Of a stretch of DNA of 64,000 nucleotides, positions 1 through 64,000 are shown piece by piece. Positions within the stretch are counted from its first letter, which is position 1. Each line of letters begins with the position of its first letter. This stretch comes from Paracoccaceae bacterium. Its GTDB lineage: Bacteria > Pseudomonadota > Alphaproteobacteria > Rhodobacterales > Rhodobacteraceae. The notes under the pieces were generated by a model, which worked only from the letters and a program-made list of their open reading frames with translations, made no database searches and was not told the DNA's origin. The stretch covers positions 61,262 to 125,261 of the forward strand of contig JASMHC010000013.1 of the NCBI GenBank assembly GCA_030750975.1, in the 5' to 3' direction. The translations under genes and the position numbers were made by a program.

Positions 1-3000
1 CCGCCGAGGAACTGGTGGATCGGTTGCACGCGATGTTTGGCGACCGGCTTTATATCGAGTTGCAACGCCATCCGGGCGAGGACGGGCAGCCATTGGCTGA
101 ACGCCAGACCGAGCAGGGGTTTATCGAGATGGCCTATGCCAAGGACATCCCTTTGGTTGCCACCAACGACGTCTATTTCCCCAAACCCGATATGTACGAG
201 GCCCATGACGCGCTGATTTGCATCGCCGACGGGGCCTATGTCGATCAGCATGAACCGCGCCGGAAGCTGACGCCTCAGCATTATTTCAAGTCGCAGGAAG
301 AAATGGTGACGCTGTTTGCCGACTTGCCCGAGGCGGTGGAAAACACGGTCGAGATCGCCAAACGCTGCGCCTTCGGCACCTATCGCCGCGATCCGATCCT
401 GCCGAAATTTGCCGACGACGAGGTTGCCGAGCTGCGGCGCATGGCCAATGAGGGCCTGCAAAAGCGTTTGGCGGTGATCCCCCACGCGGTCTCGGTCGCG
501 GAATACCAAGAGCGGCTGGACTTTGAGCTTGGCATAATCGAGAGCATGGGTTTTCCCGGCTATTTCCTGATCGTGGCCGACTTTATCCAGTGGTCGAAAG
601 ATCACGATATTCCGGTGGGACCGGGGCGCGGTTCGGGCGCGGGGTCGCTGGTGGCCTATGCGCTGACGATCACCGACCTTGATCCGCTGGCCTATTCGCT
701 GCTGTTTGAGCGTTTCCTCAACCCCGAACGGGTGTCGATGCCGGACTTTGACATCGACTTCTGCATGGATCGCCGCGAAGAGGTGATCCAATATGTGCAA
801 GAGAAATACGGCCGTGATCGGGTCGGGCAGATCATCACCTTCGGGGCTTTGCTGTCCAAGGCGGCAGTGCGTGATATTGGCCGCGTTTTGCAGATGCCCT
901 ATGGGCAAGTGGACCGGCTGTCAAAGCTGATCCCGGTCGAGGGGGTGAAGCCGCTTTCCATTGCCGACGCCCTGAAGGAAGAACCCCGCCTGCGCGAAGA
1001 GGCCCGCAACGAAGAAGTGGTGGATCGGCTGTTGAATTATGGCCAACAGGTTGAGGGGTTGCTGCGCAATGCCTCGACCCATGCGGCGGGGGTGGTGATC
1101 GGCGACCGGCCATTGGATGCGCTGGTGCCGCTTTATCAGGATCCGCGCTCGGACATGCCCGCGACGCAGTTCAACATGAAATGGGTCGAACAGGCGGGGC
1201 TGGTGAAGTTTGACTTTCTGGGGCTGAAAACCCTGACCGTGATCCAGAACGCCATCGACCAGATTTTGGCCGCAGGCCGCCCGATCCATATCGCCGCTGA
1301 CGGAACCGAGCTTTATGAACCTGCCGAGGGCGCTGAAAACCAGATCAACGCGATCCCGCTGGACGACGAGGCGAGCTATAAACTCTATGCCGCTGCGAAA
1401 ACCGTCGCGGTGTTTCAGGTGGAAAGCTCGGGCATGATGGATGCGCTGCGGCGCATGAAACCCACCTGTATCGAGGACATCGTGGCCCTAGTGGCGCTTT
1501 ATCGCCCCGGCCCGATGGAGAACATCCCGACCTATTGCGAGGTCAAGAACGGGTTGAAGGAACGCGAATCCGTCCATCCGCTGATTGACCACATCCTTGA
1601 AGAAACCCAAGGCATCATCGTCTATCAGGAACAGGTGATGCAGATCGCGCAGGAAATGGCGGGCTATACGCTGGGCGGTGCCGACCTGTTGCGCCGCGCC
1701 ATGGGTAAAAAGATCAAAGAGGCGATGGACGCCGAGCGCCCCAAATTCGAAAAGGGCGCGGCCGAAAACGGGGTGCCGAAGAAAAAAGCGTCCGAGGTCT
1801 TTGACCTCTTGGAGAAATTCGCCAATTACGGCTTCAACAAATCCCATGCGGCGGCCTATGCGGTGGTCAGCTATCAGACCGCCTGGCTGAAAGCCAATCA
1901 TCCGGTTGAATTCATGTCGGGCGTGATGAACTGCGATATTCACCTGACCGACAAGCTGGCGATCTATGCAGAAGAGGTCCGGCGGGGGCTGGATATCGAG
2001 ATCGTGCCGCCTTGCGTGAACCGCTCGCTGGCATCGTTCAGCGTGACGGACCAAAAGCTGGTTTACGGGTTGGGGGCGCTGAAAAACGTCGGTTCGGACG
2101 CGATGCAACTGATTGTGGACGGTCGCGGCGGTAAACCCTTCGCCACGCTTTTTGACTTTGCCCGTCGGGTGGACCTGAAACGCATCGGCAAGCGTCCGCT
2201 TGAGATGCTGGCCCGTTCCGGTGCCTTCGACCAGCTCGACCCAAACCGTCGTCGGGTGTTCGACAGCCTTGATCCGCTGGCCGGCTATTCGGCTGCGATC
2301 CATGAACAGCGTGCCAGTAATCAGGTGTCGCTTTTTGGCGAGGCAGGCGAGGACCTGCCCGAGCCGCGCCTGTCGCCCGTGGGCGACTGGCTGCCCGCCG
2401 AACGGCTGGAAGAGGAACACAAGGCCATCGGCTTTTACCTGTCGGGCCACCCGCTGGATGATTACCTGCCAGCCTTGAAACGCAAGGGCGTGATGACACT
2501 GGACGCCTTGCGCGAAAAGGCCGAGCACGAAGGCGCGGCCATCGCCAAGGTGGGGGTGATCGTCACCGGATTGCAGGAACGCAAATCAGGGCGCGGCACG
2601 CGGTTCTTCCGCATGAACATCTCGGACCCGACGGGACAGGTGGCGGGGATAGCGCTGTTTCCCGATGATGCCGACCGCGTGCGGCAGGTGTTCGACAAGA
2701 CCACCCAAGTGGTGATGACGCTCGAGGCGAAATTCAACGAGGGCCAGTTCGACCCGATCGGCCGCTCGGTTGCGCCGGTTGATTCCGTGGTGGCCGATGC
2801 CGGGGCCTCGGGTCTGCGCGTCATGATCGAAGATCCGGCCGCTGCCGTTCCGGTTGCCAGCCTGCTTGCGCAGGCCTCGGCGGCCAACACCACTGCCGGA
2901 AAAGGGCCGGTGCTGTTCCGTCTTCTCAACCCCACGCTTCCGGGCGAGGTCGATATCGACACAGGCGGGGAATACCCGATCACCCCGCAAATCAAGGGCG

Positions 3001-3044
3001 CGATCAAAAGCATCGAAGGTGTGCTTTTGGTTGAAGAGGTCTGA
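1..3044 (+). CDS. dnaE: DNA polymerase III alpha subunit, C-terminal ~1010 aa (5' end lies upstream of the window)
   Basis: ORF open to the window edge. Pol III alpha core motifs present (GFPGYFLIVADFI, GPGRGSGAGSLVAY, PDFDIDF, NKSHAAAYA) plus a C-terminal OB-like tail. Confidence 0.95.
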   Translation, partial: AEELVDRLHAMFGDRLYIELQRHPGEDGQPLAERQTEQGFIEMAYAKDIPLVATNDVYFPKPDMYEAHDALICIADGAYVDQHEPRRKLTPQHYFKSQEEMVTLFADLPEAVENTVEIAKRCAFGTYRRDPILPKFADDEVAELRRMANEGLQKRLAVIPHAVSVAEYQERLDFELGIIESMGFPGYFLIVADFIQWSKDHDIPVGPGRGSGAGSLVAYALTITDLDPLAYSLLFERFLNPERVSMPDFDIDFCMDRREEVIQYVQEKYGRDRVGQIITFGALLSKAAVRDIGRVLQMPYGQVDRLSKLIPVEGVKPLSIADALKEEPRLREEARNEEVVDRLLNYGQQVEGLLRNASTHAAGVVIGDRPLDALVPLYQDPRSDMPATQFNMKWVEQAGLVKFDFLGLKTLTVIQNAIDQILAAGRPIHIAADGTELYEPAEGAENQINAIPLDDEASYKLYAAAKTVAVFQVESSGMMDALRRMKPTCIEDIVALVALYRPGPMENIPTYCEVKNGLKERESVHPLIDHILEETQGIIVYQEQVMQIAQEMAGYTLGGADLLRRAMGKKIKEAMDAERPKFEKGAAENGVPKKKASEVFDLLEKFANYGFNKSHAAAYAVVSYQTAWLKANHPVEFMSGVMNCDIHLTDKLAIYAEEVRRGLDIEIVPPCVNRSLASFSVTDQKLVYGLGALKNVGSDAMQLIVDGRGGKPFATLFDFARRVDLKRIGKRPLEMLARSGAFDQLDPNRRRVFDSLDPLAGYSAAIHEQRASNQVSLFGEAGEDLPEPRLSPVGDWLPAERLEEEHKAIGFYLSGHPLDDYLPALKRKGVMTLDALREKAEHEGAAIAKVGVIVTGLQERKSGRGTRFFRMNISDPTGQVAGIALFPDDADRVRQVFDKTTQVVMTLEAKFNEGQFDPIGRSVAPVDSVVADAGASGLRVMIEDPAAAVPVASLLAQASAANTTAGKGPVLFRLLNPTLPGEVDIDTGGEYPITPQIKGAIKSIEGVLLVEEV

Positions 3045-3207
3045 AGTCGCCCTAAATTGAACTTATCGCGTGGATTGGACGGCGCGGCTTTGTGCCGCTA
3101 TATTGTTGTAATATTTGGATAGTATCTGACGGGGCAATGCCTGCGAACAGCATTCGTGGACCAAAGGCCCCAAGACCGCGGGAAAGGTGGGTAAAGTGGG
3201 GGATCAG

Positions 3208-4200
3208 ATGACCATTCGCGAAATCACGCGCCAATATTGCACGCGCGATGACCGGCTGGCTGCGGTCAGCTATTTCGGCACGTTCACCGTTTATTTCCTG
3301 ACCTTGTATCTGGCCATCCAGTCCTATGGCACCTGGTGGCTGGCCGCGCCACTTGTCGTGTTGAACGCCCTGTCGGGGGTGCGGCTTTACGTGCTGCAAC
3401 ATGATTGCGGGCATCATTCTCTGTTCTCGGACCGCCGGGCCAATGACTGGGCCGGATACGGGCTGTCGACCTTTACGCTGACGCCCTACCGGATGATGCA
3501 GCATAACCATAACGAGCATCACAAGTTCCTTGGCGATCTTGAAATGCGCCGCTCGGGCGAGATTCACACGATGACCTTGGCGGAATGGCAAAAGGCCGGC
3601 TGGCTGCAGCGGCTGGGCTATCGGCTTTATCGCAACCCGCTGTTCCTGATCCCCATCGGCGGGGTGTTCATCTATGCCATCCGCTATCGCTGGCCCAAGA
3701 ACAGCTGGGCCATTGGGCCGGTCGGGGTGATCATTCATGATCTTCTGCTGGCCGTCTGGATCGGGCTGTTGTTCTGGATGGGCGGCTTTGCGGCATTGAT
3801 CGTCTATTCCAGCACCGTCGCCGTAGCAGCGGTTTTGGGCGTGTTCCTTGTCTATCTTCAGCATAATTTCGAAGACACCTATTGGGAACGCCGCCCCGAT
3901 CTGCGCCATGACGAAGCCGCCCTGAAAGGATCATCCGCGCTTGATCTGGGCTGGTGGTTTGATCTGGCAACGGCCAATATCGCCTATCACGACATCCACC
4001 ATTTCAACGCCCGCATCCCGTCGTACCGACTGCGAAAATGTCATCGTGAAATCCGTGCGACCTATGGGTTGGCAACGATAGAATGGCCCGAGGCATTCCG
4101 CAGCTTCACCCTGAAACTCTGGGACGAGGAAGCCGGGCGGCTGGTGCCGTTTCCAAAGCGGGATCGTTGGATGGGTGCGGGACACTCTGCGAGCGTTTGA
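3208..4200 (+). CDS. membrane fatty-acid desaturase family protein
   Basis: Three histidine boxes (HDCGHH, HNEHH, HDIHH) separated by hydrophobic segments. ATG 3208 is preferred over GTG 3187. Confidence 0.8.
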   Translation: MTIREITRQYCTRDDRLAAVSYFGTFTVYFLTLYLAIQSYGTWWLAAPLVVLNALSGVRLYVLQHDCGHHSLFSDRRANDWAGYGLSTFTLTPYRMMQHNHNEHHKFLGDLEMRRSGEIHTMTLAEWQKAGWLQRLGYRLYRNPLFLIPIGGVFIYAIRYRWPKNSWAIGPVGVIIHDLLLAVWIGLLFWMGGFAALIVYSSTVAVAAVLGVFLVYLQHNFEDTYWERRPDLRHDEAALKGSSALDLGWWFDLATANIAYHDIHHFNARIPSYRLRKCHREIRATYGLATIEWPEAFRSFTLKLWDEEAGRLVPFPKRDRWMGAGHSASV

Positions 4201-4236
4201 TTGTATGACATCGCGCGGAATCAAGGCGAAGCCGCC

Positions 4237-4369
4237 GCGCGAGCGCCGACCCGCCCCATGGGGCGGCGCTATTGTGACCTATCGCCACTCACAGTCGTTT
4301 TTTGAGTTTGAGGGATAAATTGCCCCATTGAGAGCACTCCGAAGCCACCCCGCGGGTCGGCGCTCGCGC
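4237..4369. repeat. 18-bp perfect inverted repeat pair around a 97-nt spacer, between convergent genes
   Basis: GCGCGAGCGCCGACCCGC (4237-4254) is the exact reverse complement of GCGGGTCGGCGCTCGCGC (4352-4369). An inner 14-nt palindrome CGCCCCATGGGGCG lies at 4252-4265. Confidence 0.8.
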
Positions 4370-4383
4370 CCCCCGGCCACGCT

Positions 4384-4590
4384 TTAGTAATGCGGCGGTC
4401 TCTCGTCGCCCATCACCACAGCCACGCCTTCCGCCGCCTCGCGCTGGGCTTCGCGCTCCATCAGCAGCTGCACTTTTCGGGTCAGCATGGCGATTTCATC
4501 GGCCTGACGGGCAACGATGCCCGAAAGCTCTTCGACCTCGCGGGTCAGGTGGGCGGCGGTTTCTTCCAACTCGGTGATACGTGTCTCCAT
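4384..4590 (-). CDS. slyX: SlyX family protein
   Basis: 68-aa coiled-coil protein ending in PPHY, the typical SlyX length and C-terminus. Confidence 0.75.
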
Positions 4591-4701
4591 ACCGCCCCGA
4601 TAGCACGGGCCAATGCGCCCATCCAGCCCTTGTGTGCTTGCCCCCTTGCGGCCAACGGGCTACACCGCGCCGGAATGACCAGCCCAAGCCGGAAAAGCAC
4701 C

Positions 4702-6174
4702 ATGGCCAAGCAAAAGAAACAACCCCGCCCCAAGGCGCAAACGCCAAAAGGATTTCGCGACTACTTCGCCCATGAAGTGACCGAGCGCAGCGACATGCTC
4801 GGCAAGATCGCCGGGGTCTATCATCGCTACGGGTTTGACGCTTTGGAAAGCGCGGCGGTGGAAACGGTCGAGGCGCTGGGCAAGTTCCTGCCCGATGTGG
4901 ACCGCCCGAACGAAGGGGTGTTCGCCTGGCAGGACGAGGACGACACATGGATGGCCCTGCGCTATGACCTGACGGCGCCTTTGGCCCGCGTCTATGCGCA
5001 ACATCGCAACGATCTGCCAACGCCCTATCGCCGCTACGCGATGGGACCGGTCTGGCGCAACGAAAAGCCGGGACCGGGGCGCTATCGTCAGTTCTATCAG
5101 TGTGACGCGGATACGGTGGGTACGGCGTCGATGGCGGCGGATGCCGAGATTTGCGCGATGTTGGCGGACACCTTGGAAGAGGTTGGGATTCCGCGTGGCG
5201 ATTACCTTGTGCGGGTCAATAACCGAAAGGTTTTGAACGGGGTGCTCGAGGCGATGGGCGTCACCGACGAAGCCCAAGCCGCCGACGTTCTGCGCACCAT
5301 CGACAAGTTCGACAAGGTGGGCGAACAGGGCGTTCGCGAATTGCTGGGCAAGGGCCGTTTGGATGCCTCGGGGGCGTATATTGACGGCGTTGGATTAAGT
5401 GACGAACAGGCCGAACCGGTGCTGGCTTTCCTGACCGCCAAGCGGGCAACAAATGCCGATACGCTGTTGAAACTGACGGTCGCGGTCGAAGGTTCGCAGA
5501 TCGGCCAAGAGGGGATCAACGAATTGCAGTCTATCGTCAATCTTCTCGAAGCCCAAGGATATGGCGAAGACCGCATCGTCATTGACCCCTCCTGCGTCCG
5601 GGGCCTCGGCTACTACACCGGTCCCGTCTACGAGGCTGAACTCACCTTTGAAATCCTCGACGAAAAGGGGCGCAAGCGGCAATTCGGCTCGGTCGCTGGA
5701 GGGGGCCGCTACGACGGTCTGGTCAAACGCTTCACCGGTCAGGAAGTTGCCGCAACCGGTGTTTCCATCGGCGTTGACCGCCTTCTGGCGGCCCTGCGCG
5801 AAAAAGGCCGGATCAAGTCGCAAGACCAAGGCCCCGTTGTCGTCACCGTGATGGATCGCGACCGGATGGCCGACTATCAAACCATGGTGGCCGAGCTTCG
5901 CAATGCGGGCATCCGCGCCGAGGTCTATCTGGGCAACCCGAAGAATTTCGGCAACCAGCTCAAATACGCCGACAAGCGCAATTCTCCGATTGCCATCATC
6001 GAAGGCGGGGACGAGAAGGAAAACGGGATCGTCCAGATCAAAGACCTCTATCTGGGGGCCAAGATCGCCGAAAGCGCCAGCCTTGAGGAATGGAAGGGCA
6101 ACCCCAGCCAGTTCGAAGTGCCGCGCGATCAGATGGTCGCCAAGGTGCGCGACATCCTTGCAGGGCAGGACTGA
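4702..6174 (+). CDS. hisS: histidine--tRNA ligase
   Basis: Class II aaRS HisRS motifs ([31 protein letters not shown]). ATG 4702 chosen because the upstream ORF extension is antisense to slyX. Confidence 0.9.
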
Positions 6175-7262
6175 TGGTCAGCCGAACTGAAACCCGCGCT
6201 GAAGCGTTGCGTCTGCGGCGATTGTTCGAACAGGCCGGAGCAACAGCGATCGAGGCGGATATTCTCCAGCCTGCCGAGGTGCTTCTTGACCTTTATGGCG
6301 AAGATATCCGGGGCCGCGCCTATGTGACCTCGGACGCCCTGCGAGGCGAACAGATGCTGCGCCCCGATTTCACGGTTCCGGTTGTGCGGGCGCATATGCA
6401 GGACGGCGCGGAACCGGCCCGGTATACCTATGCAGGCGAGGTGTTTCGCCAGCAGGAAAGCGCCCCCGAGCGGGCGAATGAGTATCTGCAAACGGGATAC
6501 GAGGTGTTTGACCGCTCAAATCCCGAAGCTGCGGATGCCGAAGTGTTCAGCCTGATCCGTTCTGCGCTTGGTGATTTGCCACATCGCGCCGCGACAGGCG
6601 ATATCGGGTTGCTGATGTCTGCGGTCAGCGGGTTGAACACCACCGAGGCCCGCAAAGCCGCCCTGATGCGCCATATCTGGCGGCCCAAACGGTTCCGCTG
6701 GTTGCTCGACCGGTTTTCAGGGCGCCTTCCGGTGCCGGAAACCCGTGCGGCCCTGCTGGCGTCGGATGACCCCCGGGCAGAGGCTGGTCCGATGATCGGG
6801 CTGCGCAGCGGTGCCGAAATTGACGCGCGGATTTCTGCTTTGCACGAGGATGCCCGCGCGGCCCCGATCAGCGAAGCCGAGATCAGCCTGATCGACGCGC
6901 TTTTGTCGGTTCGCGAAAGCCTGCCAAATGCGCTGGGGCATCTGCGCGACATCGCCGTGGACCTGCCCGCGATTGAACCGGCGGTCGAGCGTCTGTCCCG
7001 CCGGATCGGGGCGCTGGCCGACCGGGGCGAAGAGGTCGAGAGGCTTGATTTCGAAGCCAGCTATGGACGCACCTCGATGGAATATTACGACGGTTTCGTT
7101 TTCGGCTTCTATGTCGAGGATCGTGCCGACCTTCCGCCGGTCGCGACCGGCGGGCGCTATGACGCGCTGACCCGCGTGCTTGGCAAGGGCGACGCCATTC
7201 CTGCGGTCGGGGGCGTGATCCGGCCCGGATTGCTGTTGGAACTGGAAAGGGGCGAGGCATGA
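6174..7262 (+). CDS. hisZ: ATP phosphoribosyltransferase regulatory subunit
   Basis: HisRS paralogue without an anticodon domain (GGRYD near the C-terminus). Its ATG overlaps the hisS stop (TGATG), and it is followed by a short-form hisG. Confidence 0.85.
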   Translation: MVSRTETRAEALRLRRLFEQAGATAIEADILQPAEVLLDLYGEDIRGRAYVTSDALRGEQMLRPDFTVPVVRAHMQDGAEPARYTYAGEVFRQQESAPERANEYLQTGYEVFDRSNPEAADAEVFSLIRSALGDLPHRAATGDIGLLMSAVSGLNTTEARKAALMRHIWRPKRFRWLLDRFSGRLPVPETRAALLASDDPRAEAGPMIGLRSGAEIDARISALHEDARAAPISEAEISLIDALLSVRESLPNALGHLRDIAVDLPAIEPAVERLSRRIGALADRGEEVERLDFEASYGRTSMEYYDGFVFGFYVEDRADLPPVATGGRYDALTRVLGKGDAIPAVGGVIRPGLLLELERGEA

Positions 7263-7948
7263 TCAAGCTGGGTGTTCCGTCCAAGGGGCGGCTGATGGAG
7301 AAGACCTTTGACTGGTTCGGGGCAAGGGGCATCACCCTGAGCCGCTCGGGGTCGGACCGCGAATATGCCGGTGCGGTCGAAGGTATTCAGGGCGTGCAGC
7401 TGGTGCTGCTGTCGGCGGGGGAAATCCCCCGCGAACTGGCGGCGGGGCGCATTCATCTGGGCGTGACCGGCCAGGACCTGATCCGCGAAAAGCTGGCCGC
7501 GTGGGACACCCGTGTCGAGGAACTGGCCGAGCTGGGCTTTGGTCAGGCCGATCTGGTGATCGGCGTGCCGTGCGCCTGGGTGGATGTGGATACGCTTGAT
7601 GATCTCGATGCAGCAGCAGCGGCCTTTCGCAAGGTCCACGGGTTCCGGCTGCGCATTGCCACCAAGTACCACCGTCTGATCCGCGACTATCTGCGCGATC
7701 ACGGGGTGGCGGATTATCAGCTGGTGGATTCCCAGGGCGCGACCGAAGGCACGGTCAAGAACCTGACGGCGGAAGCGATTGCCGACATAACCTCGACCGG
7801 AGAAACCCTTCGGGCAAACCACCTGAAGATACTGGCGGAAGAGCCGGTGCTGCGCTCGCAGGCGACGTTGTTCCGCAGCCGCTTGGCCGATATGGACGAC
7901 GCCGAGCGCAAGGCTTTGGCGGCTTTGAAGGAAAGGCTTGGGGTATAA
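7259..7948 (+). CDS. hisG: ATP phosphoribosyltransferase, short form
   Basis: 229 aa starting MIKLGVPSKGRL. ATGA overlap with hisZ. The short HisG form requires HisZ. Confidence 0.9.
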   Translation: MIKLGVPSKGRLMEKTFDWFGARGITLSRSGSDREYAGAVEGIQGVQLVLLSAGEIPRELAAGRIHLGVTGQDLIREKLAAWDTRVEELAELGFGQADLVIGVPCAWVDVDTLDDLDAAAAAFRKVHGFRLRIATKYHRLIRDYLRDHGVADYQLVDSQGATEGTVKNLTAEAIADITSTGETLRANHLKILAEEPVLRSQATLFRSRLADMDDAERKALAALKERLGV

Positions 7949-8273
7949 GCGATGGGCGGGGGCACGCACCGGCCACGCAGCCGTGGTAAGGGGCATTCCC
8001 CCGACAGCACCGAACGCAGCCCCAACCCGTTCTTAACGCTTGGCATGAGATAACCCTTTCCGACGTCACAACGGGTCATGGCCTAATTAGCTAGCGAAAG
8101 CGAGGATGCGAACGGGCCGCCAGACCACCGATAGATCGACAGGTGCAAAGGGTGAATGCCCTTTGATACTGGATGACCCCGCTTCCGGCGGGCCCGCCAA
8201 TTTCCTTCGAGATGCAATGACAAGCCCTGATACGCTGCCCCCTGCCAGAGAACGCTCTGAGCGGGGCGTTTGT

Positions 8274-8331
8274 GATGGGTGCAGAGCACCCATCCTACGG
8301 GTGGCTGTAGGATGGGTGGTTTCCACCCATC
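8274..8331. repeat. inverted doublet of 25-nt REP hairpins
   Basis: GATGGGTGCAGAGCACCCATCCTAC (8274-8298) and GTAGGATGGGTGGTTTCCACCCATC (8307-8331). The first is the exact reverse complement of the REP at 55447-55471. Confidence 0.85.
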
Positions 8332-8713
8332 ACTCCGCCCGGACCGGTCTGGGTCTGCCGTCCTCGTCTATCGCCACGAAGGTGAATGTTCCTTCGGTCA
8401 CTTTCTCATGTTCACCGATGACCGAGCGCAGCACCCAGGCCTCGATGCCGACCGCCATGGACGAGGTGCCGATCCGCTCAAGCCGGGTATAGACGCAAAG
8501 AATATCGCCCATTTTCACCGGCCGGATAAACTTCATCGCATCAACCGCCACGGTCGTCACCCGCCCCTTGGCGGTTTCGCGTGCCAGAATGCCGGCGGCG
8601 ATATCCATCTGCGACAGCACCCAGCCGCCGAAAATATCGCCGTTTACATTCATATCTGCGGGCCGGGCCTGAAGGCGCAGGGTCAGCTCTCCGTTCGGGG
8701 TGTCCTTGGTCAC
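8330..8713 (-). CDS. hotdog-fold acyl-CoA thioesterase (YciA-like)
   Basis: Motif region MNVNGDIFGGWVLSQMDIAAG...TVAVD. GTG 8713 is preceded by AGGAGA. The longer ORF start would overlap the upstream gene. Confidence 0.75.
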   Translation of the reverse strand: MTKDTPNGELTLRLQARPADMNVNGDIFGGWVLSQMDIAAGILARETAKGRVTTVAVDAMKFIRPVKMGDILCVYTRLERIGTSSMAVGIEAWVLRSVIGEHEKVTEGTFTFVAIDEDGRPRPVRAE

Positions 8714-8723
8714 GATCGCTCTC

Positions 8724-9152
8724 CTATAAAACGCCGATATCGGCCAATGCCCCTGCCAGTTCCGGCGGCAGGGCGTCTTCATCGGCACGGCCCTCGGGCA
8801 GGTCGGCGGGGCTGTCCTCGGGCCTGAGATAGCGCCAGCCCTGAAACGGGCGTTTGGTGGCCTGCACGGTGCGGTGCAGTTCAGGTTCCAGCACGATGGC
8901 GCAGCGGCGGATGCCATCGCTGCCGATCACCTCGTCCAGCCGCAGGATGCGCTGGCGGCATTGTATGACACCCTTGATCACCCAATAGATCGACCCGCCG
9001 TTCAGCACCTCTTTCTCGCGCTTCGGCCACATGCGGGTGACATGGCGCGGCAGCCCGTCCGGTCCTTGCGCACGCGGGTTCTGGTGCCATTCGGCCAGCC
9101 CCTCGACGCTTTCTGTGCCGACGCTGAGTTTGATCAGATTGGTGGTGGCCAC
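8724..9152 (-). CDS. conserved hypothetical protein (DUF1489-like)
   Basis: N-terminus NLIKLSVG...VEGLAEW resembles the DUF1489 family (~140 aa). GTG 9152 with GGGGA upstream is preferred over ATG 9203. Confidence 0.5.
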   Translation of the reverse strand: MATTNLIKLSVGTESVEGLAEWHQNPRAQGPDGLPRHVTRMWPKREKEVLNGGSIYWVIKGVIQCRQRILRLDEVIGSDGIRRCAIVLEPELHRTVQATKRPFQGWRYLRPEDSPADLPEGRADEDALPPELAGALADIGVL

Positions 9153-9165
9153 AAGAATCCCCTTA

Positions 9166-9213
9166 TTGCCGGATATTGTGCTTTGAATGGAGACAGGCTT
9201 CAAGGTATTGTGT
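9166..9213. promoter_or_regulatory. candidate tandem NrdR boxes upstream of nrdJ
   Basis: Two 16-mers, TTGCCGGATATTGTGC (9166-9181) and CTTCAAGGTATTGTGT (9198-9213). Their right halves match the NrdR palindrome half TATTGTGT, and their centres are 32 bp apart. Confidence 0.35.
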
Positions 9214-9241
9214 CATCTCCACCTAACCGAGGGATACGCCA

Positions 9242-12200
9242 ATGAGCCGTTTCGCCGCCCCGATTGCCGAGCAGATTTGGGATATGAAATACCGTTTCAA
9301 ACAAGCGGACGGCACCCCTTTGGATCAAACGGTCGAGGATACCTGGCGGCGGATTGCCCGGTCTTTGGCCGTGGTCGAAAACGACGCCGGACTGTGGGAA
9401 GAAAAGTTCTATCACGCGCTTGAAGATTTCAAATTCCTGCCCGCGGGCCGGATCACCGCAGGGGCGGGCACCGACCGCCGTGTGACCCTGTTCAACTGTT
9501 TTGTCATGGGCACGATCCCCGACAGCATGGGCGGAATTTTCGACATGTTGAAAGAGGCCGCTTTGACCATGCAGCAAGGTGGCGGGATCGGCTATGATTT
9601 CTCGACCATCCGCCCCAAGGGCGCGGATGTGATGGGGGTTGCGGCGGATGCCTCGGGGCCTTTGTCGTTCATGGACGTGTGGGACGCGATGTGCCGCACG
9701 ATCATGTCGGCGGGCAGCCGTCGCGGGGCGATGATGGCGACGATGCGCTGTGACCACCCCGATATCGAGGATTTCATCACCGCCAAATCCGATGCCGCGC
9801 GTTTGCGGATGTTCAACGTCTCGGTTCTGGTGACGGATGCCTTCATGGAAGCGGTGAAAGCCGACGGCCCGTGGGAGCTTGAGTTCGGCGGCAAGGTTTA
9901 CCACACGGTCAATGCCCGCGATCTGTGGAACAGGATCATGCAGTCAACCTATGACTACGCCGAACCGGGGGTGATCTTCATCGACCGGATCAACGCGGCG
10001 AACAACCTAGGCTATGTTGAAACCATCGCGGCGACCAATCCTTGTGTGACGGCCGAAACCTGGGTGCAAACCGACAAAGGGGCACGGCAAGTTTCCGACC
10101 TGATCGGCGTTCCGTTCACGGCCATGGTCGATGGCAAGCCATTTGCCAGCGGGGTTCAGGGTTTTTTCCACACAGGTCACAAATCTGTAAAACGCCTGCG
10201 AACAAAATGCGGACGCGAGCTTTGCTTGACACCAGATCACAAGGTCCGCCGCGTCGTGCGGCAAACCCGGTGGCGGGTTGAAACCGAATGGCAACCTGCT
10301 AACAGGCTTTTTGCAGGGGATTGGGTGGTTCTGCACGACCACAAACCGGCGGATATTCCCGTGCAGAAAGGCGATGAGCTGGGCTATCTGCTTGGTTTGC
10401 TGATCGGCGATGGCGTGATCCGCGATGATAAAACGCTTTTGTCTGTGTGGCCCAACAAGATGCAGGTGAATGGTGCGCACCAAGGCTCGGCCGTCATGGA
10501 CGAAGTAGAGAACCTGCTGAAGGCGCTTCCGCACCGGTCTGATTTTCGCGGTTGGCAAGCGGTTGCGGGACGTGGCGAATATCGTATCGGCACGGCGGCA
10601 CTTACCGGGCTTGCGCGGCAATACGGAATGCGCCGAGGGCACAAGACCCTGACGCCGGAGATCGAGAAAGCAACGCCGGAGTTCTCGGCCAGCGTATTGC
10701 GTGGGTTGTTTGATGCGGATGGTTCCGTACAGGGAAGCCAGCAAAAGGGCGTGTCTGTGCGATTGGCGCAAAGCGACGCCGAGATGTTGCAGGCGGCCCA
10801 GCGGATGTTGGCGCGATTGGGCATAAACAGCACGCTGTATCGAAATCGGCGCCGTCAGGGTGTGTCTGCTTTGCCTGACGGCAAGGGCGGGTATCAGGAC
10901 TATGACATCAAGGCCCAGCACGAACTGGTTATTTCGGGCGACAACCTGATCCGGTTTGATGCGGTTGTCGGTTTCACGGATAGCGACAAATCCAATGCTT
11001 TGAAGGAACGGCTGGCCGGCTATCGCCGTGCTCTGAACCGTGATCGGTTTGTTGCCCAGATCGAGGCGATCGAGGATGGCGGCACCGAGGACGTGTACGA
11101 TGTTCAGGTGCCGGGGGTGAATGCTTTTGATGCCAATGGCCTCTACGTTCATAACTGCGGCGAACAGCCCTTGCCGCCCTATGGCGCTTGCTTGCTGGGG
11201 TCGGTCAACCTTGCGCGTCTGGTGAAAAACCCGTTTGAGGCGGATGCGGACCTTGACCCTGCGGCGCTGAACGATCTGGTCGCCACGGCGATCCGGATGA
11301 TGGACAACGTGGTGGATGCGTCCAAGTTCCCGCTGCCTCAGCAGGAACAAGAGGCCCAAGCCAAGCGCCGCATCGGGCTGGGTGTCACAGGGTTGGCGGA
11401 TGCGTTGCTGATGACGGGCTTGGAATATGGCACCGATGAAGCGGCCGCGAAAACCGAGGAATGGATGAAGGCGATTGCGCGGGCGTCCTATCTGGCGTCG
11501 GTGGAGCTGGCCAGGGAAAAAGGGGCGTTTCCGCTGTTTGACGCCGAACCCTATCTATCCTCCGGTAACATGGCGCAGATGGATGATGACGTCCGCGAGG
11601 CGATCCGCGAACACGGCATTCGCAACGCACTGCTGACCTCGGTCGCTCCAACTGGGACGATCAGCCTTTATGCGGGCAATGTCTCAAGCGGCATCGAACC
11701 GGTGTTTGCCTATGCTTACACACGCAAAGTGCTGCAAAAAGACGGGTCGCGCACCGAGGAAGAGGTGGTTGATTATGCCGTCCAAATGTGGCGCGACAAG
11801 TTTGGCGATGCGCCCTTGCCCGAGTATTTCGTCAATGCCCAGACGCTTTCGCCCAGTGCCCATGTGAAAATGCAGGCGGCGGCGCAGAGATGGATCGACT
11901 CGTCAATTTCGAAAACCATCAACTGCCCCGAGGACATCAGTTTTGACGATTTCAAGGATGTCTACATGCAGGCATGGGACACGGGCTGCAAAGGCTGCAC
12001 CACCTATCGCCCCAACGACGTGACGGGCAGCGTACTCAGCGTCAGCGAAGAAAAATCCGCCCCCGAAGTGGTGGCCAAGGATGATGACGAACCGATGCAG
12101 CCGCATGGCGATGTGATTTACATGAGCGAACCTCTGGATCGGCCCCAGTCGCTGGAAGGGTCGACCTACAAGCTGAAATGGCCTGACAGCGAACACGCCA

Positions 12201-12649
12201 TCTATCTGACCGTCAACGACATCATCGTCGGCGGGCGTCGGCGGCCGTTTGAGGTGTTCATCAACTCAAAGAACATGGAGCATTACGCCTGGACGCTGGC
12301 GCTGACCCGCATGATCTCGGCGGTGTTCCGGCGGGGCGGGGACGTGTCGTTCGTGGTGGAAGAGTTGAAAGCTGTGTTCGACCCGCGCGGCGGGGCTTGG
12401 GTGCAGGGCAAATACATCCCCTCGATCCTTGCAGCAATCGGCGGCGTGATCGAGCGGCATATGGTGGCGATCGGTTTCCTTGAAGGCGAAGGGCAGGGGC
12501 TGAAGTCAGACCCCAAGGCCGAGGCGATGGCGGTGAACGCTGAAAGCAAACCACGCGGCAAAGCCTGCCCCAGCTGCGGTCAGTTCGACATGCGGATGGT
12601 TGAGGGCTGTATGACCTGCGCCAGCTGCGGGCATTCGAAATGTGGTTAA
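9242..12649 (+). CDS. nrdJ: class II (adenosylcobalamin-dependent) ribonucleotide reductase, intein-containing precursor
   Basis: NrdJ motifs are present. The finger-loop TNP/CGEQPLPPYGACLLGS is split by a 371-aa insert. C-terminal Cys-rich tail CPSCGQFDMRMVEGCMTCASCGHSKCG. Confidence 0.9.
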   Translation: MSRFAAPIAEQIWDMKYRFKQADGTPLDQTVEDTWRRIARSLAVVENDAGLWEEKFYHALEDFKFLPAGRITAGAGTDRRVTLFNCFVMGTIPDSMGGIFDMLKEAALTMQQGGGIGYDFSTIRPKGADVMGVAADASGPLSFMDVWDAMCRTIMSAGSRRGAMMATMRCDHPDIEDFITAKSDAARLRMFNVSVLVTDAFMEAVKADGPWELEFGGKVYHTVNARDLWNRIMQSTYDYAEPGVIFIDRINAANNLGYVETIAATNPCVTAETWVQTDKGARQVSDLIGVPFTAMVDGKPFASGVQGFFHTGHKSVKRLRTKCGRELCLTPDHKVRRVVRQTRWRVETEWQPANRLFAGDWVVLHDHKPADIPVQKGDELGYLLGLLIGDGVIRDDKTLLSVWPNKMQVNGAHQGSAVMDEVENLLKALPHRSDFRGWQAVAGRGEYRIGTAALTGLARQYGMRRGHKTLTPEIEKATPEFSASVLRGLFDADGSVQGSQQKGVSVRLAQSDAEMLQAAQRMLARLGINSTLYRNRRRQGVSALPDGKGGYQDYDIKAQHELVISGDNLIRFDAVVGFTDSDKSNALKERLAGYRRALNRDRFVAQIEAIEDGGTEDVYDVQVPGVNAFDANGLYVHNCGEQPLPPYGACLLGSVNLARLVKNPFEADADLDPAALNDLVATAIRMMDNVVDASKFPLPQQEQEAQAKRRIGLGVTGLADALLMTGLEYGTDEAAAKTEEWMKAIARASYLASVELAREKGAFPLFDAEPYLSSGNMAQMDDDVREAIREHGIRNALLTSVAPTGTISLYAGNVSSGIEPVFAYAYTRKVLQKDGSRTEEEVVDYAVQMWRDKFGDAPLPEYFVNAQTLSPSAHVKMQAAAQRWIDSSISKTINCPEDISFDDFKDVYMQAWDTGCKGCTTYRPNDVTGSVLSVSEEKSAPEVVAKDDDEPMQPHGDVIYMSEPLDRPQSLEGSTYKLKWPDSEHAIYLTVNDIIVGGRRRPFEVFINSKNMEHYAWTLALTRMISAVFRRGGDVSFVVEELKAVFDPRGGAWVQGKYIPSILAAIGGVIERHMVAIGFLEGEGQGLKSDPKAEAMAVNAESKPRGKACPSCGQFDMRMVEGCMTCASCGHSKCG
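10043..11155 (+). mobile_element. intein (371 aa) with LAGLIDADG homing-endonuclease domain, in frame within nrdJ
   Basis: Starts with Cys (CVTAETWVQT). Block B is LTPDH. LAGLIDADG motifs LLGLLIGDGV and LRGLFDADGS. Ends LYVHN, followed by Cys+1. Confidence 0.9.
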
Positions 12650-12808
12650 CCACCCCCTAACCCTTGCGCCCTAAATTTGCCCCAATCTCTGACTACCCTG
12701 CTTTACGGGTGGGTTGTGTCGCGTTTTGCGGCAGGACTGGCTCGATGAATGCAGGTGACGGTCGGCGCGGTGCCGGGCGGGCAGGACAGGCAGGGTTTGA
12801 GGCAGGGA

Positions 12809-13759
12809 ATGAGCATCCGTTTCGCATCAGCGGCTTTGATCGCCATGATTTACGCCTCGTCCGCTTTGGCGGCCCAGGATGTGACCCGCGATGATGAACC
12901 GGCGACCAGCCGGATCAAGCTGGGCTTCGGCGATTTTCTGAACAACGATTTTCTGGGCGACGGGCGTGACCGCTGGCAATCGGCCTCATACGTGGCCAGT
13001 TGGGTGCGCGGTTATGAATGGACAGGCGAGCTGCCGGATAATCCGGGCGATATTCTGGAATACCGCGTTCAGGCGCGGATCATCGCACCCGCGGATGTCG
13101 ACACCCCCGCGGCGGACGACCGGCTTTATGCGACCTCGTATTCGCTGGGGGCCTATACCTATTTCAACTATGGGATTCACGAGGTCAGCCTTGGGGCCGA
13201 TCTGGTTGTGACCGGCGAACAGACCGGCCTTCCGGCCTTTCAAACCGCGCTGCATCAGGAAATCGGCAACAATGTGCCCTCGGCCTCAACCGTCGCTGAC
13301 ATGATCCCCGACGGCCTGTATCCGGGTTTTGTGGTCGAGCTGGGCCGCCCGATGAGCCTGGGTGAAACCACCGAAATCCGCCCCTTTGCCGAGCTTCGGG
13401 CCGGTGACGAAACCCTGATCCGCTCGGGCGTTGATCTGTATCTGGGCGGCATCATCAACAACAACCTGCTGTCGCGCGATCAGGTGACAGGTCAACGTTA
13501 CACCACCGTCAAGGGCGCGGCGGATCCGGGGCTGGGCTTTGTGCTGGGTGGTGATATCGCGCAGATGGGGACCTCGATCTATTTTCCTGATGACCGTGGT
13601 CCCGACATGACGGAAAGCCGTGCAAGATTGCGGGCAGGGGTTCTGTGGCAGGATGACAGAAATTCGGTCTTCACCGGCATGACCTGGCTAAGCGAGGAAT
13701 TCGAAACCCAGCCCGAAGCGCAGATTGTCGGGTCGATCCGTCTGAAATTCGAATTTTGA
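12809..13759 (+). CDS. putative outer-membrane beta-barrel protein (LpxR/DUF2219-like)
   Basis: Signal peptide MSIRFASAALIAMIYASSALA. NNDFLG..DR motif near the N-terminus. C-terminal ...IRLKFEF with terminal Phe, typical of OMPs. Confidence 0.5.
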   Translation: MSIRFASAALIAMIYASSALAAQDVTRDDEPATSRIKLGFGDFLNNDFLGDGRDRWQSASYVASWVRGYEWTGELPDNPGDILEYRVQARIIAPADVDTPAADDRLYATSYSLGAYTYFNYGIHEVSLGADLVVTGEQTGLPAFQTALHQEIGNNVPSASTVADMIPDGLYPGFVVELGRPMSLGETTEIRPFAELRAGDETLIRSGVDLYLGGIINNNLLSRDQVTGQRYTTVKGAADPGLGFVLGGDIAQMGTSIYFPDDRGPDMTESRARLRAGVLWQDDRNSVFTGMTWLSEEFETQPEAQIVGSIRLKFEF

Positions 13760-13846
13760 CCGCCGAAGCGAATCAGGGTCTTCACAGGTTGCGAATCACC
13801 TGATACGATTCTCGTATAAAAATAAACAAGAGGCAGGCATACAGGC

Positions 13847-14914
13847 ATGGGGACGAGCTTTCGTGGCACGTTCGTCATCTCCTGGTCGCAAACTGAAGTG
13901 GACGGTCTGAGGGCCGGAACACTTCAGTCGTTAATGACAGGATCGGTTTGGTCCTGGCGGGGTGAGGCAGTGCGCGTGGATGGTCCGCATGGCGTGCTCA
14001 GCCTGACCGGCGCGATGGGAGAGACAGAAACCCGTGAACGGGCGGCGAAGGCCGTGCGCCGTTTGGTCGGCGCCGCCGTCTCGGGCATGGCCTTGCCTCT
14101 GGAAGAGGTCGACAGCGACATCCCGCGCGATGAAAGCAGCTTTGTCGTCACCGACGGCAAGCGGGCCTATACGATCACCATAATCGAATTGGGCGAAAGC
14201 GGCGCGCGGCTGTTGATGTTTGTCGATTGCATCCCGCCGGCCAATACCGATCTGTGGATCGTCCATCATTCGTTGAAGGAACGCGAAGTCACCCGTCAGG
14301 TGACTGATGCGGGCGGGGTGATCTGTTTTACACCGGGCACGATCGTCGACACGCTTGACGGGCGTATTCCGATTGAACATCTGCAAGAGGGCGATCTGGT
14401 GCTGACCAAGGATAACGGTCCGCAGGAAGTGCAATGGATCGGCCGCCGCCGCATGACCGGTGCGCGTCTGTTTGCCATGCCGCATCTGCGCCCGATCCGT
14501 ATCCGCTCGGAATCGCTGGGCGTGCTGCGGCCGGATCAGGAATTGCTGGTCTCGCCCGAGCACCGGATTTTGCTGCAAGGCCCGCTGGCACGGGCGCTGT
14601 TCAACACGCCCGAGGTGCTGGTTTCCGCGCAGGAACTGGTGAACGGCAAGGATGTGTTCGTGGATCACGCCTTGAAGGAAGTCACCTATATTCACGTTTT
14701 GCTGCCCCGGCACGAAGTGGTCTGGGCCAATAACGTGGAAACCGAAAGCTTCCATCCGGCCAGTGCTTCGCTGAGCACTTTGGATGACAGCGACCGCGAG
14801 CGTCTGCTTTACTGGATGCCCGAGATTGGCCATGATCCGGATTATTACGGCGATCTGGCCCGTCGGGCATTGACCCCGGCAGAAGCGGCCCTTCTAAGCC
14901 AGGGCGTGGCGTGA
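13847..14914 (+). CDS. Hint-domain (bacterial intein-like, BIL) protein with an uncharacterised N-terminal region
   Basis: Hint module from Cys160 (CFTPGTIVDTLDGRIPIEHLQEGDLVLT) to ...HEVVWANNVETESF. No homing-endonuclease domain and no recognisable host enzyme. Confidence 0.75.
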   Translation: MGTSFRGTFVISWSQTEVDGLRAGTLQSLMTGSVWSWRGEAVRVDGPHGVLSLTGAMGETETRERAAKAVRRLVGAAVSGMALPLEEVDSDIPRDESSFVVTDGKRAYTITIIELGESGARLLMFVDCIPPANTDLWIVHHSLKEREVTRQVTDAGGVICFTPGTIVDTLDGRIPIEHLQEGDLVLTKDNGPQEVQWIGRRRMTGARLFAMPHLRPIRIRSESLGVLRPDQELLVSPEHRILLQGPLARALFNTPEVLVSAQELVNGKDVFVDHALKEVTYIHVLLPRHEVVWANNVETESFHPASASLSTLDDSDRERLLYWMPEIGHDPDYYGDLARRALTPAEAALLSQGVA

Positions 14915-14919
14915 TTTTT

Positions 14920-14971
14920 GGGGGCGCTGCCCCCGGCCTTCGGCCTCCCCCGGGATATTTGAAGACAAAAG
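14920..14971 (+). repeat. two-hairpin intergenic repeat, copy A (short form)
   Basis: GGGGGCGCTGCCCCC-GGCCTTCGGCC-T-CCCCCGGGATATTTGAAGACAAAAG. Shares its 5' palindrome and 3' tail with copies at 20007, 42578 (rc) and 53011. Confidence 0.8.
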
Positions 14972-14982
14972 AAACAGGGTTG

Positions 14983-15010
14983 TTGACTCTGGCGGGCGCA
15001 CCGCTATAAG
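14983..15010 (+). promoter_or_regulatory. candidate sigma70-type promoter of rpsD
   Basis: TTGACT (14983-14988), 16-nt spacer, TATAAG (15005-15010), about 160 nt upstream of the rpsD ATG. Confidence 0.35.
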
Positions 15011-15169
15011 CGCGGCTTCATTGGTGTTGGTGGCCCCCGCAAGGGGAATCCTGTCAATCCGGCAAAATCCGGAAAGAGGACAACGCCCTCTCGTGCGCTT
15101 CATCCCGAAAAGTGGGAACCGGTTTTCGGATCAGATGAAGCGACAAACAACTGAAGAGGAGATCAGCAG

Positions 15170-15790
15170 ATGACGAAAAGAACTGCTGCCAAGTACAAAA
15201 TCGACCGCCGGATGGGCGAAAACATCTGGGGCCGTCCGAAATCCCCCGTTAACCGCCGCGAATATGGTCCCGGCCAGCATGGTCAGCGCCGCAAGGGCAA
15301 GCTGTCGGACTTTGGTTTGCAGCTGCGCGCCAAGCAGAAGCTGAAAGGCTATTACGGCGATCTGACCGAAAAGCAATTCAAGCGCATCTTCTCGGAAGCG
15401 GCGCGGGTGAAAGGCGACACCGGCGAAAACCTGATTGGTCTGCTCGAGCGTCGTCTGGACGCGGTCGTTTACCGTGCCAAATTCGTTCCTACCATGTTTG
15501 CCGCGCGTCAGTTCGTGAACCACGGCCATGTCAAGGTGAACGGCCAGCGCGTCAACATTCCGTCCTACCGTGTCAAGGAAGGCGACGTGATCGAAGTGCG
15601 CGACAAGTCAAAGCAACTGACCGTTCTTCTGGAAGCTGTCCAGCTGGCCGAACGCGACGTGCCGGATTACATTGACGCGGATCATTCGAAAATGACCGCC
15701 ACTTTCGTCCGCACCCCCGGCCTGTCGGACGTGCCCTACCCGGTGATGATGGAACCGAACCTCGTTATCGAATACTACGCTCAGAACTAA
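15170..15790 (+). CDS. rpsD: 30S ribosomal protein S4
   Basis: 206 aa with clear S4 sequence ([26 protein letters not shown]..., S4 RNA-binding domain). GAGGAG RBS. Confidence 0.97.
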
Positions 15791-15801
15791 AGCGTTTCAA
15801 A

Positions 15802-15829
15802 GGGTCGCCGGATTGGCGGCCCTTTTTTC
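15802..15829. terminator. bidirectional rho-independent terminator (rpsD / Lrp-family gene)
   Basis: GGGTCGCC-GGATT-GGCGGCCC stem-loop followed by TTTTTT, located between convergent stops. Confidence 0.6.
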
Positions 15830-15836
15830 TTGCGGG

Positions 15837-16298
15837 CTATAAAGGAAGCGGGCGGTTTTCGGCAATCGCTTCCATGGCGAAATAGCTGGTCACGCTGTCC
15901 AGCTCGACCCCTTCGATCAGCCTCTGATATACCCGATCATAGCTGGCCATATCTTCGGTCACGACTTTCAACTGATAGTCATAATCCCCGCCGATCCGGT
16001 GGAAATCCACGATCTCGGGGATGGTCAGCACATGGCGGCGGAACCTATCAAGCCAGTCTTTTGAATGGTGCCGCGTGCGCAGCATCACAAACACCACCAG
16101 ATCAAGCCCGAGGGCGCGCCGGTCGACAACGGCGCGGGTGCCTTTCAGCACGCCCGAGGCCCGCAGCGCCTGCAAGCGGCGCCAGCAGGCGTTTTGCGAC
16201 AGGCCGACCTGATCGGCCAATTCCCGTTGGCTTTGGGATCCATCCCGGGCAAGGCAGGAAAGGATTTTGCGATCAATATAATCTATATTTTGGGTCAT
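15837..16298 (-). CDS. Lrp/AsnC family transcriptional regulator
   Basis: N-terminal HTH (IDYIDRKILSCLARDGSQSQRELADQVGLSQNACWRRL) plus a C-terminal RAM/AsnC domain. Divergent from the aminotransferase gene. Confidence 0.85.
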   Translation of the reverse strand: MTQNIDYIDRKILSCLARDGSQSQRELADQVGLSQNACWRRLQALRASGVLKGTRAVVDRRALGLDLVVFVMLRTRHHSKDWLDRFRRHVLTIPEIVDFHRIGGDYDYQLKVVTEDMASYDRVYQRLIEGVELDSVTSYFAMEAIAENRPLPL

Positions 16299-16400
16299 TT
16301 TGCAATCATATGACACAAAATTAGGCAGTCAACGTATTAAATAAGTGAAATAATCCCACCAATCAGGGGATATTCTTGGCCAAAGACTAAGGAGACCCCG

Positions 16401-17870
16401 ATGACCCTGGCCAAGTTTCGCGCCCGTATTTCAACCCCGACGGCTTTGAAGGACATTGCCGACGGCGTGATTGGCGAAGGCACCTTGATCCCGGGTGTGC
16501 GGGGGGATGTGCCGCTGGTCTATGCCGATTACGTAGCCTCGGGCCGGGCCTTGCGGCAGGTCGAGGATTTCGTGGCGGAAAGCGTTCTTCCCTATTACGC
16601 CAATTCGCATACCGACGCCTCGTATTGCGGGGGGCGCATGACCGGATTGCGGGCCGAAGCGCGGGCCGAGATCAGGCGACTTGTCGGTGGAACTCGTGAC
16701 CACGAGGTTATTTTTGCGGGCGCTGGCGCAACGGCCGGTCTGAACCGGCTGGTTCATCTTTTGGGGTTGGACAAGACCATTGGCGGGAAAACCAGCCGGA
16801 TTGCGCGGATATTCGGGGCGAAATCCGCGCCAAGGGGCGTGGTGTTCATCGGTCCCTACGAGCATCACTCGAACATTCTTCCCTGGCGCGAAAGCGGCGC
16901 GAAAGTGGTGGAAATCGCCGAAGGCGCCCAAGGCGGGCCGGATCTGGCAGCACTAGAGGCGGCTTTGACGGCCCATGCCGAGTATGACATCAAGGTTGGC
17001 AGCTTTTCGGCGGCCTCGAATGTGACCGGGATCATCACACCAACCGCACCGGTGATTTCGATGCTTAAAAAACACGGCGCGGTGTCGGTCTGGGATTATG
17101 CGGGGGGCGGCCCCTATCTGCCGATCAATATGGCCGAGGGTATGGACGCAATCGTCGTCTCGCCCCACAAATTTCCCGGAGGGCCGGGGGCTTCGGGCGT
17201 TCTGGTGGTGGACCGCCGGGTGGTGCGGGCCACAACCCCCAGCTGGTCGGGCGGCGGCACGGTCGAGTATGTGTCGCCCTGGGGGCATGATTACCTGTCG
17301 GATCTTGCGGCACGCGAAGAAGCGGGCACGCCGAACGTGATTGGCGATATCCGTGCGGCGCTGGCGTTCCTGGTGAAAGAAGCGGTCGGTAACGCGGCGA
17401 TTGAAGCCCGCGAGGCGCGCAGCAATGCAAAAGCGCTGGCGGTCTGGGGGCAGGTTGAAAACCTGCAAATTCTGGGGGCGGATCATCCGCACCGATTGCC
17501 GATATTCTCGATGATCGTGCGGGATCGCACTGGCGCGGTGGTTTCCCCGCAATTGGTCACTCGATTGCTGTCGGATGTTTACGGCATTCAGGCGCGGGGC
17601 GGATGTGCATGCGCGGGACCTTATGGCCATCGTCTGCTTGACATCGGCCGGTCGCAATCGGACAGGATCCGCCAGGCGCTGATCGCCGGAGAGATGGCCG
17701 AAAAGCCGGGCTGGACCCGTTTGAACTTTGGCTACCTGATGTCTGACGAAACGGTGGATTACATCATCGAAAATCTGGCCGACCTTGTCCGAGATATCGA
17801 CAGGTGGATTGCGCTTTACAGCTTTGATCCGGTGACTAAACACTATGTCTGCCGCGAAGCCGCGGCTTAA
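16401..17870 (+). CDS. aminotransferase class V-fold PLP-dependent enzyme (cysteine desulfurase-like)
   Basis: 489 aa with a PLP-lysine context (VVSPHKFPGGPGASGVLVV). AAGGAG RBS. Confidence 0.7.
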   Translation: MTLAKFRARISTPTALKDIADGVIGEGTLIPGVRGDVPLVYADYVASGRALRQVEDFVAESVLPYYANSHTDASYCGGRMTGLRAEARAEIRRLVGGTRDHEVIFAGAGATAGLNRLVHLLGLDKTIGGKTSRIARIFGAKSAPRGVVFIGPYEHHSNILPWRESGAKVVEIAEGAQGGPDLAALEAALTAHAEYDIKVGSFSAASNVTGIITPTAPVISMLKKHGAVSVWDYAGGGPYLPINMAEGMDAIVVSPHKFPGGPGASGVLVVDRRVVRATTPSWSGGGTVEYVSPWGHDYLSDLAAREEAGTPNVIGDIRAALAFLVKEAVGNAAIEAREARSNAKALAVWGQVENLQILGADHPHRLPIFSMIVRDRTGAVVSPQLVTRLLSDVYGIQARGGCACAGPYGHRLLDIGRSQSDRIRQALIAGEMAEKPGWTRLNFGYLMSDETVDYIIENLADLVRDIDRWIALYSFDPVTKHYVCREAAA

Positions 17871-17967
17871 GGGCCGCACTATTCGGGTAAGATCGCTTTG
17901 CGTGTCTTTGTCTCTTCCCGTCCTTTGTTTGTGCGGCTAAGAGATGCGCGACCAAGGAGTTGCGCAA

Positions 17968-19050
17968 ATGAGCAGACCCAAACCACAGCCGGGCATCACC
18001 AATATCGCGCTCTACAAGAGCGGCGAATCCGGTATTCCGGGCGTGTCAGACGTTCTCAAGCTTTCAGCCAATGAAAGCCCCTATGGCCCGTCGGAGAAGG
18101 CAAAAGATGCGTTTTCAAAGACGGTCGCGAATTTGCATCGCTATCCGGCGACCGATCACGCCGGATTGCGGGCGGCGATTGCCGAGGTTCACGGGCTGGA
18201 TGCCGCGCGGATTATCTGCGGGGTCGGGTCGGACGAGGTGTTGCAGTTCATCACCCAATGCTATGCCGGTCCGGGCGATGAGGCGATCTATACCGAGCAC
18301 GGGTTTTCCATGTATCCGATCCTGACCCATGCGGCGGGGGCGACACCGGTTTGCGTGGCCGAAAGCGGGCGGCAGGTGGATGTCGACAAGGTGCTGGCGG
18401 CGATCACCGGCAAAACGCGGATTGTGTTCATCACCAACCCCGGCAACCCGACCGGAACAATGCTTGAAGCGGCGGAACTGGCGCGTCTGGCCAGGGGCGT
18501 GCCGGAAAACGTGCTGCTGGTGCTGGACGGGGCCTATGCGGAATTTGCCGACGGGTTTGATGGCGGGGCGGCATTGGTCGAGGCGCATGACAATGTGCTG
18601 ATGACGCGGACCTTCTCGAAAGCCTATGGGCTGGGCGGGCTGCGGATCGGTTGGGGCTATGGCCCGCAAGCGATCATCGACGTGCTGAACCGTGTGCGCC
18701 AGCCGTTCAACCTGTCACCCACCCAGCTGGCCACCGCCGAAGCGGCGGTGCGTGATCGCGACTGGCTGGACAAGGTTGTCGGCAACAACACAAGGAACCG
18801 TGCCTGGCTGGTGAATGCCCTGCGCGATGCCGGTGTGGAGTGTGACGACAGCCACGCGAATTTCGTGCTGGCCCGTTTCGCGTCAGAGGACGAGGCCGCC
18901 GGATGCGACGCCGCGCTGCGCAAAGACGGGATCATTGTCCGCCGGGTCGGCGGCTATGGCTTTCCTGAGGGCTTGCGGATTACTGTGGGCGATGAAAGCG
19001 CCTGCCGCCGGGTGGTCCATGCGATCGTGCAACATAAAGGAACTCTTTGA
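17968..19050 (+). CDS. hisC: histidinol-phosphate aminotransferase
   Basis: Motifs [45 protein letters not shown] lies 8 nt upstream of ATG 17968. Confidence 0.9.
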
Positions 19051-19973
19051 TGGCCCAGATTTATGACCGCGTCGCCCTGATCGGATTGGGATTGATCGCG
19101 TCGTCAATGTATTGGGCGATCAAGCGCGGCGGTCTGGCAAAAGAGGTGACGGGCTATGCGCGGTCGCAAGCCACCCGGGAGACGGCACGCGGGATCGGTC
19201 TGTGCGACATTGTCTGCGACAGCGCGGCCGAGGCTTGCGACGGTGCTGATCTGGTGGTGCTATGCGTGCCCGTGGGCGCGATGGCCAGCGTGGCCGCCGA
19301 AATTGCACCGGTGCTGAAACCCGGTGCGACGGTTTCGGATGTCGGCTCGGTCAAGAAATCGGTGATCTCGGCGGTGGCGCCGCATCTGCCCGAGAATGTG
19401 CATTTTGTCCCCGCCCATCCGCTGGCAGGGACTGAGCATTCCGGCCCGACATCGGGGTTTGCCGAACTGTTTGACAACCGCTGGTGCATTCTGGTGCCCG
19501 AAGGGGCGGATGCGGATGCAACGGCGAAGCTGCGCGCATTCTGGGAAGCCATGGGCGCCAATGTGGAAACGATGGATGCCGAGCACCATGATCTGGTGCT
19601 GGCCGTCACCTCGCACACGCCGCACCTGATCGCCTATACGATGGTCGGTGTGGCGGATGATTTGCGTCGGGTGACTGACAGCGAGGTGATCAAATACTCG
19701 GCAGCGGGATTTCGGGATTTCACCCGGATTGCCGCCTCGGACCCGACCATGTGGCGTGATGTCTTTCTGACCAACAAGGACGCGACGCTGGAAATCCTTG
19801 GCCGGTTCACCGAAGAGCTGTTTGCCCTGCAGCGGGCGATCCGCACCGGGGACGGGGAAATGCTGCACGATTATTTCACCCATACACGGGAAATCCGCCG
19901 CGGGATTATCGAGGCGGGGCAGGATACCGATGCGCCGGATTTCGGACGCAGCGGCACCAAAGCCGGGGAATAG
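19050..19973 (+). CDS. tyrC: prephenate/arogenate dehydrogenase family protein
   Basis: Rossmann motif VALIGLGLIASS and HPLAGTEHSG motif. Its ATG overlaps the hisC stop (TGATG). Confidence 0.8.
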   Translation: MAQIYDRVALIGLGLIASSMYWAIKRGGLAKEVTGYARSQATRETARGIGLCDIVCDSAAEACDGADLVVLCVPVGAMASVAAEIAPVLKPGATVSDVGSVKKSVISAVAPHLPENVHFVPAHPLAGTEHSGPTSGFAELFDNRWCILVPEGADADATAKLRAFWEAMGANVETMDAEHHDLVLAVTSHTPHLIAYTMVGVADDLRRVTDSEVIKYSAAGFRDFTRIAASDPTMWRDVFLTNKDATLEILGRFTEELFALQRAIRTGDGEMLHDYFTHTREIRRGIIEAGQDTDAPDFGRSGTKAGE

Positions 19974-20006
19974 GGTGTTTCGCCTGCGATGCAGGCGATG
20001 TGGCAA

Positions 20007-20075
20007 GGGGGCGCTGCCCCCTCACCAGCCACGGTGCGTGGCTGGTTTCACCCCCGGGATATTTGCGGTCAAAAG
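20007..20075 (+). repeat. two-hairpin intergenic repeat, copy B
   Basis: GGGGGCGCTGCCCCC-TCACCAGCCACGGTGCGTGGCTGGTTTCA-CCCCCGGGATATTTGCGGTCAAAAG, between convergent tyrC and the DUF2125 gene. Confidence 0.85.
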
Positions 20076-20081
20076 ATAGGA

Positions 20082-21083
20082 TTATGGCAGCGATATCCGT
20101 GGGGCGTCGCCCAGCATCAGCGGGCCGAGCCAGATTTTGCCATTGGTGAAATCAAAGGGCAGGTCGAGCGTTGACGGATTGCCGGACAGGCCGGAAATCA
20201 GGGTTAGGGTAAAGTCGATCTGATCCAGAACCCGGGGCGAAAGGCGGCCGGATTTGCGTTCCTTTGCCAGCATGTCGCGCCAGTTGCGGACCTTGACGGT
20301 GATCTGGCCCACCGGGGTGCCGGAGGGTGTGATGTCAAGATCTCCGGCCGCGGCAAGGGTCAGGCCCGACCACCGGGCATCGGCCAGGTTCAGGCGCAGC
20401 GCAACCGGTTGCGGGCGGGCGTTTTCAACCGCGCTGCGGTCCAGCGGTGCCGACAGGGTCAGGTCGATATCGGCGGTCAGCCGCTCGATCGGCGGCTGGT
20501 TGCCATCCTGTCCGGTGATGTTGATCCAGCCGGGCAGGGCGCCTTTGACCCCGCGCGCATCCAGCGCCAGCTGATAGATGGCGTCGCCGGTTTCGGATTG
20601 TTGCAGGCTGAGCTGCATGACATCGGCGGTAAGATCCCAGTTGGCATCCGAGGCGACATTCAGCCCTTCGGTCACAAGGATCACCCGCTGGGGCTGCCAG
20701 CGCGAGACATCGGCCATTTCCAGGCTGGCCCGCATGTCGGCGGTGGTCAGGGTGATCGCCTCGTCCGGGGTGGCGAAGCTTTGCGTATTGGGCCAGACGG
20801 TGATCAGGTGCGCCGGGTTATAGGTGAAGCGGAAGAATTGCAGGAACGGGGCTTCCCAGAAGAGACCGCTTTCGGGATCGCCCAGCCTTGGGGCGGTCAG
20901 GGTGGTGTCCAGCCGGTTGGGGAAGCCGAAGATTTGCAGATCGGAATAATCCGCTGCCCAGCCTTCGGCGCGGCGGGCGTCAAACCAGTTGGCAATGGCG
21001 GTTTTCTGGGCACTGGCCGACCAGGCCCAGAAGCCCGCCCATAAAAGCGCCGCCGCAATGACGATAAATGTCAGCCGTTTCAT
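20082..21083 (-). CDS. DUF2125-like secreted/membrane-anchored protein
   Basis: N-terminal signal/anchor MKRLTFIVIAAALLWAGFWAWSASA. Family assignment is from memory of alpha-specific DUF2125. Confidence 0.5.
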   Translation of the reverse strand: MKRLTFIVIAAALLWAGFWAWSASAQKTAIANWFDARRAEGWAADYSDLQIFGFPNRLDTTLTAPRLGDPESGLFWEAPFLQFFRFTYNPAHLITVWPNTQSFATPDEAITLTTADMRASLEMADVSRWQPQRVILVTEGLNVASDANWDLTADVMQLSLQQSETGDAIYQLALDARGVKGALPGWINITGQDGNQPPIERLTADIDLTLSAPLDRSAVENARPQPVALRLNLADARWSGLTLAAAGDLDITPSGTPVGQITVKVRNWRDMLAKERKSGRLSPRVLDQIDFTLTLISGLSGNPSTLDLPFDFTNGKIWLGPLMLGDAPRISLP

Positions 21084-21147
21084 GCGTGATCCCTTTTGCT
21101 TGCGTGCCATATGGTGTTTAGAAGGGCGGAAAGGCAAGGACCTGATC

Positions 21148-21702
21148 ATGACTCTTTGGGTATTCGGCTATGGATCGCTTTTGTGGAACCCCGGTTTTGA
21201 ACCGGCGGAGACCGAGATTGCCACGCTGGAAGGCTATGCCCGCAGTTTCTGCATGCGGTCGATTCACCATCGCGGCACCGAGGACGACCCCGGCCTGGTG
21301 CTGGCGCTGGACAAATCCGAGGACGCCATGTGCCACGGCATGGCCTTGCGCGTTCGCCCCGGCGAGGAAGACCGCGTGCTGACCGAACTGCGCGAGCGCG
21401 AGCTGATATCCTCGGCCTATTACGAGGATCACGTGATGCTGGGGCTGGAAGATGGCCGCCGGATCGAGGCGGTGGCCTATATCATCGATCCCGATCATGT
21501 TCAGTATTGTCATCTAGAACTGGAAACCCAGGCCCGGATCATTGCCCGCGCGGTTGGCGGGCGGGGTCCGAACTGGGAATACCTGTTCAACACCTCGGCC
21601 CATCTGAACGAGGTGGGGCTTGAGGATGCCGATCTGAATTGGTTGACCCAGCGGGTGGGCGACCTGATGAAACAGGCGCCGGGCGGATCGGACCGGGCCT
21701 GA
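21148..21702 (+). CDS. ChaC-family gamma-glutamylcyclotransferase
   Basis: N-terminus MTLWVFGYGSLLWNPGF is the ChaC/GGCT signature. Confidence 0.75.
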   Translation: MTLWVFGYGSLLWNPGFEPAETEIATLEGYARSFCMRSIHHRGTEDDPGLVLALDKSEDAMCHGMALRVRPGEEDRVLTELRERELISSAYYEDHVMLGLEDGRRIEAVAYIIDPDHVQYCHLELETQARIIARAVGGRGPNWEYLFNTSAHLNEVGLEDADLNWLTQRVGDLMKQAPGGSDRA

Positions 21703-21854
21703 TCCCGCAACTGGCAGAGGCTTGAAGGGATCCTTGCGTGATCGGGCCGCGCCGTCTTTGTGCCCATTGGCGCAGTGCTTTTGGATAGCCCTTGGCTTGG
21801 GCCAAGCTTTTGCCTATGGTCCGCGCTAAATCACCAGCCTTGGGAGACGTCCGA

Positions 21855-23042
21855 ATGGGCATGCTGGAACCAGAGGTCAAAGCGCAGTTTTCACAACCTT
21901 TCCGCCAGATCATGCTGATGCTGATCGTGCTCGGCCTGACGGCCGCGCTTGTGGTGCTGGCCTATCCGCGCGTGTCGTCGGTGTTTCTGGCGAACCCGTG
22001 GTTGAACGGGGTTATCGCCGGTGTGTTTGTCATCGGCGTGTTGGCCTGTTTTTTTCAGGTGGCGCAGATGATGTCATCGGTGCGCTGGATCGAAGGCTTT
22101 GCCGCCCAGACACCGGGGCACGAGCTGACGAAGGCTCCGCGCCTGCTGGCCCCTTTGGCGGCGTTGCTGCGGTCGCGTGGCAAGCAGATGCAAATCTCGG
22201 CCAGCTCGTCGCAATCGATATTGGATTCCGTCGCCAGCCGGATCGAGGAAGTGCGCGACATCACGCGCTATATCGTCAATACGCTGATCTTCCTTGGCCT
22301 GCTGGGCACATTCTATGGTCTGGCCACGACCGTACCGGCGCTGGTTGATACGATCCGGTCGCTTGTGCCCGACGAGGGCGAGGCCAGCGTTGCGGTATTC
22401 TCGCGTCTGATGGCGGGGCTGGAATCGCAGTTGGGCGGCATGGGCATTGCCTTTGCGTCGTCGCTGCTGGGGCTGGCGGGATCGCTGGTTGTGGGCTTGC
22501 TGGAACTGTTTGCCGGTCACGGCCAGAACCGGTTCTATCGCGAGCTTGAGGAATGGCTGTCGACCATCACCCGGCTGGGCATTGCCACCGGTGACGGCGA
22601 AGCGTCGCCTGAACAATCGGCGATGGTGATGATGGCCGATCATTTGTCGCAGCAGATGGAAATGCTGCATGCGATGATCGCCAAATCGGACCAAAGCCGG
22701 CAGGCGGCGGATCAGCGGCTGGAGCAATTGATGGTCTCGATGGACCGGATGACCGACCGGATGCGCAGCGACGACAGCTCGGAACTGATTGCGCGGGTGG
22801 TTGACGGGCAGACCCGTCTGATCGAAGCGCTTGAAAAGACCGGCGCCGGTGGCGGGGCCGAAATTGACGCCGAAAGCCGGATGCGTCTGCGCAGCATGGA
22901 TCAGCAGCTTTTGAAAATCCTGGAAGAATTGTCTGCCGGACGGCAGGAAGCCATGGCCGAGCTGCATAACGATATCGCCGCCCTTCACCGCAGCCTGCAA
23001 CAGCTTGCCCCCGGACGCGGCGGCCCCTTTAGCGAGGGCTAG
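21855..23042 (+). CDS. MotA/TolQ/ExbB-family proton-channel protein with a ~150-aa C-terminal helical tail
   Basis: Four TM segments. MotA_ExbB signature region IFLGLLGTFYGL ... GIAFASSLLGLAGSLVVGLLELF. GGGAGA RBS before ATG 21855. Confidence 0.7.
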   Translation: MGMLEPEVKAQFSQPFRQIMLMLIVLGLTAALVVLAYPRVSSVFLANPWLNGVIAGVFVIGVLACFFQVAQMMSSVRWIEGFAAQTPGHELTKAPRLLAPLAALLRSRGKQMQISASSSQSILDSVASRIEEVRDITRYIVNTLIFLGLLGTFYGLATTVPALVDTIRSLVPDEGEASVAVFSRLMAGLESQLGGMGIAFASSLLGLAGSLVVGLLELFAGHGQNRFYRELEEWLSTITRLGIATGDGEASPEQSAMVMMADHLSQQMEMLHAMIAKSDQSRQAADQRLEQLMVSMDRMTDRMRSDDSSELIARVVDGQTRLIEALEKTGAGGGAEIDAESRMRLRSMDQQLLKILEELSAGRQEAMAELHNDIAALHRSLQQLAPGRGGPFSEG

Positions 23043-23044
23043 GG

Positions 23045-25747
23045 ATGGCGCTTCACCGCCGAACGGGTTCGCGTTTCCAGGCCTCGATCTGGCCGGGATT
23101 TGTGGACGCGATGACAGGGCTGCTTTTGGTTCTGATGTTCGTGCTGACCATCTTTACCGTGATCCAGTTCGTGTTGATGGAAACCATCTCCGGCCAACAG
23201 GACGAAATGGGCGAACTGACCGCCGAGGTTTCGGCCCTTGCAGATGCGCTGGGTCTGGAGAGGGACCGAACCGCGCAATTGACCGATCGGGTCGGGTCGC
23301 TTGAAACCACGCTGGATGACGCCGAAGCGCAGGTGGCCGCGCAGATCGCGATGATCGCATCGTTGCGCACCGATCTTGCGGGGCGCAACGCGGCGCTTGA
23401 CGACGCCAACGCGCGGATCACCGCGTTCGAGGATCAGGTTGCCGCCCTGCTGTCGGAACAGGCGGATGCCGTCGCGCGGATTACCGATCTGGAAGCGGCG
23501 GAAGATGCCTTGCTGACCGAGCAAGAGGCGTTGAACCTTGCCCTGGCCTCGGCCCGGTCCGAGATAGACGCCCAGGTCGAAGCGGCGCGGCTGGCGGCAG
23601 CGCGTGAGGAAGCGCTGAATGCGCTGGTTGAGGATTTGCGAAGCCAGAATGCCGACACCAATGACAGCCTTGCCGCCGCTTTGGCCGAATTGACAGGCGA
23701 ACAGGACAAGGTTCAGGCCCTGTCGCAAGAGCTGTTTGATACTTTGGCGAAACTGTCGGACACGGAAGACAGGCTTTCGGATACCGAACTGGCGTTGCTT
23801 GAGGAAGAAAAGGCCAAGCTGGCCGAACAGGCCGCCGTGGCGGCGCTGCGTGAACGCCTGTCGGAAACCCAGGCAGAGCTGAGCGACGAGGAAAAAGCCA
23901 AACTGGCCGAGGCCGCGGCGGCGGAAGCCCTTCGCGAGCGGTTGAAGAACGCCCAGGCCGAACTGACCGCGATGACGCTTGCCTTGGACGAAAAGCGCAA
24001 AGAAGCCGAAGAAACCCTGACCTTGCTGGCCGCGTCACGATCGGCAGAGGAAGGATTGAACGAAAAGCTGGCGGCGGCTTTGCTGGCCAATGCCGAACTG
24101 GACCTGAAGCTGAACGAAACCCGTGCGGCGCTGGACGCCGCATCGCAGGCGCGTGAAGACGCCGGATCGAAGCTGACCTCGGTCGAGGCGGCTTTGGTGC
24201 AGGCCTTGCTGGATCTGGACGAAGGTACAGCGGCGCGGAACGAAACGCAGGCCCGTCTGGCCGAGGCTGATCAGGCGCTGTCGCGGGCGCGGGATCGCGA
24301 ACGGGTGCTCGAGCGGCAATTGGCGGCGTTGCGCGTGCAGATCGACAGCGGCGAGACCGCTTTGGGTGACATGACCCAACGCTACGAGGCGGAACTGGCG
24401 GCACGGCTTGAAGCCGAGGAAGCGGTCAATCAGGCAGGTGCAGCGCGCAGCGAATTGACCAGCCTTCTGGCCTCGGCCCGCACGGCCGCCGAAATCGCCA
24501 ATGAAACAGCGCAGGCGGCGTTGGCCTCGCAGGCGGCCAGCGAAGCGCGGGTTGGCGAATTGAGCGACGCCCTGGCGCGGGCGCGAGCCAGCGCCGAAGA
24601 AGCGGCGATTGACGCGGATCAGGCCCGCGACCTCGCGGCCGAGCTTGAGCTGCGTCTGGCCCAGGTTCTGGCAACGCGCGACGAACTGACCGCCAGCCGC
24701 GACGATCTGGAAACCCGATTGGCCGCGGCGCTTGCCTCGCGTTTGGCGGCGCAGGCCGAAGCGGACAGCGCGGCTGATCTGCAACAGGCCTTGGCCAAGG
24801 CGCTTGAAGCCAAGCTTGCGGCGGAAAGTGCCGCGCAAAACAGTGATGCGCAACTGGCCGAGGCCGAAAAATCCCTGACCGAACTGCGTGCCCGTCTGGC
24901 AGAGGCATTGTTGCAGCAGCAAACCGCCGACGAAATCGCCGCCGCCCGCATAAGCGATGCCGAGCGGGCCGAGGCCCTGTTGGCAACCGCAAGGCAGGAA
25001 CTGGCCGAGGCGGAAGACATCAATGCCAAATCGCAGCGCGAAATGGAGTTGCTGAACCAGCAGGTTGCCGATCTGCGTGTGCAAATGGGCAAGTTGCAGG
25101 CGCTGGTGGACGAATCCGAAGCCAAGGACGTGGCCGCGCAGGTGCAAATCACCGCGCTGGGCAACAAGCTGAACACCGCTTTGGCCCGCGCCACCGCAGA
25201 AGAGCGGCGGGCGCGTCAGGCCGAGGAAGAGGTGAACGCGCTTCTCGAGGCCGAGAAGGCGCGGCTTGAGGCCGAAAACGAGGCTTTGGCAAGATACCGT
25301 TCAGACTTTTTCGGCCGCCTGCGTGAATTGATCGGCGACCGCGAGGGTATCCAGATTGTCGGGGACCGTTTCGTGTTCTCGTCCGAGGTGCTGTTCTCAT
25401 CCGGCGAGGCCGAGCTGTCGCCCGAAGGCCGAAACGAGATCGGAAGCATTGCCGATCTATTGCTGGACGTCACCCGAGAGATCCCGCCCGAGATCGACTG
25501 GATTATCCGTGTAGACGGTCACACCGATAATGTGCCGTTGCGCGCCGGGGCCGAATATGCCGACAATTGGGAATTGTCACAGGCCCGTGCCCTTTCGGTC
25601 GTGCGCGATCTGGTCGACGGGCACGGCTTTGATCCGGCCCGGCTTTCGGCCAACGGGTTCGGGGAATTCCAGCCACTGAACCGGGAAAACACCGCCGCGG
25701 CCCGTGCCCAGAACCGCCGGATCGAATTGAAACTGACGGAAAGATAA
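23045..25747 (+). CDS. MotB-like protein: TM anchor with conserved Asp, ~700-aa coiled coil, C-terminal OmpA/MotB peptidoglycan-binding domain
   Basis: WPGFVDAMTGLLLVLMFVL (MotB-type Asp21). Ala/Glu/Leu-rich heptad region. C-terminus has TDNVPL, NWELSQARALSV and NRRIELKL. Starts 2 nt after the MotA-like stop. Confidence 0.75.
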   Translation: MALHRRTGSRFQASIWPGFVDAMTGLLLVLMFVLTIFTVIQFVLMETISGQQDEMGELTAEVSALADALGLERDRTAQLTDRVGSLETTLDDAEAQVAAQIAMIASLRTDLAGRNAALDDANARITAFEDQVAALLSEQADAVARITDLEAAEDALLTEQEALNLALASARSEIDAQVEAARLAAAREEALNALVEDLRSQNADTNDSLAAALAELTGEQDKVQALSQELFDTLAKLSDTEDRLSDTELALLEEEKAKLAEQAAVAALRERLSETQAELSDEEKAKLAEAAAAEALRERLKNAQAELTAMTLALDEKRKEAEETLTLLAASRSAEEGLNEKLAAALLANAELDLKLNETRAALDAASQAREDAGSKLTSVEAALVQALLDLDEGTAARNETQARLAEADQALSRARDRERVLERQLAALRVQIDSGETALGDMTQRYEAELAARLEAEEAVNQAGAARSELTSLLASARTAAEIANETAQAALASQAASEARVGELSDALARARASAEEAAIDADQARDLAAELELRLAQVLATRDELTASRDDLETRLAAALASRLAAQAEADSAADLQQALAKALEAKLAAESAAQNSDAQLAEAEKSLTELRARLAEALLQQQTADEIAAARISDAERAEALLATARQELAEAEDINAKSQREMELLNQQVADLRVQMGKLQALVDESEAKDVAAQVQITALGNKLNTALARATAEERRARQAEEEVNALLEAEKARLEAENEALARYRSDFFGRLRELIGDREGIQIVGDRFVFSSEVLFSSGEAELSPEGRNEIGSIADLLLDVTREIPPEIDWIIRVDGHTDNVPLRAGAEYADNWELSQARALSVVRDLVDGHGFDPARLSANGFGEFQPLNRENTAAARAQNRRIELKLTER

Positions 25748-25779
25748 GGCGCTGATGCTTTAGGTGATGTGGCTGCGGA

Positions 25780-26199
25780 TTACCCGGCCAGATAAGCCCG
25801 GGCCTTGCGGCGCACATCATCGGGAATGACAACGGCTTTGCGTGTCTCAAAGCTTAGCAGGGCCAGTTTCGCCGTGCTTTCGAAGCACAGCTTGTCGCCG
25901 TCCGTCTGGAAAAGCCGATGGTGGAAGGTCATCGATTTTGTGCCGATGGCTTTGATTTCGGTCGTCATGTAGATGGACTCGCCTACTTCAAGCTCGGCGT
26001 GGAAATCTGCCTGAATATGCACCACGGCAAAAGACAGTTTGCGGCCCTCGCGCAGGTCTTTGGCGGTCAGACCCAACAGGGTTTGAAAATTCGCCACCGC
26101 ATCGGAACATGCCACGAAATAGCGCGACACATTCATATGTCCAAGCGCATCGCAATCCTTTGGCTCAACGGTGCTGCGATAGGTTTCGGTGGCTGGCAT
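25780..26199 (-). CDS. 4HBT-type hotdog thioesterase
   Basis: 140 aa with CDALGHMNVSRYF motif. ATG 26199 has AGGAGC upstream. Confidence 0.7.
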   Translation of the reverse strand: MPATETYRSTVEPKDCDALGHMNVSRYFVACSDAVANFQTLLGLTAKDLREGRKLSFAVVHIQADFHAELEVGESIYMTTEIKAIGTKSMTFHHRLFQTDGDKLCFESTAKLALLSFETRKAVVIPDDVRRKARAYLAG

Positions 26200-26258
26200 T
26201 GCAGGCTCCTGCTGGGTGTTATGCAAGCGTAGAGGGCAAGCGCAATCGGCGACAAGAG

Positions 26259-26286
26259 AAAACCCGCGGACGGGGCCGCGGGTTTT
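26259..26286 (-). terminator. rho-independent terminator downstream of clpA
   Basis: AAAACCCGCGG-ACGGGG-CCGCGGGTTTT; symmetric A/T tracts allow function in both directions. Confidence 0.6.
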
Positions 26287-26353
26287 GCTGTGACGTTGCG
26301 AAACGCCAGGCGCTTCGCCCTTTTGTTGGGACATGGCGACGGGACGAAAGGCT

Positions 26354-28684
<2,331 letters not shown>

Positions 28685-28955
28685 TTCGTGCGCTCCTTTA
28701 TTGTTGTGTTGGCGATCACGAACCAGTGTAACCGCAGATATCTTAAACTTTGGCCCTTCTGCGCCTGTCTTCAAGGCTTTTTTTGCTTCAAGCTGTCATC
28801 AACCTGATCACAAATTGTTAAAGCGTTCGGCCCAAATCCTGAAAAACCGGTTTTGGGCGGACCATGCGCGGCAGTGATCTGGCGCACAGTGCCCCCGCCT
28901 TGTGCCAACCGCAATACCGGCGCCGGGCGTGATTTGCGCAAGGAGACGCTTGCGT

Positions 28956-29723
28956 TCAGAAATTGTCTTTGGCTTGCCTGACCTTGGCGAAAACGGCACC
29001 TGCATCCTGTCCGGTCATACCGACGCTTTTCTGCACCTCTTCCACGTGGCCGCGCAGGAACGGGTTGGTGGCAAGTTCCTGCCCGAGGGTCGATGGCACG
29101 GTCGGTTCGCCTTTGGCGCGGGCGGCTTTGACGCTGTCGATGCGGGCCACCAGATCGGGGTTTCCCGGTTCGATGGTCATCGCGAACCGGCCATTGGCCA
29201 GGGTATATTCATGGCCCGAACAGACAAGTGTTTCGGGCGGCAGCGCCATCAGCTTTTGCAGGCTCGCCCACATCTGGTCGGCGGGGCCTTCGAACAGGCG
29301 GCCGCAGCCAAGCGCCATCAGGCTGTCGGCGGTGAAAACGGCATTGGCGGCTTCGACATGGAAGGCAAGATGCCCGAACGTGTGGCCCGAAACATCCATC
29401 ACTCGCGCCGCCCCCGACCCGATGGGCACCATATCGCCCTCGGTCACTTTTCGGTGCAGCGGCGGCAGGCGGTCGGCGTCTTGCGCATTGCCGATCACCT
29501 CGGCGCTGTGTTCGGCCAGAATGCCCGCCAGGCCGTCAACATGGTCATAGTGGTGATGGGTGAGGAACACCTGATCCAGTGACCAGCCACGTTCGGCCAA
29601 GGCCCTTAAGATGGGTGCCTCTTCCGGGGCGTCGAACAATGCGGTTGTGCCGGTGTCATTTTCGTGCAGCAAGAAGGCGTAATTGTCTGCTAGACAGGGG
29701 AGTGTAACAATTTCGAATGACAT
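28956..29723 (-). CDS. gloB: hydroxyacylglutathione hydrolase (glyoxalase II)
   Basis: Metallo-beta-lactamase motif THHHYDHVDG. About 255 aa. ATG 29723. Confidence 0.85.
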   Translation of the reverse strand: MSFEIVTLPCLADNYAFLLHENDTGTTALFDAPEEAPILRALAERGWSLDQVFLTHHHYDHVDGLAGILAEHSAEVIGNAQDADRLPPLHRKVTEGDMVPIGSGAARVMDVSGHTFGHLAFHVEAANAVFTADSLMALGCGRLFEGPADQMWASLQKLMALPPETLVCSGHEYTLANGRFAMTIEPGNPDLVARIDSVKAARAKGEPTVPSTLGQELATNPFLRGHVEEVQKSVGMTGQDAGAVFAKVRQAKDNF

Positions 29724-29784
29724 GGGCTTACCTCTGGGCGTTTCTGTGCTTAACTCAGATTGACCCATAGGCGGGACCTTCGCA

Positions 29785-30528
29785 ATGCATCTGGATGTTC
29801 AGGACCTGAGAAACTTCTATTACCGTAGCGCCCTGGGGCGAACCGTCCAGAAGTCGATCCGCGAACAAATTCTGCTGCGCTGGCCCGAGGCGAAGGGCCA
29901 GACCGTGGTCGGATATGGGTTCGCGGTGCCGCTGCTGCGGCCCTATCTGAAGGATGCGCGCCGGGTCACGGCCTTGATGCCGGGACCGCAAGGGGTGATG
30001 CCCTGGCCTGCGGGGCTGCCCAATGTTTCGGTGCTGTGTCACGAAACCATGTGGCCGATTGATACAGGGCAGGTGGACAAGCTGGTGATCATGCATGGCC
30101 TGGAAACCAGCGACGACCCGAGCAACCTGCTGGACGAGGCGTTCCGCGTGCTTGGCCCGGGCGGCAAGCTGATGCTGGTTGTGCCCAATCGCGCGGGCCT
30201 GTGGATGCGCAACGACGACACGCCGTTCGGCTATGGGCGACCTTATAGCCTTGGTCAGCTTGAAACCCTGCTGCAAATCCACGATTTCATGCCCGAGTAC
30301 CACTGCGGTGCCTTGCATTTCGGCCCGTGGCAGACGCGATTCTGGCTGAAGGCCAGCGGCATGTTGGAACGGATGGGCAACCGGCTTTCAAACGTGCTGA
30401 CCAGCGGCGTGCTGATCATCGAGGCCGACAAACGGGTCAACGCCCCGATTGATCGCGGGTCGGCAGTTGCTGACCGCCCCCTTAAAGTGCTCGGTGCATT
30501 GCGTCCTGCGGACGCGAGACCGGTTTAA
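29785..30528 (+). CDS. class I SAM-dependent methyltransferase
   Basis: 247 aa with methyltransferase-like core ([11 protein letters not shown]..., [13 protein letters not shown]). Divergent from gloB. Confidence 0.6.
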
Positions 30529-30787
30529 CGCTAACTGACTCGTAAAAAAGTGCCGAAAATTGATCTTTTAGCCTTTGCTGCGTGTGCGCAATAGGTCGCA
30601 TGTTTTCTAACCTGCTGTAATCATTGACACATCCATATTTCAGAATGCAACATCACGTGTTGCTGAACAGGAATGTGTCTGCTAAATCGTCGCTGATTTT
30701 AACGCTGCGGGGCAACCGTAGCCCGTAAACGCCCCCGGGTCGGTTTCATCGAACCGTGAACCGGGGCCAGAAATCGGAAGGGTGGAC

Positions 30788-31348
30788 GTGTCCGAACCAG
30801 CTTCGATCTCCTCTGGCATAGCCGCGCGCTATGCCTCTGCGGTCTTCGAGATCGCAAAAGAAAACAACGCGCTTTCACGTCTGGAAAGTGGCCTGGACGA
30901 TCTGGCCACCGCCTTGGATGACAGTGCAGACCTGCGTGACCTGATCAACTCGCCTTTGATCAACCGCGAGCAGCAGGGAAAAGCAATCGCAGCCATTGCC
31001 GACGCAATGAAACTGCAGCCGGTGCTGAAAAAGGCACTGGGTCTGATGGCACAAAAACGCCGTTTGTTCATCCTGCCATCGCTGATCGCGCAGCTTCGTG
31101 CGATGATTGCGGAAGACAAGGGTGAAGTGACGGCAGAAGTCACCACCGCTAAGGCGTTGACCAAGGCACAGACCGAAAAGCTTGCCGCAGCGCTGAAAGC
31201 CAGTGTCGGTAAAGACGTGAAGATTAATGCGGCCGTCGATAAGGACATTATCGGCGGTCTTATTGTTAAGGTTGGCTCGAAGATGATCGATACCTCGATC
31301 CGCTCCAAGCTCAGCTCCCTCCAGAATGCAATGAAAGAGGTCGGATAA
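30788..31348 (+). CDS. atpH: F0F1 ATP synthase subunit delta
   Basis: OSCP family (SGIAARYASAVFEIAKE...). GTG 30788 follows a GGAAGG RBS. First gene of atpHAGDC. Confidence 0.9.
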   Translation: MSEPASISSGIAARYASAVFEIAKENNALSRLESGLDDLATALDDSADLRDLINSPLINREQQGKAIAAIADAMKLQPVLKKALGLMAQKRRLFILPSLIAQLRAMIAEDKGEVTAEVTTAKALTKAQTEKLAAALKASVGKDVKINAAVDKDIIGGLIVKVGSKMIDTSIRSKLSSLQNAMKEVG

Positions 31349-32887
<1,539 letters not shown>

Positions 32888-32902
32888 GGGAGAGACAGGC
32901 AC

Positions 32903-33775
32903 ATGCCCAATCTCAAGGACCTTAAAAACAGGATCGAGTCGGTCAAATCGACCCGCAAGATCACCAAGGCCATGCAGATGGTCGCGGCTGCAAAACTGCG
33001 CCGCGCCCAGGATGCAGCCGAGGCGTCCCGCCCATACACCGCGCGTTTCAACGCGGTGATGGCCGGACTGGCGTCGTCGGTTGGCGGAAGTGACAGCGCG
33101 CCGAAACTGCTGAGCGGCACCGGAAGCGATCAGACCCACCTGCTGGTGGTGATGACCGCGGAACGCGGCCTTTGCGGTGGCTTCAACTCGAACATCTCGA
33201 AACTTGCCCGCAACAAGGCCCAGGAGCTTCTGGCCGAAGGCAAGACGGTCAAGGTCGTGACCGTCGGCAAGAAAGGCCGCGACGCCCTGCGCCGCGACCT
33301 TGGGGATCACTTCGTGGCTCATGTGGATCTGTCCGAAGTCAAGAAAATTGGCTATGCCAATGCTCAGGACATCGCCAAGGATGTTCTGGCACGCTTTGAC
33401 GGCGGAGAGTTTGACGTCGCAACGATCTTCTTCTCGCGTTTTGAAAACGTGGTCAGCCAGATCCCGACCGCGCAGCAGATCATTCCTGCCGTATTCGAAG
33501 AGGGCGAGGCCGAAGGCACCGCGCTTTACGATTACGAACCCAGTGAAGAGGCCATTCTGGCCGACCTGCTGCCGCGCGGCGTTGCCACCCAGATCTTCGC
33601 GGGTCTGCTGGAAAACGGCGCATCGGAACAGGGCGCGCGTATGTCTGCAATGGACAACGCAACCCGCAACGCTGGCGAGATGATCGACAAACTGACAATC
33701 GAGTATAACCGCTCGCGTCAGGCCGTCATCACCAACGAGCTTATCGAAATCATTTCGGGCGCCGAAGCGCTCTAA
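32903..33775 (+). CDS. atpG: F0F1 ATP synthase subunit gamma
   Basis: N-terminus [36 protein letters not shown] and C-terminus [15 protein letters not shown]. Confidence 0.97.
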
Positions 33776-35218
<1,443 letters not shown>

Positions 35219-35229
35219 GGAGGGCCTTG

Positions 35230-35628
35230 ATGGCTGATACGATGCAATTTGACCTGGTCAGCCCCGAGCGAAGCCTTGCTTCGCTTCAGGCGACCTCGGT
35301 CCAGATTCCGGGCGCCGATGGCGACATGACCGCAATGCCGGATCATGCACCGACCATCACCACCCTGCGCCCCGGCATCCTGACCGTTTCCGGCCCGGAC
35401 GGTGAAGCGCAATTCGCGGTCACTGGCGGTTTCGCCGAAATCTCCGGCGACAGCACTTCGGTTCTGGCTGAAAAAGCGGTGGCCACTTCGGATATCACCG
35501 CAGCCGAAATGGACGCGCTGATCGAAGCGGCGTCGGACGCGGCAGCAAACGCCGCTGCGGAAGACAAGGACATCGCCGACAAGTCTCTGGCCGATATGCA
35601 GGCTTTGAAAGTGTCGCTGGGTCTTTGA
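35230..35628 (+). CDS. atpC: F0F1 ATP synthase subunit epsilon
   Basis: 132 aa starting [16 protein letters not shown]. Last gene of the F1 operon. Confidence 0.9.
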
Positions 35629-35649
35629 TCTGATCGACACGCTATTGCT

Positions 35650-35684
35650 AAAGGCCCTGCCGGATCGGCGGGGCCTTTTCTTTT
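35650..35684 (+). terminator. rho-independent terminator of the atp operon
   Basis: AAAGGCCCTGCC-GGATC-GGCGGGGCCTTTT (one mismatch) followed by CTTTT. Confidence 0.6.
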
Positions 35685-35734
35685 GTGGCCGGGCATTTTA
35701 ATTCTGGGGCCAGAGGATGATCCGGGGGCAGGCA

Positions 35735-36085
35735 ATGAAACGCTGGAATTCGATGCAGACCGGTGTGGCACAGGGCGATGTACAGCTGTTTGCGGATTAC
35801 ATCGACGACGGTCCGATGTGGGTCGGCCACGGGGATCGGGAGTTCCGCCTTGAGATCAAGTTTGGCGGGCGCTTCCGGTCAGAACCGCTGGTCCATGTCA
35901 GCGCCTCGATGCTGGATGTCGACCACACCGCAAACACCCGATATGAAATCGTCGCCGAGAATGTGACGCCAAAAGGGTTTGAGATCGTGTTCCGCACCTG
36001 GGGCGACAGCCGGTTTGCCCGTGTTCGCGCGGCCTGGCTGGCGATTGGTGATATGCGAAACGCGGACGACTGGGATATCGATTAA
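35735..36085 (+). CDS. H-type lectin domain protein (small, cytoplasmic-looking)
   Basis: Pattern FRSEPLVHVSASMLDVD....RYEIVAENVTPKGFEIVFRTWGDSRFARVRAAWLAIG fits the H_lectin fold signature. No signal peptide. Confidence 0.55.
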   Translation: MKRWNSMQTGVAQGDVQLFADYIDDGPMWVGHGDREFRLEIKFGGRFRSEPLVHVSASMLDVDHTANTRYEIVAENVTPKGFEIVFRTWGDSRFARVRAAWLAIGDMRNADDWDID

Positions 36086-36086
36086 G

Positions 36087-36194
36087 GCGTTTCGGTATAT
36101 TGTTGTCGCACAACAATGTGGCGAAACGCGCGATACTTAAAGGCGTTGCGGGCGTTTCGAGATCAACTTCGTGTCTCAAGTTAATCTCGAAACG
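36087..36194. repeat. two long imperfect palindromes sharing the arm GCGTTTCG
   Basis: 36087-36129: GCGTTTCG..ATTGTTGT-CGC-ACAACAAT..CGAAACGC. 36153-36194: CGTTTCGAGAT.AACTT...AAGTT.ATCTCGAAACG. Confidence 0.7.
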
Positions 36195-36294
36195 GTTTAA
36201 CCCTTTTGAAACCAAGCGGGATTAACCTTGAACGCCAACTCTGTTGGCGCAGGTAAGTGGCTCGTGTATGGTTCATGAAGGGTGTGTTTTATCA

Positions 36295-36543
36295 ATGGTT
36301 GCCATCTTGGAAAAGATTAGCCGCAAATCCGTCGCTGTAGATGCTGCGCTATTGTCTGAAGCGAATGCGCATGGGCTGGATGCCACAGGCATCTCCGAAG
36401 CAGCCCTGCGCGAGGCGTTAAGGCAGGCCAGGGCGGCCAAAGCCTGGGCGGAAGAAAATGCAGAAGCGATGGCTGAGCACAGGGCGTGGGTGGAAAAGAA
36501 CGGTCTGCCGCTTGCCGAGTTCGCGGTACTGAAAATCGATTAA
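36295..36543 (+). CDS. ccdA: type II antitoxin, CcdA family
   Basis: 82 aa. C-terminal half (WAEENAEAMAEHRAWVEKNGLPLAEF) is CcdA-like. Its stop overlaps the ccdB ATG (TAATG). Confidence 0.7.
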   Translation: MVAILEKISRKSVAVDAALLSEANAHGLDATGISEAALREALRQARAAKAWAEENAEAMAEHRAWVEKNGLPLAEFAVLKID

Positions 36544-36836
36544 TGGCCCAATTTCATGTCTATGACATTGGGCAGGACTTCCTGGTCCTGGACCTGCAAT
36601 CGGATTGGCTTGAGGTTGGGACGCGCGTAGTTGCGCCGCTCTACCGCTCGCATACGGCCCCGCGGCCGATTGGAAATCTCACACCCGAATTTAACATTAA
36701 CGGCACGCCACATACCTTGCTCACAGCCAAAATGACGGCTGTTTCCGAACATTCGCTGCACGCCCCCATCGCCAGCCTTGCCGAACAGGATTACGATATC
36801 CGCAAGGCGCTTGACATGGTGTTCTCGGGCTTTTGA
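36543..36836 (+). CDS. ccdB: type II toxin, CcdB family (gyrase poison)
   Basis: 97 aa starting MAQFHVY, with ...VVAPL... and C-terminus DIRKALDMVFSGF, paralleling F-plasmid CcdB (ends NAINLMFWGI). Confidence 0.75.
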   Translation: MAQFHVYDIGQDFLVLDLQSDWLEVGTRVVAPLYRSHTAPRPIGNLTPEFNINGTPHTLLTAKMTAVSEHSLHAPIASLAEQDYDIRKALDMVFSGF

Positions 36837-37853
36837 TCAGGCTTTGAAGATACCCTCGTAAAGCGGCTCGAGGGTTTCATGCTCGAACAGCGAAGAAACG
36901 CTGGTGCCGTTCCAGATGTTCAGGATGGCTTGCGCGAACATCGGGGCGGTCGGCACGATGCGGATATTGGGGGCGGCCAAGGTCGCGGGCGTCGGGGCGA
37001 TTGAATCCGTGATCACCAACGATTTCATCACCGATTTGGTGATCCGCTCAATGGCCGGGCCGGACAGCACACCGTGGGTGATATAGCTGTGCACCTCGGT
37101 CGCGCCGTGTTCCATCAGCACCTCGGCGGCCTTGCAAAGCGTTCCGGCGGTGTCGCAGATATCGTCAACGATGATACATTTCTTGCCTTCGACATTGCCG
37201 ATCACGGTCATCTCGGCCACTTCGCCTGCTTTCTCGCGGCGCTTGTCAACGATCGACAATGGCGCACCGATGCGTTTTGCCAATTCGCGGGCGCGGGCCA
37301 CGCCGCCCACATCGGGCGAGACCACCATGATATCGTCCATCGACCCTGCGAATTGCGATTTCACGTCCAGCGCGAAAACCGGCGAGGCATAAAGGTTGTC
37401 GACCGGAATGTCGAAAAAGCCCTGAATCTGCGCGGCGTGCAGGTCCATCGTCAGAACCCGCTCAATTCCGGTGCCGACCAGCATGTTGGCGACCAGCTTG
37501 GCCGAGATCGGCGTGCGGGCCTTGGCGCGGCGGTCCTGGCGGGCATAGCCGAAATAGGGGATCACGGCAGTGGTGCGCTGGGCCGATGACCGGCGCAGCG
37601 CGTCGGCCATGATCAGAAGCTCCATCAGGTTGTCATTGGCCGGGTTCGAGGTGCTTTGGATGATGAACATATCCTCGCCGCGCACATTGTCGTAAACCTC
37701 GACAAAGATTTCCTGATCGTTAAATCGCTCAACGCGGGCGTCCACCAGACCGACGCTTGACCCCAGGTGCAGCGACATGCGTTTGGCGATGCTGGTAGCC
37801 AATGGCTGGTTCGAATTTCCGGCGATCAGTTTTGGTTCCGAGGTCGTGGCCAT
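36837..37853 (-). CDS. prs: ribose-phosphate pyrophosphokinase
   Basis: PRPP-binding loop ([13 protein letters not shown]) and [10 protein letters not shown] motif. ATG 37853. Confidence 0.95.
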
Positions 37854-37955
37854 TGCGAATATCCCCAAGCAGCAATGTTTAAGATTCGTGGCGTTGCGGA
37901 CCGCTTAACATGGCAATAGTCTGAGGCAAAGAATTCCCTTAAAAGGACGCCGAAA

Positions 37956-38555
37956 ATGCCGCATATCGACTATTATTTCTCAACGATTTCCCCCTTTGCC
38001 TATCTGGCAGGAACGCGGATGGAAGAGGTTGCCGCGAAACACGGGGCAAGCGTCACCTATAAACCAATGGATTTGATCGGCCTGTTCAGCCGAACGGGCG
38101 GCACCGCACCGGCGGACAGGCACCCCTCGCGGCAGGAATTGCGGGCGCAGGAAATCCGGCGGCAGGCGAAAAAGAACGCGATGCCGATCAACTTGCAACC
38201 GGCCTTCTGGCCCACCAATCCCGCGCCGTCATCCTATGCGATCATCGCGGCCCAAAACGCGGGTGGCGGGGATCTGGGCGGATTGTGCCAGGCCATTTTG
38301 CGGGCGTGTTGGGCGGAAGAAAAAGACATCTCGCAAGACGATGTCATCCAGTCCTGCCTGACGGCCCACGGGTTCGACGCCGGGTTGACCCTGTCAGGTA
38401 TGCTGACCGGGGCCGAGACCTATGCCGCGAATACCGAAGACGCCGTTTCCAACGGGGTGTTCGGATCGCCGTTCTATATCGTCGACGGGACCGAGAAATT
38501 CTGGGGTCAGGATCGGATTGCCGATCTGGATGCTTATCTGGGCGGGGCGTTGTAG
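37956..38555 (+). CDS. 2-hydroxychromene-2-carboxylate isomerase / DsbA-like thioredoxin-fold protein
   Basis: 199 aa. N-terminus IDYYFSTISPFAYL and C-terminus GVFGSPFYIVDGTEKFWGQDRI are typical of the HCCA isomerase family. Confidence 0.7.
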   Translation: MPHIDYYFSTISPFAYLAGTRMEEVAAKHGASVTYKPMDLIGLFSRTGGTAPADRHPSRQELRAQEIRRQAKKNAMPINLQPAFWPTNPAPSSYAIIAAQNAGGGDLGGLCQAILRACWAEEKDISQDDVIQSCLTAHGFDAGLTLSGMLTGAETYAANTEDAVSNGVFGSPFYIVDGTEKFWGQDRIADLDAYLGGAL

Positions 38556-38571
38556 CCGAGGCCTGACTGGT

Positions 38572-38589
38572 GGCGGGCCGAAGCCCGCC
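38572..38589. terminator. GC hairpin between convergent genes
   Basis: GGCGGGC-CGAA-GCCCGCC directly abutting the ltaE stop. No clear U-tract. Confidence 0.35.
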
Positions 38590-39639
38590 CTACGAAATCA
38601 ACTTCAAAAACCGCTCGATCTCCTGATCCGTCGTGCACCACGAACAGACCAGCCGCGCGCTTTCAAGCTCATCATCCGGTCCGTCCAAAGTGCCGTCGGA
38701 CCCCCAGAAGTAATATTTGGCACCGGCCTCCATGGCGTTTCGATGTCCGATCCGGGGCCAACTGGCAAAGACCGCATTTGCTTGTGTCGGGTGCACCAGT
38801 GACGCGCCCTTGATGCCCAGTATCCCGCCGGACAGTTTCGCCGCCGAAGCGTTTGCTTTCGCAGCCAATTCCAGCCACAGCCCGTCTGTCAGATAGGCCA
38901 GCATCTGCGCGGATAGATACCGGTGCTTTGAAAACAAATGCCCGCCGCGCTTGCGGCGCAGTTCAAACTCCCAGGCCAGTTTCGGATCAAACAAGATCAC
39001 CGCTTCAACCCCCATCAGCCCGTTCTTGGTGCCACCGAACGACAATACATCCACGCCTGCTTTCCAGCTCATCTCGGCCGGGGTGGCACCGGTTGAAACC
39101 ACTGCATTGGCAAAGCGCGCACCATCCAGATGAACGGGCATGCCATGGGCTTTGGCCACATCGCTTAGCAATTTCAATTCACCGGCTGTGTAAACCGTAC
39201 CTGCCTCGGTCACATTGGTCAGGCTTAACGCGCCCCTTTGTACCGAATGCACATCACCTTGCACCTGCACCTTGATTGCGGCCCGCAACGCTTCGGGGGT
39301 CATTTTGCCATTGTCACCATCAACAAGGGTCAGCTTGGCGCCGCCGGTGTAGAATTCCGGCGCTCCGCATTCGTCCACCGAGATATGGGCCTGGCGATGG
39401 CAATAGATCGCCTGCCACGGTTCGACCAGCGTCGCCAATGCCAGCACATTGGCCGCGGTGCCGGTGGCCACCAGAAAAACCTCGGCCCTTGGTGCTTCGA
39501 ACACTTCGCGGATCAGGCCCCGCAGCATTTGCATTTCAGCATCCGCGCCATAGGCCGCCGCATAGCCTTCGTTCACACGGACCATGGCGTCGAGAACCGG
39601 CTGCGGCACGGGCGAGGCATTGTCAGAGGCAAAAAACAT
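38590..39639 (-). CDS. ltaE: low-specificity L-threonine aldolase
   Basis: MFFASDN start, a beta-eliminating-lyase family pattern (GTAAN, FGGTKNG). ATG 39639 overlaps the upstream stop. Confidence 0.75.
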   Translation of the reverse strand: MFFASDNASPVPQPVLDAMVRVNEGYAAAYGADAEMQMLRGLIREVFEAPRAEVFLVATGTAANVLALATLVEPWQAIYCHRQAHISVDECGAPEFYTGGAKLTLVDGDNGKMTPEALRAAIKVQVQGDVHSVQRGALSLTNVTEAGTVYTAGELKLLSDVAKAHGMPVHLDGARFANAVVSTGATPAEMSWKAGVDVLSFGGTKNGLMGVEAVILFDPKLAWEFELRRKRGGHLFSKHRYLSAQMLAYLTDGLWLELAAKANASAAKLSGGILGIKGASLVHPTQANAVFASWPRIGHRNAMEAGAKYYFWGSDGTLDGPDDELESARLVCSWCTTDQEIERFLKLIS

Positions 39640-40109
39640 CAAATCGGCTCCTCGATGATATGATCTTCCCAATCGTCTTCGTCGATACTGTCCTCGCGCA
39701 GGGTTCGCCCACGCATCGACACGCCCGCGCGGTGCACCGTTTCGGGGTCGCCCGAGATCAGCGGGTGCCAGTCATAAAGCGGCTTGCCGTCCCAAAGCAG
39801 GCGATAGGCGCAGGTGCGCGGCATCCAATAGGCGTGCCGGTCGATGTTTTTCGGTTTCAGCACGATACATTCGGGCACGAAACTGTGGCGGTTTTCGTAA
39901 TTCGAACACAGGCAGGTGCTGTCATCCAGCAGTTTGCAGGCCACCCGCGTCAGGGCGACATGACCGGTATCCGCGTCTTCCAGCTTGTTCAGGCAACATT
40001 TGCCACAGCCGTCACACAGGGCTTCCCATTCGCGGCGGCTCATCTTTTTCATCGGCACGGTTTCCCAAAACCGGTGCCGCAGGCCTTTGCGGTCGATTGT
40101 GCCCCTCAT
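39639..40109 (-). CDS. YcgN-family cysteine-cluster protein (UPF0260)
   Basis: CDGCGKCCLNKLED...CKLLD..TCLCSNYENR signature. ATGA overlap with the ribF stop. Confidence 0.75.
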   Translation of the reverse strand: MRGTIDRKGLRHRFWETVPMKKMSRREWEALCDGCGKCCLNKLEDADTGHVALTRVACKLLDDSTCLCSNYENRHSFVPECIVLKPKNIDRHAYWMPRTCAYRLLWDGKPLYDWHPLISGDPETVHRAGVSMRGRTLREDSIDEDDWEDHIIEEPI

Positions 40110-41044
40110 TCCGCCGCCAGAATGTCGCGGCAGCGGTCGCAATCCGCATTCATCTGCGCAATCAGTGCATCAAGGCTGTCGAATTTCAGCTCGGGCCGCA
40201 GGAATTCAACCAGAGCAATCGACAGGGTGCTGCCGTAAAGGTCGCCGGAAAAGTCAAAGATATGGGTTTCCAGATTGGCCTTGTTCTCGCCGAACATCGG
40301 CCTTACACCCAGCGATGCCGCCCCCTGATAGCTGCCCTGATGCGGCCCGTCGAGCACATCGACCAGCACCGCATAAACGCCGTGCTTCGGCTCGTGCAGC
40401 CCGTCGATGGACATATTCGTCGTCGGAAAGCCCAGCTCGCGTCCGCGCTGTTCGCCGCCGATCACCTCGCCTTCGATCCGGTGCCAGTGGCCCAGCATCG
40501 CAGCCGCAACCCTCGGCCGTCCCTCGGACAGGGCATCGCGGATCGCGGTCGAGGATACCTGATCGCCATCATGTTCCAAAAGCTGCGCGATGGTCACGCC
40601 AAAGCCCAGATCCCGGCCAAAGGCGATCAGATCATCGGCCGTGCCCGAGCGCCCCTTGCCAAAGCAGAAATCCGCGCCGATCACGATATGGCGCAGACCC
40701 AGCCCCTCAACAATCACATGCTCGGCAAACTCACGCGCGGTCAATGAAGACAGGGCGGTGTTGAAGTTCAGCTCGTAAAGCCGTTCAACGCCGATTTTCT
40801 CAAGCCGCGTGGCGCGGGCCAGAGGGCTCATCAGGCGAAAGGCGGGGGCGTTTGGGGCGAAGTATTCGCGTGGATGCGGCGCGAAGGTCATCACCCCCAA
40901 AGGCGCGCCGATCTTGTCGCCTTGCGATTTGGCAAGGGCAATCACGCTTTGGTGGCCCAGATGCACACCGTCGAAATTGCCAATCGCGACCGAGGCCCCC
41001 CGATCGTCTGGATCCACGAATTGATAGTCCCGGATAATACGCAT
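40106..41044 (-). CDS. ribF: bifunctional riboflavin kinase / FAD synthetase
   Basis: 312 aa with IGNFDGVHLGHQ and riboflavin kinase C-terminal motifs (GFPTTN, DFSGDLYG). Confidence 0.93.
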   Translation of the reverse strand: MRIIRDYQFVDPDDRGASVAIGNFDGVHLGHQSVIALAKSQGDKIGAPLGVMTFAPHPREYFAPNAPAFRLMSPLARATRLEKIGVERLYELNFNTALSSLTAREFAEHVIVEGLGLRHIVIGADFCFGKGRSGTADDLIAFGRDLGFGVTIAQLLEHDGDQVSSTAIRDALSEGRPRVAAAMLGHWHRIEGEVIGGEQRGRELGFPTTNMSIDGLHEPKHGVYAVLVDVLDGPHQGSYQGAASLGVRPMFGENKANLETHIFDFSGDLYGSTLSIALVEFLRPELKFDSLDALIAQMNADCDRCRDILAAE

Positions 41045-41117
41045 GTGGCAGGGTTAGCGGCCCGCGCGAAAGGGTGCAAGCCAAACCGGCATGGCAGGCT
41101 TGCCCGTGATGCGGTGA

Positions 41118-41561
41118 TCAGTCGAACTTGGCCGAAGGCGCCAGCACCATCGCTTCGCCGACAAGAACCTTCTTGCCGCCGACAAGGCAGCGGCAATCCA
41201 GCTTTACGCGGCGTTTGGCATATTCGATGTCAATCACTTCGACTTCCGCCCGCACCGTGTCGCCTGGCCGGACAGGCGCCAGAAACTTGAGGTTTTGGCC
41301 CATATAGATCGTCCCATGGCCGGGCAGCTGCTCGCCGATTACCGCCGAGATCAGACCGGCGGTCAGCATCCCGTGGGCGATACGTCCTTCAAAGATGGTG
41401 TCCTGGGCGTACTCATCGTCCAGATGTACCGGATTGCGGTCGGTCGAGACCTCAGCAAACATCTCGATATCGCGGTCGGTGACGGTTTTCTGCACATAGC
41501 GCATCATCCCCATCTCGATATCTTCGATGCAGATCGTTCCGCGCGGTAGATTGTCCAACAT
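41118..41561 (-). CDS. MaoC-family (R)-hydratase-like dehydratase
   Basis: Hotdog motif DRNPVHLDDEYAQDTIFEGRIAHGML. Confidence 0.8.
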   Translation of the reverse strand: MLDNLPRGTICIEDIEMGMMRYVQKTVTDRDIEMFAEVSTDRNPVHLDDEYAQDTIFEGRIAHGMLTAGLISAVIGEQLPGHGTIYMGQNLKFLAPVRPGDTVRAEVEVIDIEYAKRRVKLDCRCLVGGKKVLVGEAMVLAPSAKFD

Positions 41562-41661
41562 CCGGCCCTCCTGTCAGGCGGTGAGGTAATTATAAGACTG
41601 CCCAATGGGGCGTTTTGAAATATAATTACTTCGCAGGCGCAGAAAATCAAGCCCTAAATGG

Positions 41662-42534
41662 TCAGCGCAAAAAGCCGATCGCATAGGTCGGGTGTTGCAT
41701 TTCCCGTTGTAAATAAGCGTCCAATGCATCCGGATCGGGCTGGTGCGACGTTTTGGTTTCATCGACCGCCAGCCCGCCGGTGATGAACAGAGAATCGATG
41801 TCTTCGCCCATCGCGCCGGCGATATCGGTCTGAATTCCGTCGCCAATGGCAAGAATCCGATCCTCGGCGACGCGCTTGCCCATGGCCGACAGCCGCCGCC
41901 GCGCCAGATCGTAGATCGGCGGATGCGGTTTGCCGAAATAAAGGCTCTCGCCGCCCATTTCGGTATAAAGCCGCGCCAGCGCCCCGGCGCACCATTCGCG
42001 CCGCTCGCCCCTGTCGACCACGATGTCGGGGTTGGCGCATAGCAACTTTAGCCCCTTTTGTTTGGCATAAAGGAAATCCGCGCGGTTCACCGACGGATCG
42101 GCAAATGGATCAAACGGACCGGTGCACAGGATGCCCTCGGCCTCGGCCAGTGGCACAAGCTGAATATCCACCGGATCATCCAGAATTTCCGGTGGCTGGA
42201 ATATCCGCGTATCCCCGTCCATTCCGATGAAATAGACCTTGCGCCCGATCGCCCCCTGATACAGCGCCACGCGGGCGCTGTCACCGGATGTGGCGATACT
42301 GTCCCAGGCATCCCCGGGCACGCCAAGCTGTTTCAAATGGCTTTCGACGGCGGTACGGGTGCGCGGGGCATTGGTGACCAGTACCACCAGCCCGCCATTT
42401 TGACGATAGGCCTGCAACGCGGCAACTGCCCGGGGAAAGGCCGAAACCCCGTTATGCACACATCCCCAAAGATCGACAAACAATGCGTCATAATTGGCGG
42501 CAACCTCGGATAGCGAAGGGATTATTCGGGTCAT
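41662..42534 (-). CDS. HAD-superfamily hydrolase (TIGR01459-like)
   Basis: DLWGCVHNG motif I, NAPR, and GDGIQTDIAG motif IV. Confidence 0.7.
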   Translation of the reverse strand: MTRIIPSLSEVAANYDALFVDLWGCVHNGVSAFPRAVAALQAYRQNGGLVVLVTNAPRTRTAVESHLKQLGVPGDAWDSIATSGDSARVALYQGAIGRKVYFIGMDGDTRIFQPPEILDDPVDIQLVPLAEAEGILCTGPFDPFADPSVNRADFLYAKQKGLKLLCANPDIVVDRGERREWCAGALARLYTEMGGESLYFGKPHPPIYDLARRRLSAMGKRVAEDRILAIGDGIQTDIAGAMGEDIDSLFITGGLAVDETKTSHQPDPDALDAYLQREMQHPTYAIGFLR

Positions 42535-42577
42535 GCAAACACTCCGCGCAGGTCGGCCAAGCTTCCCCTGCTTTCAT

Positions 42578-42642
42578 CTTTTTTCAAATACTTCGGGGGG
42601 GACCAGCCGCATTTCATGCGGCTGGTCGGGGGCAGCGCCCCC
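42578..42642 (-). repeat. two-hairpin intergenic repeat, copy D (reverse orientation)
   Basis: Reverse complement reads GGGGGCGCTGCCCCC-GACCAGCCGCATGAAATGCGGCTGGTC-CCCCCCGAAGTATTTGAAAAAAG. Confidence 0.85.
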
Positions 42643-42683
42643 AACCGGTCCGATCGGCGCAAGCCGCTCGGTCCCAGAATAAA

Positions 42684-43604
42684 TCAAACCTTCAGGTTCG
42701 GGATGATCTGCTTTTTGCGGCTCATGATGCCCGGCAACACAACGGCGTCCCCATCAACAGAAACGCCAAAGGATTTTTCGGCGACGGTCTTCACCAGATC
42801 ATTCGGCACCAGCAAGGTGGCTTGCTCGTTCAGGATGTCCACGACAAACAGCAGCACCTGATCCACACCGTCTTCCGACGCAACCAGGTCCATGGCTTCG
42901 ATCAGGCTGGCCTTGCGATTCAGAACTATACCGGGGGCGGTGGTTTCCAGAACCGAAACGCGGAAACGGGTGCCTTCGACCTCGTATTCCTTCGAATCCA
43001 TCCGCAGCAATTCCGCGTCCGAAAATGCCGACACATCCGACTTCGCCGCAAACATCTCGGCCGCATAGGATGCGATGTCCAAACCCAGCTCGTCCGCCAG
43101 TTTCTCGGCCACGGCCTTGTCATGAGCGGTGGTGGTGGGCGAACGGAATTCAAGCGTGTCCGACAGGATGCATGTCAGCGCCGCGCCCTTCACCGCTTCG
43201 GGCATACGGGCCATGTCCGCGCCAATCAGATCATGCATGATGGTCGCGGTGCAGGCCAGCGGCCGCACGGTGATGTCGATCGGGCCTTTGGTTTCCAGTC
43301 CGCCGACCAGTTTGTGGTGATCGATAATGGCCCGGATATCAGCGCTGTTGATGCTGGCGGGCAGCTCGGCGGGGTTGTTGGTGTCCACGATCACCACCGG
43401 AGCGCCTTCGGCCACGTCGTCAATGATCTCGGGCTTGTCCAGCCCCCAGCGGTCCAGCATGAAGGCCGCTTCGGTATTCGGCTCGCCCAGCAGAACCGGC
43501 GTGGCGCTTTCGCCTTTGATTTCGTTCAGGTACCAGGCCCAGATGATGGGTGATCCGGTCGAATCCGTGTCGGGGGCTTTGTGGCCAAACACTTTGGTGG
43601 TCAT
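42684..43604 (-). CDS. ppaC: family II (Mn-dependent, DHH) inorganic pyrophosphatase
   Basis: FGHKAPDTDS, DHHKL and DHHA2-type C-terminal domain; 306 aa. Confidence 0.85.
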   Translation of the reverse strand: MTTKVFGHKAPDTDSTGSPIIWAWYLNEIKGESATPVLLGEPNTEAAFMLDRWGLDKPEIIDDVAEGAPVVIVDTNNPAELPASINSADIRAIIDHHKLVGGLETKGPIDITVRPLACTATIMHDLIGADMARMPEAVKGAALTCILSDTLEFRSPTTTAHDKAVAEKLADELGLDIASYAAEMFAAKSDVSAFSDAELLRMDSKEYEVEGTRFRVSVLETTAPGIVLNRKASLIEAMDLVASEDGVDQVLLFVVDILNEQATLLVPNDLVKTVAEKSFGVSVDGDAVVLPGIMSRKKQIIPNLKV

Positions 43605-43751
43605 GTCGCAATCCTAACAAGCTGAAATTTGCGGGCGTTATATGCAGCCGCAGCATTGATGTCACGTGTTGATCACCCGCTGCGACCACCGGTCGTGGGG
43701 GGCATGCCGCAACAGCATTGGAGAGCGCCGCAAGCTGGGGTAACAAAGCCT

Positions 43752-44414
43752 ATGTCCAACCTGTCTGAAACCGATCTCTATGCGCCCGTCAAAACCTGGC
43801 TGGTGGCGCAAGGGTTTGAGGTCAAGGCCGAGGTTGCAGGGGCGGATATCGTCGCCCTGAAGGATGGCGCCCCACCGGTGATCGTCGAGCTGAAGCTCGG
43901 GTTTTCCCCGACATTGCTGCAACAGGCGGTTGCACGGCAGAGGGTCAGTGATCTGGTCTATGTCGCGGTGCCCCGCTGGAAGGGCAAGGCGGGGTGGCGC
44001 AGTTTCAAGGGCAATGTCGGGCTGTGCAAACGGCTGGCGCTTGGGGTGATCTCGGTACGGGTCGAAGACGGATTCGTGCAGGTTCATGCCGACCCAAAAC
44101 CTTTTCAGCCGCGAAAATCCAAACGAAAGCAAGCCCAATTGCTGTCCGAATTCCAGCGCCGGACCGGTGATCCCAACACCGGCGGCACCCGTGGCAGGAT
44201 CGTCACCGCCTATTTGCAGGACGCGCAGCGCTGTGCCGCTTATCTGGCAGAGCACGGGCCGACCAAAGGCGCGGTTGTGAAAGAGGCTACCGGAGTTCAG
44301 CAGGCCACCACGATGATGCGCAACAACCATTATGGCTGGTTCACGCCCTTGGGCAAAGGGGTCTATGCGCTGACCTTGGACGGCAAGGCCGCCGTAAAGG
44401 CGGTCAAGGGATAG
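43752..44414 (+). CDS. DUF2161-like protein: PD-(D/E)xK-type N-terminal module plus winged-helix-like C-terminus
   Basis: E..LY.PV..WL..GF.V..E(V)..ADIVAL....PPVIVELK matches a restriction-endonuclease-like D...E.K arrangement. The family name is from memory. Confidence 0.5.
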   Translation: MSNLSETDLYAPVKTWLVAQGFEVKAEVAGADIVALKDGAPPVIVELKLGFSPTLLQQAVARQRVSDLVYVAVPRWKGKAGWRSFKGNVGLCKRLALGVISVRVEDGFVQVHADPKPFQPRKSKRKQAQLLSEFQRRTGDPNTGGTRGRIVTAYLQDAQRCAAYLAEHGPTKGAVVKEATGVQQATTMMRNNHYGWFTPLGKGVYALTLDGKAAVKAVKG

Positions 44415-44420
44415 GGCAAA

Positions 44421-45413
44421 TTAATCAGGCATGGGCGACACCGCCCAGCCGTTCTCGGCCAAAAGGCCGATGACGCCGGTTTCTCCGCCCAGATGCATGG
44501 CCCCCACCGCCACGAAGATACGGTCGTTTTCTTTCGCCGCGGTTTCGATTGCGCGCACCCAGATCTTGTTGCGCCCTTCCAAAAGCTCGTCGTCCACACG
44601 CTGCATATAAGTGTCGTAAGTGGGGCGAAGCCCCGGGTCGATGAAGGATGCCAGCCCCTTCGTCACCGGCCCCATCATCTGCGGATCGCCGTCTAAATAG
44701 GCCCTGATCGTTTCCACCGTGACCGGTGCCAGATAGGGCAGAGTTGCCAGGCTCAGCAAAAGCTCGTCCGCTTGCCGATCAAAATCCGGCCCGGAAAAAA
44801 AGCCCAGCCCGACCCGCCAGTCCTCAAGCGATGCCATTGGTGTGCCTTCGGGCGTCATGGCTTGCAGCATGTCTTCCATCCCCGGTTCACCGGCCTCGAT
44901 CACCTGCAGCGCACACGGGGGCAGCAGGAAGTTCATGTTGATGATCCAGGGCTGAAAAGCGGCCACCTCGGCCGGGTCAACCCCGACACGGGACAGCGCG
45001 GCCGACAGGGCCAGCCATTTTTCAACCGAAAGAACCTGCGGCAGTTTCTTGTTTTTCGGCAATAGCAGCATGCTGGTATCCGTCATCATCGCCTGTTCAA
45101 GCGCGGCCTCATCGGCGGGGGTAATTTCGAACATCACCAGATCGGCCTGCGCCAGCGCGGGCTGGAATCGCGCGGCGATATCCTCCAGACCTTGCGCATA
45201 TATGTGCAGCGTTCCGGCGACATTGATTTCAGTGCCGTCTTTTTCCGCCCGCCAGTAAATCCCGTCTGAATAGGGGATGGAGGCGCTTTCGGCCTTGAAC
45301 CCGGCGATTTGCGCTTCGGAAAAAAGGCTTTCCACCCCCGGGCCGGTGCATTCGGCAAGGGCGCCTGAGGCAAAGGACATAGCCGCCACAAGCGGCGCTG
45401 CGAATTTGAACAT
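44421..45413 (-). CDS. TraB/GumN family protein (periplasmic)
   Basis: Signal peptide MFKFAAPLVAAMSFASGALA. GTLHI and VAVGAMHLGGETGVIGLL motifs. Confidence 0.7.
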   Translation of the reverse strand: MFKFAAPLVAAMSFASGALAECTGPGVESLFSEAQIAGFKAESASIPYSDGIYWRAEKDGTEINVAGTLHIYAQGLEDIAARFQPALAQADLVMFEITPADEAALEQAMMTDTSMLLLPKNKKLPQVLSVEKWLALSAALSRVGVDPAEVAAFQPWIINMNFLLPPCALQVIEAGEPGMEDMLQAMTPEGTPMASLEDWRVGLGFFSGPDFDRQADELLLSLATLPYLAPVTVETIRAYLDGDPQMMGPVTKGLASFIDPGLRPTYDTYMQRVDDELLEGRNKIWVRAIETAAKENDRIFVAVGAMHLGGETGVIGLLAENGWAVSPMPD

Positions 45414-45514
45414 GACGGACCCTTTGGCTGAAAATACCTGTTCTGGCTATGAGGTGGCGGCCCAATGGTCAACGATCCGTTTGCCCACATGGTAGGATTT
45501 ACCGAATTGGGCTG

Positions 45515-45543
45515 TTGACAGCCTGCGATCCACTTCCTAACTA
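45515..45543 (+). promoter_or_regulatory. candidate sigma70-type promoter of groESL
   Basis: TTGACA (45515-45520), 17-nt spacer, TAACTA (45538-45543), immediately upstream of CIRCE. Confidence 0.4.
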
Positions 45544-45550
45544 TGCGCCG

Positions 45551-45577
45551 TTATCACTCGACTTAGGTGAGTGCTAA
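45551..45577. promoter_or_regulatory. CIRCE operator (HrcA binding site)
   Basis: TTATCACTC-N9-GAGTGCTAA versus consensus TTAGCACTC-N9-GAGTGCTAA (1 mismatch). The palindrome extends to GCGCCG.../...CGGCGC (45545-45583). Confidence 0.85.
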
Positions 45578-45634
45578 CGGCGCCCATGAGGGGCCGAATT
45601 TGGGAGAAACTTTGAGCTTAAGGAGTCTCAAGGA

Positions 45635-45922
45635 ATGGCTTTGAAACCACTTCACGACCGTGTTCTGGTTCGCCGTGTTGAAGGCGAAGAAAAAACTGCT
45701 GGTGGGCTGATCATCCCTGACAGCGCCAAGGAAAAACCTGCAGAAGGTGAAATTATCGCAGTAGGCGAAGGCCTGCGCAATGCAGACGGCGAGCGCGTGA
45801 CGCTGGACGTCAAGGTTGGCGATAAAGTTCTGTTTGGCAAATGGAATGGTCAGGACATCACTGTCGACGGCGAAGAGCTGTTGATCATGAAAGAATCCGA
45901 CATCATCGGCATCCTCAGCTAA
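45635..45922 (+). CDS. groES: co-chaperonin GroES
   Basis: 95 aa starting [29 protein letters not shown]. Confidence 0.98.
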
Positions 45923-45977
45923 GCGCTGGCTGCCTCAGACATCTGAACAACACCTTAAATACCCGGGAGCTATATAA

Positions 45978-47612
<1,635 letters not shown>

Positions 47613-47633
47613 GCATCATCCGTTTTGGATTGG

Positions 47634-47662
47634 AAAAGGGCCTGCTTGCGCGGGCCCTTTTT
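47634..47662 (+). terminator. rho-independent terminator of groESL
   Basis: AAAAGGGCC-TGCTTGCGCG-GGCCCTTTTT. Confidence 0.65.
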
Positions 47663-47756
47663 CGTTGGCGGATGAATGTGAAATTCTTTTTTTGAAAAAG
47701 GGACGCATTTTGGGAAAATGCGACTATCTTAACCGGATGACCCAACGGAGATAGAC

Positions 47757-48320
47757 ATGCGCAAAATTCAGGTGCAAGGCGTGCATCACATCACTCTGAC
47801 CGGCGCTGACCGGCAAACCAGTATTGATTTCTGGGAAGGTGTGCTGGGCATGCCCTTTGTTTTTGATCAGCCCAATCTGGACAATCCGGACGAAGGGCAT
47901 TTGTACTTTGACCCCGGTGATGGCCGTCTGATCACCGTGTTTACAAACGAAACCCGCGTGCCCGACCGGCGACGCACCCCAACGGAACCGGGCTGTGTTC
48001 ATCACATCGCCTTCAACGTGTCAAAGGCCGTATTTTCACAGGTGATCGAACGGCTTGAAGCGCGCCAGATCGGACATTCCGGCGTCAAGGATCGCGGGTT
48101 CATGGATTCGATCTATTTCAAAGACCCGTTGGGGCTTTTGATCGAACTGGCCTGCTATCGCTTTGAGCCGCCGCGCGGCTATGCCCATGCCGATGTGCTG
48201 ATCGAGGCGCATCGCCTGCGCGTCGCCCGGGGGGATTACAATATCGCGGAAATTCATCTGGCCGATGCCATCGAAATGCTGGTGGCCCGCAATCAGCAAA
48301 GCCTTTCGGATCGGGATTAA
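47757..48320 (+). CDS. VOC (glyoxalase/ring-cleaving dioxygenase) family protein
   Basis: Two VOC half-domains (VHHITLTG..., VHHIAFNV...). Confidence 0.7.
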   Translation: MRKIQVQGVHHITLTGADRQTSIDFWEGVLGMPFVFDQPNLDNPDEGHLYFDPGDGRLITVFTNETRVPDRRRTPTEPGCVHHIAFNVSKAVFSQVIERLEARQIGHSGVKDRGFMDSIYFKDPLGLLIELACYRFEPPRGYAHADVLIEAHRLRVARGDYNIAEIHLADAIEMLVARNQQSLSDRD

Positions 48321-48381
48321 AGCGCATCCAAGTTAACCAGATACGCATTGATATTGCCTCGCTTCAGGCAGGGCGGCGGTG

Positions 48382-48843
48382 CTATTTCGGACCGACCATC
48401 ACTTCGAGCGGATCGTAGCCGAAGGCACGATCCCGCCAGGCGATGTCGGCCAGGCTGTCGGGTTTGACCCTTAAGCTTCGCATGTCGTCTTTCGTCACCC
48501 AGCGGCGGCGGTCGACGGTTTTTTCAGGGTCTTGCCACGCATCGTCCAATACGCCTTCGGTCACTTTGCAGCGGAAAAACAGGTCGATCTGATGAAAGCC
48601 GCTTTGCGGATCGTGGAATTCGTTGATCAGGCAAGGCGGACCGACCGAAACCCTGAGACCCGTTTCCTCGTAAACCTCGCGGGCAAGATTATCAGGGATG
48701 GACCGGCCGGTTTCCACCCCGCCGCCCGGCGCGCACCAAAGGGTGCTGTCGGCGGCCGCATAGGCGTTGACCAGCAGCAGCCGGTTGTCGCGCAGGATGA
48801 CCGCTCGGGCGGATATGCGGGGCAGGGATGGGGGCATGGCCAA
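48382..48843 (-). CDS. NUDIX hydrolase
   Basis: Nudix box [24 protein letters not shown]. Confidence 0.85.
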
Positions 48844-48898
48844 TATTCCGATTGCCTATGGGGTTTTACGATGGGCGGAAGGGTATTATCTGGGGAAG

Positions 48899-49672
48899 AT
48901 GCGTTTCTTACCAGCCCTTCTTGTGTTTTTCATACCCGCCATGGCGCAAGCCGAATGCGTGGTGTTGCTGCACGGGCTGGGCCGGACCGAGGCCAGCCTT
49001 TGGGCGATGGACGATGTACTGACCGATGCGGGATACGAGGTGATCCGCCCCGGATACCCGTCGACATCCGCGCAGGTTGAAGAATTGGCCCCTGTCACGC
49101 TGGAAAGGGCCGTTGGCAGATGCCAGTCAGAAAGCGTGAATTTTGTAACCCATTCCATGGGTGGCATTCTGCTGCGGTACTGGATGGCCTCGGGCGAGGC
49201 TGGTGATTTTCGCCCCAACCGCGTGGTCATGCTCGGCCCGCCAAATGCGGGATCGGCGCTGGTGGATCAGCTTGAGGACCTGCCGCCGTTTCAATGGATA
49301 AACGGGCCAGCCGGTTCGCAATTGGGGGTGGACGGGATTGTTCTGGACCTGCCGCCGGTGGATTATCCGGTTGGCGTGATTGCCGGCAATATCAGCCTGA
49401 ACCCGTTTTACTCGATCCTGATCCCGGGCGAGGATGACGGCAAGGTGGCGGTCGATTCAACCAGGCTGGCGGGTATGGCGGATCACGTGGTGGTTCCGGC
49501 CAGCCACACTTTCATGATGAACAACCCGATCGTGCTTGCGCAGGTTCTGACCTTTCTGGACAAGGGTGCATTCGATCAGGATATGGGTCTGGCCGAGGCG
49601 CTTGAGGTTCTGACCGCGCTGCCCTCGGCGGCGCGGATATTTGACCAGTGGGGTTGGGGTGACGATGATTGA
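48899..49672 (+). CDS. secreted alpha/beta hydrolase (esterase/lipase-like)
   Basis: Signal peptide [18 protein letters not shown], then VLLHGLG and nucleophile elbow THSMGG. Confidence 0.7.
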
Positions 49673-50801
49673 TCTGGCGCTGTGCGGCGCGGACGTGCTG
49701 AGACCCGAGAGGCTGTCTACGGGCGATCTTGTCGTATCGGACGGGGTATTCTCGGACGCGGACCCCGGCGGTATTCGACGTGTCGATCTTAGCGGATTTC
49801 GCTTGTTGCCGGGGATCGTGGATATTCATGGCGACGGGTTTGAGCGTCATCTGGCCCCGCGGCGCGGGGTGATGAAGGATTTCGGCGAAGGGCTGCGGGC
49901 CGTGGATGCCGAGCTTGCGGCCAACGGGATTACAACCGCGATGCTGGCGCAATTCTGGAGCTGGGAAGGCGGCATGCGCGGGCCAGAGCACGCGCGACGT
50001 TTGGCGGATGCTCTGACCCAGACTGCGGATCTGCGGACCGACATGAAAATGCAGCTGCGGTTTGAAACCCACATGCTGGACGATTACGCCGCGATGGAAG
50101 AATTGGTTGATCGGGCGGGGATCGGGTTCGTCGTGCTGAACGACCATCTGCCCCATGATGCCTTGATCAAGGGCAAACGCCCGGCGCGCATGACGGGTCA
50201 GGCACTGAAAGGCGGGCGCAGCCCCGAGGCGCATCTTGCGCTTTTGAAGCAGTTGCACGCGAACGGGCAAAAAGTGGCCGGGGCATTGCCGGGTCTGGCT
50301 GAAAGATTGACCGCTAAGGGCGTCATACTGGGCAGCCACGACGACGCCACACCCGAGGGCCGCGCATGGTTCCGTGACATCGGCGCAACCGTGGCCGAGT
50401 TTCCCGAAACGCAAGAAACCGCCCGGGCCTCCCGTCAGGCCGGTGATCCGGTAATTCTTGGGGCACCGAATGTCGTGCGCGGTGCAAGCCACGCGGGCAA
50501 GGTTTCGGCAGCTGATCTGGTGGAAAAGGGGCTGTGTGATGCTCTGGCTTCGGATTATCATTATCCGGCCCCGCGTCTGGCGGCGCTGAAACTGGCAAAG
50601 ACGATTGGCTTGGCAAGGGCGTGGTCGCTGGTGTCCGAGGGTCCGGCCCGGATGCTGGGGCTGACGGATCGCGGGCGCATTCAGGGCGGCTATCGCGCCG
50701 ATTTCATCGTGATGGACGGGCACGGGCGTGTGGTCGGCAGTTTTGTTGCCGGTCGCCCGGCCTATTTGGCGGGGGATATCGTGGCGCGGTTCATCGCCTA
50801 A
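49665..50801 (+). CDS. PhnM-like amidohydrolase (alpha-D-ribose 1-methylphosphonate 5-triphosphate diphosphatase family)
   Basis: [22 protein letters not shown] and SDYHYP motifs. Its ATG overlaps the preceding gene by 8 nt. No other phn genes nearby. Confidence 0.6.
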
Positions 50802-52267
50802 AGCGTCGCCCAGCGTTCGATCAGGCGGTTTTGCATATACCGCGCCCGTTGCCCCCAGCTTTTCGATCCGGGCGGGCGTTCGGACCCTTTCAGATCGGCC
50901 CGTTTGCGCCGGTCGAAATCAACCGAGAATATGGCAAAGCAAAGCATTCGGTCATCAGGCAGGGTCAGATAGCCGCCCAGACCGGATGCGAAATGCAGCG
51001 TGCCGGTTTTGACGTGTTTTTCGACAACACCGGCCGGGGTCCGAACCGATTTCACGCTGATGATCGGCGGCAGGTTTGCCTTGCTGAACGGGTGCGACAG
51101 AATTTGCGCCAAGGCCCGCGGCGCGATGTCCGAGCTGTCGCCGAGGCCGGAATGATCCACCATATCAATGCCAATCGTGCCGAATTTTTCGCGCGTCCAG
51201 CGGTTCATCTCGCGGGCCGACTGGCGCATGTCGGCGGCCCGTCCCAAGCGCTTGGCGGTGGCTGCCATGCCGACAGCCTCGGCCGTCAGGTTGTAGGAAT
51301 AATGCAGCATATCCTTAAGGATTTCGCTCAGCGGTTCGCTTTGATAGCGGGCGATCGAAAAAGCATCGGGCGGAAGCTTGGTGATTTCCTCGGCCTCGGG
51401 CAGGTCCAGCCCGTTTTGCCTTGCCACCGCGCGGAACACCTCGCCTGCATAGGCCATCGGTTTGCGTGTCGGCAGCCAGCGGGCACCGCCCTTGCCTAGC
51501 GCGGCTTCGGCAACGGTCCAGCTGTCGGTATCGCCAAGGTCTTCGTATGTATAGACCTGCCCCATACGCTCTTGTGCGGAAATGGTGGCGACCGAAACAT
51601 CCGCCGTATAGCGCCCCGAACGGGCATCGAGCAAAAGATCATAGCCGCCCGAAACCCGCGCCCATTCAAAGCGCACGCGATTGCGGTTCAGCATCAGGCC
51701 CGACACGGGCGGGTTATAGGCCACATGGTCGGGCTGATTGCGGTCGATCCGGGTGGCAAGGGGCAGGGCGCCGCCCCAAACCAGGAGTTTGCCGGTGATG
51801 CCGGTGATGCCAACCGCAGCGAGATCTTCGGCCAGCCGGCCAAGCCCGTCTGTCGTCAGTTCAGGATCGCCGCCGCCTTCCAAAATCAGGTCGCCTTGCA
51901 GGATCGTGCCGACAAGATAGCCGGTGCCGAGAATACGGGTTTCGAACCGCAGATCGGGACCAAGCGTGTCAAGCGCGTAAAGCGCGGTCAGTGCCTTTAC
52001 GACACTGGCGGGGGGCAGGCCGGTATGGCCCGAATGTTCCTCGATGACCGCGCCCGAAGCGCTGTCAATGACGCAGAAGGCGGTTTTGCCGTCCAGCCGC
52101 GCCTCTTCTATCATTTTCAGATAGGCGGGCTTGGGTTGCGGCGGAAAGTCGTCCGGGCGAAGCTGCGGGAAAGCGATTTCCACCGGACCGGCGGCACGGG
52201 CCGCCCCGGCAAACAGGCCGGCTGTTGACATGGCCAGCAACGATCTTCTGGAAATCCCCCGCCTCAT
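50798..52267 (-). CDS. dacB: D-alanyl-D-alanine carboxypeptidase/endopeptidase (PBP4, peptidase S13)
   Basis: Tat-like signal RRGISRRSLLAM, PASVVKALT (SxxK), KTGTL motif; 489 aa. Confidence 0.8.
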   Translation of the reverse strand: MRRGISRRSLLAMSTAGLFAGAARAAGPVEIAFPQLRPDDFPPQPKPAYLKMIEEARLDGKTAFCVIDSASGAVIEEHSGHTGLPPASVVKALTALYALDTLGPDLRFETRILGTGYLVGTILQGDLILEGGGDPELTTDGLGRLAEDLAAVGITGITGKLLVWGGALPLATRIDRNQPDHVAYNPPVSGLMLNRNRVRFEWARVSGGYDLLLDARSGRYTADVSVATISAQERMGQVYTYEDLGDTDSWTVAEAALGKGGARWLPTRKPMAYAGEVFRAVARQNGLDLPEAEEITKLPPDAFSIARYQSEPLSEILKDMLHYSYNLTAEAVGMAATAKRLGRAADMRQSAREMNRWTREKFGTIGIDMVDHSGLGDSSDIAPRALAQILSHPFSKANLPPIISVKSVRTPAGVVEKHVKTGTLHFASGLGGYLTLPDDRMLCFAIFSVDFDRRKRADLKGSERPPGSKSWGQRARYMQNRLIERWATL

Positions 52268-52315
52268 GAACCCCGTTTATGTCAGTGCGCCGGAGGGAAA
52301 CAAGCCCTTGTTTCC

Positions 52316-52930
52316 TTAATCATTGTGATTTTCGCCCCAATCCCCGCTTTCGCGGATTTCGGTCGAGGACAGATTGACAAGCGGCACATTCAGATAGGCC
52401 CATGCCGGGGCGGGTCTTTGGCCAAGCAGTCGAATTTTTGGCCCTTTCAGACGGTAACGGCGATAGGTTCTGGCGGCGACCGAGCGGCGCGCCCCGAGCC
52501 GCTGGCCGGCGCGGGCGATCACGCCGATAGGCACCCTGTTCATGATCATGCGCCAATCCTGCCAGCGGTGCAGCTGGGCCAGATTGTCAGCCCCCATCAG
52601 CCAGACAAATCGGACGCCGGGATAAATCCGTTGAAGCTGGTCCAGGGTTTCGGCCGTATAGGGGCTGCCCAGATGAGCCTCGATATCGGTGACGCTGACC
52701 TTGGGGTGATCCATCAGCGCTCTGGCCGCCTTAATGCGGTGCGACAGCGGTGCCGGACCGTGGGTTTTGAGCGGGTTGCCCGGGCTGACCAGCCACCAGA
52801 CCTGATCAAGCCCAAAGCGTTTCAGCGCCTCGCGGGTGATATGGGCATGGCCCTCATGTGGCGGATCGAAAGATCCTCCGAGCAGGCCGATTATCTGACC
52901 CTTGGTGGCATATGGGAAGCGGTGGCGCAT
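52316..52930 (-). CDS. nadD: nicotinate-nucleotide adenylyltransferase
   Basis: [14 protein letters not shown] (HxGH) and ISSTEIR-like SSTEIR motif. Confidence 0.88.
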
Positions 52931-53010
52931 TGGGCTGTTGTAGCGAAGGGATTTGGGGATGGGGAGAGTTTTTCTTGGGTTTCGGGGCTTTTGCGCCCCG
53001 AACCGGGGCA

Positions 53011-53077
53011 GGGGGCGTTGCCCCCTCCCCAGCCGCGGGGCGCGGCTGGGTTCACCCCCAAAGTATTTCGGGAAAAG
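53011..53077 (+). repeat. two-hairpin intergenic repeat, copy C
   Basis: GGGGGCGTTGCCCCC-TCCCCAGCCGCGGGGCGCGGCTGGGTTCA-CCCCCAAAGTATTTCGGGAAAAG. Preceded by hairpin TTCGGGGC-TTTTGC-GCCCCGAA (52981-53002). Confidence 0.85.
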
Positions 53078-53283
53078 ATGAAATCAGGGGGCAGAGCGTG
53101 TTGGGGCAATGCGGGTTTGAGCCTTGTGAGGTCGGCAGATCATGTTTTTTGGTTTCAGAAACACGACCAACCGGTGGGGGGCGTGATGGGGGATCCCGCC
53201 GTCATTTCCCACATCCCATTGCCCCTGCCTTCGCCCCGCGCTATCACCCCTGCCAATGTGAAATTCACCCGCAGGAGAGCAAG

Positions 53284-54939
53284 ATGGCCTCGTATCAATA
53301 TGTCTACCACATGGATGGCGTTTCAAAGACCTATCCGGGCGGCAAAAAATGTTTTGAAAACATCCGCCTTTCCTTCCTGCCCGGTGTGAAAATCGGTGTG
53401 GTCGGTGTCAACGGCGCCGGTAAATCGACGCTGTTGAAGATCATGGCCGGTCTCGACAAGGATTTCTCGGGCGAGGCCTGGGCCGCCAAGGGTGCCAATG
53501 TTGGCTACTTGCCGCAGGAACCGCAGCTTGACGACAGCCTTGATGTGCGTGGAAATGTGATGCTGGGCGTCGCCGACAAAAAGGCCAAGCTGGACCGGTT
53601 CAACGAATTAGCGGTGAACTATTCCGAGGAAACCGCCGACGAAATGGCGGCACTTCAGGACGAGATCGACAGCCTTAATCTGTGGGATCTCGACAGCCAG
53701 ATCGACGTCGCGATGGAGGCGCTGCGCTGCCCGCCGGATGACGCGGATGTCAGCACCCTGTCAGGCGGGGAAAAGCGCCGCGTGGCGCTGTGCAAGCTGC
53801 TGTTGGAAGCGCCCGATATGTTGCTGTTGGACGAACCGACCAACCACCTTGACGCCGAGACCATCGCCTGGCTGCAACAGCATCTGATCGACTACAAAGG
53901 CACGATCCTTTGCGTTACCCACGACCGGTATTTCCTGGACGATATCACCGGCTGGATCCTCGAGTTGGACCGTGGCCGCGGCATTCCTTATGAGGGCAAT
54001 TATTCCAGCTGGCTGGAACAGAAAGCCAAGCGACTGGCACATGAGGCCCGCGAGGACAAATCCAAGCAAAAAACCCTTGAGCGCGAACTGGAATGGATGC
54101 GGCAAGGCCAGAAGGCGCGTCAGGCGAAATCGAAAGCGCGTATCGCGGCCTATAACGACCTTGCCAATCAGTCCGAGCGCGAGAAGATCACCCGCGCTCA
54201 GATCGTTATCCCGAACGGTCCGCGCCTTGGCGGCAAGGTGATTGAGGTTGACGGCCTGTCAAAGCATTTGGGCGACAAACAATTGATCGAAGGCCTGACC
54301 TTCAGCCTGCCCCCCGGCGGCATCGTCGGCGTGATCGGTCCGAACGGCGCGGGTAAATCGACGCTGTTCAAGATGCTGACTGGTCAGGAACAGCCCGACG
54401 AGGGCACCGTCACCTATGGCGACACGGTGCAGCTATCTTACGTCGACCAGTCGCGCGACGACCTGAACGATAAAGATACGGTGTGGGAGGCAATCTCGGG
54501 CGGGGCCGAGATCATTCAGCTGGGCGACGCGCAAGTGAACAGCCGCGCCTATTGTTCATCGTTCAACTTCAAGGGCGGCGACCAGCAGAAAACGCTGAAC
54601 CTGCTGTCGGGCGGGGAACGCAACCGTGTTCACATGGCGCGCCTGCTGAAAGAGGGGGGCAACGTGCTGCTTTTGGACGAACCCACCAACGATTTGGATG
54701 TGGAAACCTTGCGGGCGCTGGAAGACGCTTTGGTCGATTTCGCGGGCTGTGCGGTGGTCATCTCGCACGACCGTTTTTTCCTTGACCGGATTTGTACGCA
54801 TATTCTGGCTTTTGAGGGCGACGCGCATGTTGAGTGGTTCGAGGGCAACTTCGAGGATTATGAGGAAGATAAAAAGCGTCGGCTGGGAGCGGATGCGTTG
54901 GAACCGAAGCGGTTGAAGCATAAGAAGTTTGCGAGGTGA
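53284..54939 (+). CDS. ettA: energy-dependent translational throttle protein EttA (ABC-F)
   Basis: MASYQYVYHMDGVSKTYPGGKK start, two ABC cassettes (GVNGAGKST, GPNGAGKST; LSGGEKRR, LSGGERNR). 551 aa is typical EttA length. Confidence 0.93.
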   Translation: MASYQYVYHMDGVSKTYPGGKKCFENIRLSFLPGVKIGVVGVNGAGKSTLLKIMAGLDKDFSGEAWAAKGANVGYLPQEPQLDDSLDVRGNVMLGVADKKAKLDRFNELAVNYSEETADEMAALQDEIDSLNLWDLDSQIDVAMEALRCPPDDADVSTLSGGEKRRVALCKLLLEAPDMLLLDEPTNHLDAETIAWLQQHLIDYKGTILCVTHDRYFLDDITGWILELDRGRGIPYEGNYSSWLEQKAKRLAHEAREDKSKQKTLERELEWMRQGQKARQAKSKARIAAYNDLANQSEREKITRAQIVIPNGPRLGGKVIEVDGLSKHLGDKQLIEGLTFSLPPGGIVGVIGPNGAGKSTLFKMLTGQEQPDEGTVTYGDTVQLSYVDQSRDDLNDKDTVWEAISGGAEIIQLGDAQVNSRAYCSSFNFKGGDQQKTLNLLSGGERNRVHMARLLKEGGNVLLLDEPTNDLDVETLRALEDALVDFAGCAVVISHDRFFLDRICTHILAFEGDAHVEWFEGNFEDYEEDKKRRLGADALEPKRLKHKKFAR

Positions 54940-55284
54940 GGGTTGAAGTTGACGTGGTTCAATACCACTTTGAAGCTAACCGATTAGGCATGATGCCGAT
55001 GGAGACAAACGGAAGGTCAGTGACCCACTCTGTTGTCCACCCGAAAAATCGGCTAGCGCTTAGCGGCGCTGTGTTGAGTAACTTTGCGGTGAAAGGCTAA
55101 GGCGGCCCCACTTCTGACCGAACTGGACAAGACGTCGCAAGGAGCTTCCAAGTGATCATAGGCAGTTCCAAACCGCTAAAATTGGGGCGGTATACAAACA
55201 CTGAGCGAAGTTTAACGCTCAACCGGTTGAGCACCGCTTAGGATTATTCCAATGCGTGTTTCAATCAGAATAGAAGGGCGAGTG

Positions 55285-56004
55285 TCATATGGCGACGTTA
55301 TCGGAACCATCGCACTCTTGCTGACTATCATAGGCTTGTTCCTTTGATGTCGGGCGGCTTTCGAGCCGCCCTTCTAATTCTAGATGGGTGGGGACCACCC
55401 ATCCTACATTCCGAACCCCCTTGAAGACAGGATAATTCGGCTCGCCGTAGGATGGGTGCTCTGCACCCATCTTCCCGAACCCGCCGTCCAACGCATTTGA
55501 TGGGTGGGAACCACCCCATTCACGATCCACCTTGCCCAATCGCACATCCCGATGGATTGACGAATACGGCCAATCGGTTGGCACCTCACACATCCCATGT
55601 TTCACCGGATTGCCCCAATAATACCGGACATGCGCATCAAAATCGCTTTGATCCCTGATCGTATGCTCCCAAAACCGACGCTGCCAAATACCCCGCTCCC
55701 TCTTCTCACGCTTTGACGGCGAACTTTGCCCGAATACCCCCACCGCCCGGGAAAACCGCGCTTTGATCAACCGCCACCGGGTTGAATAATCCGCGTCCCC
55801 TTCTGGCAAGGTCCACACCGCATGCAGATGATCGGGCATCACCACAAATGCATCGCATCGCCACGGATACGTCCGCCACGTGGCCGCATAGGCTATCCGA
55901 AGATCGTCAATGTGATCAATCAACAGGCTGGACCCGCGCCGCTCTAACGCAACGGTGAAGAAATAGCTGCCGCCATTGAATTGGATGCGTCGGTAGTTGG
56001 TCAT
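55285..56004 (-). CDS. REP-associated tyrosine transposase (RAYT; IS200/IS605-like Y1 HUH family)
   Basis: HUH motif MPDHLHAVW and catalytic Tyr region RYYWGNPVKHG. The last ~65 codons read through the REP hairpins, so the true C-terminus is uncertain. Confidence 0.8.
   Translation of the reverse strand: MTNYRRIQFNGGSYFFTVALERRGSSLLIDHIDDLRIAYAATWRTYPWRCDAFVVMPDHLHAVWTLPEGDADYSTRWRLIKARFSRAVGVFGQSSPSKREKRERGIWQRRFWEHTIRDQSDFDAHVRYYWGNPVKHGMCEVPTDWPYSSIHRDVRLGKVDREWGGSHPSNALDGGFGKMGAEHPSYGEPNYPVFKGVRNVGWVVPTHLELEGRLESRPTSKEQAYDSQQECDGSDNVAI
55352..55378 (+). terminator. rho-independent-type hairpin
   Basis: GGGCGGC-TTTCGA-GCCGCCC followed by TTCTAATTCT. Confidence 0.5.
55383..55523. repeat. 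cluster of three REP hairpins 3' of the RAYT gene
   Basis: 55383-55407 GATGGGTGGGGACCACCCATCCTAC; 55447-55471 GTAGGATGGGTGCTCTGCACCCATC; 55499-55523 GATGGGTGGGAACCACCCCATTCAC (degenerate). Confidence 0.85.
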
Positions 56005-56251
56005 CGCAACACCATGCGCAAAGTTGGTTAACGGGGGATTGATGGGATCATACCCACATTTTACGCAAGAAATCCTGTCAACACCCCCCAAACACCCCCC
56101 TGATATTGAATAACCCGGCCGTTCAACCCTACCAATCCTTAAGAACCCGCCGGTCCTGACAGGCTTTGCGCCACGACAAGGACAATGCGGCGGAACTGGG
56201 ATAAGGTGGGGCCGTCCGCTTTACAAAAGAAGGATTGAAGGAGCCTAAAAC

Positions 56252-56881
56252 ATGAAACTATTCGCAACTGCCGCCGTCACCATGCTGATCGCCGCCCCCG
56301 CTGCCGCAGGCTATTGGGAGGTGCGCTGCACCACCGAAAGCGTTCCCTATCAGGAAGCCGTCGGCGCGAACCCGGAAGAGGTTTTGGGCGGGGCCATCAT
56401 CGGCGGGCTGGTTGGAGGGGCCGCGACGGATGAAAAGGCCGGTGCCCTGGTTGGCGCACTGATCGGGGGCGCGATTGCCAACGAGAATGCCGGAGGCACC
56501 GTCACCCGTTACCGCGATGTCGAGACATGCGCGAATGTCTGGATTCCCGAGCGTGTCACCGATACGGCCTATCTTGAGGACGTGCTGCGCGATCTGAACG
56601 CGGGCCGTGCGGTCAGCCGCGAAGTGGTGATGGATGTACAATACACTATCGGTGTCGGTTATGACGGTATCTGGGGGCCGAAATCCCGCGCGGCGGCCGA
56701 GGATTATCTGGTTAACCACGCGCCGGGTACCACGCCTGACGAGACGACAGAACCGCTGTTTTCGCTTGTGGTTAATGACGTTGTCATCGTCAGCTCAATC
56801 GACGTAACCGCGATCGATGAAATCAAGAAAGCGCTTGAACAGGCTGGTGTCGCTTCGGCCATTTTCGTCGATCTTCAATAG
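56252..56881 (+). CDS. secreted glycine-zipper protein with a peptidoglycan-binding-like repeat
   Basis: Signal peptide MKLFATAAVTMLIAAPAAAG. Gly-zipper GGAIIGGLVGGA...GALVGALIGGAIA. DGIWGPKSRAAAEDY resembles PG_binding_1. Confidence 0.55.
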   Translation: MKLFATAAVTMLIAAPAAAGYWEVRCTTESVPYQEAVGANPEEVLGGAIIGGLVGGAATDEKAGALVGALIGGAIANENAGGTVTRYRDVETCANVWIPERVTDTAYLEDVLRDLNAGRAVSREVVMDVQYTIGVGYDGIWGPKSRAAAEDYLVNHAPGTTPDETTEPLFSLVVNDVVIVSSIDVTAIDEIKKALEQAGVASAIFVDLQ

Positions 56882-56924
56882 CCGGTAAAGCGGGGCGATT
56901 ACGGCCCTGTATTCCGCAAAGAAT

Positions 56925-56960
56925 GCGGCCGCCCCCTTTTTGCGGGGCGGCCGTTTTTTT
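56925..56960 (+). terminator. strong rho-independent terminator
   Basis: GCGGCCGCCCC-CTTTTTGC-GGGGCGGCCG followed by TTTTTTT. Confidence 0.8.
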
Positions 56961-57022
56961 GCCCTTCAAAAAGCCGAAGGCGCACCCTACCTATCAGTCA
57001 ACAACAAATCATGGAGAGACAG

Positions 57023-57409
57023 ATGTCTTACACAATTGACCGCGTAATCACTGATGCAGATTTCGAAACCGTTGACGCGCGCGCGCGCAAGGCGTTGGCC
57101 GATGGCGGCTTTGGGGTTCTGACCGAGATTGATGTCAAAGCCACCATGAAAAAGAAGATCGACAAGGACATGGATGATTACCGCATCCTCGGTGCTTGCA
57201 ATCCCAACATGGCGTGGCAGGCCATCGGCATGGAATCCAAGGTCGGCGCCATGCTGCCCTGCAACGTGATCCTGCGCTCGGTCGAAGGCGGGGTTGAGGT
57301 GTCGGCGGTTGATCCCGTGGCCTCGATGTCGGGTATCGACAATGCCGATCTTAAGGGCGTCGCCGGTCAGGTTAAACAAATGCTGACCGATGTTGTAGCG
57401 GCAATCTAA
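57023..57409 (+). CDS. DUF302 domain protein
   Basis: FGVLTEIDVKATMKKK...YRILGACNP...AMLPCNV pattern is characteristic of DUF302. Confidence 0.7.
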   Translation: MSYTIDRVITDADFETVDARARKALADGGFGVLTEIDVKATMKKKIDKDMDDYRILGACNPNMAWQAIGMESKVGAMLPCNVILRSVEGGVEVSAVDPVASMSGIDNADLKGVAGQVKQMLTDVVAAI

Positions 57410-57605
57410 GGTGTTCCGCGATCGGCTTGTTTCACAAGTTGATTTCGCACCGCGCGTTTTGCCAAGGTGCCCGGTCGCAACACCTTGGCGAACCGTTTAG
57501 CGTCCGGCAATTACGTGCGATAAACTTAATATTTGCCAGATCACATGCCGATCTTCTAATATCAACCTGTCCCGATCAACGAGGACAGGCATAGGGAGGA
57601 TTGCC

Positions 57606-57950
57606 ATGAAACTAAAATCAATCGGTCTACTCACCGCAGCCGCGATGATGTTCGTCTCGGCTGCAAGCGCGGAAATCTATATCCGGCCCCATAAGAAAGG
57701 GGATCAGGAAATCGATGTGACCATCCAGGACGGCACGCTGTGGTGCACCCGCGTTTCGGACGGGTTCGAGATGTGCAACGGCATGGTTGAAGGCGAAGAT
57801 TTTCGCTGGCGCGGCAAGAACATGCGTCATCCGGACATGCCGAAATGGATGAAGTTCAACGGCACCGTATCCTTCCTTGAAGGCGGGTTGAATATCCGTG
57901 GCTGCGCCGTCGGGTTCTGCGATGGCGAGGATTGGACCAAGGCCGAATAA
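57606..57950 (+). CDS. small secreted Cys-containing hypothetical protein
   Basis: Signal peptide MKLKSIGLLTAAAMMFVSAASA, four Cys, GGGAGG RBS. Confidence 0.5.
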   Translation: MKLKSIGLLTAAAMMFVSAASAEIYIRPHKKGDQEIDVTIQDGTLWCTRVSDGFEMCNGMVEGEDFRWRGKNMRHPDMPKWMKFNGTVSFLEGGLNIRGCAVGFCDGEDWTKAE

Positions 57951-58064
57951 GCGCCCCTGCTAAAAGCGTTTTAGAGGCATCGGTTGGTTTTGAAACGCGC
58001 ACAACGTCACCACGTTTCGCGCGTTTCACCTTAATGGTGCGTCTCAACAAAATGGCGAAACGGT

Positions 58065-58292
58065 TTAGTGCACGGCAACTGGTGAAAGATCGTTCTGACG
58101 TGCCAGAACAAAGGCCAGCTTGCGGTCTTTCACCAAGGCCAGACGTTCACCGTCTTCGGCATGGACGGCGTAGAGCGTCTCGACATTGCCGACCTGTGCG
58201 CGGATATCCTCGGGCAGGTCCACCGCTTTGACGGGGCGGACATAAACGATCCGGTCGCCCGCTTCCGGGCCGAAATCAAATTTGTGATCCAT
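58065..58292 (-). CDS. DUF1150 family protein
   Basis: 75 aa with IVYVRPV...LYAVHAEDGERLALV pattern. Sits immediately downstream of the Hsp20 gene, as is usual for this family in alphaproteobacteria. Confidence 0.65.
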   Translation of the reverse strand: MDHKFDFGPEAGDRIVYVRPVKAVDLPEDIRAQVGNVETLYAVHAEDGERLALVKDRKLAFVLARQNDLSPVAVH

Positions 58293-58295
58293 GGC

Positions 58296-58709
58296 TTACC
58301 CCTTTTTGATGTTGATGGTCTGCACCACCGTTTCGGGCTGTGATTTCGTCAGGTCCACATGCAGCAGGCCGTTCTCCATCACCGCGTCGCCCACTTCCAC
58401 GCCATCGGCCAGCACAAAGCTGCGCTGGAATTGGCGGGCGGCGATGCCGCGATGCAGGAAGACGCGGCCATCGTTGTCGTCGGTCTGCCGGCCACGGATC
58501 ACCAGAGCGCGGTCCTCAAGTGTGATTTGCAGGTCATCCATGCGGAAACCAGCCACCGCAAGCGTGATGCGGTACGAGGTCGCCGAGGTTTGTTCGATAT
58601 TATAGGGCGGGTATCCGTCATTGCCGGATTTGGCGGTGCGCTCAACCAGGCGCTCCAGCTCGTCAAAGCCCAGAAGATAGGGGTGTGCCCCCAGGGTCAG
58701 TTTCGTCAT
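58296..58709 (-). CDS. ibpA: Hsp20/alpha-crystallin small heat-shock protein
   Basis: Alpha-crystallin domain (YPPYNIE....YRITLAVAGF..., F.R.F.L...V). ATG 58709 lies 7 nt after AAGGA. Confidence 0.88.
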   Translation of the reverse strand: MTKLTLGAHPYLLGFDELERLVERTAKSGNDGYPPYNIEQTSATSYRITLAVAGFRMDDLQITLEDRALVIRGRQTDDNDGRVFLHRGIAARQFQRSFVLADGVEVGDAVMENGLLHVDLTKSQPETVVQTINIKKG

Positions 58710-58775
58710 CGACACGTCCTTTTGCGTTAAGCGACAGTCAGCTGCGGCCCCGTTGCGGCGACCGCGTTACTAGGA

Positions 58776-58804
58776 ATATGGGGCCATAGCGCGGGCCATG
58801 CAAG
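58776..58804 (-). promoter_or_regulatory. candidate RpoH (sigma32) promoter of ibpA
   Basis: Minus strand reads CTTGCA, 15 nt, CCCCATAT, versus consensus CTTGAA-N13-17-CCCCATnT. Confidence 0.45.
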
Positions 58805-58874
58805 TGCTTGGATAATCAATAGGTTTGCGGTAGCATCGCGGCACGCAGAGCTGCCCCTTTGGTGGAATCACCTG

Positions 58875-59099
58875 ATGAATGCCCAATTTGAAATTGAAAT
58901 GAAGACCGACGACGTGCTGCGCGTCGAGCTTGAGGTGTTCCGGCAAGAGCATCGCGATCTTGACGAGGCGATCCATGCGCTGATCGAAAAGGGCACAGCG
59001 GACCGTTTGACCATCCAGCGGCTGAAGAAAAAGAAGCTGGGGTTGAAGGATATCATCGCGCGGATCGAAGACCGGCTGACGCCTGATATCATCGCCTGA
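58875..59099 (+). CDS. DUF465 (YdcH-like) protein
   Basis: 74 aa with the characteristic [12 protein letters not shown]...LKKKKL pattern. Confidence 0.7.
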
Positions 59100-59157
59100 A
59101 TTTCGTTGCATCGCAGCATCATCCGACTATAGTGCGCCGCTCTTGAAGGAGAAGGCA

Positions 59158-59643
59158 ATGAACGCAGTCAAGGTCGGCATCATCATGGGCAGCCAGTCGG
59201 ACTGGTCCACCATGAAAGAGGCAGCGGATGTTCTGGATGAACTGGGCATTGCCTACGAGAAAAAGATCGTCTCGGCGCACCGGACCCCCGACCGTCTTTG
59301 GGACTATGGTAAAACCGCGGTTGACCGGGGCCTTCATGTGATTATCGCCGGCGCGGGCGGTGCCGCGCATTTGCCCGGCATGATGGCTTCGAAGACCCGT
59401 GTACCGGTGATTGGTATTCCGGTGCAGACCAATGCGCTGTCGGGTGTCGACAGCCTGTATTCCATCCTGCAAATGCCGCGTGGCTTTCCCGTGGCCACCA
59501 TGGCCATCGGGGCCGCTGGTGCCAAGAATGGCGGGCTGATGGCGGCGGCGATCCTTGCCACCATGGATGTAGACATCGCGGCCCGACTTGATCGCTGGCG
59601 GGCAGAGCTGTCGGCATCGATCCCCGAGGAACCTCAGGGATGA
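59158..59643 (+). CDS. purE: 5-(carboxyamino)imidazole ribonucleotide mutase
   Basis: [18 protein letters not shown] and [11 protein letters not shown] motifs. GAAGGAG RBS. Confidence 0.95.
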
Positions 59644-60395
59644 GCCGCATCGGTCTGATCGGCACCGGCCATATCGGCGGACCGATCGCCCGATTTCTGG
59701 CGGCCAAAGGCCACGAGATACTTGTGACGGAACGCAGTTCAAAGGTCTCAGCACGTCTTGCAAAAGAGAACGGCGTTAAAATTGGTTCACCTCAGGCGGT
59801 ATTGGACGGATCGGATATCGTATTCCTCTGCCTGCGTCCGCAAGCGGCAGACGCCATACTGCGCCCCCTTGTATTCCGTCCCGATCACCAGATCGTGTCG
59901 GTGATGGCGGGCGTGTCACAAGACCGGCTGGCCCGCATGTGCCATCCCGCCCGCGATTTCACCCAGTTTGTTCCTCTGGGATTTCTTGAAAAAGGCGGCT
60001 TTCCCACAGCTGCGTTTGGCAATCCCCGTATGCTCGCCGCCCTGTTTGAGCCTGAAAACCCCGTGATCGCCCTGAAGGACGAAGGCGAGTTGAACGCCCA
60101 TATGGCCGCCTGTTCCAGTGTTCCGGGTATTCTGGATTTGCTCGGCACGGTATCCGGCTGGCTGGCAGAACAGACTGGAAATGGTGAAAAAGCGGAATTC
60201 TACACAAGCCAGCTTCTTGCGGGTTTTCTTGCGACCATGGATAAGACAGGCGCGGGGCAACTGGCGGCCGCGCGGGATGAGCTGGCGACCGAAGGCACCT
60301 ATAGCCTGAACATGACCACGATCCTTCGCAACAAAGGCGCCCATGATGCGCTGCGCGAAGCCCTGACCGAAAACAAGACACGGATGGACACCTGA
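59640..60395 (+). CDS. pyrroline-5-carboxylate-reductase-like NAD(P)-binding protein
   Basis: Rossmann motif [17 protein letters not shown] and [10 protein letters not shown]...VSVMAGV pattern. ATGA overlap with purE; ends 2 nt before purK. Confidence 0.6.
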
Positions 60396-60397
60396 CG

Positions 60398-61468
60398 ATG
60401 ACAAACCCACTGCCCCAGGGCGCGACCATTGGAATAATTGGCGGCGGCCAGTTGGGCCGCATGCTGTCGGTTGCCGCCGCGCGTTTGGGTTTCAAAAGCC
60501 ATATATTCGAACCGGGCGCCAACCCGCCGGCGGCCCAGGTGGCCGATGCGGTTACGACCTCCGGTTACGATGATGCCGCCGCGCTGAAAGCCTTTGCGAC
60601 CAGCGTCGATGTGATCACCTATGAGTTTGAAAACATCCCCACCGACGCCCTGGATATTGTCGAAGCAATCCGCCCCGTCCACCCGCGCCGCGAAGCGCTA
60701 AGGGTGTCGCAGGACCGGTTGGTTGAAAAAGCCTTCCTGTCCGAGCTTGGATTGAAGACGGCCCCTTTTGCGGCGGTCGATGATGCGGTCGATCTGGCCG
60801 AGGCGATGCAGGAAATCGGTTTGCCCGCGATCCTGAAAACCCGCCGTTTCGGTTATGACGGCAAGGGGCAGGCGCGGATCATGACCACGGACGATGCCGA
60901 ACAGGCTTTGACTGACATGGCGGGTGCGCCCTCGATCCTTGAGGGTTTCGTGGATTTCAGCCACGAGGTTTCGGTTATCGCCGCCCGAGGTGTGGACGGG
61001 CAGGTCGCCTGTTTTGATCCGGGCGAAAATGTCCATGAAGGGGGGATCCTGCGCACCACGACGGTTCCGGCGCGGCTAAGCACGGCGCAACGCACCGATG
61101 CGGTTTTGCTGGCGGCGCAAATCCTTAACAGGCTGCAATATGTCGGCGTGATGGGGGTTGAGCTGTTCGTGACGCCGAAAGGTCTGATCGTCAATGAAAT
61201 TGCTCCGCGTGTGCATAATTCGGGCCATTGGACACAGAACGGCTGTACCGTGGATCAGTTTGAACAGCATATCCGCGCCGTGGCCGGATGGCCCTTGGGC
61301 GACGGGCAGCGGCATTCGGATGTGGTGATGGAAAACCTGATCGGCGAAGATATGGACCGCGTGCCCGAGATTGCCCGAGAACCAAACGCGGCATTGCATC
61401 TTTATGGCAAGGCCGAAACCAAACCGGGGCGCAAGATGGGCCATGTCAACCGGGTGGCGAAAGCCTGA
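60398..61468 (+). CDS. purK: 5-(carboxyamino)imidazole ribonucleotide synthase
   Basis: ATP-grasp (IGIIGGGQLGRML, ILKTRRFGYDGKGQ, NEIAPRVHNSGHWT). Confidence 0.93.
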   Translation: MTNPLPQGATIGIIGGGQLGRMLSVAAARLGFKSHIFEPGANPPAAQVADAVTTSGYDDAAALKAFATSVDVITYEFENIPTDALDIVEAIRPVHPRREALRVSQDRLVEKAFLSELGLKTAPFAAVDDAVDLAEAMQEIGLPAILKTRRFGYDGKGQARIMTTDDAEQALTDMAGAPSILEGFVDFSHEVSVIAARGVDGQVACFDPGENVHEGGILRTTTVPARLSTAQRTDAVLLAAQILNRLQYVGVMGVELFVTPKGLIVNEIAPRVHNSGHWTQNGCTVDQFEQHIRAVAGWPLGDGQRHSDVVMENLIGEDMDRVPEIAREPNAALHLYGKAETKPGRKMGHVNRVAKA

Positions 61469-61491
61469 GTTCTTGGGGTCCACATCCTGCC

Positions 61492-61521
61492 AAAGCCGCG
61501 CCCTGAGGGAAGCGCGGCTTT
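61492..61521. terminator. bidirectional terminator hairpin (purK / TerB-like gene)
   Basis: AAAGCCGCGC-CCTGAGGGAA-GCGCGGCTTT. Confidence 0.6.
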
Positions 61522-61542
61522 GATGTGCTTACAAGACAGGTC

Positions 61543-61968
61543 TTACAGCGTCGTATGACGCGCCCGCGCCCCGCGCTCGATGGCGGCGGCATGCAGCCGG
61601 TCAATATTCAGCTCATACCGGATTTCTTCCAAAAGCCGCGCTTCCGCGTCAAGAATATGCCCGTCCGCCGCAGCCACGTCGCAGGCCATGGCATAGGCCG
61701 TTTCCCACAGTTTTTCTGGCAGGTTGTCCCGCACAAGCCCGAACAGGGCGTCCAGCCCGTCTTCTTGTTCGAAAAGGTCCAGAACCACACGGCTGACAAC
61801 CTCGATCCGGTCGGCGTCATAATTGGCAAATACCGGCAGGTGGTTCACCTGGGTCTGGATGCGGATCAGCTCGGAAGTGCGCATATTCTGGTCCGAGGCG
61901 GACACAGCGACCATCACGGCGATCAGACAGTCTTCGGGGGATAGCGGATGGGGTTCCGGTCGGCTCAC
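61543..61968 (-). CDS. TerB-like (tellurite-resistance TerB family) protein
   Basis: 141 aa with paired helical repeats containing acidic motifs (VSASDQNMRTSE..., CDVAAADGHILDAEARLLEEI). GTG 61968 follows AAGGA. Confidence 0.55.
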   Translation of the reverse strand: MSRPEPHPLSPEDCLIAVMVAVSASDQNMRTSELIRIQTQVNHLPVFANYDADRIEVVSRVVLDLFEQEDGLDALFGLVRDNLPEKLWETAYAMACDVAAADGHILDAEARLLEEIRYELNIDRLHAAAIERGARARHTTL

Positions 61969-62082
61969 GTTTTGTCCTTTCCAAGGCTTGTTGCGGTGCA
62001 GAATATTGACGAGCGCCCCTCTCGGCAATAGGGAGGGGCCTTGTTCCGGCATATAAGAGACCGGATGCCAATGGAGAAGATC

Positions 62083-63726
62083 ATGTCCGACCTGCGCGAC
62101 GCCGCGATGAGCACCAAAGCCTGGCCCTTTGAAGAGGCGCGCCGGTTGCTCAAACGCTATGAAAAGGCGCCGCCGGAAAAGGGCCATGTGCTTTTTGAAA
62201 CCGGCTATGGCCCGTCAGGTCTGCCGCATATCGGTACGTTCGGCGAGGTGCTGCGCACCACGATGATCCGCCGCGCATTCGAAGTGATCTCGGACATTCC
62301 GACCCGGCTGATCTGTTTCTCGGACGATCTGGACGGGATGCGCAAGGTGCCGGGCAATGTGCCGAACCAAGAGATGATGCAGGAACATCTGCAAAAGCCG
62401 CTGACCTCGGTGCCCGATCCGTTCGGAACCCATGACAGCTTTGGCGATCACAACAATGCCATGCTGCGCCGGTTCCTTGATACGTTCGGGTTTGAGTATG
62501 AATTTTACTCGGCCACCGAATTCTATCGCTCGGGCAAGTTTGACGACGTGTTGCTGCGGGCAGCGGAACGCTATGACGATGTGATGAAGATCATGTTGAA
62601 GTCACTGCGCGAGGAACGCCGCCAGACCTATTCGATCTTCCTGCCGATCCACCCCGAAACCGGTCGCGTGCTTTACGTGCCGATGAAGAACGTCGATGCG
62701 GCCAGGGGCGAGATTACCTTTGACGACGAGGACGGCAAGGAATGGACCCTGCCTGTCACTGGCGGCAACGTGAAATTGCAGTGGAAGCCGGATTTTGGCG
62801 CCCGCTGGGCGGCGCTGGGCGTGGATTTTGAAATGTACGGCAAGGACCACTCGACCAACACGCCGATCTATGACGGCATCTGCCGTGTGCTGGGGCAACG
62901 CGCGCCCGAGCATTTCACGTATGAGCTGTTTCTGGATGACAAGGGCCAGAAGATTTCCAAGTCTTCAGGTAACGGGATTTCGATTGACGAATGGCTGACC
63001 TATGCCTCGACCGAAAGCCTGTCTTATTTCATGTACCAAAAGCCCAAGACCGCGAAGCGTCTCTTCTTTGACGTGATCCCGCGGGCGATGGATGAGTATC
63101 ACCAGCAGTTGCGGGCTTACGTGGCGCAGGACGCCAAGCAGCGGGTGAACAATCCCGTATACCACATCCATAATGGCGAGGTTCCGGCCTCGGATATGGT
63201 GGTGCCATTCTCGATGCTGCTGAACCTTGCATCGGCATCTTCGGCCGAAGACAAGTCGCAAATGTGGGGCTTTATCGGGAAATACGCTCCGGACGCCTCG
63301 CCCGAAACCCATCCGGGTCTGGATGCGGCGGCAGGCTATGCGGTGCGCTATTTCAACGATTTCGTGAAGCCGACCAAAGTGTTTCGCGCGCCCACCGATC
63401 AGGAACGGGCCGCACTTGAGGATCTGGCGGCGGCCCTGCGGTCGTCGGATGTGGCGCTTGATCAGATTGCGCGGAAAAATGCGGCGTCTGGAAGTGATGA
63501 TCCACTGCCGGAAACGGATTACGCAAACGAGGATTTCCTGCAATCCATCGTCTTCGCGGTCGGCAAGAATCACGGGTTCGAGCCTTTGCGTGATTGGTTC
63601 AAAGCGATCTACGAGGTGTTGCTGGGTGCGTCACAAGGCCCGCGCTTTGGTGGGTTCATCGCGCTTTACGGGGTTGAGGAAAGCATCGCCCTGATCGAAA
63701 AAGGTCTGGCCGGAAAGCTGGGGTAA
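62083..63726 (+). CDS. lysK: lysine--tRNA ligase, class I
   Basis: Class I LysRS signatures: [12 protein letters not shown] (HIGH-like) and KISKSSGNG (KMSKS-like). 547 aa. Confidence 0.9.
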
Positions 63727-63753
63727 TCCTTTTTTAACAACAGGTTCGCCGCG

Positions 63754-63787
63754 GGCGGCAGGGGAAACCCAGCCGCCTGTTTTCGTT
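63754..63787 (+). terminator. rho-independent terminator of lysK
   Basis: GGCGGC-AGGGGAAACCCA-GCCGCC followed by TGTTTTCGTTT. Confidence 0.55.
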
Positions 63788-64000
63788 TGGGAAGCGTAAT
63801 TCCCACCCTTGTTACAATTCGTTAGATTCAGGAAATTATCGGGAAATAATTGACCCGTAGCCATAGGTCCATGCCCAATGGGGAAAAGATTCGCGCAAGC
63901 GGGTCTGCCGCGACAACAGCGGCAATCGGGAGGAGAAAATTTTGGCACAACCGTCACCGGACAGCGGGCTTCAGTCGATCCCCGCTTTGCTCAAGCGCAA

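Follow-up and report, generated by a model that had tools for sequence, protein, structure and literature searches.

The 64,000-nucleotide stretch of DNA analysed here (the window, to whose positions all coordinates refer) contains a class II ribonucleotide reductase (RNR) gene, nrdJ, that is interrupted at 10043-11155. We interpret this insert, with a probability of roughly 0.93, as a canonical class-1 intein that bears a LAGLIDADG endonuclease and whose point of insertion in the native chromosomal nrdJ directly precedes the thiyl-radical cysteine. As a new example at a long-known RNR intein site it is ordinary, and it appears to be a host-adapted, long-term resident from an old and widely dispersed allelic intein family, not a recent arrival.

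The nrdJ gene and its exteins

The ORF at 9242-12649 (+ strand) encodes a class II NrdJ of 1135 aa, and removal of the insert, 371 in-frame codons, leaves joined exteins of 764 aa; the boundaries and lengths proposed in the initial annotation are confirmed. The ORF scores 574.8 bits against the NrdJ equivalog model TIGR02504 (cut-off 399.95) and matches the RNR barrel in Pfam (PF02867, E 4e-126), and the best solved structure for it is that of T. maritima NrdJ (1xje, E 7e-85). In the 1xje alignment N266, C268 and E270 (spliced numbering) align with T. maritima N320, C322 and E324, and C86 and C279 align with the redox Cys pair C134 and C333. The functional roles of these T. maritima residues we take to be established RNR knowledge, according to which Cys322, in TNPCGE, is the thiyl-radical cysteine. 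The equivalog model, the RNR barrel and the aligned active-site residues together place the protein among the class II, adenosylcobalamin-dependent, RNRs.

The N-extein (9242-10042, +; NrdJ aa 1-267) comprises the RNR all-alpha domain and the start of the barrel, includes Cys86 (LFNCFV), and ends ...ETIAATNP. The C-extein (11156-12649, +; aa 639-1135 and the stop codon) begins with Cys+1, the thiyl-radical cysteine of TNPCGE (codon TGC, 11156-11158, +), and carries E270 and C279 (spliced numbering, by alignment to T. maritima 1xje), a TSCPD domain and a C-terminal tail rich in Cys. A divergently transcribed DUF1489 gene adjoins nrdJ and is conserved as its neighbour in 66 of 80 related loci, 64 intein-less ones among them, which indicates that the window nrdJ is the native gene. 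Searches of the window with tblastn found neither a second RNR alpha gene nor a second copy of the intein, and scanning the full window for Rfam families and tRNAs gave no matches, including none to a riboswitch upstream of nrdJ. A 450-aa ORF running antisense over the intein (10007-11359) was rejected as a gene; it is not conserved, and its frame is the codon-aligned antisense frame, in which GC3-rich homologues have open stretches of varying length.

Splicing and endonuclease domains

The complete class-1 intein, with its nested LAGLIDADG homing endonuclease, corresponds to precursor aa 268-638 (371 aa; 10043-11155, +). The N-terminal half of the HINT splicing domain covers intein aa 1-104 (10043-10354, +; boundary approximate), of which aa 1-69 are matched by the intein N-terminal model TIGR01445 (25.5 bits, cut-off 24.5). 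It opens with CVTAETWVQT, the block A Cys1 lying at 10043-10045 (+), and block B, LTPDH, occupies intein residues 62-66 (10226-10240, +) and supplies T63 and H66. The homing-endonuclease domain follows at intein aa about 105-335 (10355-11047, +; PF14528, E 1.9e-25), with LAGLIDADG motif 1, YLLGLLIGDGV, at residues 115-125 (10385-10417, +; D123) and motif 2, LRGLFDADGS, at residues 219-228 (10697-10726, +; D226). The C-terminal HINT part, with blocks F and G, takes up intein aa 336-371 (11048-11155, +). The intein C-terminal model TIGR01443 (20.1 bits, cut-off 15.6) matches residues 350-371, which read DVYDVQVPGVNAFDANGLYVHN and are followed directly by Cys+1. The intein ends ...GLYVHN, with penultimate His370 and terminal Asn371, and the junction with the C-extein reads ...VYDVQVPGVNAFDANGLYVHN|C, the His-Asn and Cys+1 arrangement of a class-1 intein.

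Pfam LAGLIDADG_3 (E 1.9e-25) and Intein_splicing (3.5e-11) both match the insert above their gathering scores, PF14890 reaches 43.6 bits (cut-off 35.8), and NCBIfam models of intein-containing RNR, DnaB, RecA and GyrA match it as well; in a PDB sequence search the C-terminal HINT part matches DnaB mini-intein chains. An AlphaFold model of the intein (pLDDT 89.9, pTM 0.89) is beta-strand throughout residues 1-97. Its top Foldseek matches are the endonuclease-containing inteins TliVMA, PI-PfuI and PI-SceI, with further matches to the mini-inteins 1am2 (Mxe GyrA) and 4oz6, so that the model, the Foldseek matches and PF14890 all identify a HINT fold. For the inner domain Foldseek finds a match in fold to I-DmoI (E about 3e-7); with its two helices and D123 and D226, this domain has the makeup of a two-motif monomeric LAGLIDADG endonuclease.

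Across an alignment of 35 homologues C1, T63 and H66 of blocks A and B are invariant or nearly so, both LAGLIDADG motifs are conserved, and so are D123, D226, H370-N371 and Cys+1, all of them present in the window copy. Degeneration is evident in a few homologues, P0044 having GGG and DAAG in place of its endonuclease motifs and P0087 and P0105 having no His-Asn. At position 61, two residues ahead of the block-B Thr, the window copy has Cys, in contrast to the Arg or Lys of the homologues. Assembly yielded one and the same 1135-aa ORF in each of four independent data sets, two of them JGI metagenomes, one an NCBI MAG and one a Logan run. The earlier description of a full-length LAGLIDADG intein with intact catalytic residues is therefore borne out by the Pfam and NCBIfam models, the structural matches and the residues themselves; each motif it quoted lies where it had been placed, and the profile matches put these motifs far beyond chance.

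The insertion point and intein-less alleles

The insert splits the host motif as TNP|CGE, and its removal restores TNPCGEQ in a gap-free alignment with T. maritima NrdJ, with Cys+1 on C322. Both the recreated motif and the identity of the +1 nucleophile with the radical cysteine had been predicted in the initial annotation, and the latter agrees with Dassa et al. 2009 (PMC2677866), who likewise describe an integration point before the thiyl-radical Cys. RNR inteins were rightly called an established class. The special interest that had been claimed for this site is unwarranted, as the position just before the radical Cys is where RNR inteins are most frequently inserted (Dassa et al. 2009, PMC2677866).

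Eighty related genomic nrdJ genes were compared for presence or absence of the intein. An uninterrupted TNPCGE without the 371 aa was found in 64, among them the alleles with the closest exteins (Ruegeria, 88%), and in the remaining 16 the same TNP|CGE junction is occupied by an allelic intein. The insert is accordingly not a domain conserved in all close NrdJ homologues, the outcome that had been named as fatal to the intein interpretation; it is an in-frame insertion that orthologues lack and whose excision rebuilds the host motif, as expected of a class-1 intein. In intein-less roseobacter nrdJ the insertion point reads ACCAACCC|TGCGGCGAGCAG, and the empty alleles share a highly conserved 60-bp target around it. 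Allelic copies are present in intact ORFs of two cultured isolates, Thalassococcus sp. BH17M4-6 and Pseudaestuariivita rosea H15 (L001 and L002).

Family distribution, composition and selection

More than 300 homologous inteins were found in metagenomes, from many phyla, with 38-65% identity among the 120 matches listed, and a (T/L/V)NP|CG junction is present in 22/22 of the metagenomic homologues that were read. The insertion point and the homology to described inteins place the window element in the family of inteins at the RNR thiyl-Cys site. Because the protein-database search covered proteins of up to 650 aa, a range that leaves out full-length precursors such as that of L001, the closest relative was taken from scans of genomes and metagenome contigs, and is 65% identical to the window intein. 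A search of metagenome contigs for near-identical inteins, which would be a sign of recent transfer, gave none above 57% identity. As to a possible carrier, a phage collection yielded distant class I RNR inteins alone (up to 34% identity), and IMG/VR a single 37-residue block-G match.

GC3 was found to be lower in the intein than in the exteins (0.644 vs 0.750, chi-square p = 2.8e-4), as had been estimated by eye, and the sliding GC3 profile falls within the intein boundaries. The suggestion that this dip marks a recent horizontal arrival did not hold up and was rejected. The intein lies only 1.4 SD under the mean of the window genes (0.702, SD 0.042, range 0.595-0.776; 35 ORFs taken as genes), and intein GC3 is below extein GC3 in 14/15 other hosts and tracks host GC3 (r = 0.88). 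This recurring gap, together with the tracking of the host, points to adaptation of the intein to each host combined with a stronger codon bias in nrdJ itself.

Purifying selection acts on both the splicing and the endonuclease domains. A comparison of the window copy with L001 gave dN/dS values of about 0.11 (HINT domain) and about 0.12 (endonuclease domain), which are rough since dS is saturated, and conservation is alike in the two domains (49.8% identity in the endonuclease vs 49.5% in the splicing domain). The four contigs encoding the identical protein differ by at most 1 nt and gave no information on polymorphism-based dN/dS.

In a neighbour-joining tree of the exteins (without support values) the window, L001 and L002 fall on separate branches among intein-less roseobacter alleles. 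Intein identity barely follows extein identity (r = 0.13), and in the closest pair dS is far higher for the intein (about 3) than for the exteins (0.92), both being saturated estimates. At -2, Asn is encoded by AAT in 12/17 intein-bearing alleles and in 7/64 empty ones (Fisher p = 2.7e-6, uncorrected for phylogeny), a bias that would fit co-conversion of the flank. The empty alleles, the patchy distribution, the intein/extein discordance and the AAT bias thus lend indirect support to homing in this family, whereas the window intein itself, with its 65% nearest relative, no viral carrier and host-adapted composition, shows no sign of recent homing.

These features raise the question of whether the element might be a splicing-competent intein whose endonuclease is dead or has no targets, that is, a fixed, vertically inherited passenger late in the homing cycle and no longer mobile. 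The divergence from the nearest intein would fit such a state, as would the lack of a near-identical copy in another host, the phage collection and IMG/VR results and the host-adapted GC3, and decay of the endonuclease does happen in the family, as in P0044. The window copy, however, retains the catalytic Asp pair and both LAGLIDADG helices, its endonuclease matches the splicing domain in conservation and in dN/dS, and close relatives offer many empty targets in a patchy distribution on the extein tree. We consider loss of mobility possible but rather unlikely.

Proposed splicing and homing pathway

Splicing and cleavage by the window intein are activities that we infer from its sequence. The 1135-aa precursor would be translated and would reduce no nucleotides before splicing, because its TNP|CGE finger-loop motif is split by 371 residues. 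Cys1 would carry out an N-S acyl shift on the bond between Pro267 and Cys268, and the resulting thioester would be attacked by the +1 Cys, the future radical cysteine, to give a branched intermediate. Cyclisation of Asn371, helped by His370, would release the intein, and an S-N shift would leave a normal peptide bond between the exteins, with active NrdJ of 764 aa and the free intein, about 41 kDa in mass, as the predicted products. Either the free intein or the precursor may then cut intein-less nrdJ, as a site-specific endonuclease, at ...ACC AAC CCN|TGC GGC GAG CAG..., and repair templated by the intein-bearing allele would copy the element in (homing). The intact ORFs in cultured isolates and the purifying selection support protein splicing indirectly. 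A proline at -1 is unfavourable for splicing and counts against our interpretation; in work attributed to Evans et al. 1999 splicing of the allelic Mth RIR1 mini-intein in E. coli is reportedly poor when the native Pro-1 is present.

The same junction could be read as a conditional switch, in which splicing is gated by redox, through a Cys1-Cys+1 or Cys1-Cys61 disulfide, or is slowed by Pro-1, such that NrdJ maturation and B12-dependent dNTP supply would respond to the environment or the cellular redox state; the intein would then be more than a parasite. Both splicing nucleophiles are Cys, Pro is at -1, and Cys61 is an unusual, lineage-specific residue of the window copy. Redox-responsive splicing is known for other inteins, such as that of mycobacterial DnaB (PMC6195587), and the A. 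aeolicus R2 intein is reported to improve cofactor loading (PMC8772380). Nevertheless, no feature of the sequence demands regulation; Cys1, Cys+1 and Pro-1 are imposed by the TNP|CGE site and common to every allele, and most close relatives have no intein, which argues against a needed regulatory role. We regard a regulatory function as improbable. Finally, direct evidence of splicing is not something that sequence alone yields, but the idea that NrdJ keeps the 371 residues as a stable accessory domain without splicing them out, or that they arose as an artefact of assembly or annotation, is effectively refuted by an insert that splits the invariant TNPCGE active-site loop, has every intein block and matches to intein and LAGLIDADG models, is absent from 64 relatives, and recurs in the same ORF from four independent data sets and as allelic copies in cultured isolates.

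The interpretation as an intein has consequences for annotation: 'intein-containing nrdJ' is the proper label for the gene, in place of 'LAGLIDADG endonuclease' or an oversized RNR, and the intein must come out before RNR phylogenies are built or RNR abundances estimated. The window copy adds a full-length, apparently intact roseobacter-group member to a large allelic family. Since close relatives include carriers of both empty and occupied alleles, this family could serve for study of the homing cycle in marine Alphaproteobacteria. The window copy could also supply a new Cys/Cys intein or LAGLIDADG specificity for engineering. Our understanding of inteins and RNRs is unchanged by this copy.

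Relationship to known inteins

The closest parallels are the RIR1 alleles of InBase, which share the junction, the radical Cys as +1 nucleophile, the class-1 Cys1 / His-Asn / Cys+1 residues and the LAGLIDADG endonuclease, and from which the window copy differs only in sequence and in host lineage, an uncultured roseobacter-group alphaproteobacterium. The Pyrococcus-type model of intein-containing RNR, NF006207, aligns unbroken over the intein/C-extein junction. The Mth RIR1 mini-intein of the Methanothermobacter class II RNR, which we take to have the same TNP|CGE site, native Pro-1 and Cys+1, differs in being an archaeal 134-aa mini-intein without an endonuclease domain; it is used in pTWIN vectors.

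The SPbeta (SPBc2) bnrdE intein is a full-length homologue (26% identity, E 3e-21) that begins CVTGET... and ends ...GN|CSE, has a LAGLIDADG endonuclease, and sits at SNL|C, the equivalent thiyl-Cys position, although it has Leu at -1 and a penultimate Gly where the window intein has Pro and His, and its host is a prophage class Ib NrdE with a group I intron (Lazarevic et al. 1998, PNAS 95:1692). The split inteins NrdJ-1 and NrdJ-2 from GOS metagenomes also lie in the class II RNR active-site loop (Dassa et al. 2009, PMC2677866), but one residue further C-terminal; a free-standing endonuclease gene divides them, and they lack a nested LAGLIDADG domain. More distantly, PI-PfuI, PI-SceI and TliVMA (1dq3, 1vde and 7qsu), of which PI-PfuI likewise comes from an RNR gene, are larger (matched chains of 361-454 residues), occupy different host sites, and at 13-16% identity were missed by the PDB sequence search; they nonetheless share the two-domain HINT and LAGLIDADG architecture with the window intein, whose model they match in Foldseek at E 1e-17 to 4e-13 and TM 0.56-0.65.

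The nrdJ precursor carries a full-length intein at the thiyl-radical cysteine

The nrdJ gene of the window is a single open reading frame of 1135 aa (9242..12649, + strand), and the initial annotation proposed that it is interrupted by a LAGLIDADG intein. From the ORF listing and translation, the boundaries (10043-11155, + strand), the 371 in-frame codons, the 764 aa of the joined exteins after in silico removal of the insert, and the quoted motifs all proved exact to the base. The intein begins with Cys1 (CVTAETWVQT, from precursor residue 268), and is read through block B LTPDH (intein residues 62-66), the motifs YLLGLLIGDGV (115-125) and LRGLFDADGS (219-228), and a C-terminal block ...DVYDVQVPGVNAFDANGLYVHN (350-371), directly followed by the TGC codon for Cys+1 (11156-11158), with the C-extein running from residue 639.

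The precursor matches the NrdJ equivalog model TIGR02504 with 574.8 bits (cut-off 399.95), and Pfam identifies Ribonuc_red_lgC (E 4e-126), Ribonuc_red_lgN and TSCPD. The spliced protein aligns with Thermotoga maritima NrdJ (1xje; E 7e-85) gap-free across the junction, placing the +1 Cys on Tm Cys322 (1xje chain numbering), the Asn two residues ahead of it on N320, the Glu two residues beyond it on E324, and spliced C86 and C279 on C134 and C333. By established RNR biochemistry, Tm C322 is the thiyl-radical cysteine and the counterpart of C439 in Escherichia coli NrdA, and the intein is thus located at this cysteine in a class II RNR.

Tested alone, the 371 aa match Pfam Intein_splicing (43.6 bits, cut-off 35.8) and LAGLIDADG_3 (E 1.9e-25), exceed the cut-offs of both NCBIfam intein_Nterm and intein_Cterm, and also match NCBIfam models of intein-containing RNR, DnaB, RecA and GyrA. 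A PDB sequence search gave matches limited to the C-terminal splicing block of DnaB mini-inteins. A confident AlphaFold model built from 35 homologues (pLDDT 89.9, pTM 0.89) has homing-endonuclease inteins as its top Foldseek matches, namely TliVMA (7qsu, E 1e-17), PI-PfuI (1dq3, 3e-16) and PI-SceI (4e-13). For the inner domain, Foldseek gives I-DmoI, a free-standing LAGLIDADG enzyme, and for the outer domain mini-inteins including Mxe GyrA. The profile and structural matches agree on a full-length LAGLIDADG intein, and therefore on an architecture of HINT-N (~1-104), LAGLIDADG endonuclease (~105-335) and HINT-C (336-371), all on the + strand. By every defining feature that can be read from sequence, the element belongs to the class-1 intein, LAGLIDADG and thiyl-Cys-site RNR intein families.

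Both activities of the intein appear to be preserved

The catalytic residues had been described as intact, and all conserved positions of a 35-member family alignment are indeed present. T63 is invariant in this alignment, C1, H66, D123/E123, D226, H370 and N371 are nearly so, and the window intein keeps C1, T63, H66, D123, D226, H370 and N371. Visibly degenerate homologues exist, with the endonuclease motifs reduced to GGG and DAAG in one (P0044) and the His-Asn lost in two others (P0087 and P0105), and intactness of the window copy is therefore informative. Mean identity to the window is 49.8% for the endonuclease domain and 49.5% for the splicing domain, and Nei-Gojobori dN/dS for the closest pair, the window and Thalassococcus sp. 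BH17M4-6, is ~0.11 for HINT and ~0.12 for the endonuclease, both rough values as dS is saturated. These comparisons argue that splicing and endonuclease activities have both been under purifying selection during divergence, and we infer that the window intein would splice and cleave.

Cys61 of the window intein (10223-10225), two residues ahead of the block-B Thr, differs from the 34 other aligned homologues, which mostly have Arg or Lys and none Cys; a further Cys is at residue 56 (10208-10210).

Empty and occupied alleles are consistent with repeated homing

The relatives compared come from a scan of one genome per species, which yielded at least 596, and we kept the best 80. The insert is not a conserved domain of all close homologues, as 64 of the 80 have an intein-less nrdJ of ~2.28 kb with an uninterrupted TNPCGE; the other 16 have an nrdJ of ~3.4 kb with a 371-382-aa insert exactly at TNP↓C...HN↓CGE (arrows mark intein junctions). 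The nearest exteins among the kept relatives are intein-less (Ruegeria arenilitoris, 87.9%; Ruegeria sp. EL01, 87.6%), and the nearest intein-bearing ones are Thalassococcus sp. BH17M4-6 (extein 85.4%, intein 65.2% identity) and Pseudaestuariivita rosea H15 (84.3% and 56.6%). A redox-gated, conditional splicing that controls NrdJ maturation is very improbable, as nothing in the data requires such gating and the intein is absent from most close relatives.

In a neighbor-joining tree of exteins (computed without support values), the window, L001 (the Thalassococcus locus) and L002, another related nrdJ locus, lie on three separate branches amid intein-less roseobacter alleles, and intein and extein identities are nearly uncorrelated over the 16 intein-bearing alleles (Pearson r = 0.13). 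Between the window and L001 dS is 0.92 for the exteins and ~3 for the intein, with a difference in the same direction in three further closest pairs, although stronger extein codon bias can depress extein dS. The -2 Asn codon (10037-10039) is AAT in 12/17 occupied versus 7/64 empty alleles (Fisher p = 2.7e-6, phylogeny ignored), even in hosts that use AAC almost exclusively elsewhere, and empty sites mostly have AAC; this enrichment could be a trace left by co-conversion during homing, or else a target-site preference. Jointly, the tree placement, identity discordance, dS and -2 codon are consistent with homing that occurred repeatedly, with short co-conversion tracts, and was followed by long residence. 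Intein copies in genomes reach at most ~65% identity, and the search of metagenome contigs gave nothing above 57%. No viral carrier was found either, and there is no sign of a recent homing event.

Lower GC3 is a general property of the intein

GC3 had been thought lower in the intein and to fit horizontal arrival. The first part holds, with 0.644 in the intein versus 0.750 in the exteins (chi-square p = 2.8e-4) and a drop that coincides with the intein boundaries. As a sign of recent arrival it is rejected, because intein GC3 is also below that of its own exteins in 14/15 other hosts, and the value is within the range of the 35 window ORFs taken as genes (mean 0.702, SD 0.042, range 0.595-0.776), from whose mean the intein is 1.4 SD lower and the exteins 1.1 SD higher. 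Intein GC3 also tracks host GC3 over 0.58-0.87 (r = 0.88). A lower GC3 in the intein is thus general, reflecting a strongly codon-biased housekeeping gene versus a weakly selected passenger, and the intein's composition is adapted to each host. Apart from this GC3 inference, the initial interpretation is supported.

The nrdJ locus

The window nrdJ has a divergently transcribed DUF1489 gene as its neighbour, which also adjoins nrdJ in 66 of the 80 kept loci, 64 of them intein-less, and the nrdJ context is native and chromosomal. The identical ORF was independently assembled in two JGI metagenomes, the NCBI MAG GCA_030749945.1 and one Logan run. The NrdJ C-terminal region (12182-12646, + strand) has a TSCPD domain (aa 981-1074) and then a Cys-rich tail CPSCGQFDMRMVEGCMTCASCGHSKCG that resembles the zinc-finger-type tail described in many class II RNRs.

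A gene 1.2 kb downstream of nrdJ (13847-14914, + strand) encodes a 355-aa protein that carries a Hint_2 domain (PF13403, Hedgehog/intein-like fold); at the sequence level, no similarity between this protein and the intein is detectable. A homologue (57% identical) also follows the intein-less nrdJ of one kept relative (L071), and the Hint_2 gene is therefore independent of the intein. A 450-aa antisense ORF spanning the intein (10007-11359, - strand) is not conserved, and the codon-aligned antisense frame in which it lies is open for 113-375 codons in GC3-rich homologues; the ORF is best explained as a compositional artefact. No Rfam family reaches its gathering threshold in the whole 64-kb window, and the region 5' of nrdJ in particular lacks a cobalamin riboswitch and any other known RNA element; there are no tRNA or tmRNA genes in the 64 kb.

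Comparison with known inteins

The protein collection contains more than 300 homologues of the intein at E ≤1e-5. Among the 22 that were read, every junction-containing one is flanked by (T/L/V)NP↓C...HN↓CG; they span Gamma-, Beta- and Alphaproteobacteria, Nitrospirae, Desulfobacteria, Firmicutes, Chloroflexi, Patescibacteria, an actinobacterium and an archaeon, and their host proteins include monomeric-type NrdJ. All matches listed are ≤650 aa, and full-length precursors of ~1130-1230 aa such as L001 are missing, so that the nearest relatives of long precursors are under-reported by this search. One related intein (P0095, 42% identity), a 420-aa Ruegeria hyattellae protein annotated as 'LAGLIDADG family homing endonuclease', is flanked by ...FIVNP↓C and HN↓CG, and its N-terminal extein is short and dissimilar. 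The protein may represent a fragment or, in this other roseobacter, a fractured RNR-like gene.

The thiyl-Cys integration point is the most frequent RNR intein insertion site (Dassa et al. 2009, PMC2677866). The window intein is a well-preserved member of a well-known kind, in a host lineage (an uncultured roseobacter-group bacterium) from which such an element had not been discussed specifically, and its practical value lies in correct annotation and as a possible system for study of the homing cycle. NF006207, a model of Pyrococcus-type intein-containing RNR, aligns without a break over the intein/C-extein junction. The SPbeta prophage bnrdE intein, known since 1998, gives a full-length alignment with the window intein (26% identity, E 3e-21) and is at the equivalent position (SNL↓CVTGET...GN↓CSE) of a class Ib enzyme. 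The widely used Mth RIR1 mini-intein, which is reported to splice poorly with its native Pro-1, presumably occupies the same TNP↓CGE site.

Follow-up and report, generated by a model that had tools for sequence, protein, structure and literature searches.

The locus examined here raises the question of what a stator-like protein pair might do for a cell when its wall-binding member carries a stalk of several hundred residues. The two genes, here called A and B, lie within a 64,000-nucleotide stretch of Paracoccaceae DNA (the window). A first-pass annotation of the window, made without database searches, had described them as a MotA/MotB-type pair that recalls the Zorya defense system and that has no characterized function. 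We addressed the question by considering the structure of each subunit, the genomic context and distribution of the pair, and the published work on its relatives.

Gene organization and the fold of subunit A

Gene A (21855..23042, + strand) encodes a 395-residue protein resembling the channel and rotor subunits TolQ, ExbB, and ZorA. Its enclosing open reading frame spans 21792..23042 (+), and its start is the ATG at 21855, which is preceded by GGGAGA. The translation is identical to a public protein of 395 amino acids (P0001). Gene B (23045..25747, +) encodes a 900-residue protein of the peptidoglycan-binding PRK09039 family, which we consider the candidate stator and axle subunit. The genes meet at TAG-GG-ATG, with GAGGG located just 5′ of the junction. 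This 2-nucleotide gap bears out the proposal that the pair is translationally coupled, and the distance from the A stop to the B start is 4 nucleotides or fewer in 79 of 89 related loci. Upstream, the ChaC-A intergenic region includes the alphaproteobacterial-type sequence CTTGGC-N17-CTATGG (21791..21819, +), which, as read from the sequence, is a possible promoter for A. Of 44 related loci, 11 also carry the motif CTTGGCTT 5′ of A, and a sigma-70 consensus scan of the region found nothing.

Hydropathy analysis of A reveals four transmembrane (TM) segments (residues 19-37, 52-70, 140-162, and 198-216). Its AF2 model (pLDDT 84) includes helices at residues 16-44, 48-83, 252-305, 308-331, and 339-384, such that the tail (252-384) is entirely helical. 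Both analyses agree with the first-pass description of a four-TM protein with a helical tail of ~150 residues. The TM1-TM2 hairpin (21909..22064, +) carries a conserved ANPxLNG motif, and N51 and I54 are invariant in the family alignment. The region encoding TM3, a periplasmic loop, and TM4 (22272..22502, +) includes FLGLLGTFYGL in TM3 and AFASSLLGL in TM4. Residues G148, G151, T152, and G155 are invariant among the 39 aligned sequences, as are A199 and F200. A therefore carries the G-x-x-G-T-x-x-G motif with a channel-lining Thr in the penultimate TM helix. When compared by hhalign, TM3 aligns to TolQ YIGLFGTVWGIM and ExbB FVGLFGTVWGIM, and the motif lines up with T145 of TolQ and T148 of ExbB, both of which reside in GLFGTVWG. 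The C-terminal tail (22587..23039, +; residues 245-395) comprises three helices, is cytoplasmic, and is conserved in the family. Homologues that are 30-60% identical to A align as far as residues 380-390, and the tail can be aligned even with that of the Komagataeibacter-type protein.

A Foldseek search of the PDB with the A model yielded TolQ, ExbB, or ZorA chains for all of the best 47 matches (probability 0.75-1.0, and at least 0.89 in 46 of them; TMt 0.31-0.57). Likewise, A exhibits the helical fold of this superfamily, with long TM helices that reach into the cytoplasm. In contrast to this structural agreement, the Pfam MotA_ExbB model (PF01618) scores 12.1 bits on A versus a cutoff of 22.9 (E = 0.17), a Pfam search gave no above-threshold match for the protein, and Pfam and NCBIfam hold no curated model for it. 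Weak PF01618 matches (E ≤ 0.01) are present in 23 of 39 A relatives. Given these sub-threshold and weak matches, A belongs only remotely to the MotA/TolQ/ExbB/ZorA fold. Furthermore, the MotB_plug model (PF13677) had no match at E ≤ 10 on an 80-residue N-terminal fragment of B. Therefore, the term MotA/MotB-type can be kept at the superfamily level and is not valid below it.

Anchor, wall-binding domain, and stalk of subunit B

The N-terminus of B is basic and is therefore expected to be cytoplasmic. It is followed by the motif IWPGFVDAMT, which includes Asp21, and by the only TM helix of the protein (23087..23176, +; residues 15-44, with the hydropathy segment at 26-44). This motif is conserved to 90% or more across 75 B orthologues. 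Its D-x-M-T element is also found in Escherichia coli MotB, and its P-x-F-[VI]-D element in ExbD. At the opposite end, the C-terminal module (25295..25744, +) consists of a YRSDFFGRLR helix, GDRFVFSSEVLF, and an OmpA-like peptidoglycan-binding domain. The Pfam OmpA model matches residues 783-891 (nucleotides 25391-25717; E = 5e-17), the closest PDB matches of the domain are the C-terminal domains of MotB and PomB (E = 2e-16 to 1e-12), and DGHTD, NWELSQARA, and NRRIELK are conserved in B orthologues.

Between these ends lies a periplasmic stalk (23177..25294, +) of ~700 residues (45-750), a coiled coil that would measure ~104 nm if straight. In residues 51-770, Ala accounts for 25%, Leu for 15%, and Glu for 13.5% of positions, and Pro is absent. 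All 25 non-overlapping 28-residue windows of the stalk share a single heptad register class, and the median phase coherence is 1.0 compared to 0.61 when the phase is scrambled. The three-part architecture assigned to B on first reading (a TM Asp, ~700 heptad-like residues, and an OmpA-type domain) is thus upheld by the domain match and the coherent register. The heptad phase indicates that the coiled coil begins right after the TM helix. A single-sequence AF2 model of low confidence (pLDDT 57) is helical from residue 55 to 763, leaves residues 47-54 unstructured ahead of the first stalk helix, and has six short helix breaks, which, if the model is correct there, could be real hinges.

The stalk appears in many sizes. 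We found 59 unique TM-to-domain distances in the family, ranging from 179 to 961 residues, and 50 of these fall in classes 0, 1, or 4 modulo 7 (p = 4.6e-8), with no bias when other moduli were tested. Overall B lengths extend from 320 to 1126 residues and change in heptad steps, and stalk lengths form a continuum of 150-930 residues. The window stalk includes a tandem duplication (23801..23968, +) of 84 bp, which corresponds to 28 residues, or exactly four heptads. Its copies, as read from the translation, are residues 253-280 and 281-308. Paired hairpin-like matches are located 84 nucleotides apart at 23824 and 23908, and TRF made no call for the duplication. The ~700-residue linker is a lineage-variable expansion rather than a fixed trait of the family, and very long coils represent one extreme.

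These features invite a reading in which the pair forms a passive tether or periplasmic scaffold, with B acting as a strut or filament-like element and A as its membrane chaperone or anchor, all without ion-driven movement. B is indeed dominated by its long coiled coil and wall-binding domain, and the stalk is its most variable region, as is typical of structural spacers. However, the membrane Asp of B and the Gly/Thr motif in TM3 of A are hallmarks of an ion pathway that a passive anchor would not need, and the tight coupling of A to B is kept across bacterial classes. We therefore consider a tether improbable.

Genomic context and the Komagataeibacter hansenii orthologues

The pair is flanked on one side by rpsD, two aminotransferase genes, tyrC, DUF2125, and ChaC, and on the other by genes for a thioesterase and ClpA, gloB, a methyltransferase gene, and atpHAGD. 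The order DUF2125-ChaC-A-B-...-ClpA-gloB-atpH is kept in 80 Rhodobacterales genomes, and a different conserved context (efp-suhB-A-B-ABC-rpmE) is present in other orders. The pair was also found in Sinorhizobium (S. meliloti), Acetobacteraceae, and one gammaproteobacterium. B is located directly 3′ of A in 80 of 80 Rhodobacterales loci and follows A in eight loci from outside this order (L081, L084-L087, and L091-L093). This adjacency is an operational criterion of our analysis and is outside the curated PRK09039 definition. We conclude that A and B are a genuine and conserved two-gene module of Alphaproteobacteria, probably a membrane motor, and that this module belongs to the core genome rather than to a defense island.

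This last point bears on the resemblance to Zorya, which had been recognized at first reading and which proved to be the closest sequence relationship of the pair. In HMM searches, A matches ZorA1 and ZorA3 best, and B matches ZorB3 (E = 1.2e-21). The PADLOC ZorA1 model matches A at E = 1.6e-8, covering only positions 105-255 of 683, and matches 39 of 39 family members tested, with a best E of 1.6e-16. Thus, the pair could be a Zorya-type anti-phage system that is either minimal or served by effectors encoded elsewhere. However, the curated NCBIfam model ZorA_4 (NF033917, cutoff 500 bits) gives A a score of 17 bits, and the A tail of ~150 residues is several-fold shorter than the ZorA models, which have 683-692 positions. 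Genes for ZorC, ZorD, ZorE, or other effectors are absent from this locus and from 80 related loci, as the first-pass annotation had noted of ZorC and ZorD for the genes that follow B. Defense islands are patchy and variable, whereas this pair occupies one fixed housekeeping context in 80 genomes and a second conserved context in other orders. We regard a defensive function as very unlikely.

The same relationship lends itself to another reading, in which the pair is a sensor of envelope strain. A wall-anchored stalk would gate the A/B channel when the membrane-to-wall geometry changes, thereby reporting osmotic shifts, wall damage, or growth, and the A tail would relay this signal to partners encoded elsewhere. 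Such a device would put the sensing logic of Zorya to housekeeping use without continuous mechanical work. In keeping with this idea, ZorA models are the nearest to A, the cytoplasmic tail is conserved, and a stalk that is stiff and continuous in register, lacking both a plug and a flexible linker, would pass tension straight to the TM helices. Arguing against a sensor, no signaling partner or effector adjoins the pair in any lineage examined (nor is there a gene near the pair for a partner of the A tail), the tail is short, and a gauge could hardly stay calibrated over a seven-fold range of stalk lengths. On balance, this reading seems to us unlikely.

Relatives of the pair have already been studied in part, under the name MotAB, in K. 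hansenii (Jacek et al. 2019, PMC6570709), a host that lacks flagella. Primers published for the K. hansenii motAB genes match one contig (L093) exactly, and the two proteins encoded there are 348 and 320 residues long and have the primer-encoded termini (348 and 321 residues in the paper). The A protein of the window aligns over its full length with the 348-residue protein (34% identity, E = 3e-48), and the 320-residue protein belongs to PRK09039.1-2. The K. hansenii MotA and MotB proteins are therefore orthologues of A and B. They differ from the window pair in having a short stalk (~150 residues versus ~700 in B) and an additional upstream gene, whose secreted product has a degenerate OmpA-like domain.

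The published K. hansenii work describes phenotypes from overexpression, disruption, and GFP fusion only (PMC6570709). Overexpression makes the cells elongate or form chains, speeds up spreading, and loosens the cellulose, and disruption mutants are viable (PMC6570709, PMC7347698). These are the only phenotypes, and they suggest a part in cell separation or elongation, in spreading over surfaces, and in the architecture of extracellular polymers. Most of them derive from overexpression, and some involve a C-terminal GFP fusion at the periplasmic end of the protein. Sec-exported GFP does not fluoresce, and this fusion is therefore unreliable. The claim that no function has been characterized must accordingly be qualified. 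The NCBIfam family name PRK09039 (NF006542-NF006546, "peptidoglycan-binding protein") states no function and ignores the partner A, but phenotypes have been published for K. hansenii. The module is also already catalogued, because the PRK09039.1-1 equivalog model (NF006542, cutoff 388 bits) gives B a score of 720 bits, and the B proteins of S. meliloti and of the Komagataeibacter type pass its sister models.

The authors of the K. hansenii study took the pair for a proton pump of the flagellar type with a role in motility (PMC6570709), and many database names imply a spare or specialized flagellar stator, a MotAB paralogue. Homologues are publicly annotated as "flagellar motor protein MotA", A has four TM segments, and B carries a D-x-M-T motif and a MotB/PomB-like C-terminal domain. 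Yet A matches no Mot model in NCBIfam and aligns to E. coli MotA by hhalign with a probability of only 4.7%, and B falls below every NCBIfam cutoff for MotB, MotD, and MotS (99.7 versus 283 bits for MotD and 80 versus 301 bits for MotB). The pair is also present in S. meliloti, which has separate flagellar mot genes elsewhere. No flagellar genes are near the pair and no TolA, TonB, TolB, or Pal genes occur in its neighborhood, consistent with what had been reported for the adjacent genes, and the 64-kb window has no second TolQ/ExbB/MotA-like gene. Given these observations and the presence of the pair in a flagella-less genus (PMC6570709), a flagellar stator is less probable still than a Zorya system, and the name MotAB is misleading for the K. 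hansenii pair.

Proposed mechanism and comparison with known motors

The best reading is that the module serves the envelope as a housekeeping machine and is neither flagellar nor defensive. We lean, with slightly better than even confidence, toward a proton-driven motor of the MotAB/TolQR/ExbBD/ZorAB class with a 5:2 composition and a rigid, wall-anchored stalk. By analogy with that class, two B chains would insert their Asp21-bearing TM helices into a ring of five A subunits, and the ion path would be lined by the invariant Thr152 in TM3 of A and by its Ser-rich TM4. Beyond the membrane, the B dimer would form a rigid parallel coiled coil of unbroken register, ending in paired OmpA-type domains that would bind peptidoglycan, and so B would be the fixed axle. 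Proton flow may then turn the A ring and its cytoplasmic tail bundle relative to the anchored B, with the tail perhaps delivering the output or binding a partner, as the ZorA tail does.

A stalk of ~150 residues (~22 nm), as present in most lineages, would roughly match the membrane-to-wall distance, and the stalks of Rhodobacterales would have been enlarged to 60-140 nm by heptad-preserving insertions. The periplasm is 20-30 nm wide. At ~104 nm, the window stalk must run obliquely or along the wall, and the initial judgment that it is too long for a perpendicular bridge from membrane to wall was correct.

Several observations count against a motor. It is hard to see what mechanical role a stalk of 100 nm or more would play in so narrow a periplasm. 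Moreover, A is below the MotA_ExbB threshold, B is without a detectable plug, and no partner for the tail is encoded nearby. The possible hinges in the weak B model and the reliance of the K. hansenii phenotypes mostly on overexpression also weigh against this reading.

The proposed motor shares different features with each of the known systems. Like MotA and PomA, A has a four-TM topology, B has D-x-M-T in common with MotB, and its wall-binding domain is closest in sequence to the MotB and PomB domains of known structure. Where MotB has a plug and linker region, B instead has its coiled coil. TolQ and ExbB are among the best structural matches of A, and they share with it a TM3 motif, GL(L/F)GT(F/V)WG, and a partner with a single Asp-bearing TM helix. 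They have three TM segments (PMC6570709) rather than the four of A, and the periplasmic domain of TolR and ExbD is replaced in B by an OmpA-type domain, with no TolA- or TonB-like transducer. ZorA is, at the level of sequence, the nearest relative of A. In ZorA and ZorB (PDB 8vvn and 8qyd), as in the A/B pair, a TolQ/ExbB-like channel continues into a cytoplasmic helical tail, and the partner combines a TM Asp with an OmpA-type peptidoglycan-binding domain. The two systems differ in that Zorya resides in defense islands with ZorC, ZorD, or ZorE effectors and carries its long element on the A subunit, whereas the pair described here belongs to the core genome and carries its long element on B, in the periplasm.

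The gene pair and its genomic setting

Two adjacent open reading frames on the forward strand, at 21792..23042 and 23045..25747, match the genes placed here by the first-pass annotation, and we refer to their 395- and 900-residue products as A and B. Translation of A likely begins at the ATG at 21855, which is preceded by GGGAGA and gives a 395-aa product identical to a public protein (P0001). At the junction (TAG GG ATG), 2 bases separate the stop codon of A from the start codon of B, and GAGGG lies just 5'. Because at most 4 nt separate the two genes at 79 of 89 related loci, the tight coupling first noticed from the 2-nt spacing is a conserved property of the pair. Several weak hairpin-plus-T-run matches (21736-21806, +) between the ChaC gene and A suggest that A and B may be transcribed separately from ChaC. 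A possible promoter (CTTGGC-N17-CTATGG; 21791-21819, +) precedes A, and neither a CtrA box nor a sigma-70 consensus promoter was found upstream of A.

The surrounding genes (rpsD, two aminotransferases, tyrC, DUF2125, ChaC, a thioesterase, ClpA, gloB, a methyltransferase, and atpHAGD) are housekeeping genes, in agreement with the original observation that no flagellar, Tol, or TonB genes are adjacent. No further TolQ/ExbB/MotA-like gene was found within the 64-kb window. B directly follows A in every one of 80 Rhodobacterales genomes, which share the order DUF2125(-)-ChaC-A-B-...-ClpA(-)-gloB-methyltransferase-atpH. This preserved neighborhood is the behavior of the core genome rather than of a defense island. 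The DUF2125 gene (20082-21149, -), upstream of A and divergent from ChaC, is present in 72 of the 80 loci, and the gene for a ChaC-like gamma-glutamylcyclotransferase (20989-21702, +), also upstream of A, in 77. ChaC is listed with a TTG start that falls inside DUF2125, and its true start is therefore probably near 21150. In an unrelated locus (L081), too, a ChaC gene is found 2.5 kb away from the pair. Upstream of rpsD, a 355-aa Hint_2 protein (E 2.5e-53) is encoded at 13847-14914 (+), and 20 of the 80 loci have this gene at the corresponding position.

A 4HBT-type thioesterase gene (25780-26334, -) is convergent with B and ends 33 nt from it. This arrangement is reminiscent of E. coli, where ybgC lies upstream of tolQ. 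We rejected a tie to the YbgC of tol operons because the thioesterase gene is missing from all 80 syntenic loci, and the likeness is thus probably coincidental.

Profiling of distribution and neighborhood, as advised in the first-pass annotation, revealed core-genome status in Rhodobacterales and a second context, efp-suhB-(X)-A-B-ABC exporter(-)-rpmE, in other Alphaproteobacteria. The A family comprises 2283 clusters (50% identity) at E <=1e-3, 409 of them at <=1e-30, with cluster look-ups returning largely metagenomic proteins. A second large protein search with the family profile returned only further Rhodobacterales. Carriers include Rhodobacterales, Rhizobiaceae, Acetobacteraceae (Limobrevibacterium and Rhodovastum), and at least one gammaproteobacterium (a Nitrococcus MAG). 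Among the Rhizobiaceae, the pair occurs in Shinella and in Sinorhizobium meliloti (A, 368 aa; B, 342 aa, with an NF006544 score of 692 bits against 362). We take S. meliloti to be flagellated, with its characterized flagellar mot genes located elsewhere in the genome, so that the pair would be a separate system there. One S. meliloti match in PLSDB, CP090106.1, is labeled "Sinorhizobium meliloti plasmid pSymB" and spans 3.72 Mb with rpmE, purE/K, thiE, and suhB; it looks like a chromosome mislabeled as a plasmid, and the other matched Sinorhizobium and Shinella "plasmids" of 3.5-4.6 Mb are probably chromosomes likewise.

The gene designated X lies just upstream of A in five loci outside Rhodobacterales (L081:4596-5930, L086:2192-2848, L087:4483-5232, L091:5335-6960, and L093:3526-4377 (-)), and neither the window nor any of the 80 Rhodobacterales loci has it. 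X is a secreted protein with a long, low-complexity spacer rich in Pro, Ala, Thr, and Glu followed by a degenerate OmpA-like C-terminus of about 100 aa. This protein could form a third part of the A/B system.

Relationship of A to TolQ, ExbB, and ZorA

A has four hydrophobic segments (residues 19-37, 52-70, 140-162, and 198-216), and the remainder is a helical C-terminal region in which AF2 places helices at 252-305, 308-331, and 339-384. The four-TM protein with a helical tail described initially is thus borne out, and the tail is kept family-wide, with homologues at 30-60% identity aligning through residues 380-390. No Pfam or NCBIfam model passed for A. The proposed MotA_ExbB assignment fell short by sequence (12 bits where 22.9 are required; 23 of 39 members of a diverse alignment touched weakly), yet the fold matches TolQ, ExbB, and ZorA: the first 47 PDB structure matches of an AF2 model built on the 39-member alignment (pLDDT 84) are exclusively chains of these three proteins.

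The nearest sequence models are those of ZorA. PADLOC ZorA1 matches A of the window at E 1.6e-8 and all 39 alignment members (best E 1.6e-16), and ZorA3 matches 37 of them. PDB sequence searches with A are dominated by coiled-coil matches and include ZorA at E 0.0025. The earlier impression of a Zorya-like pair lacking ZorC and ZorD stands. A role in defense of the Zorya type, to which this resemblance might point, is nevertheless very unlikely, given that effector genes are absent, synteny is fixed, and the scores are below threshold.

In a profile-sequence alignment, FLGLLGTFYGL of A falls on YIGLFGTVWGIM of TolQ and FVGLFGTVWGIM of ExbB. A therefore carries an ion-path motif in which the invariant T152 corresponds to the known channel-lining Thr of TolQ and ExbB. 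When hhalign was run against single E. coli sequences of TolQ, ExbB, and MotA, the TM3 motif alone was aligned, and the probability for MotA was 4.7%.

Subunit B and its heptad-based stalk

B has a basic N-terminus and a single TM segment (residues 26-44), with Asp21 lying within IWPGFVDAMT, consistent with the MotB-type helix and conserved Asp reported previously. Two motifs of the TM region recur elsewhere: D-x-M-T in E. coli MotB and P-x-F-[VI]-D in ExbD. At the other end, an HMM search recovered the anticipated OmpA/MotB domain (Pfam OmpA, residues 783-891, E 5e-17), and the last 190 residues match solved wall-binding domains of MotB and PomB (E 2e-16 to 1e-12). DGHTD, NWELSQARA, and NRRIELK are conserved across 75 B orthologues, and the domain is intact. 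The MotB_plug model, also named in the first-pass annotation, gave no match, and no plug was detectable in B by Pfam search. With 720 bits, B exceeds the 388-bit cutoff of NF006542, an NCBIfam equivalog (PRK09039.1-1, "peptidoglycan-binding protein"), and so belongs to a family that is catalogued but has no function assigned. Such a protein might be a passive tether between membrane and wall. We consider this improbable, as it leaves the conserved ion-path residues unexplained.

Between these ends, residues 51-770 are rich in Ala (25%), Leu (15%), and Glu (13.5%), contain no Pro, and keep a coherent heptad pattern, as expected from the first description of this stretch as about 700 heptad-like residues. 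The length of B in 75 complete orthologues ranges from 435 to 1126 aa (median 620), and only 5 exceed the 900 aa of the window protein. Outside Rhodobacterales, B is usually 320-440 aa, and one metagenomic lineage there has independently reached 935 aa.

We measured the stalk from WPGFVD to the YRSEFF motif just ahead of the wall-binding domain. The 59 different values obtained span 179-961 residues. Modulo 7, 50 of these belong to class 0, 1, or 4 (chi-square p = 4.6e-8), whereas control moduli of 5, 6, and 8-11 are unbiased. Classes 0, 4, and 1 are those expected from indels of heptad multiples combined with zero, one, or two four-residue stutters. Register class is constant along the stalk of the window protein (25/25 non-overlapping 28-residue windows), and the median single-register fraction of such windows in 71 proteins is 1.0, compared to 0.61 after phase scrambling. 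These tests show that a free-length linker is absent throughout this register-continuous coiled coil, and they are compatible with fixed hinges. A weak AF2 model of B from a single sequence (pLDDT 57) does not discriminate between straight and hinged stalks.

The mechanism of stalk growth is displayed directly by an 84-bp tandem duplication at 23801-23968 (residues 253-308), two copies of a 28-residue, four-heptad unit (EEKAKLAE..ALRERL...AEL) that TRF and self-BLAST did not call. The rise of a coiled coil is 0.148 nm per residue. At this value, the computed stalk length is ~104 nm in the window protein and ~22-138 nm across the family. Short-form stalks suit a perpendicular bridge from membrane to wall and long-form stalks cannot form one, so that the claim that the window linker cannot simply span this distance holds if the stalk is straight.

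Orthologues in Komagataeibacter and a proposed motor

The non-flagellated K. hansenii has a 348-aa "motA" product with four TM segments (Jacek et al. 2019, PMC6570709) and a 321-aa "motB" product with one TM segment and an OmpA-like domain (PMC6570709). Primers in the supplement encode the N-terminus MTRPTTY and the C-termini ...TNHSAS and ...EFRLTDR (PMC6570709). Within the metagenome collection, the motA primer is matched exactly only once, on contig L093, which encodes 348- and 320-aa proteins with exactly these termini in the order suhB-X-A-B. The alignment of A of the window with the 348-aa protein is full-length and takes in the tail (34% identity, E 3e-48), and B aligns at both ends with the 320-aa protein, which passes NF006543 (PRK09039.1-2). 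Together, these matches identify the K. hansenii "MotAB" proteins as orthologues of the window pair. A flagellar stator role, as the gene names would imply, is hardly credible because profile comparisons, gene context, and the presence of the pair in a non-flagellated genus all contradict it.

When overexpressed in K. hansenii, the genes cause cells to elongate or form chains, colonies to spread three-fold faster, and cellulose to become looser, whereas disruption mutants remain viable, spread less, and make denser cellulose; GFP fusions are polar, and the mechanism put forward is a "proton pump" alone, with its partner left open (PMC6570709, PMC7347698, PMC8268586). The initial statement that this module has no characterized function is thus qualified by published phenotypes for these orthologues, although the PRK09039 family itself is functionally blank. 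Our search of the literature on PRK09039, ZorA-like, and MotAB-like proteins and of reviews on 5:2 motors did not find a description of the A/B family. The MotB-GFP result should be read cautiously because the fused end is periplasmic.

By analogy with the solved MotAB, ExbBD, TolQR, and ZorAB complexes, the pair would assemble as A5B2. Proton flow via the Asp21/T152 path would rotate the ring of A subunits against a B dimer held to peptidoglycan through the stalk, and the conserved cytoplasmic tail bundle of A would serve as the output. We modestly favor such a proton-driven motor. The phenotypes seen in K. hansenii, together with the case against a flagellar or defense role, would place its cellular function in processes of the envelope, division, or the surface. 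The same parts could also constitute a strain sensor, for which continuous work is not needed; we regard this as rather unlikely.

Motors of the 5:2 stator-like kind are already known, as are the catalogued B family and crude phenotypes for one orthologue pair. New here are the recognition of A as a ZorA-like subunit that has no curated model, of the pair as a housekeeping cousin of Zorya distributed across Alphaproteobacteria, of the stalk as a heptad-quantized rod expanded in the window to ~100 nm, and of the Komagataeibacter "motility genes" as members of the A/B family. These assignments correct the database names "flagellar motor protein MotA" and "biopolymer transporter ExbB" and reinterpret the "motility gene" work used in cellulose engineering. 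Furthermore, the stalk is a natural length series in heptad steps and therefore offers an unusually clean system for the coupling of a wall-anchored axle to a membrane rotor, in a pair that species open to genetic work, S. meliloti among them, carry in their core genome.

Some understanding exists of five functional classes of 5:2 ion-driven motors, namely the flagellar, Ton, Tol, gliding/T9SS, and Zorya motors. The A/B pair adds a sixth, widespread lineage. More tentatively, it could be a housekeeping sister, and possibly the ancestor, of the Zorya motor and a new functional class. Its axle would then be a torsionally stiff periplasmic coiled-coil rod of 20-140 nm bolted to peptidoglycan, with long-form rods lying along the inner face of the wall. 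Such a motor might walk or twist against a distant wall anchor or gauge in-plane strain between membrane and wall, and its rotating cytoplasmic tail would pass the output on to the machinery of division or envelope growth. As the nearest sequence relative of ZorA outside defense islands, A could reveal what Zorya came from.
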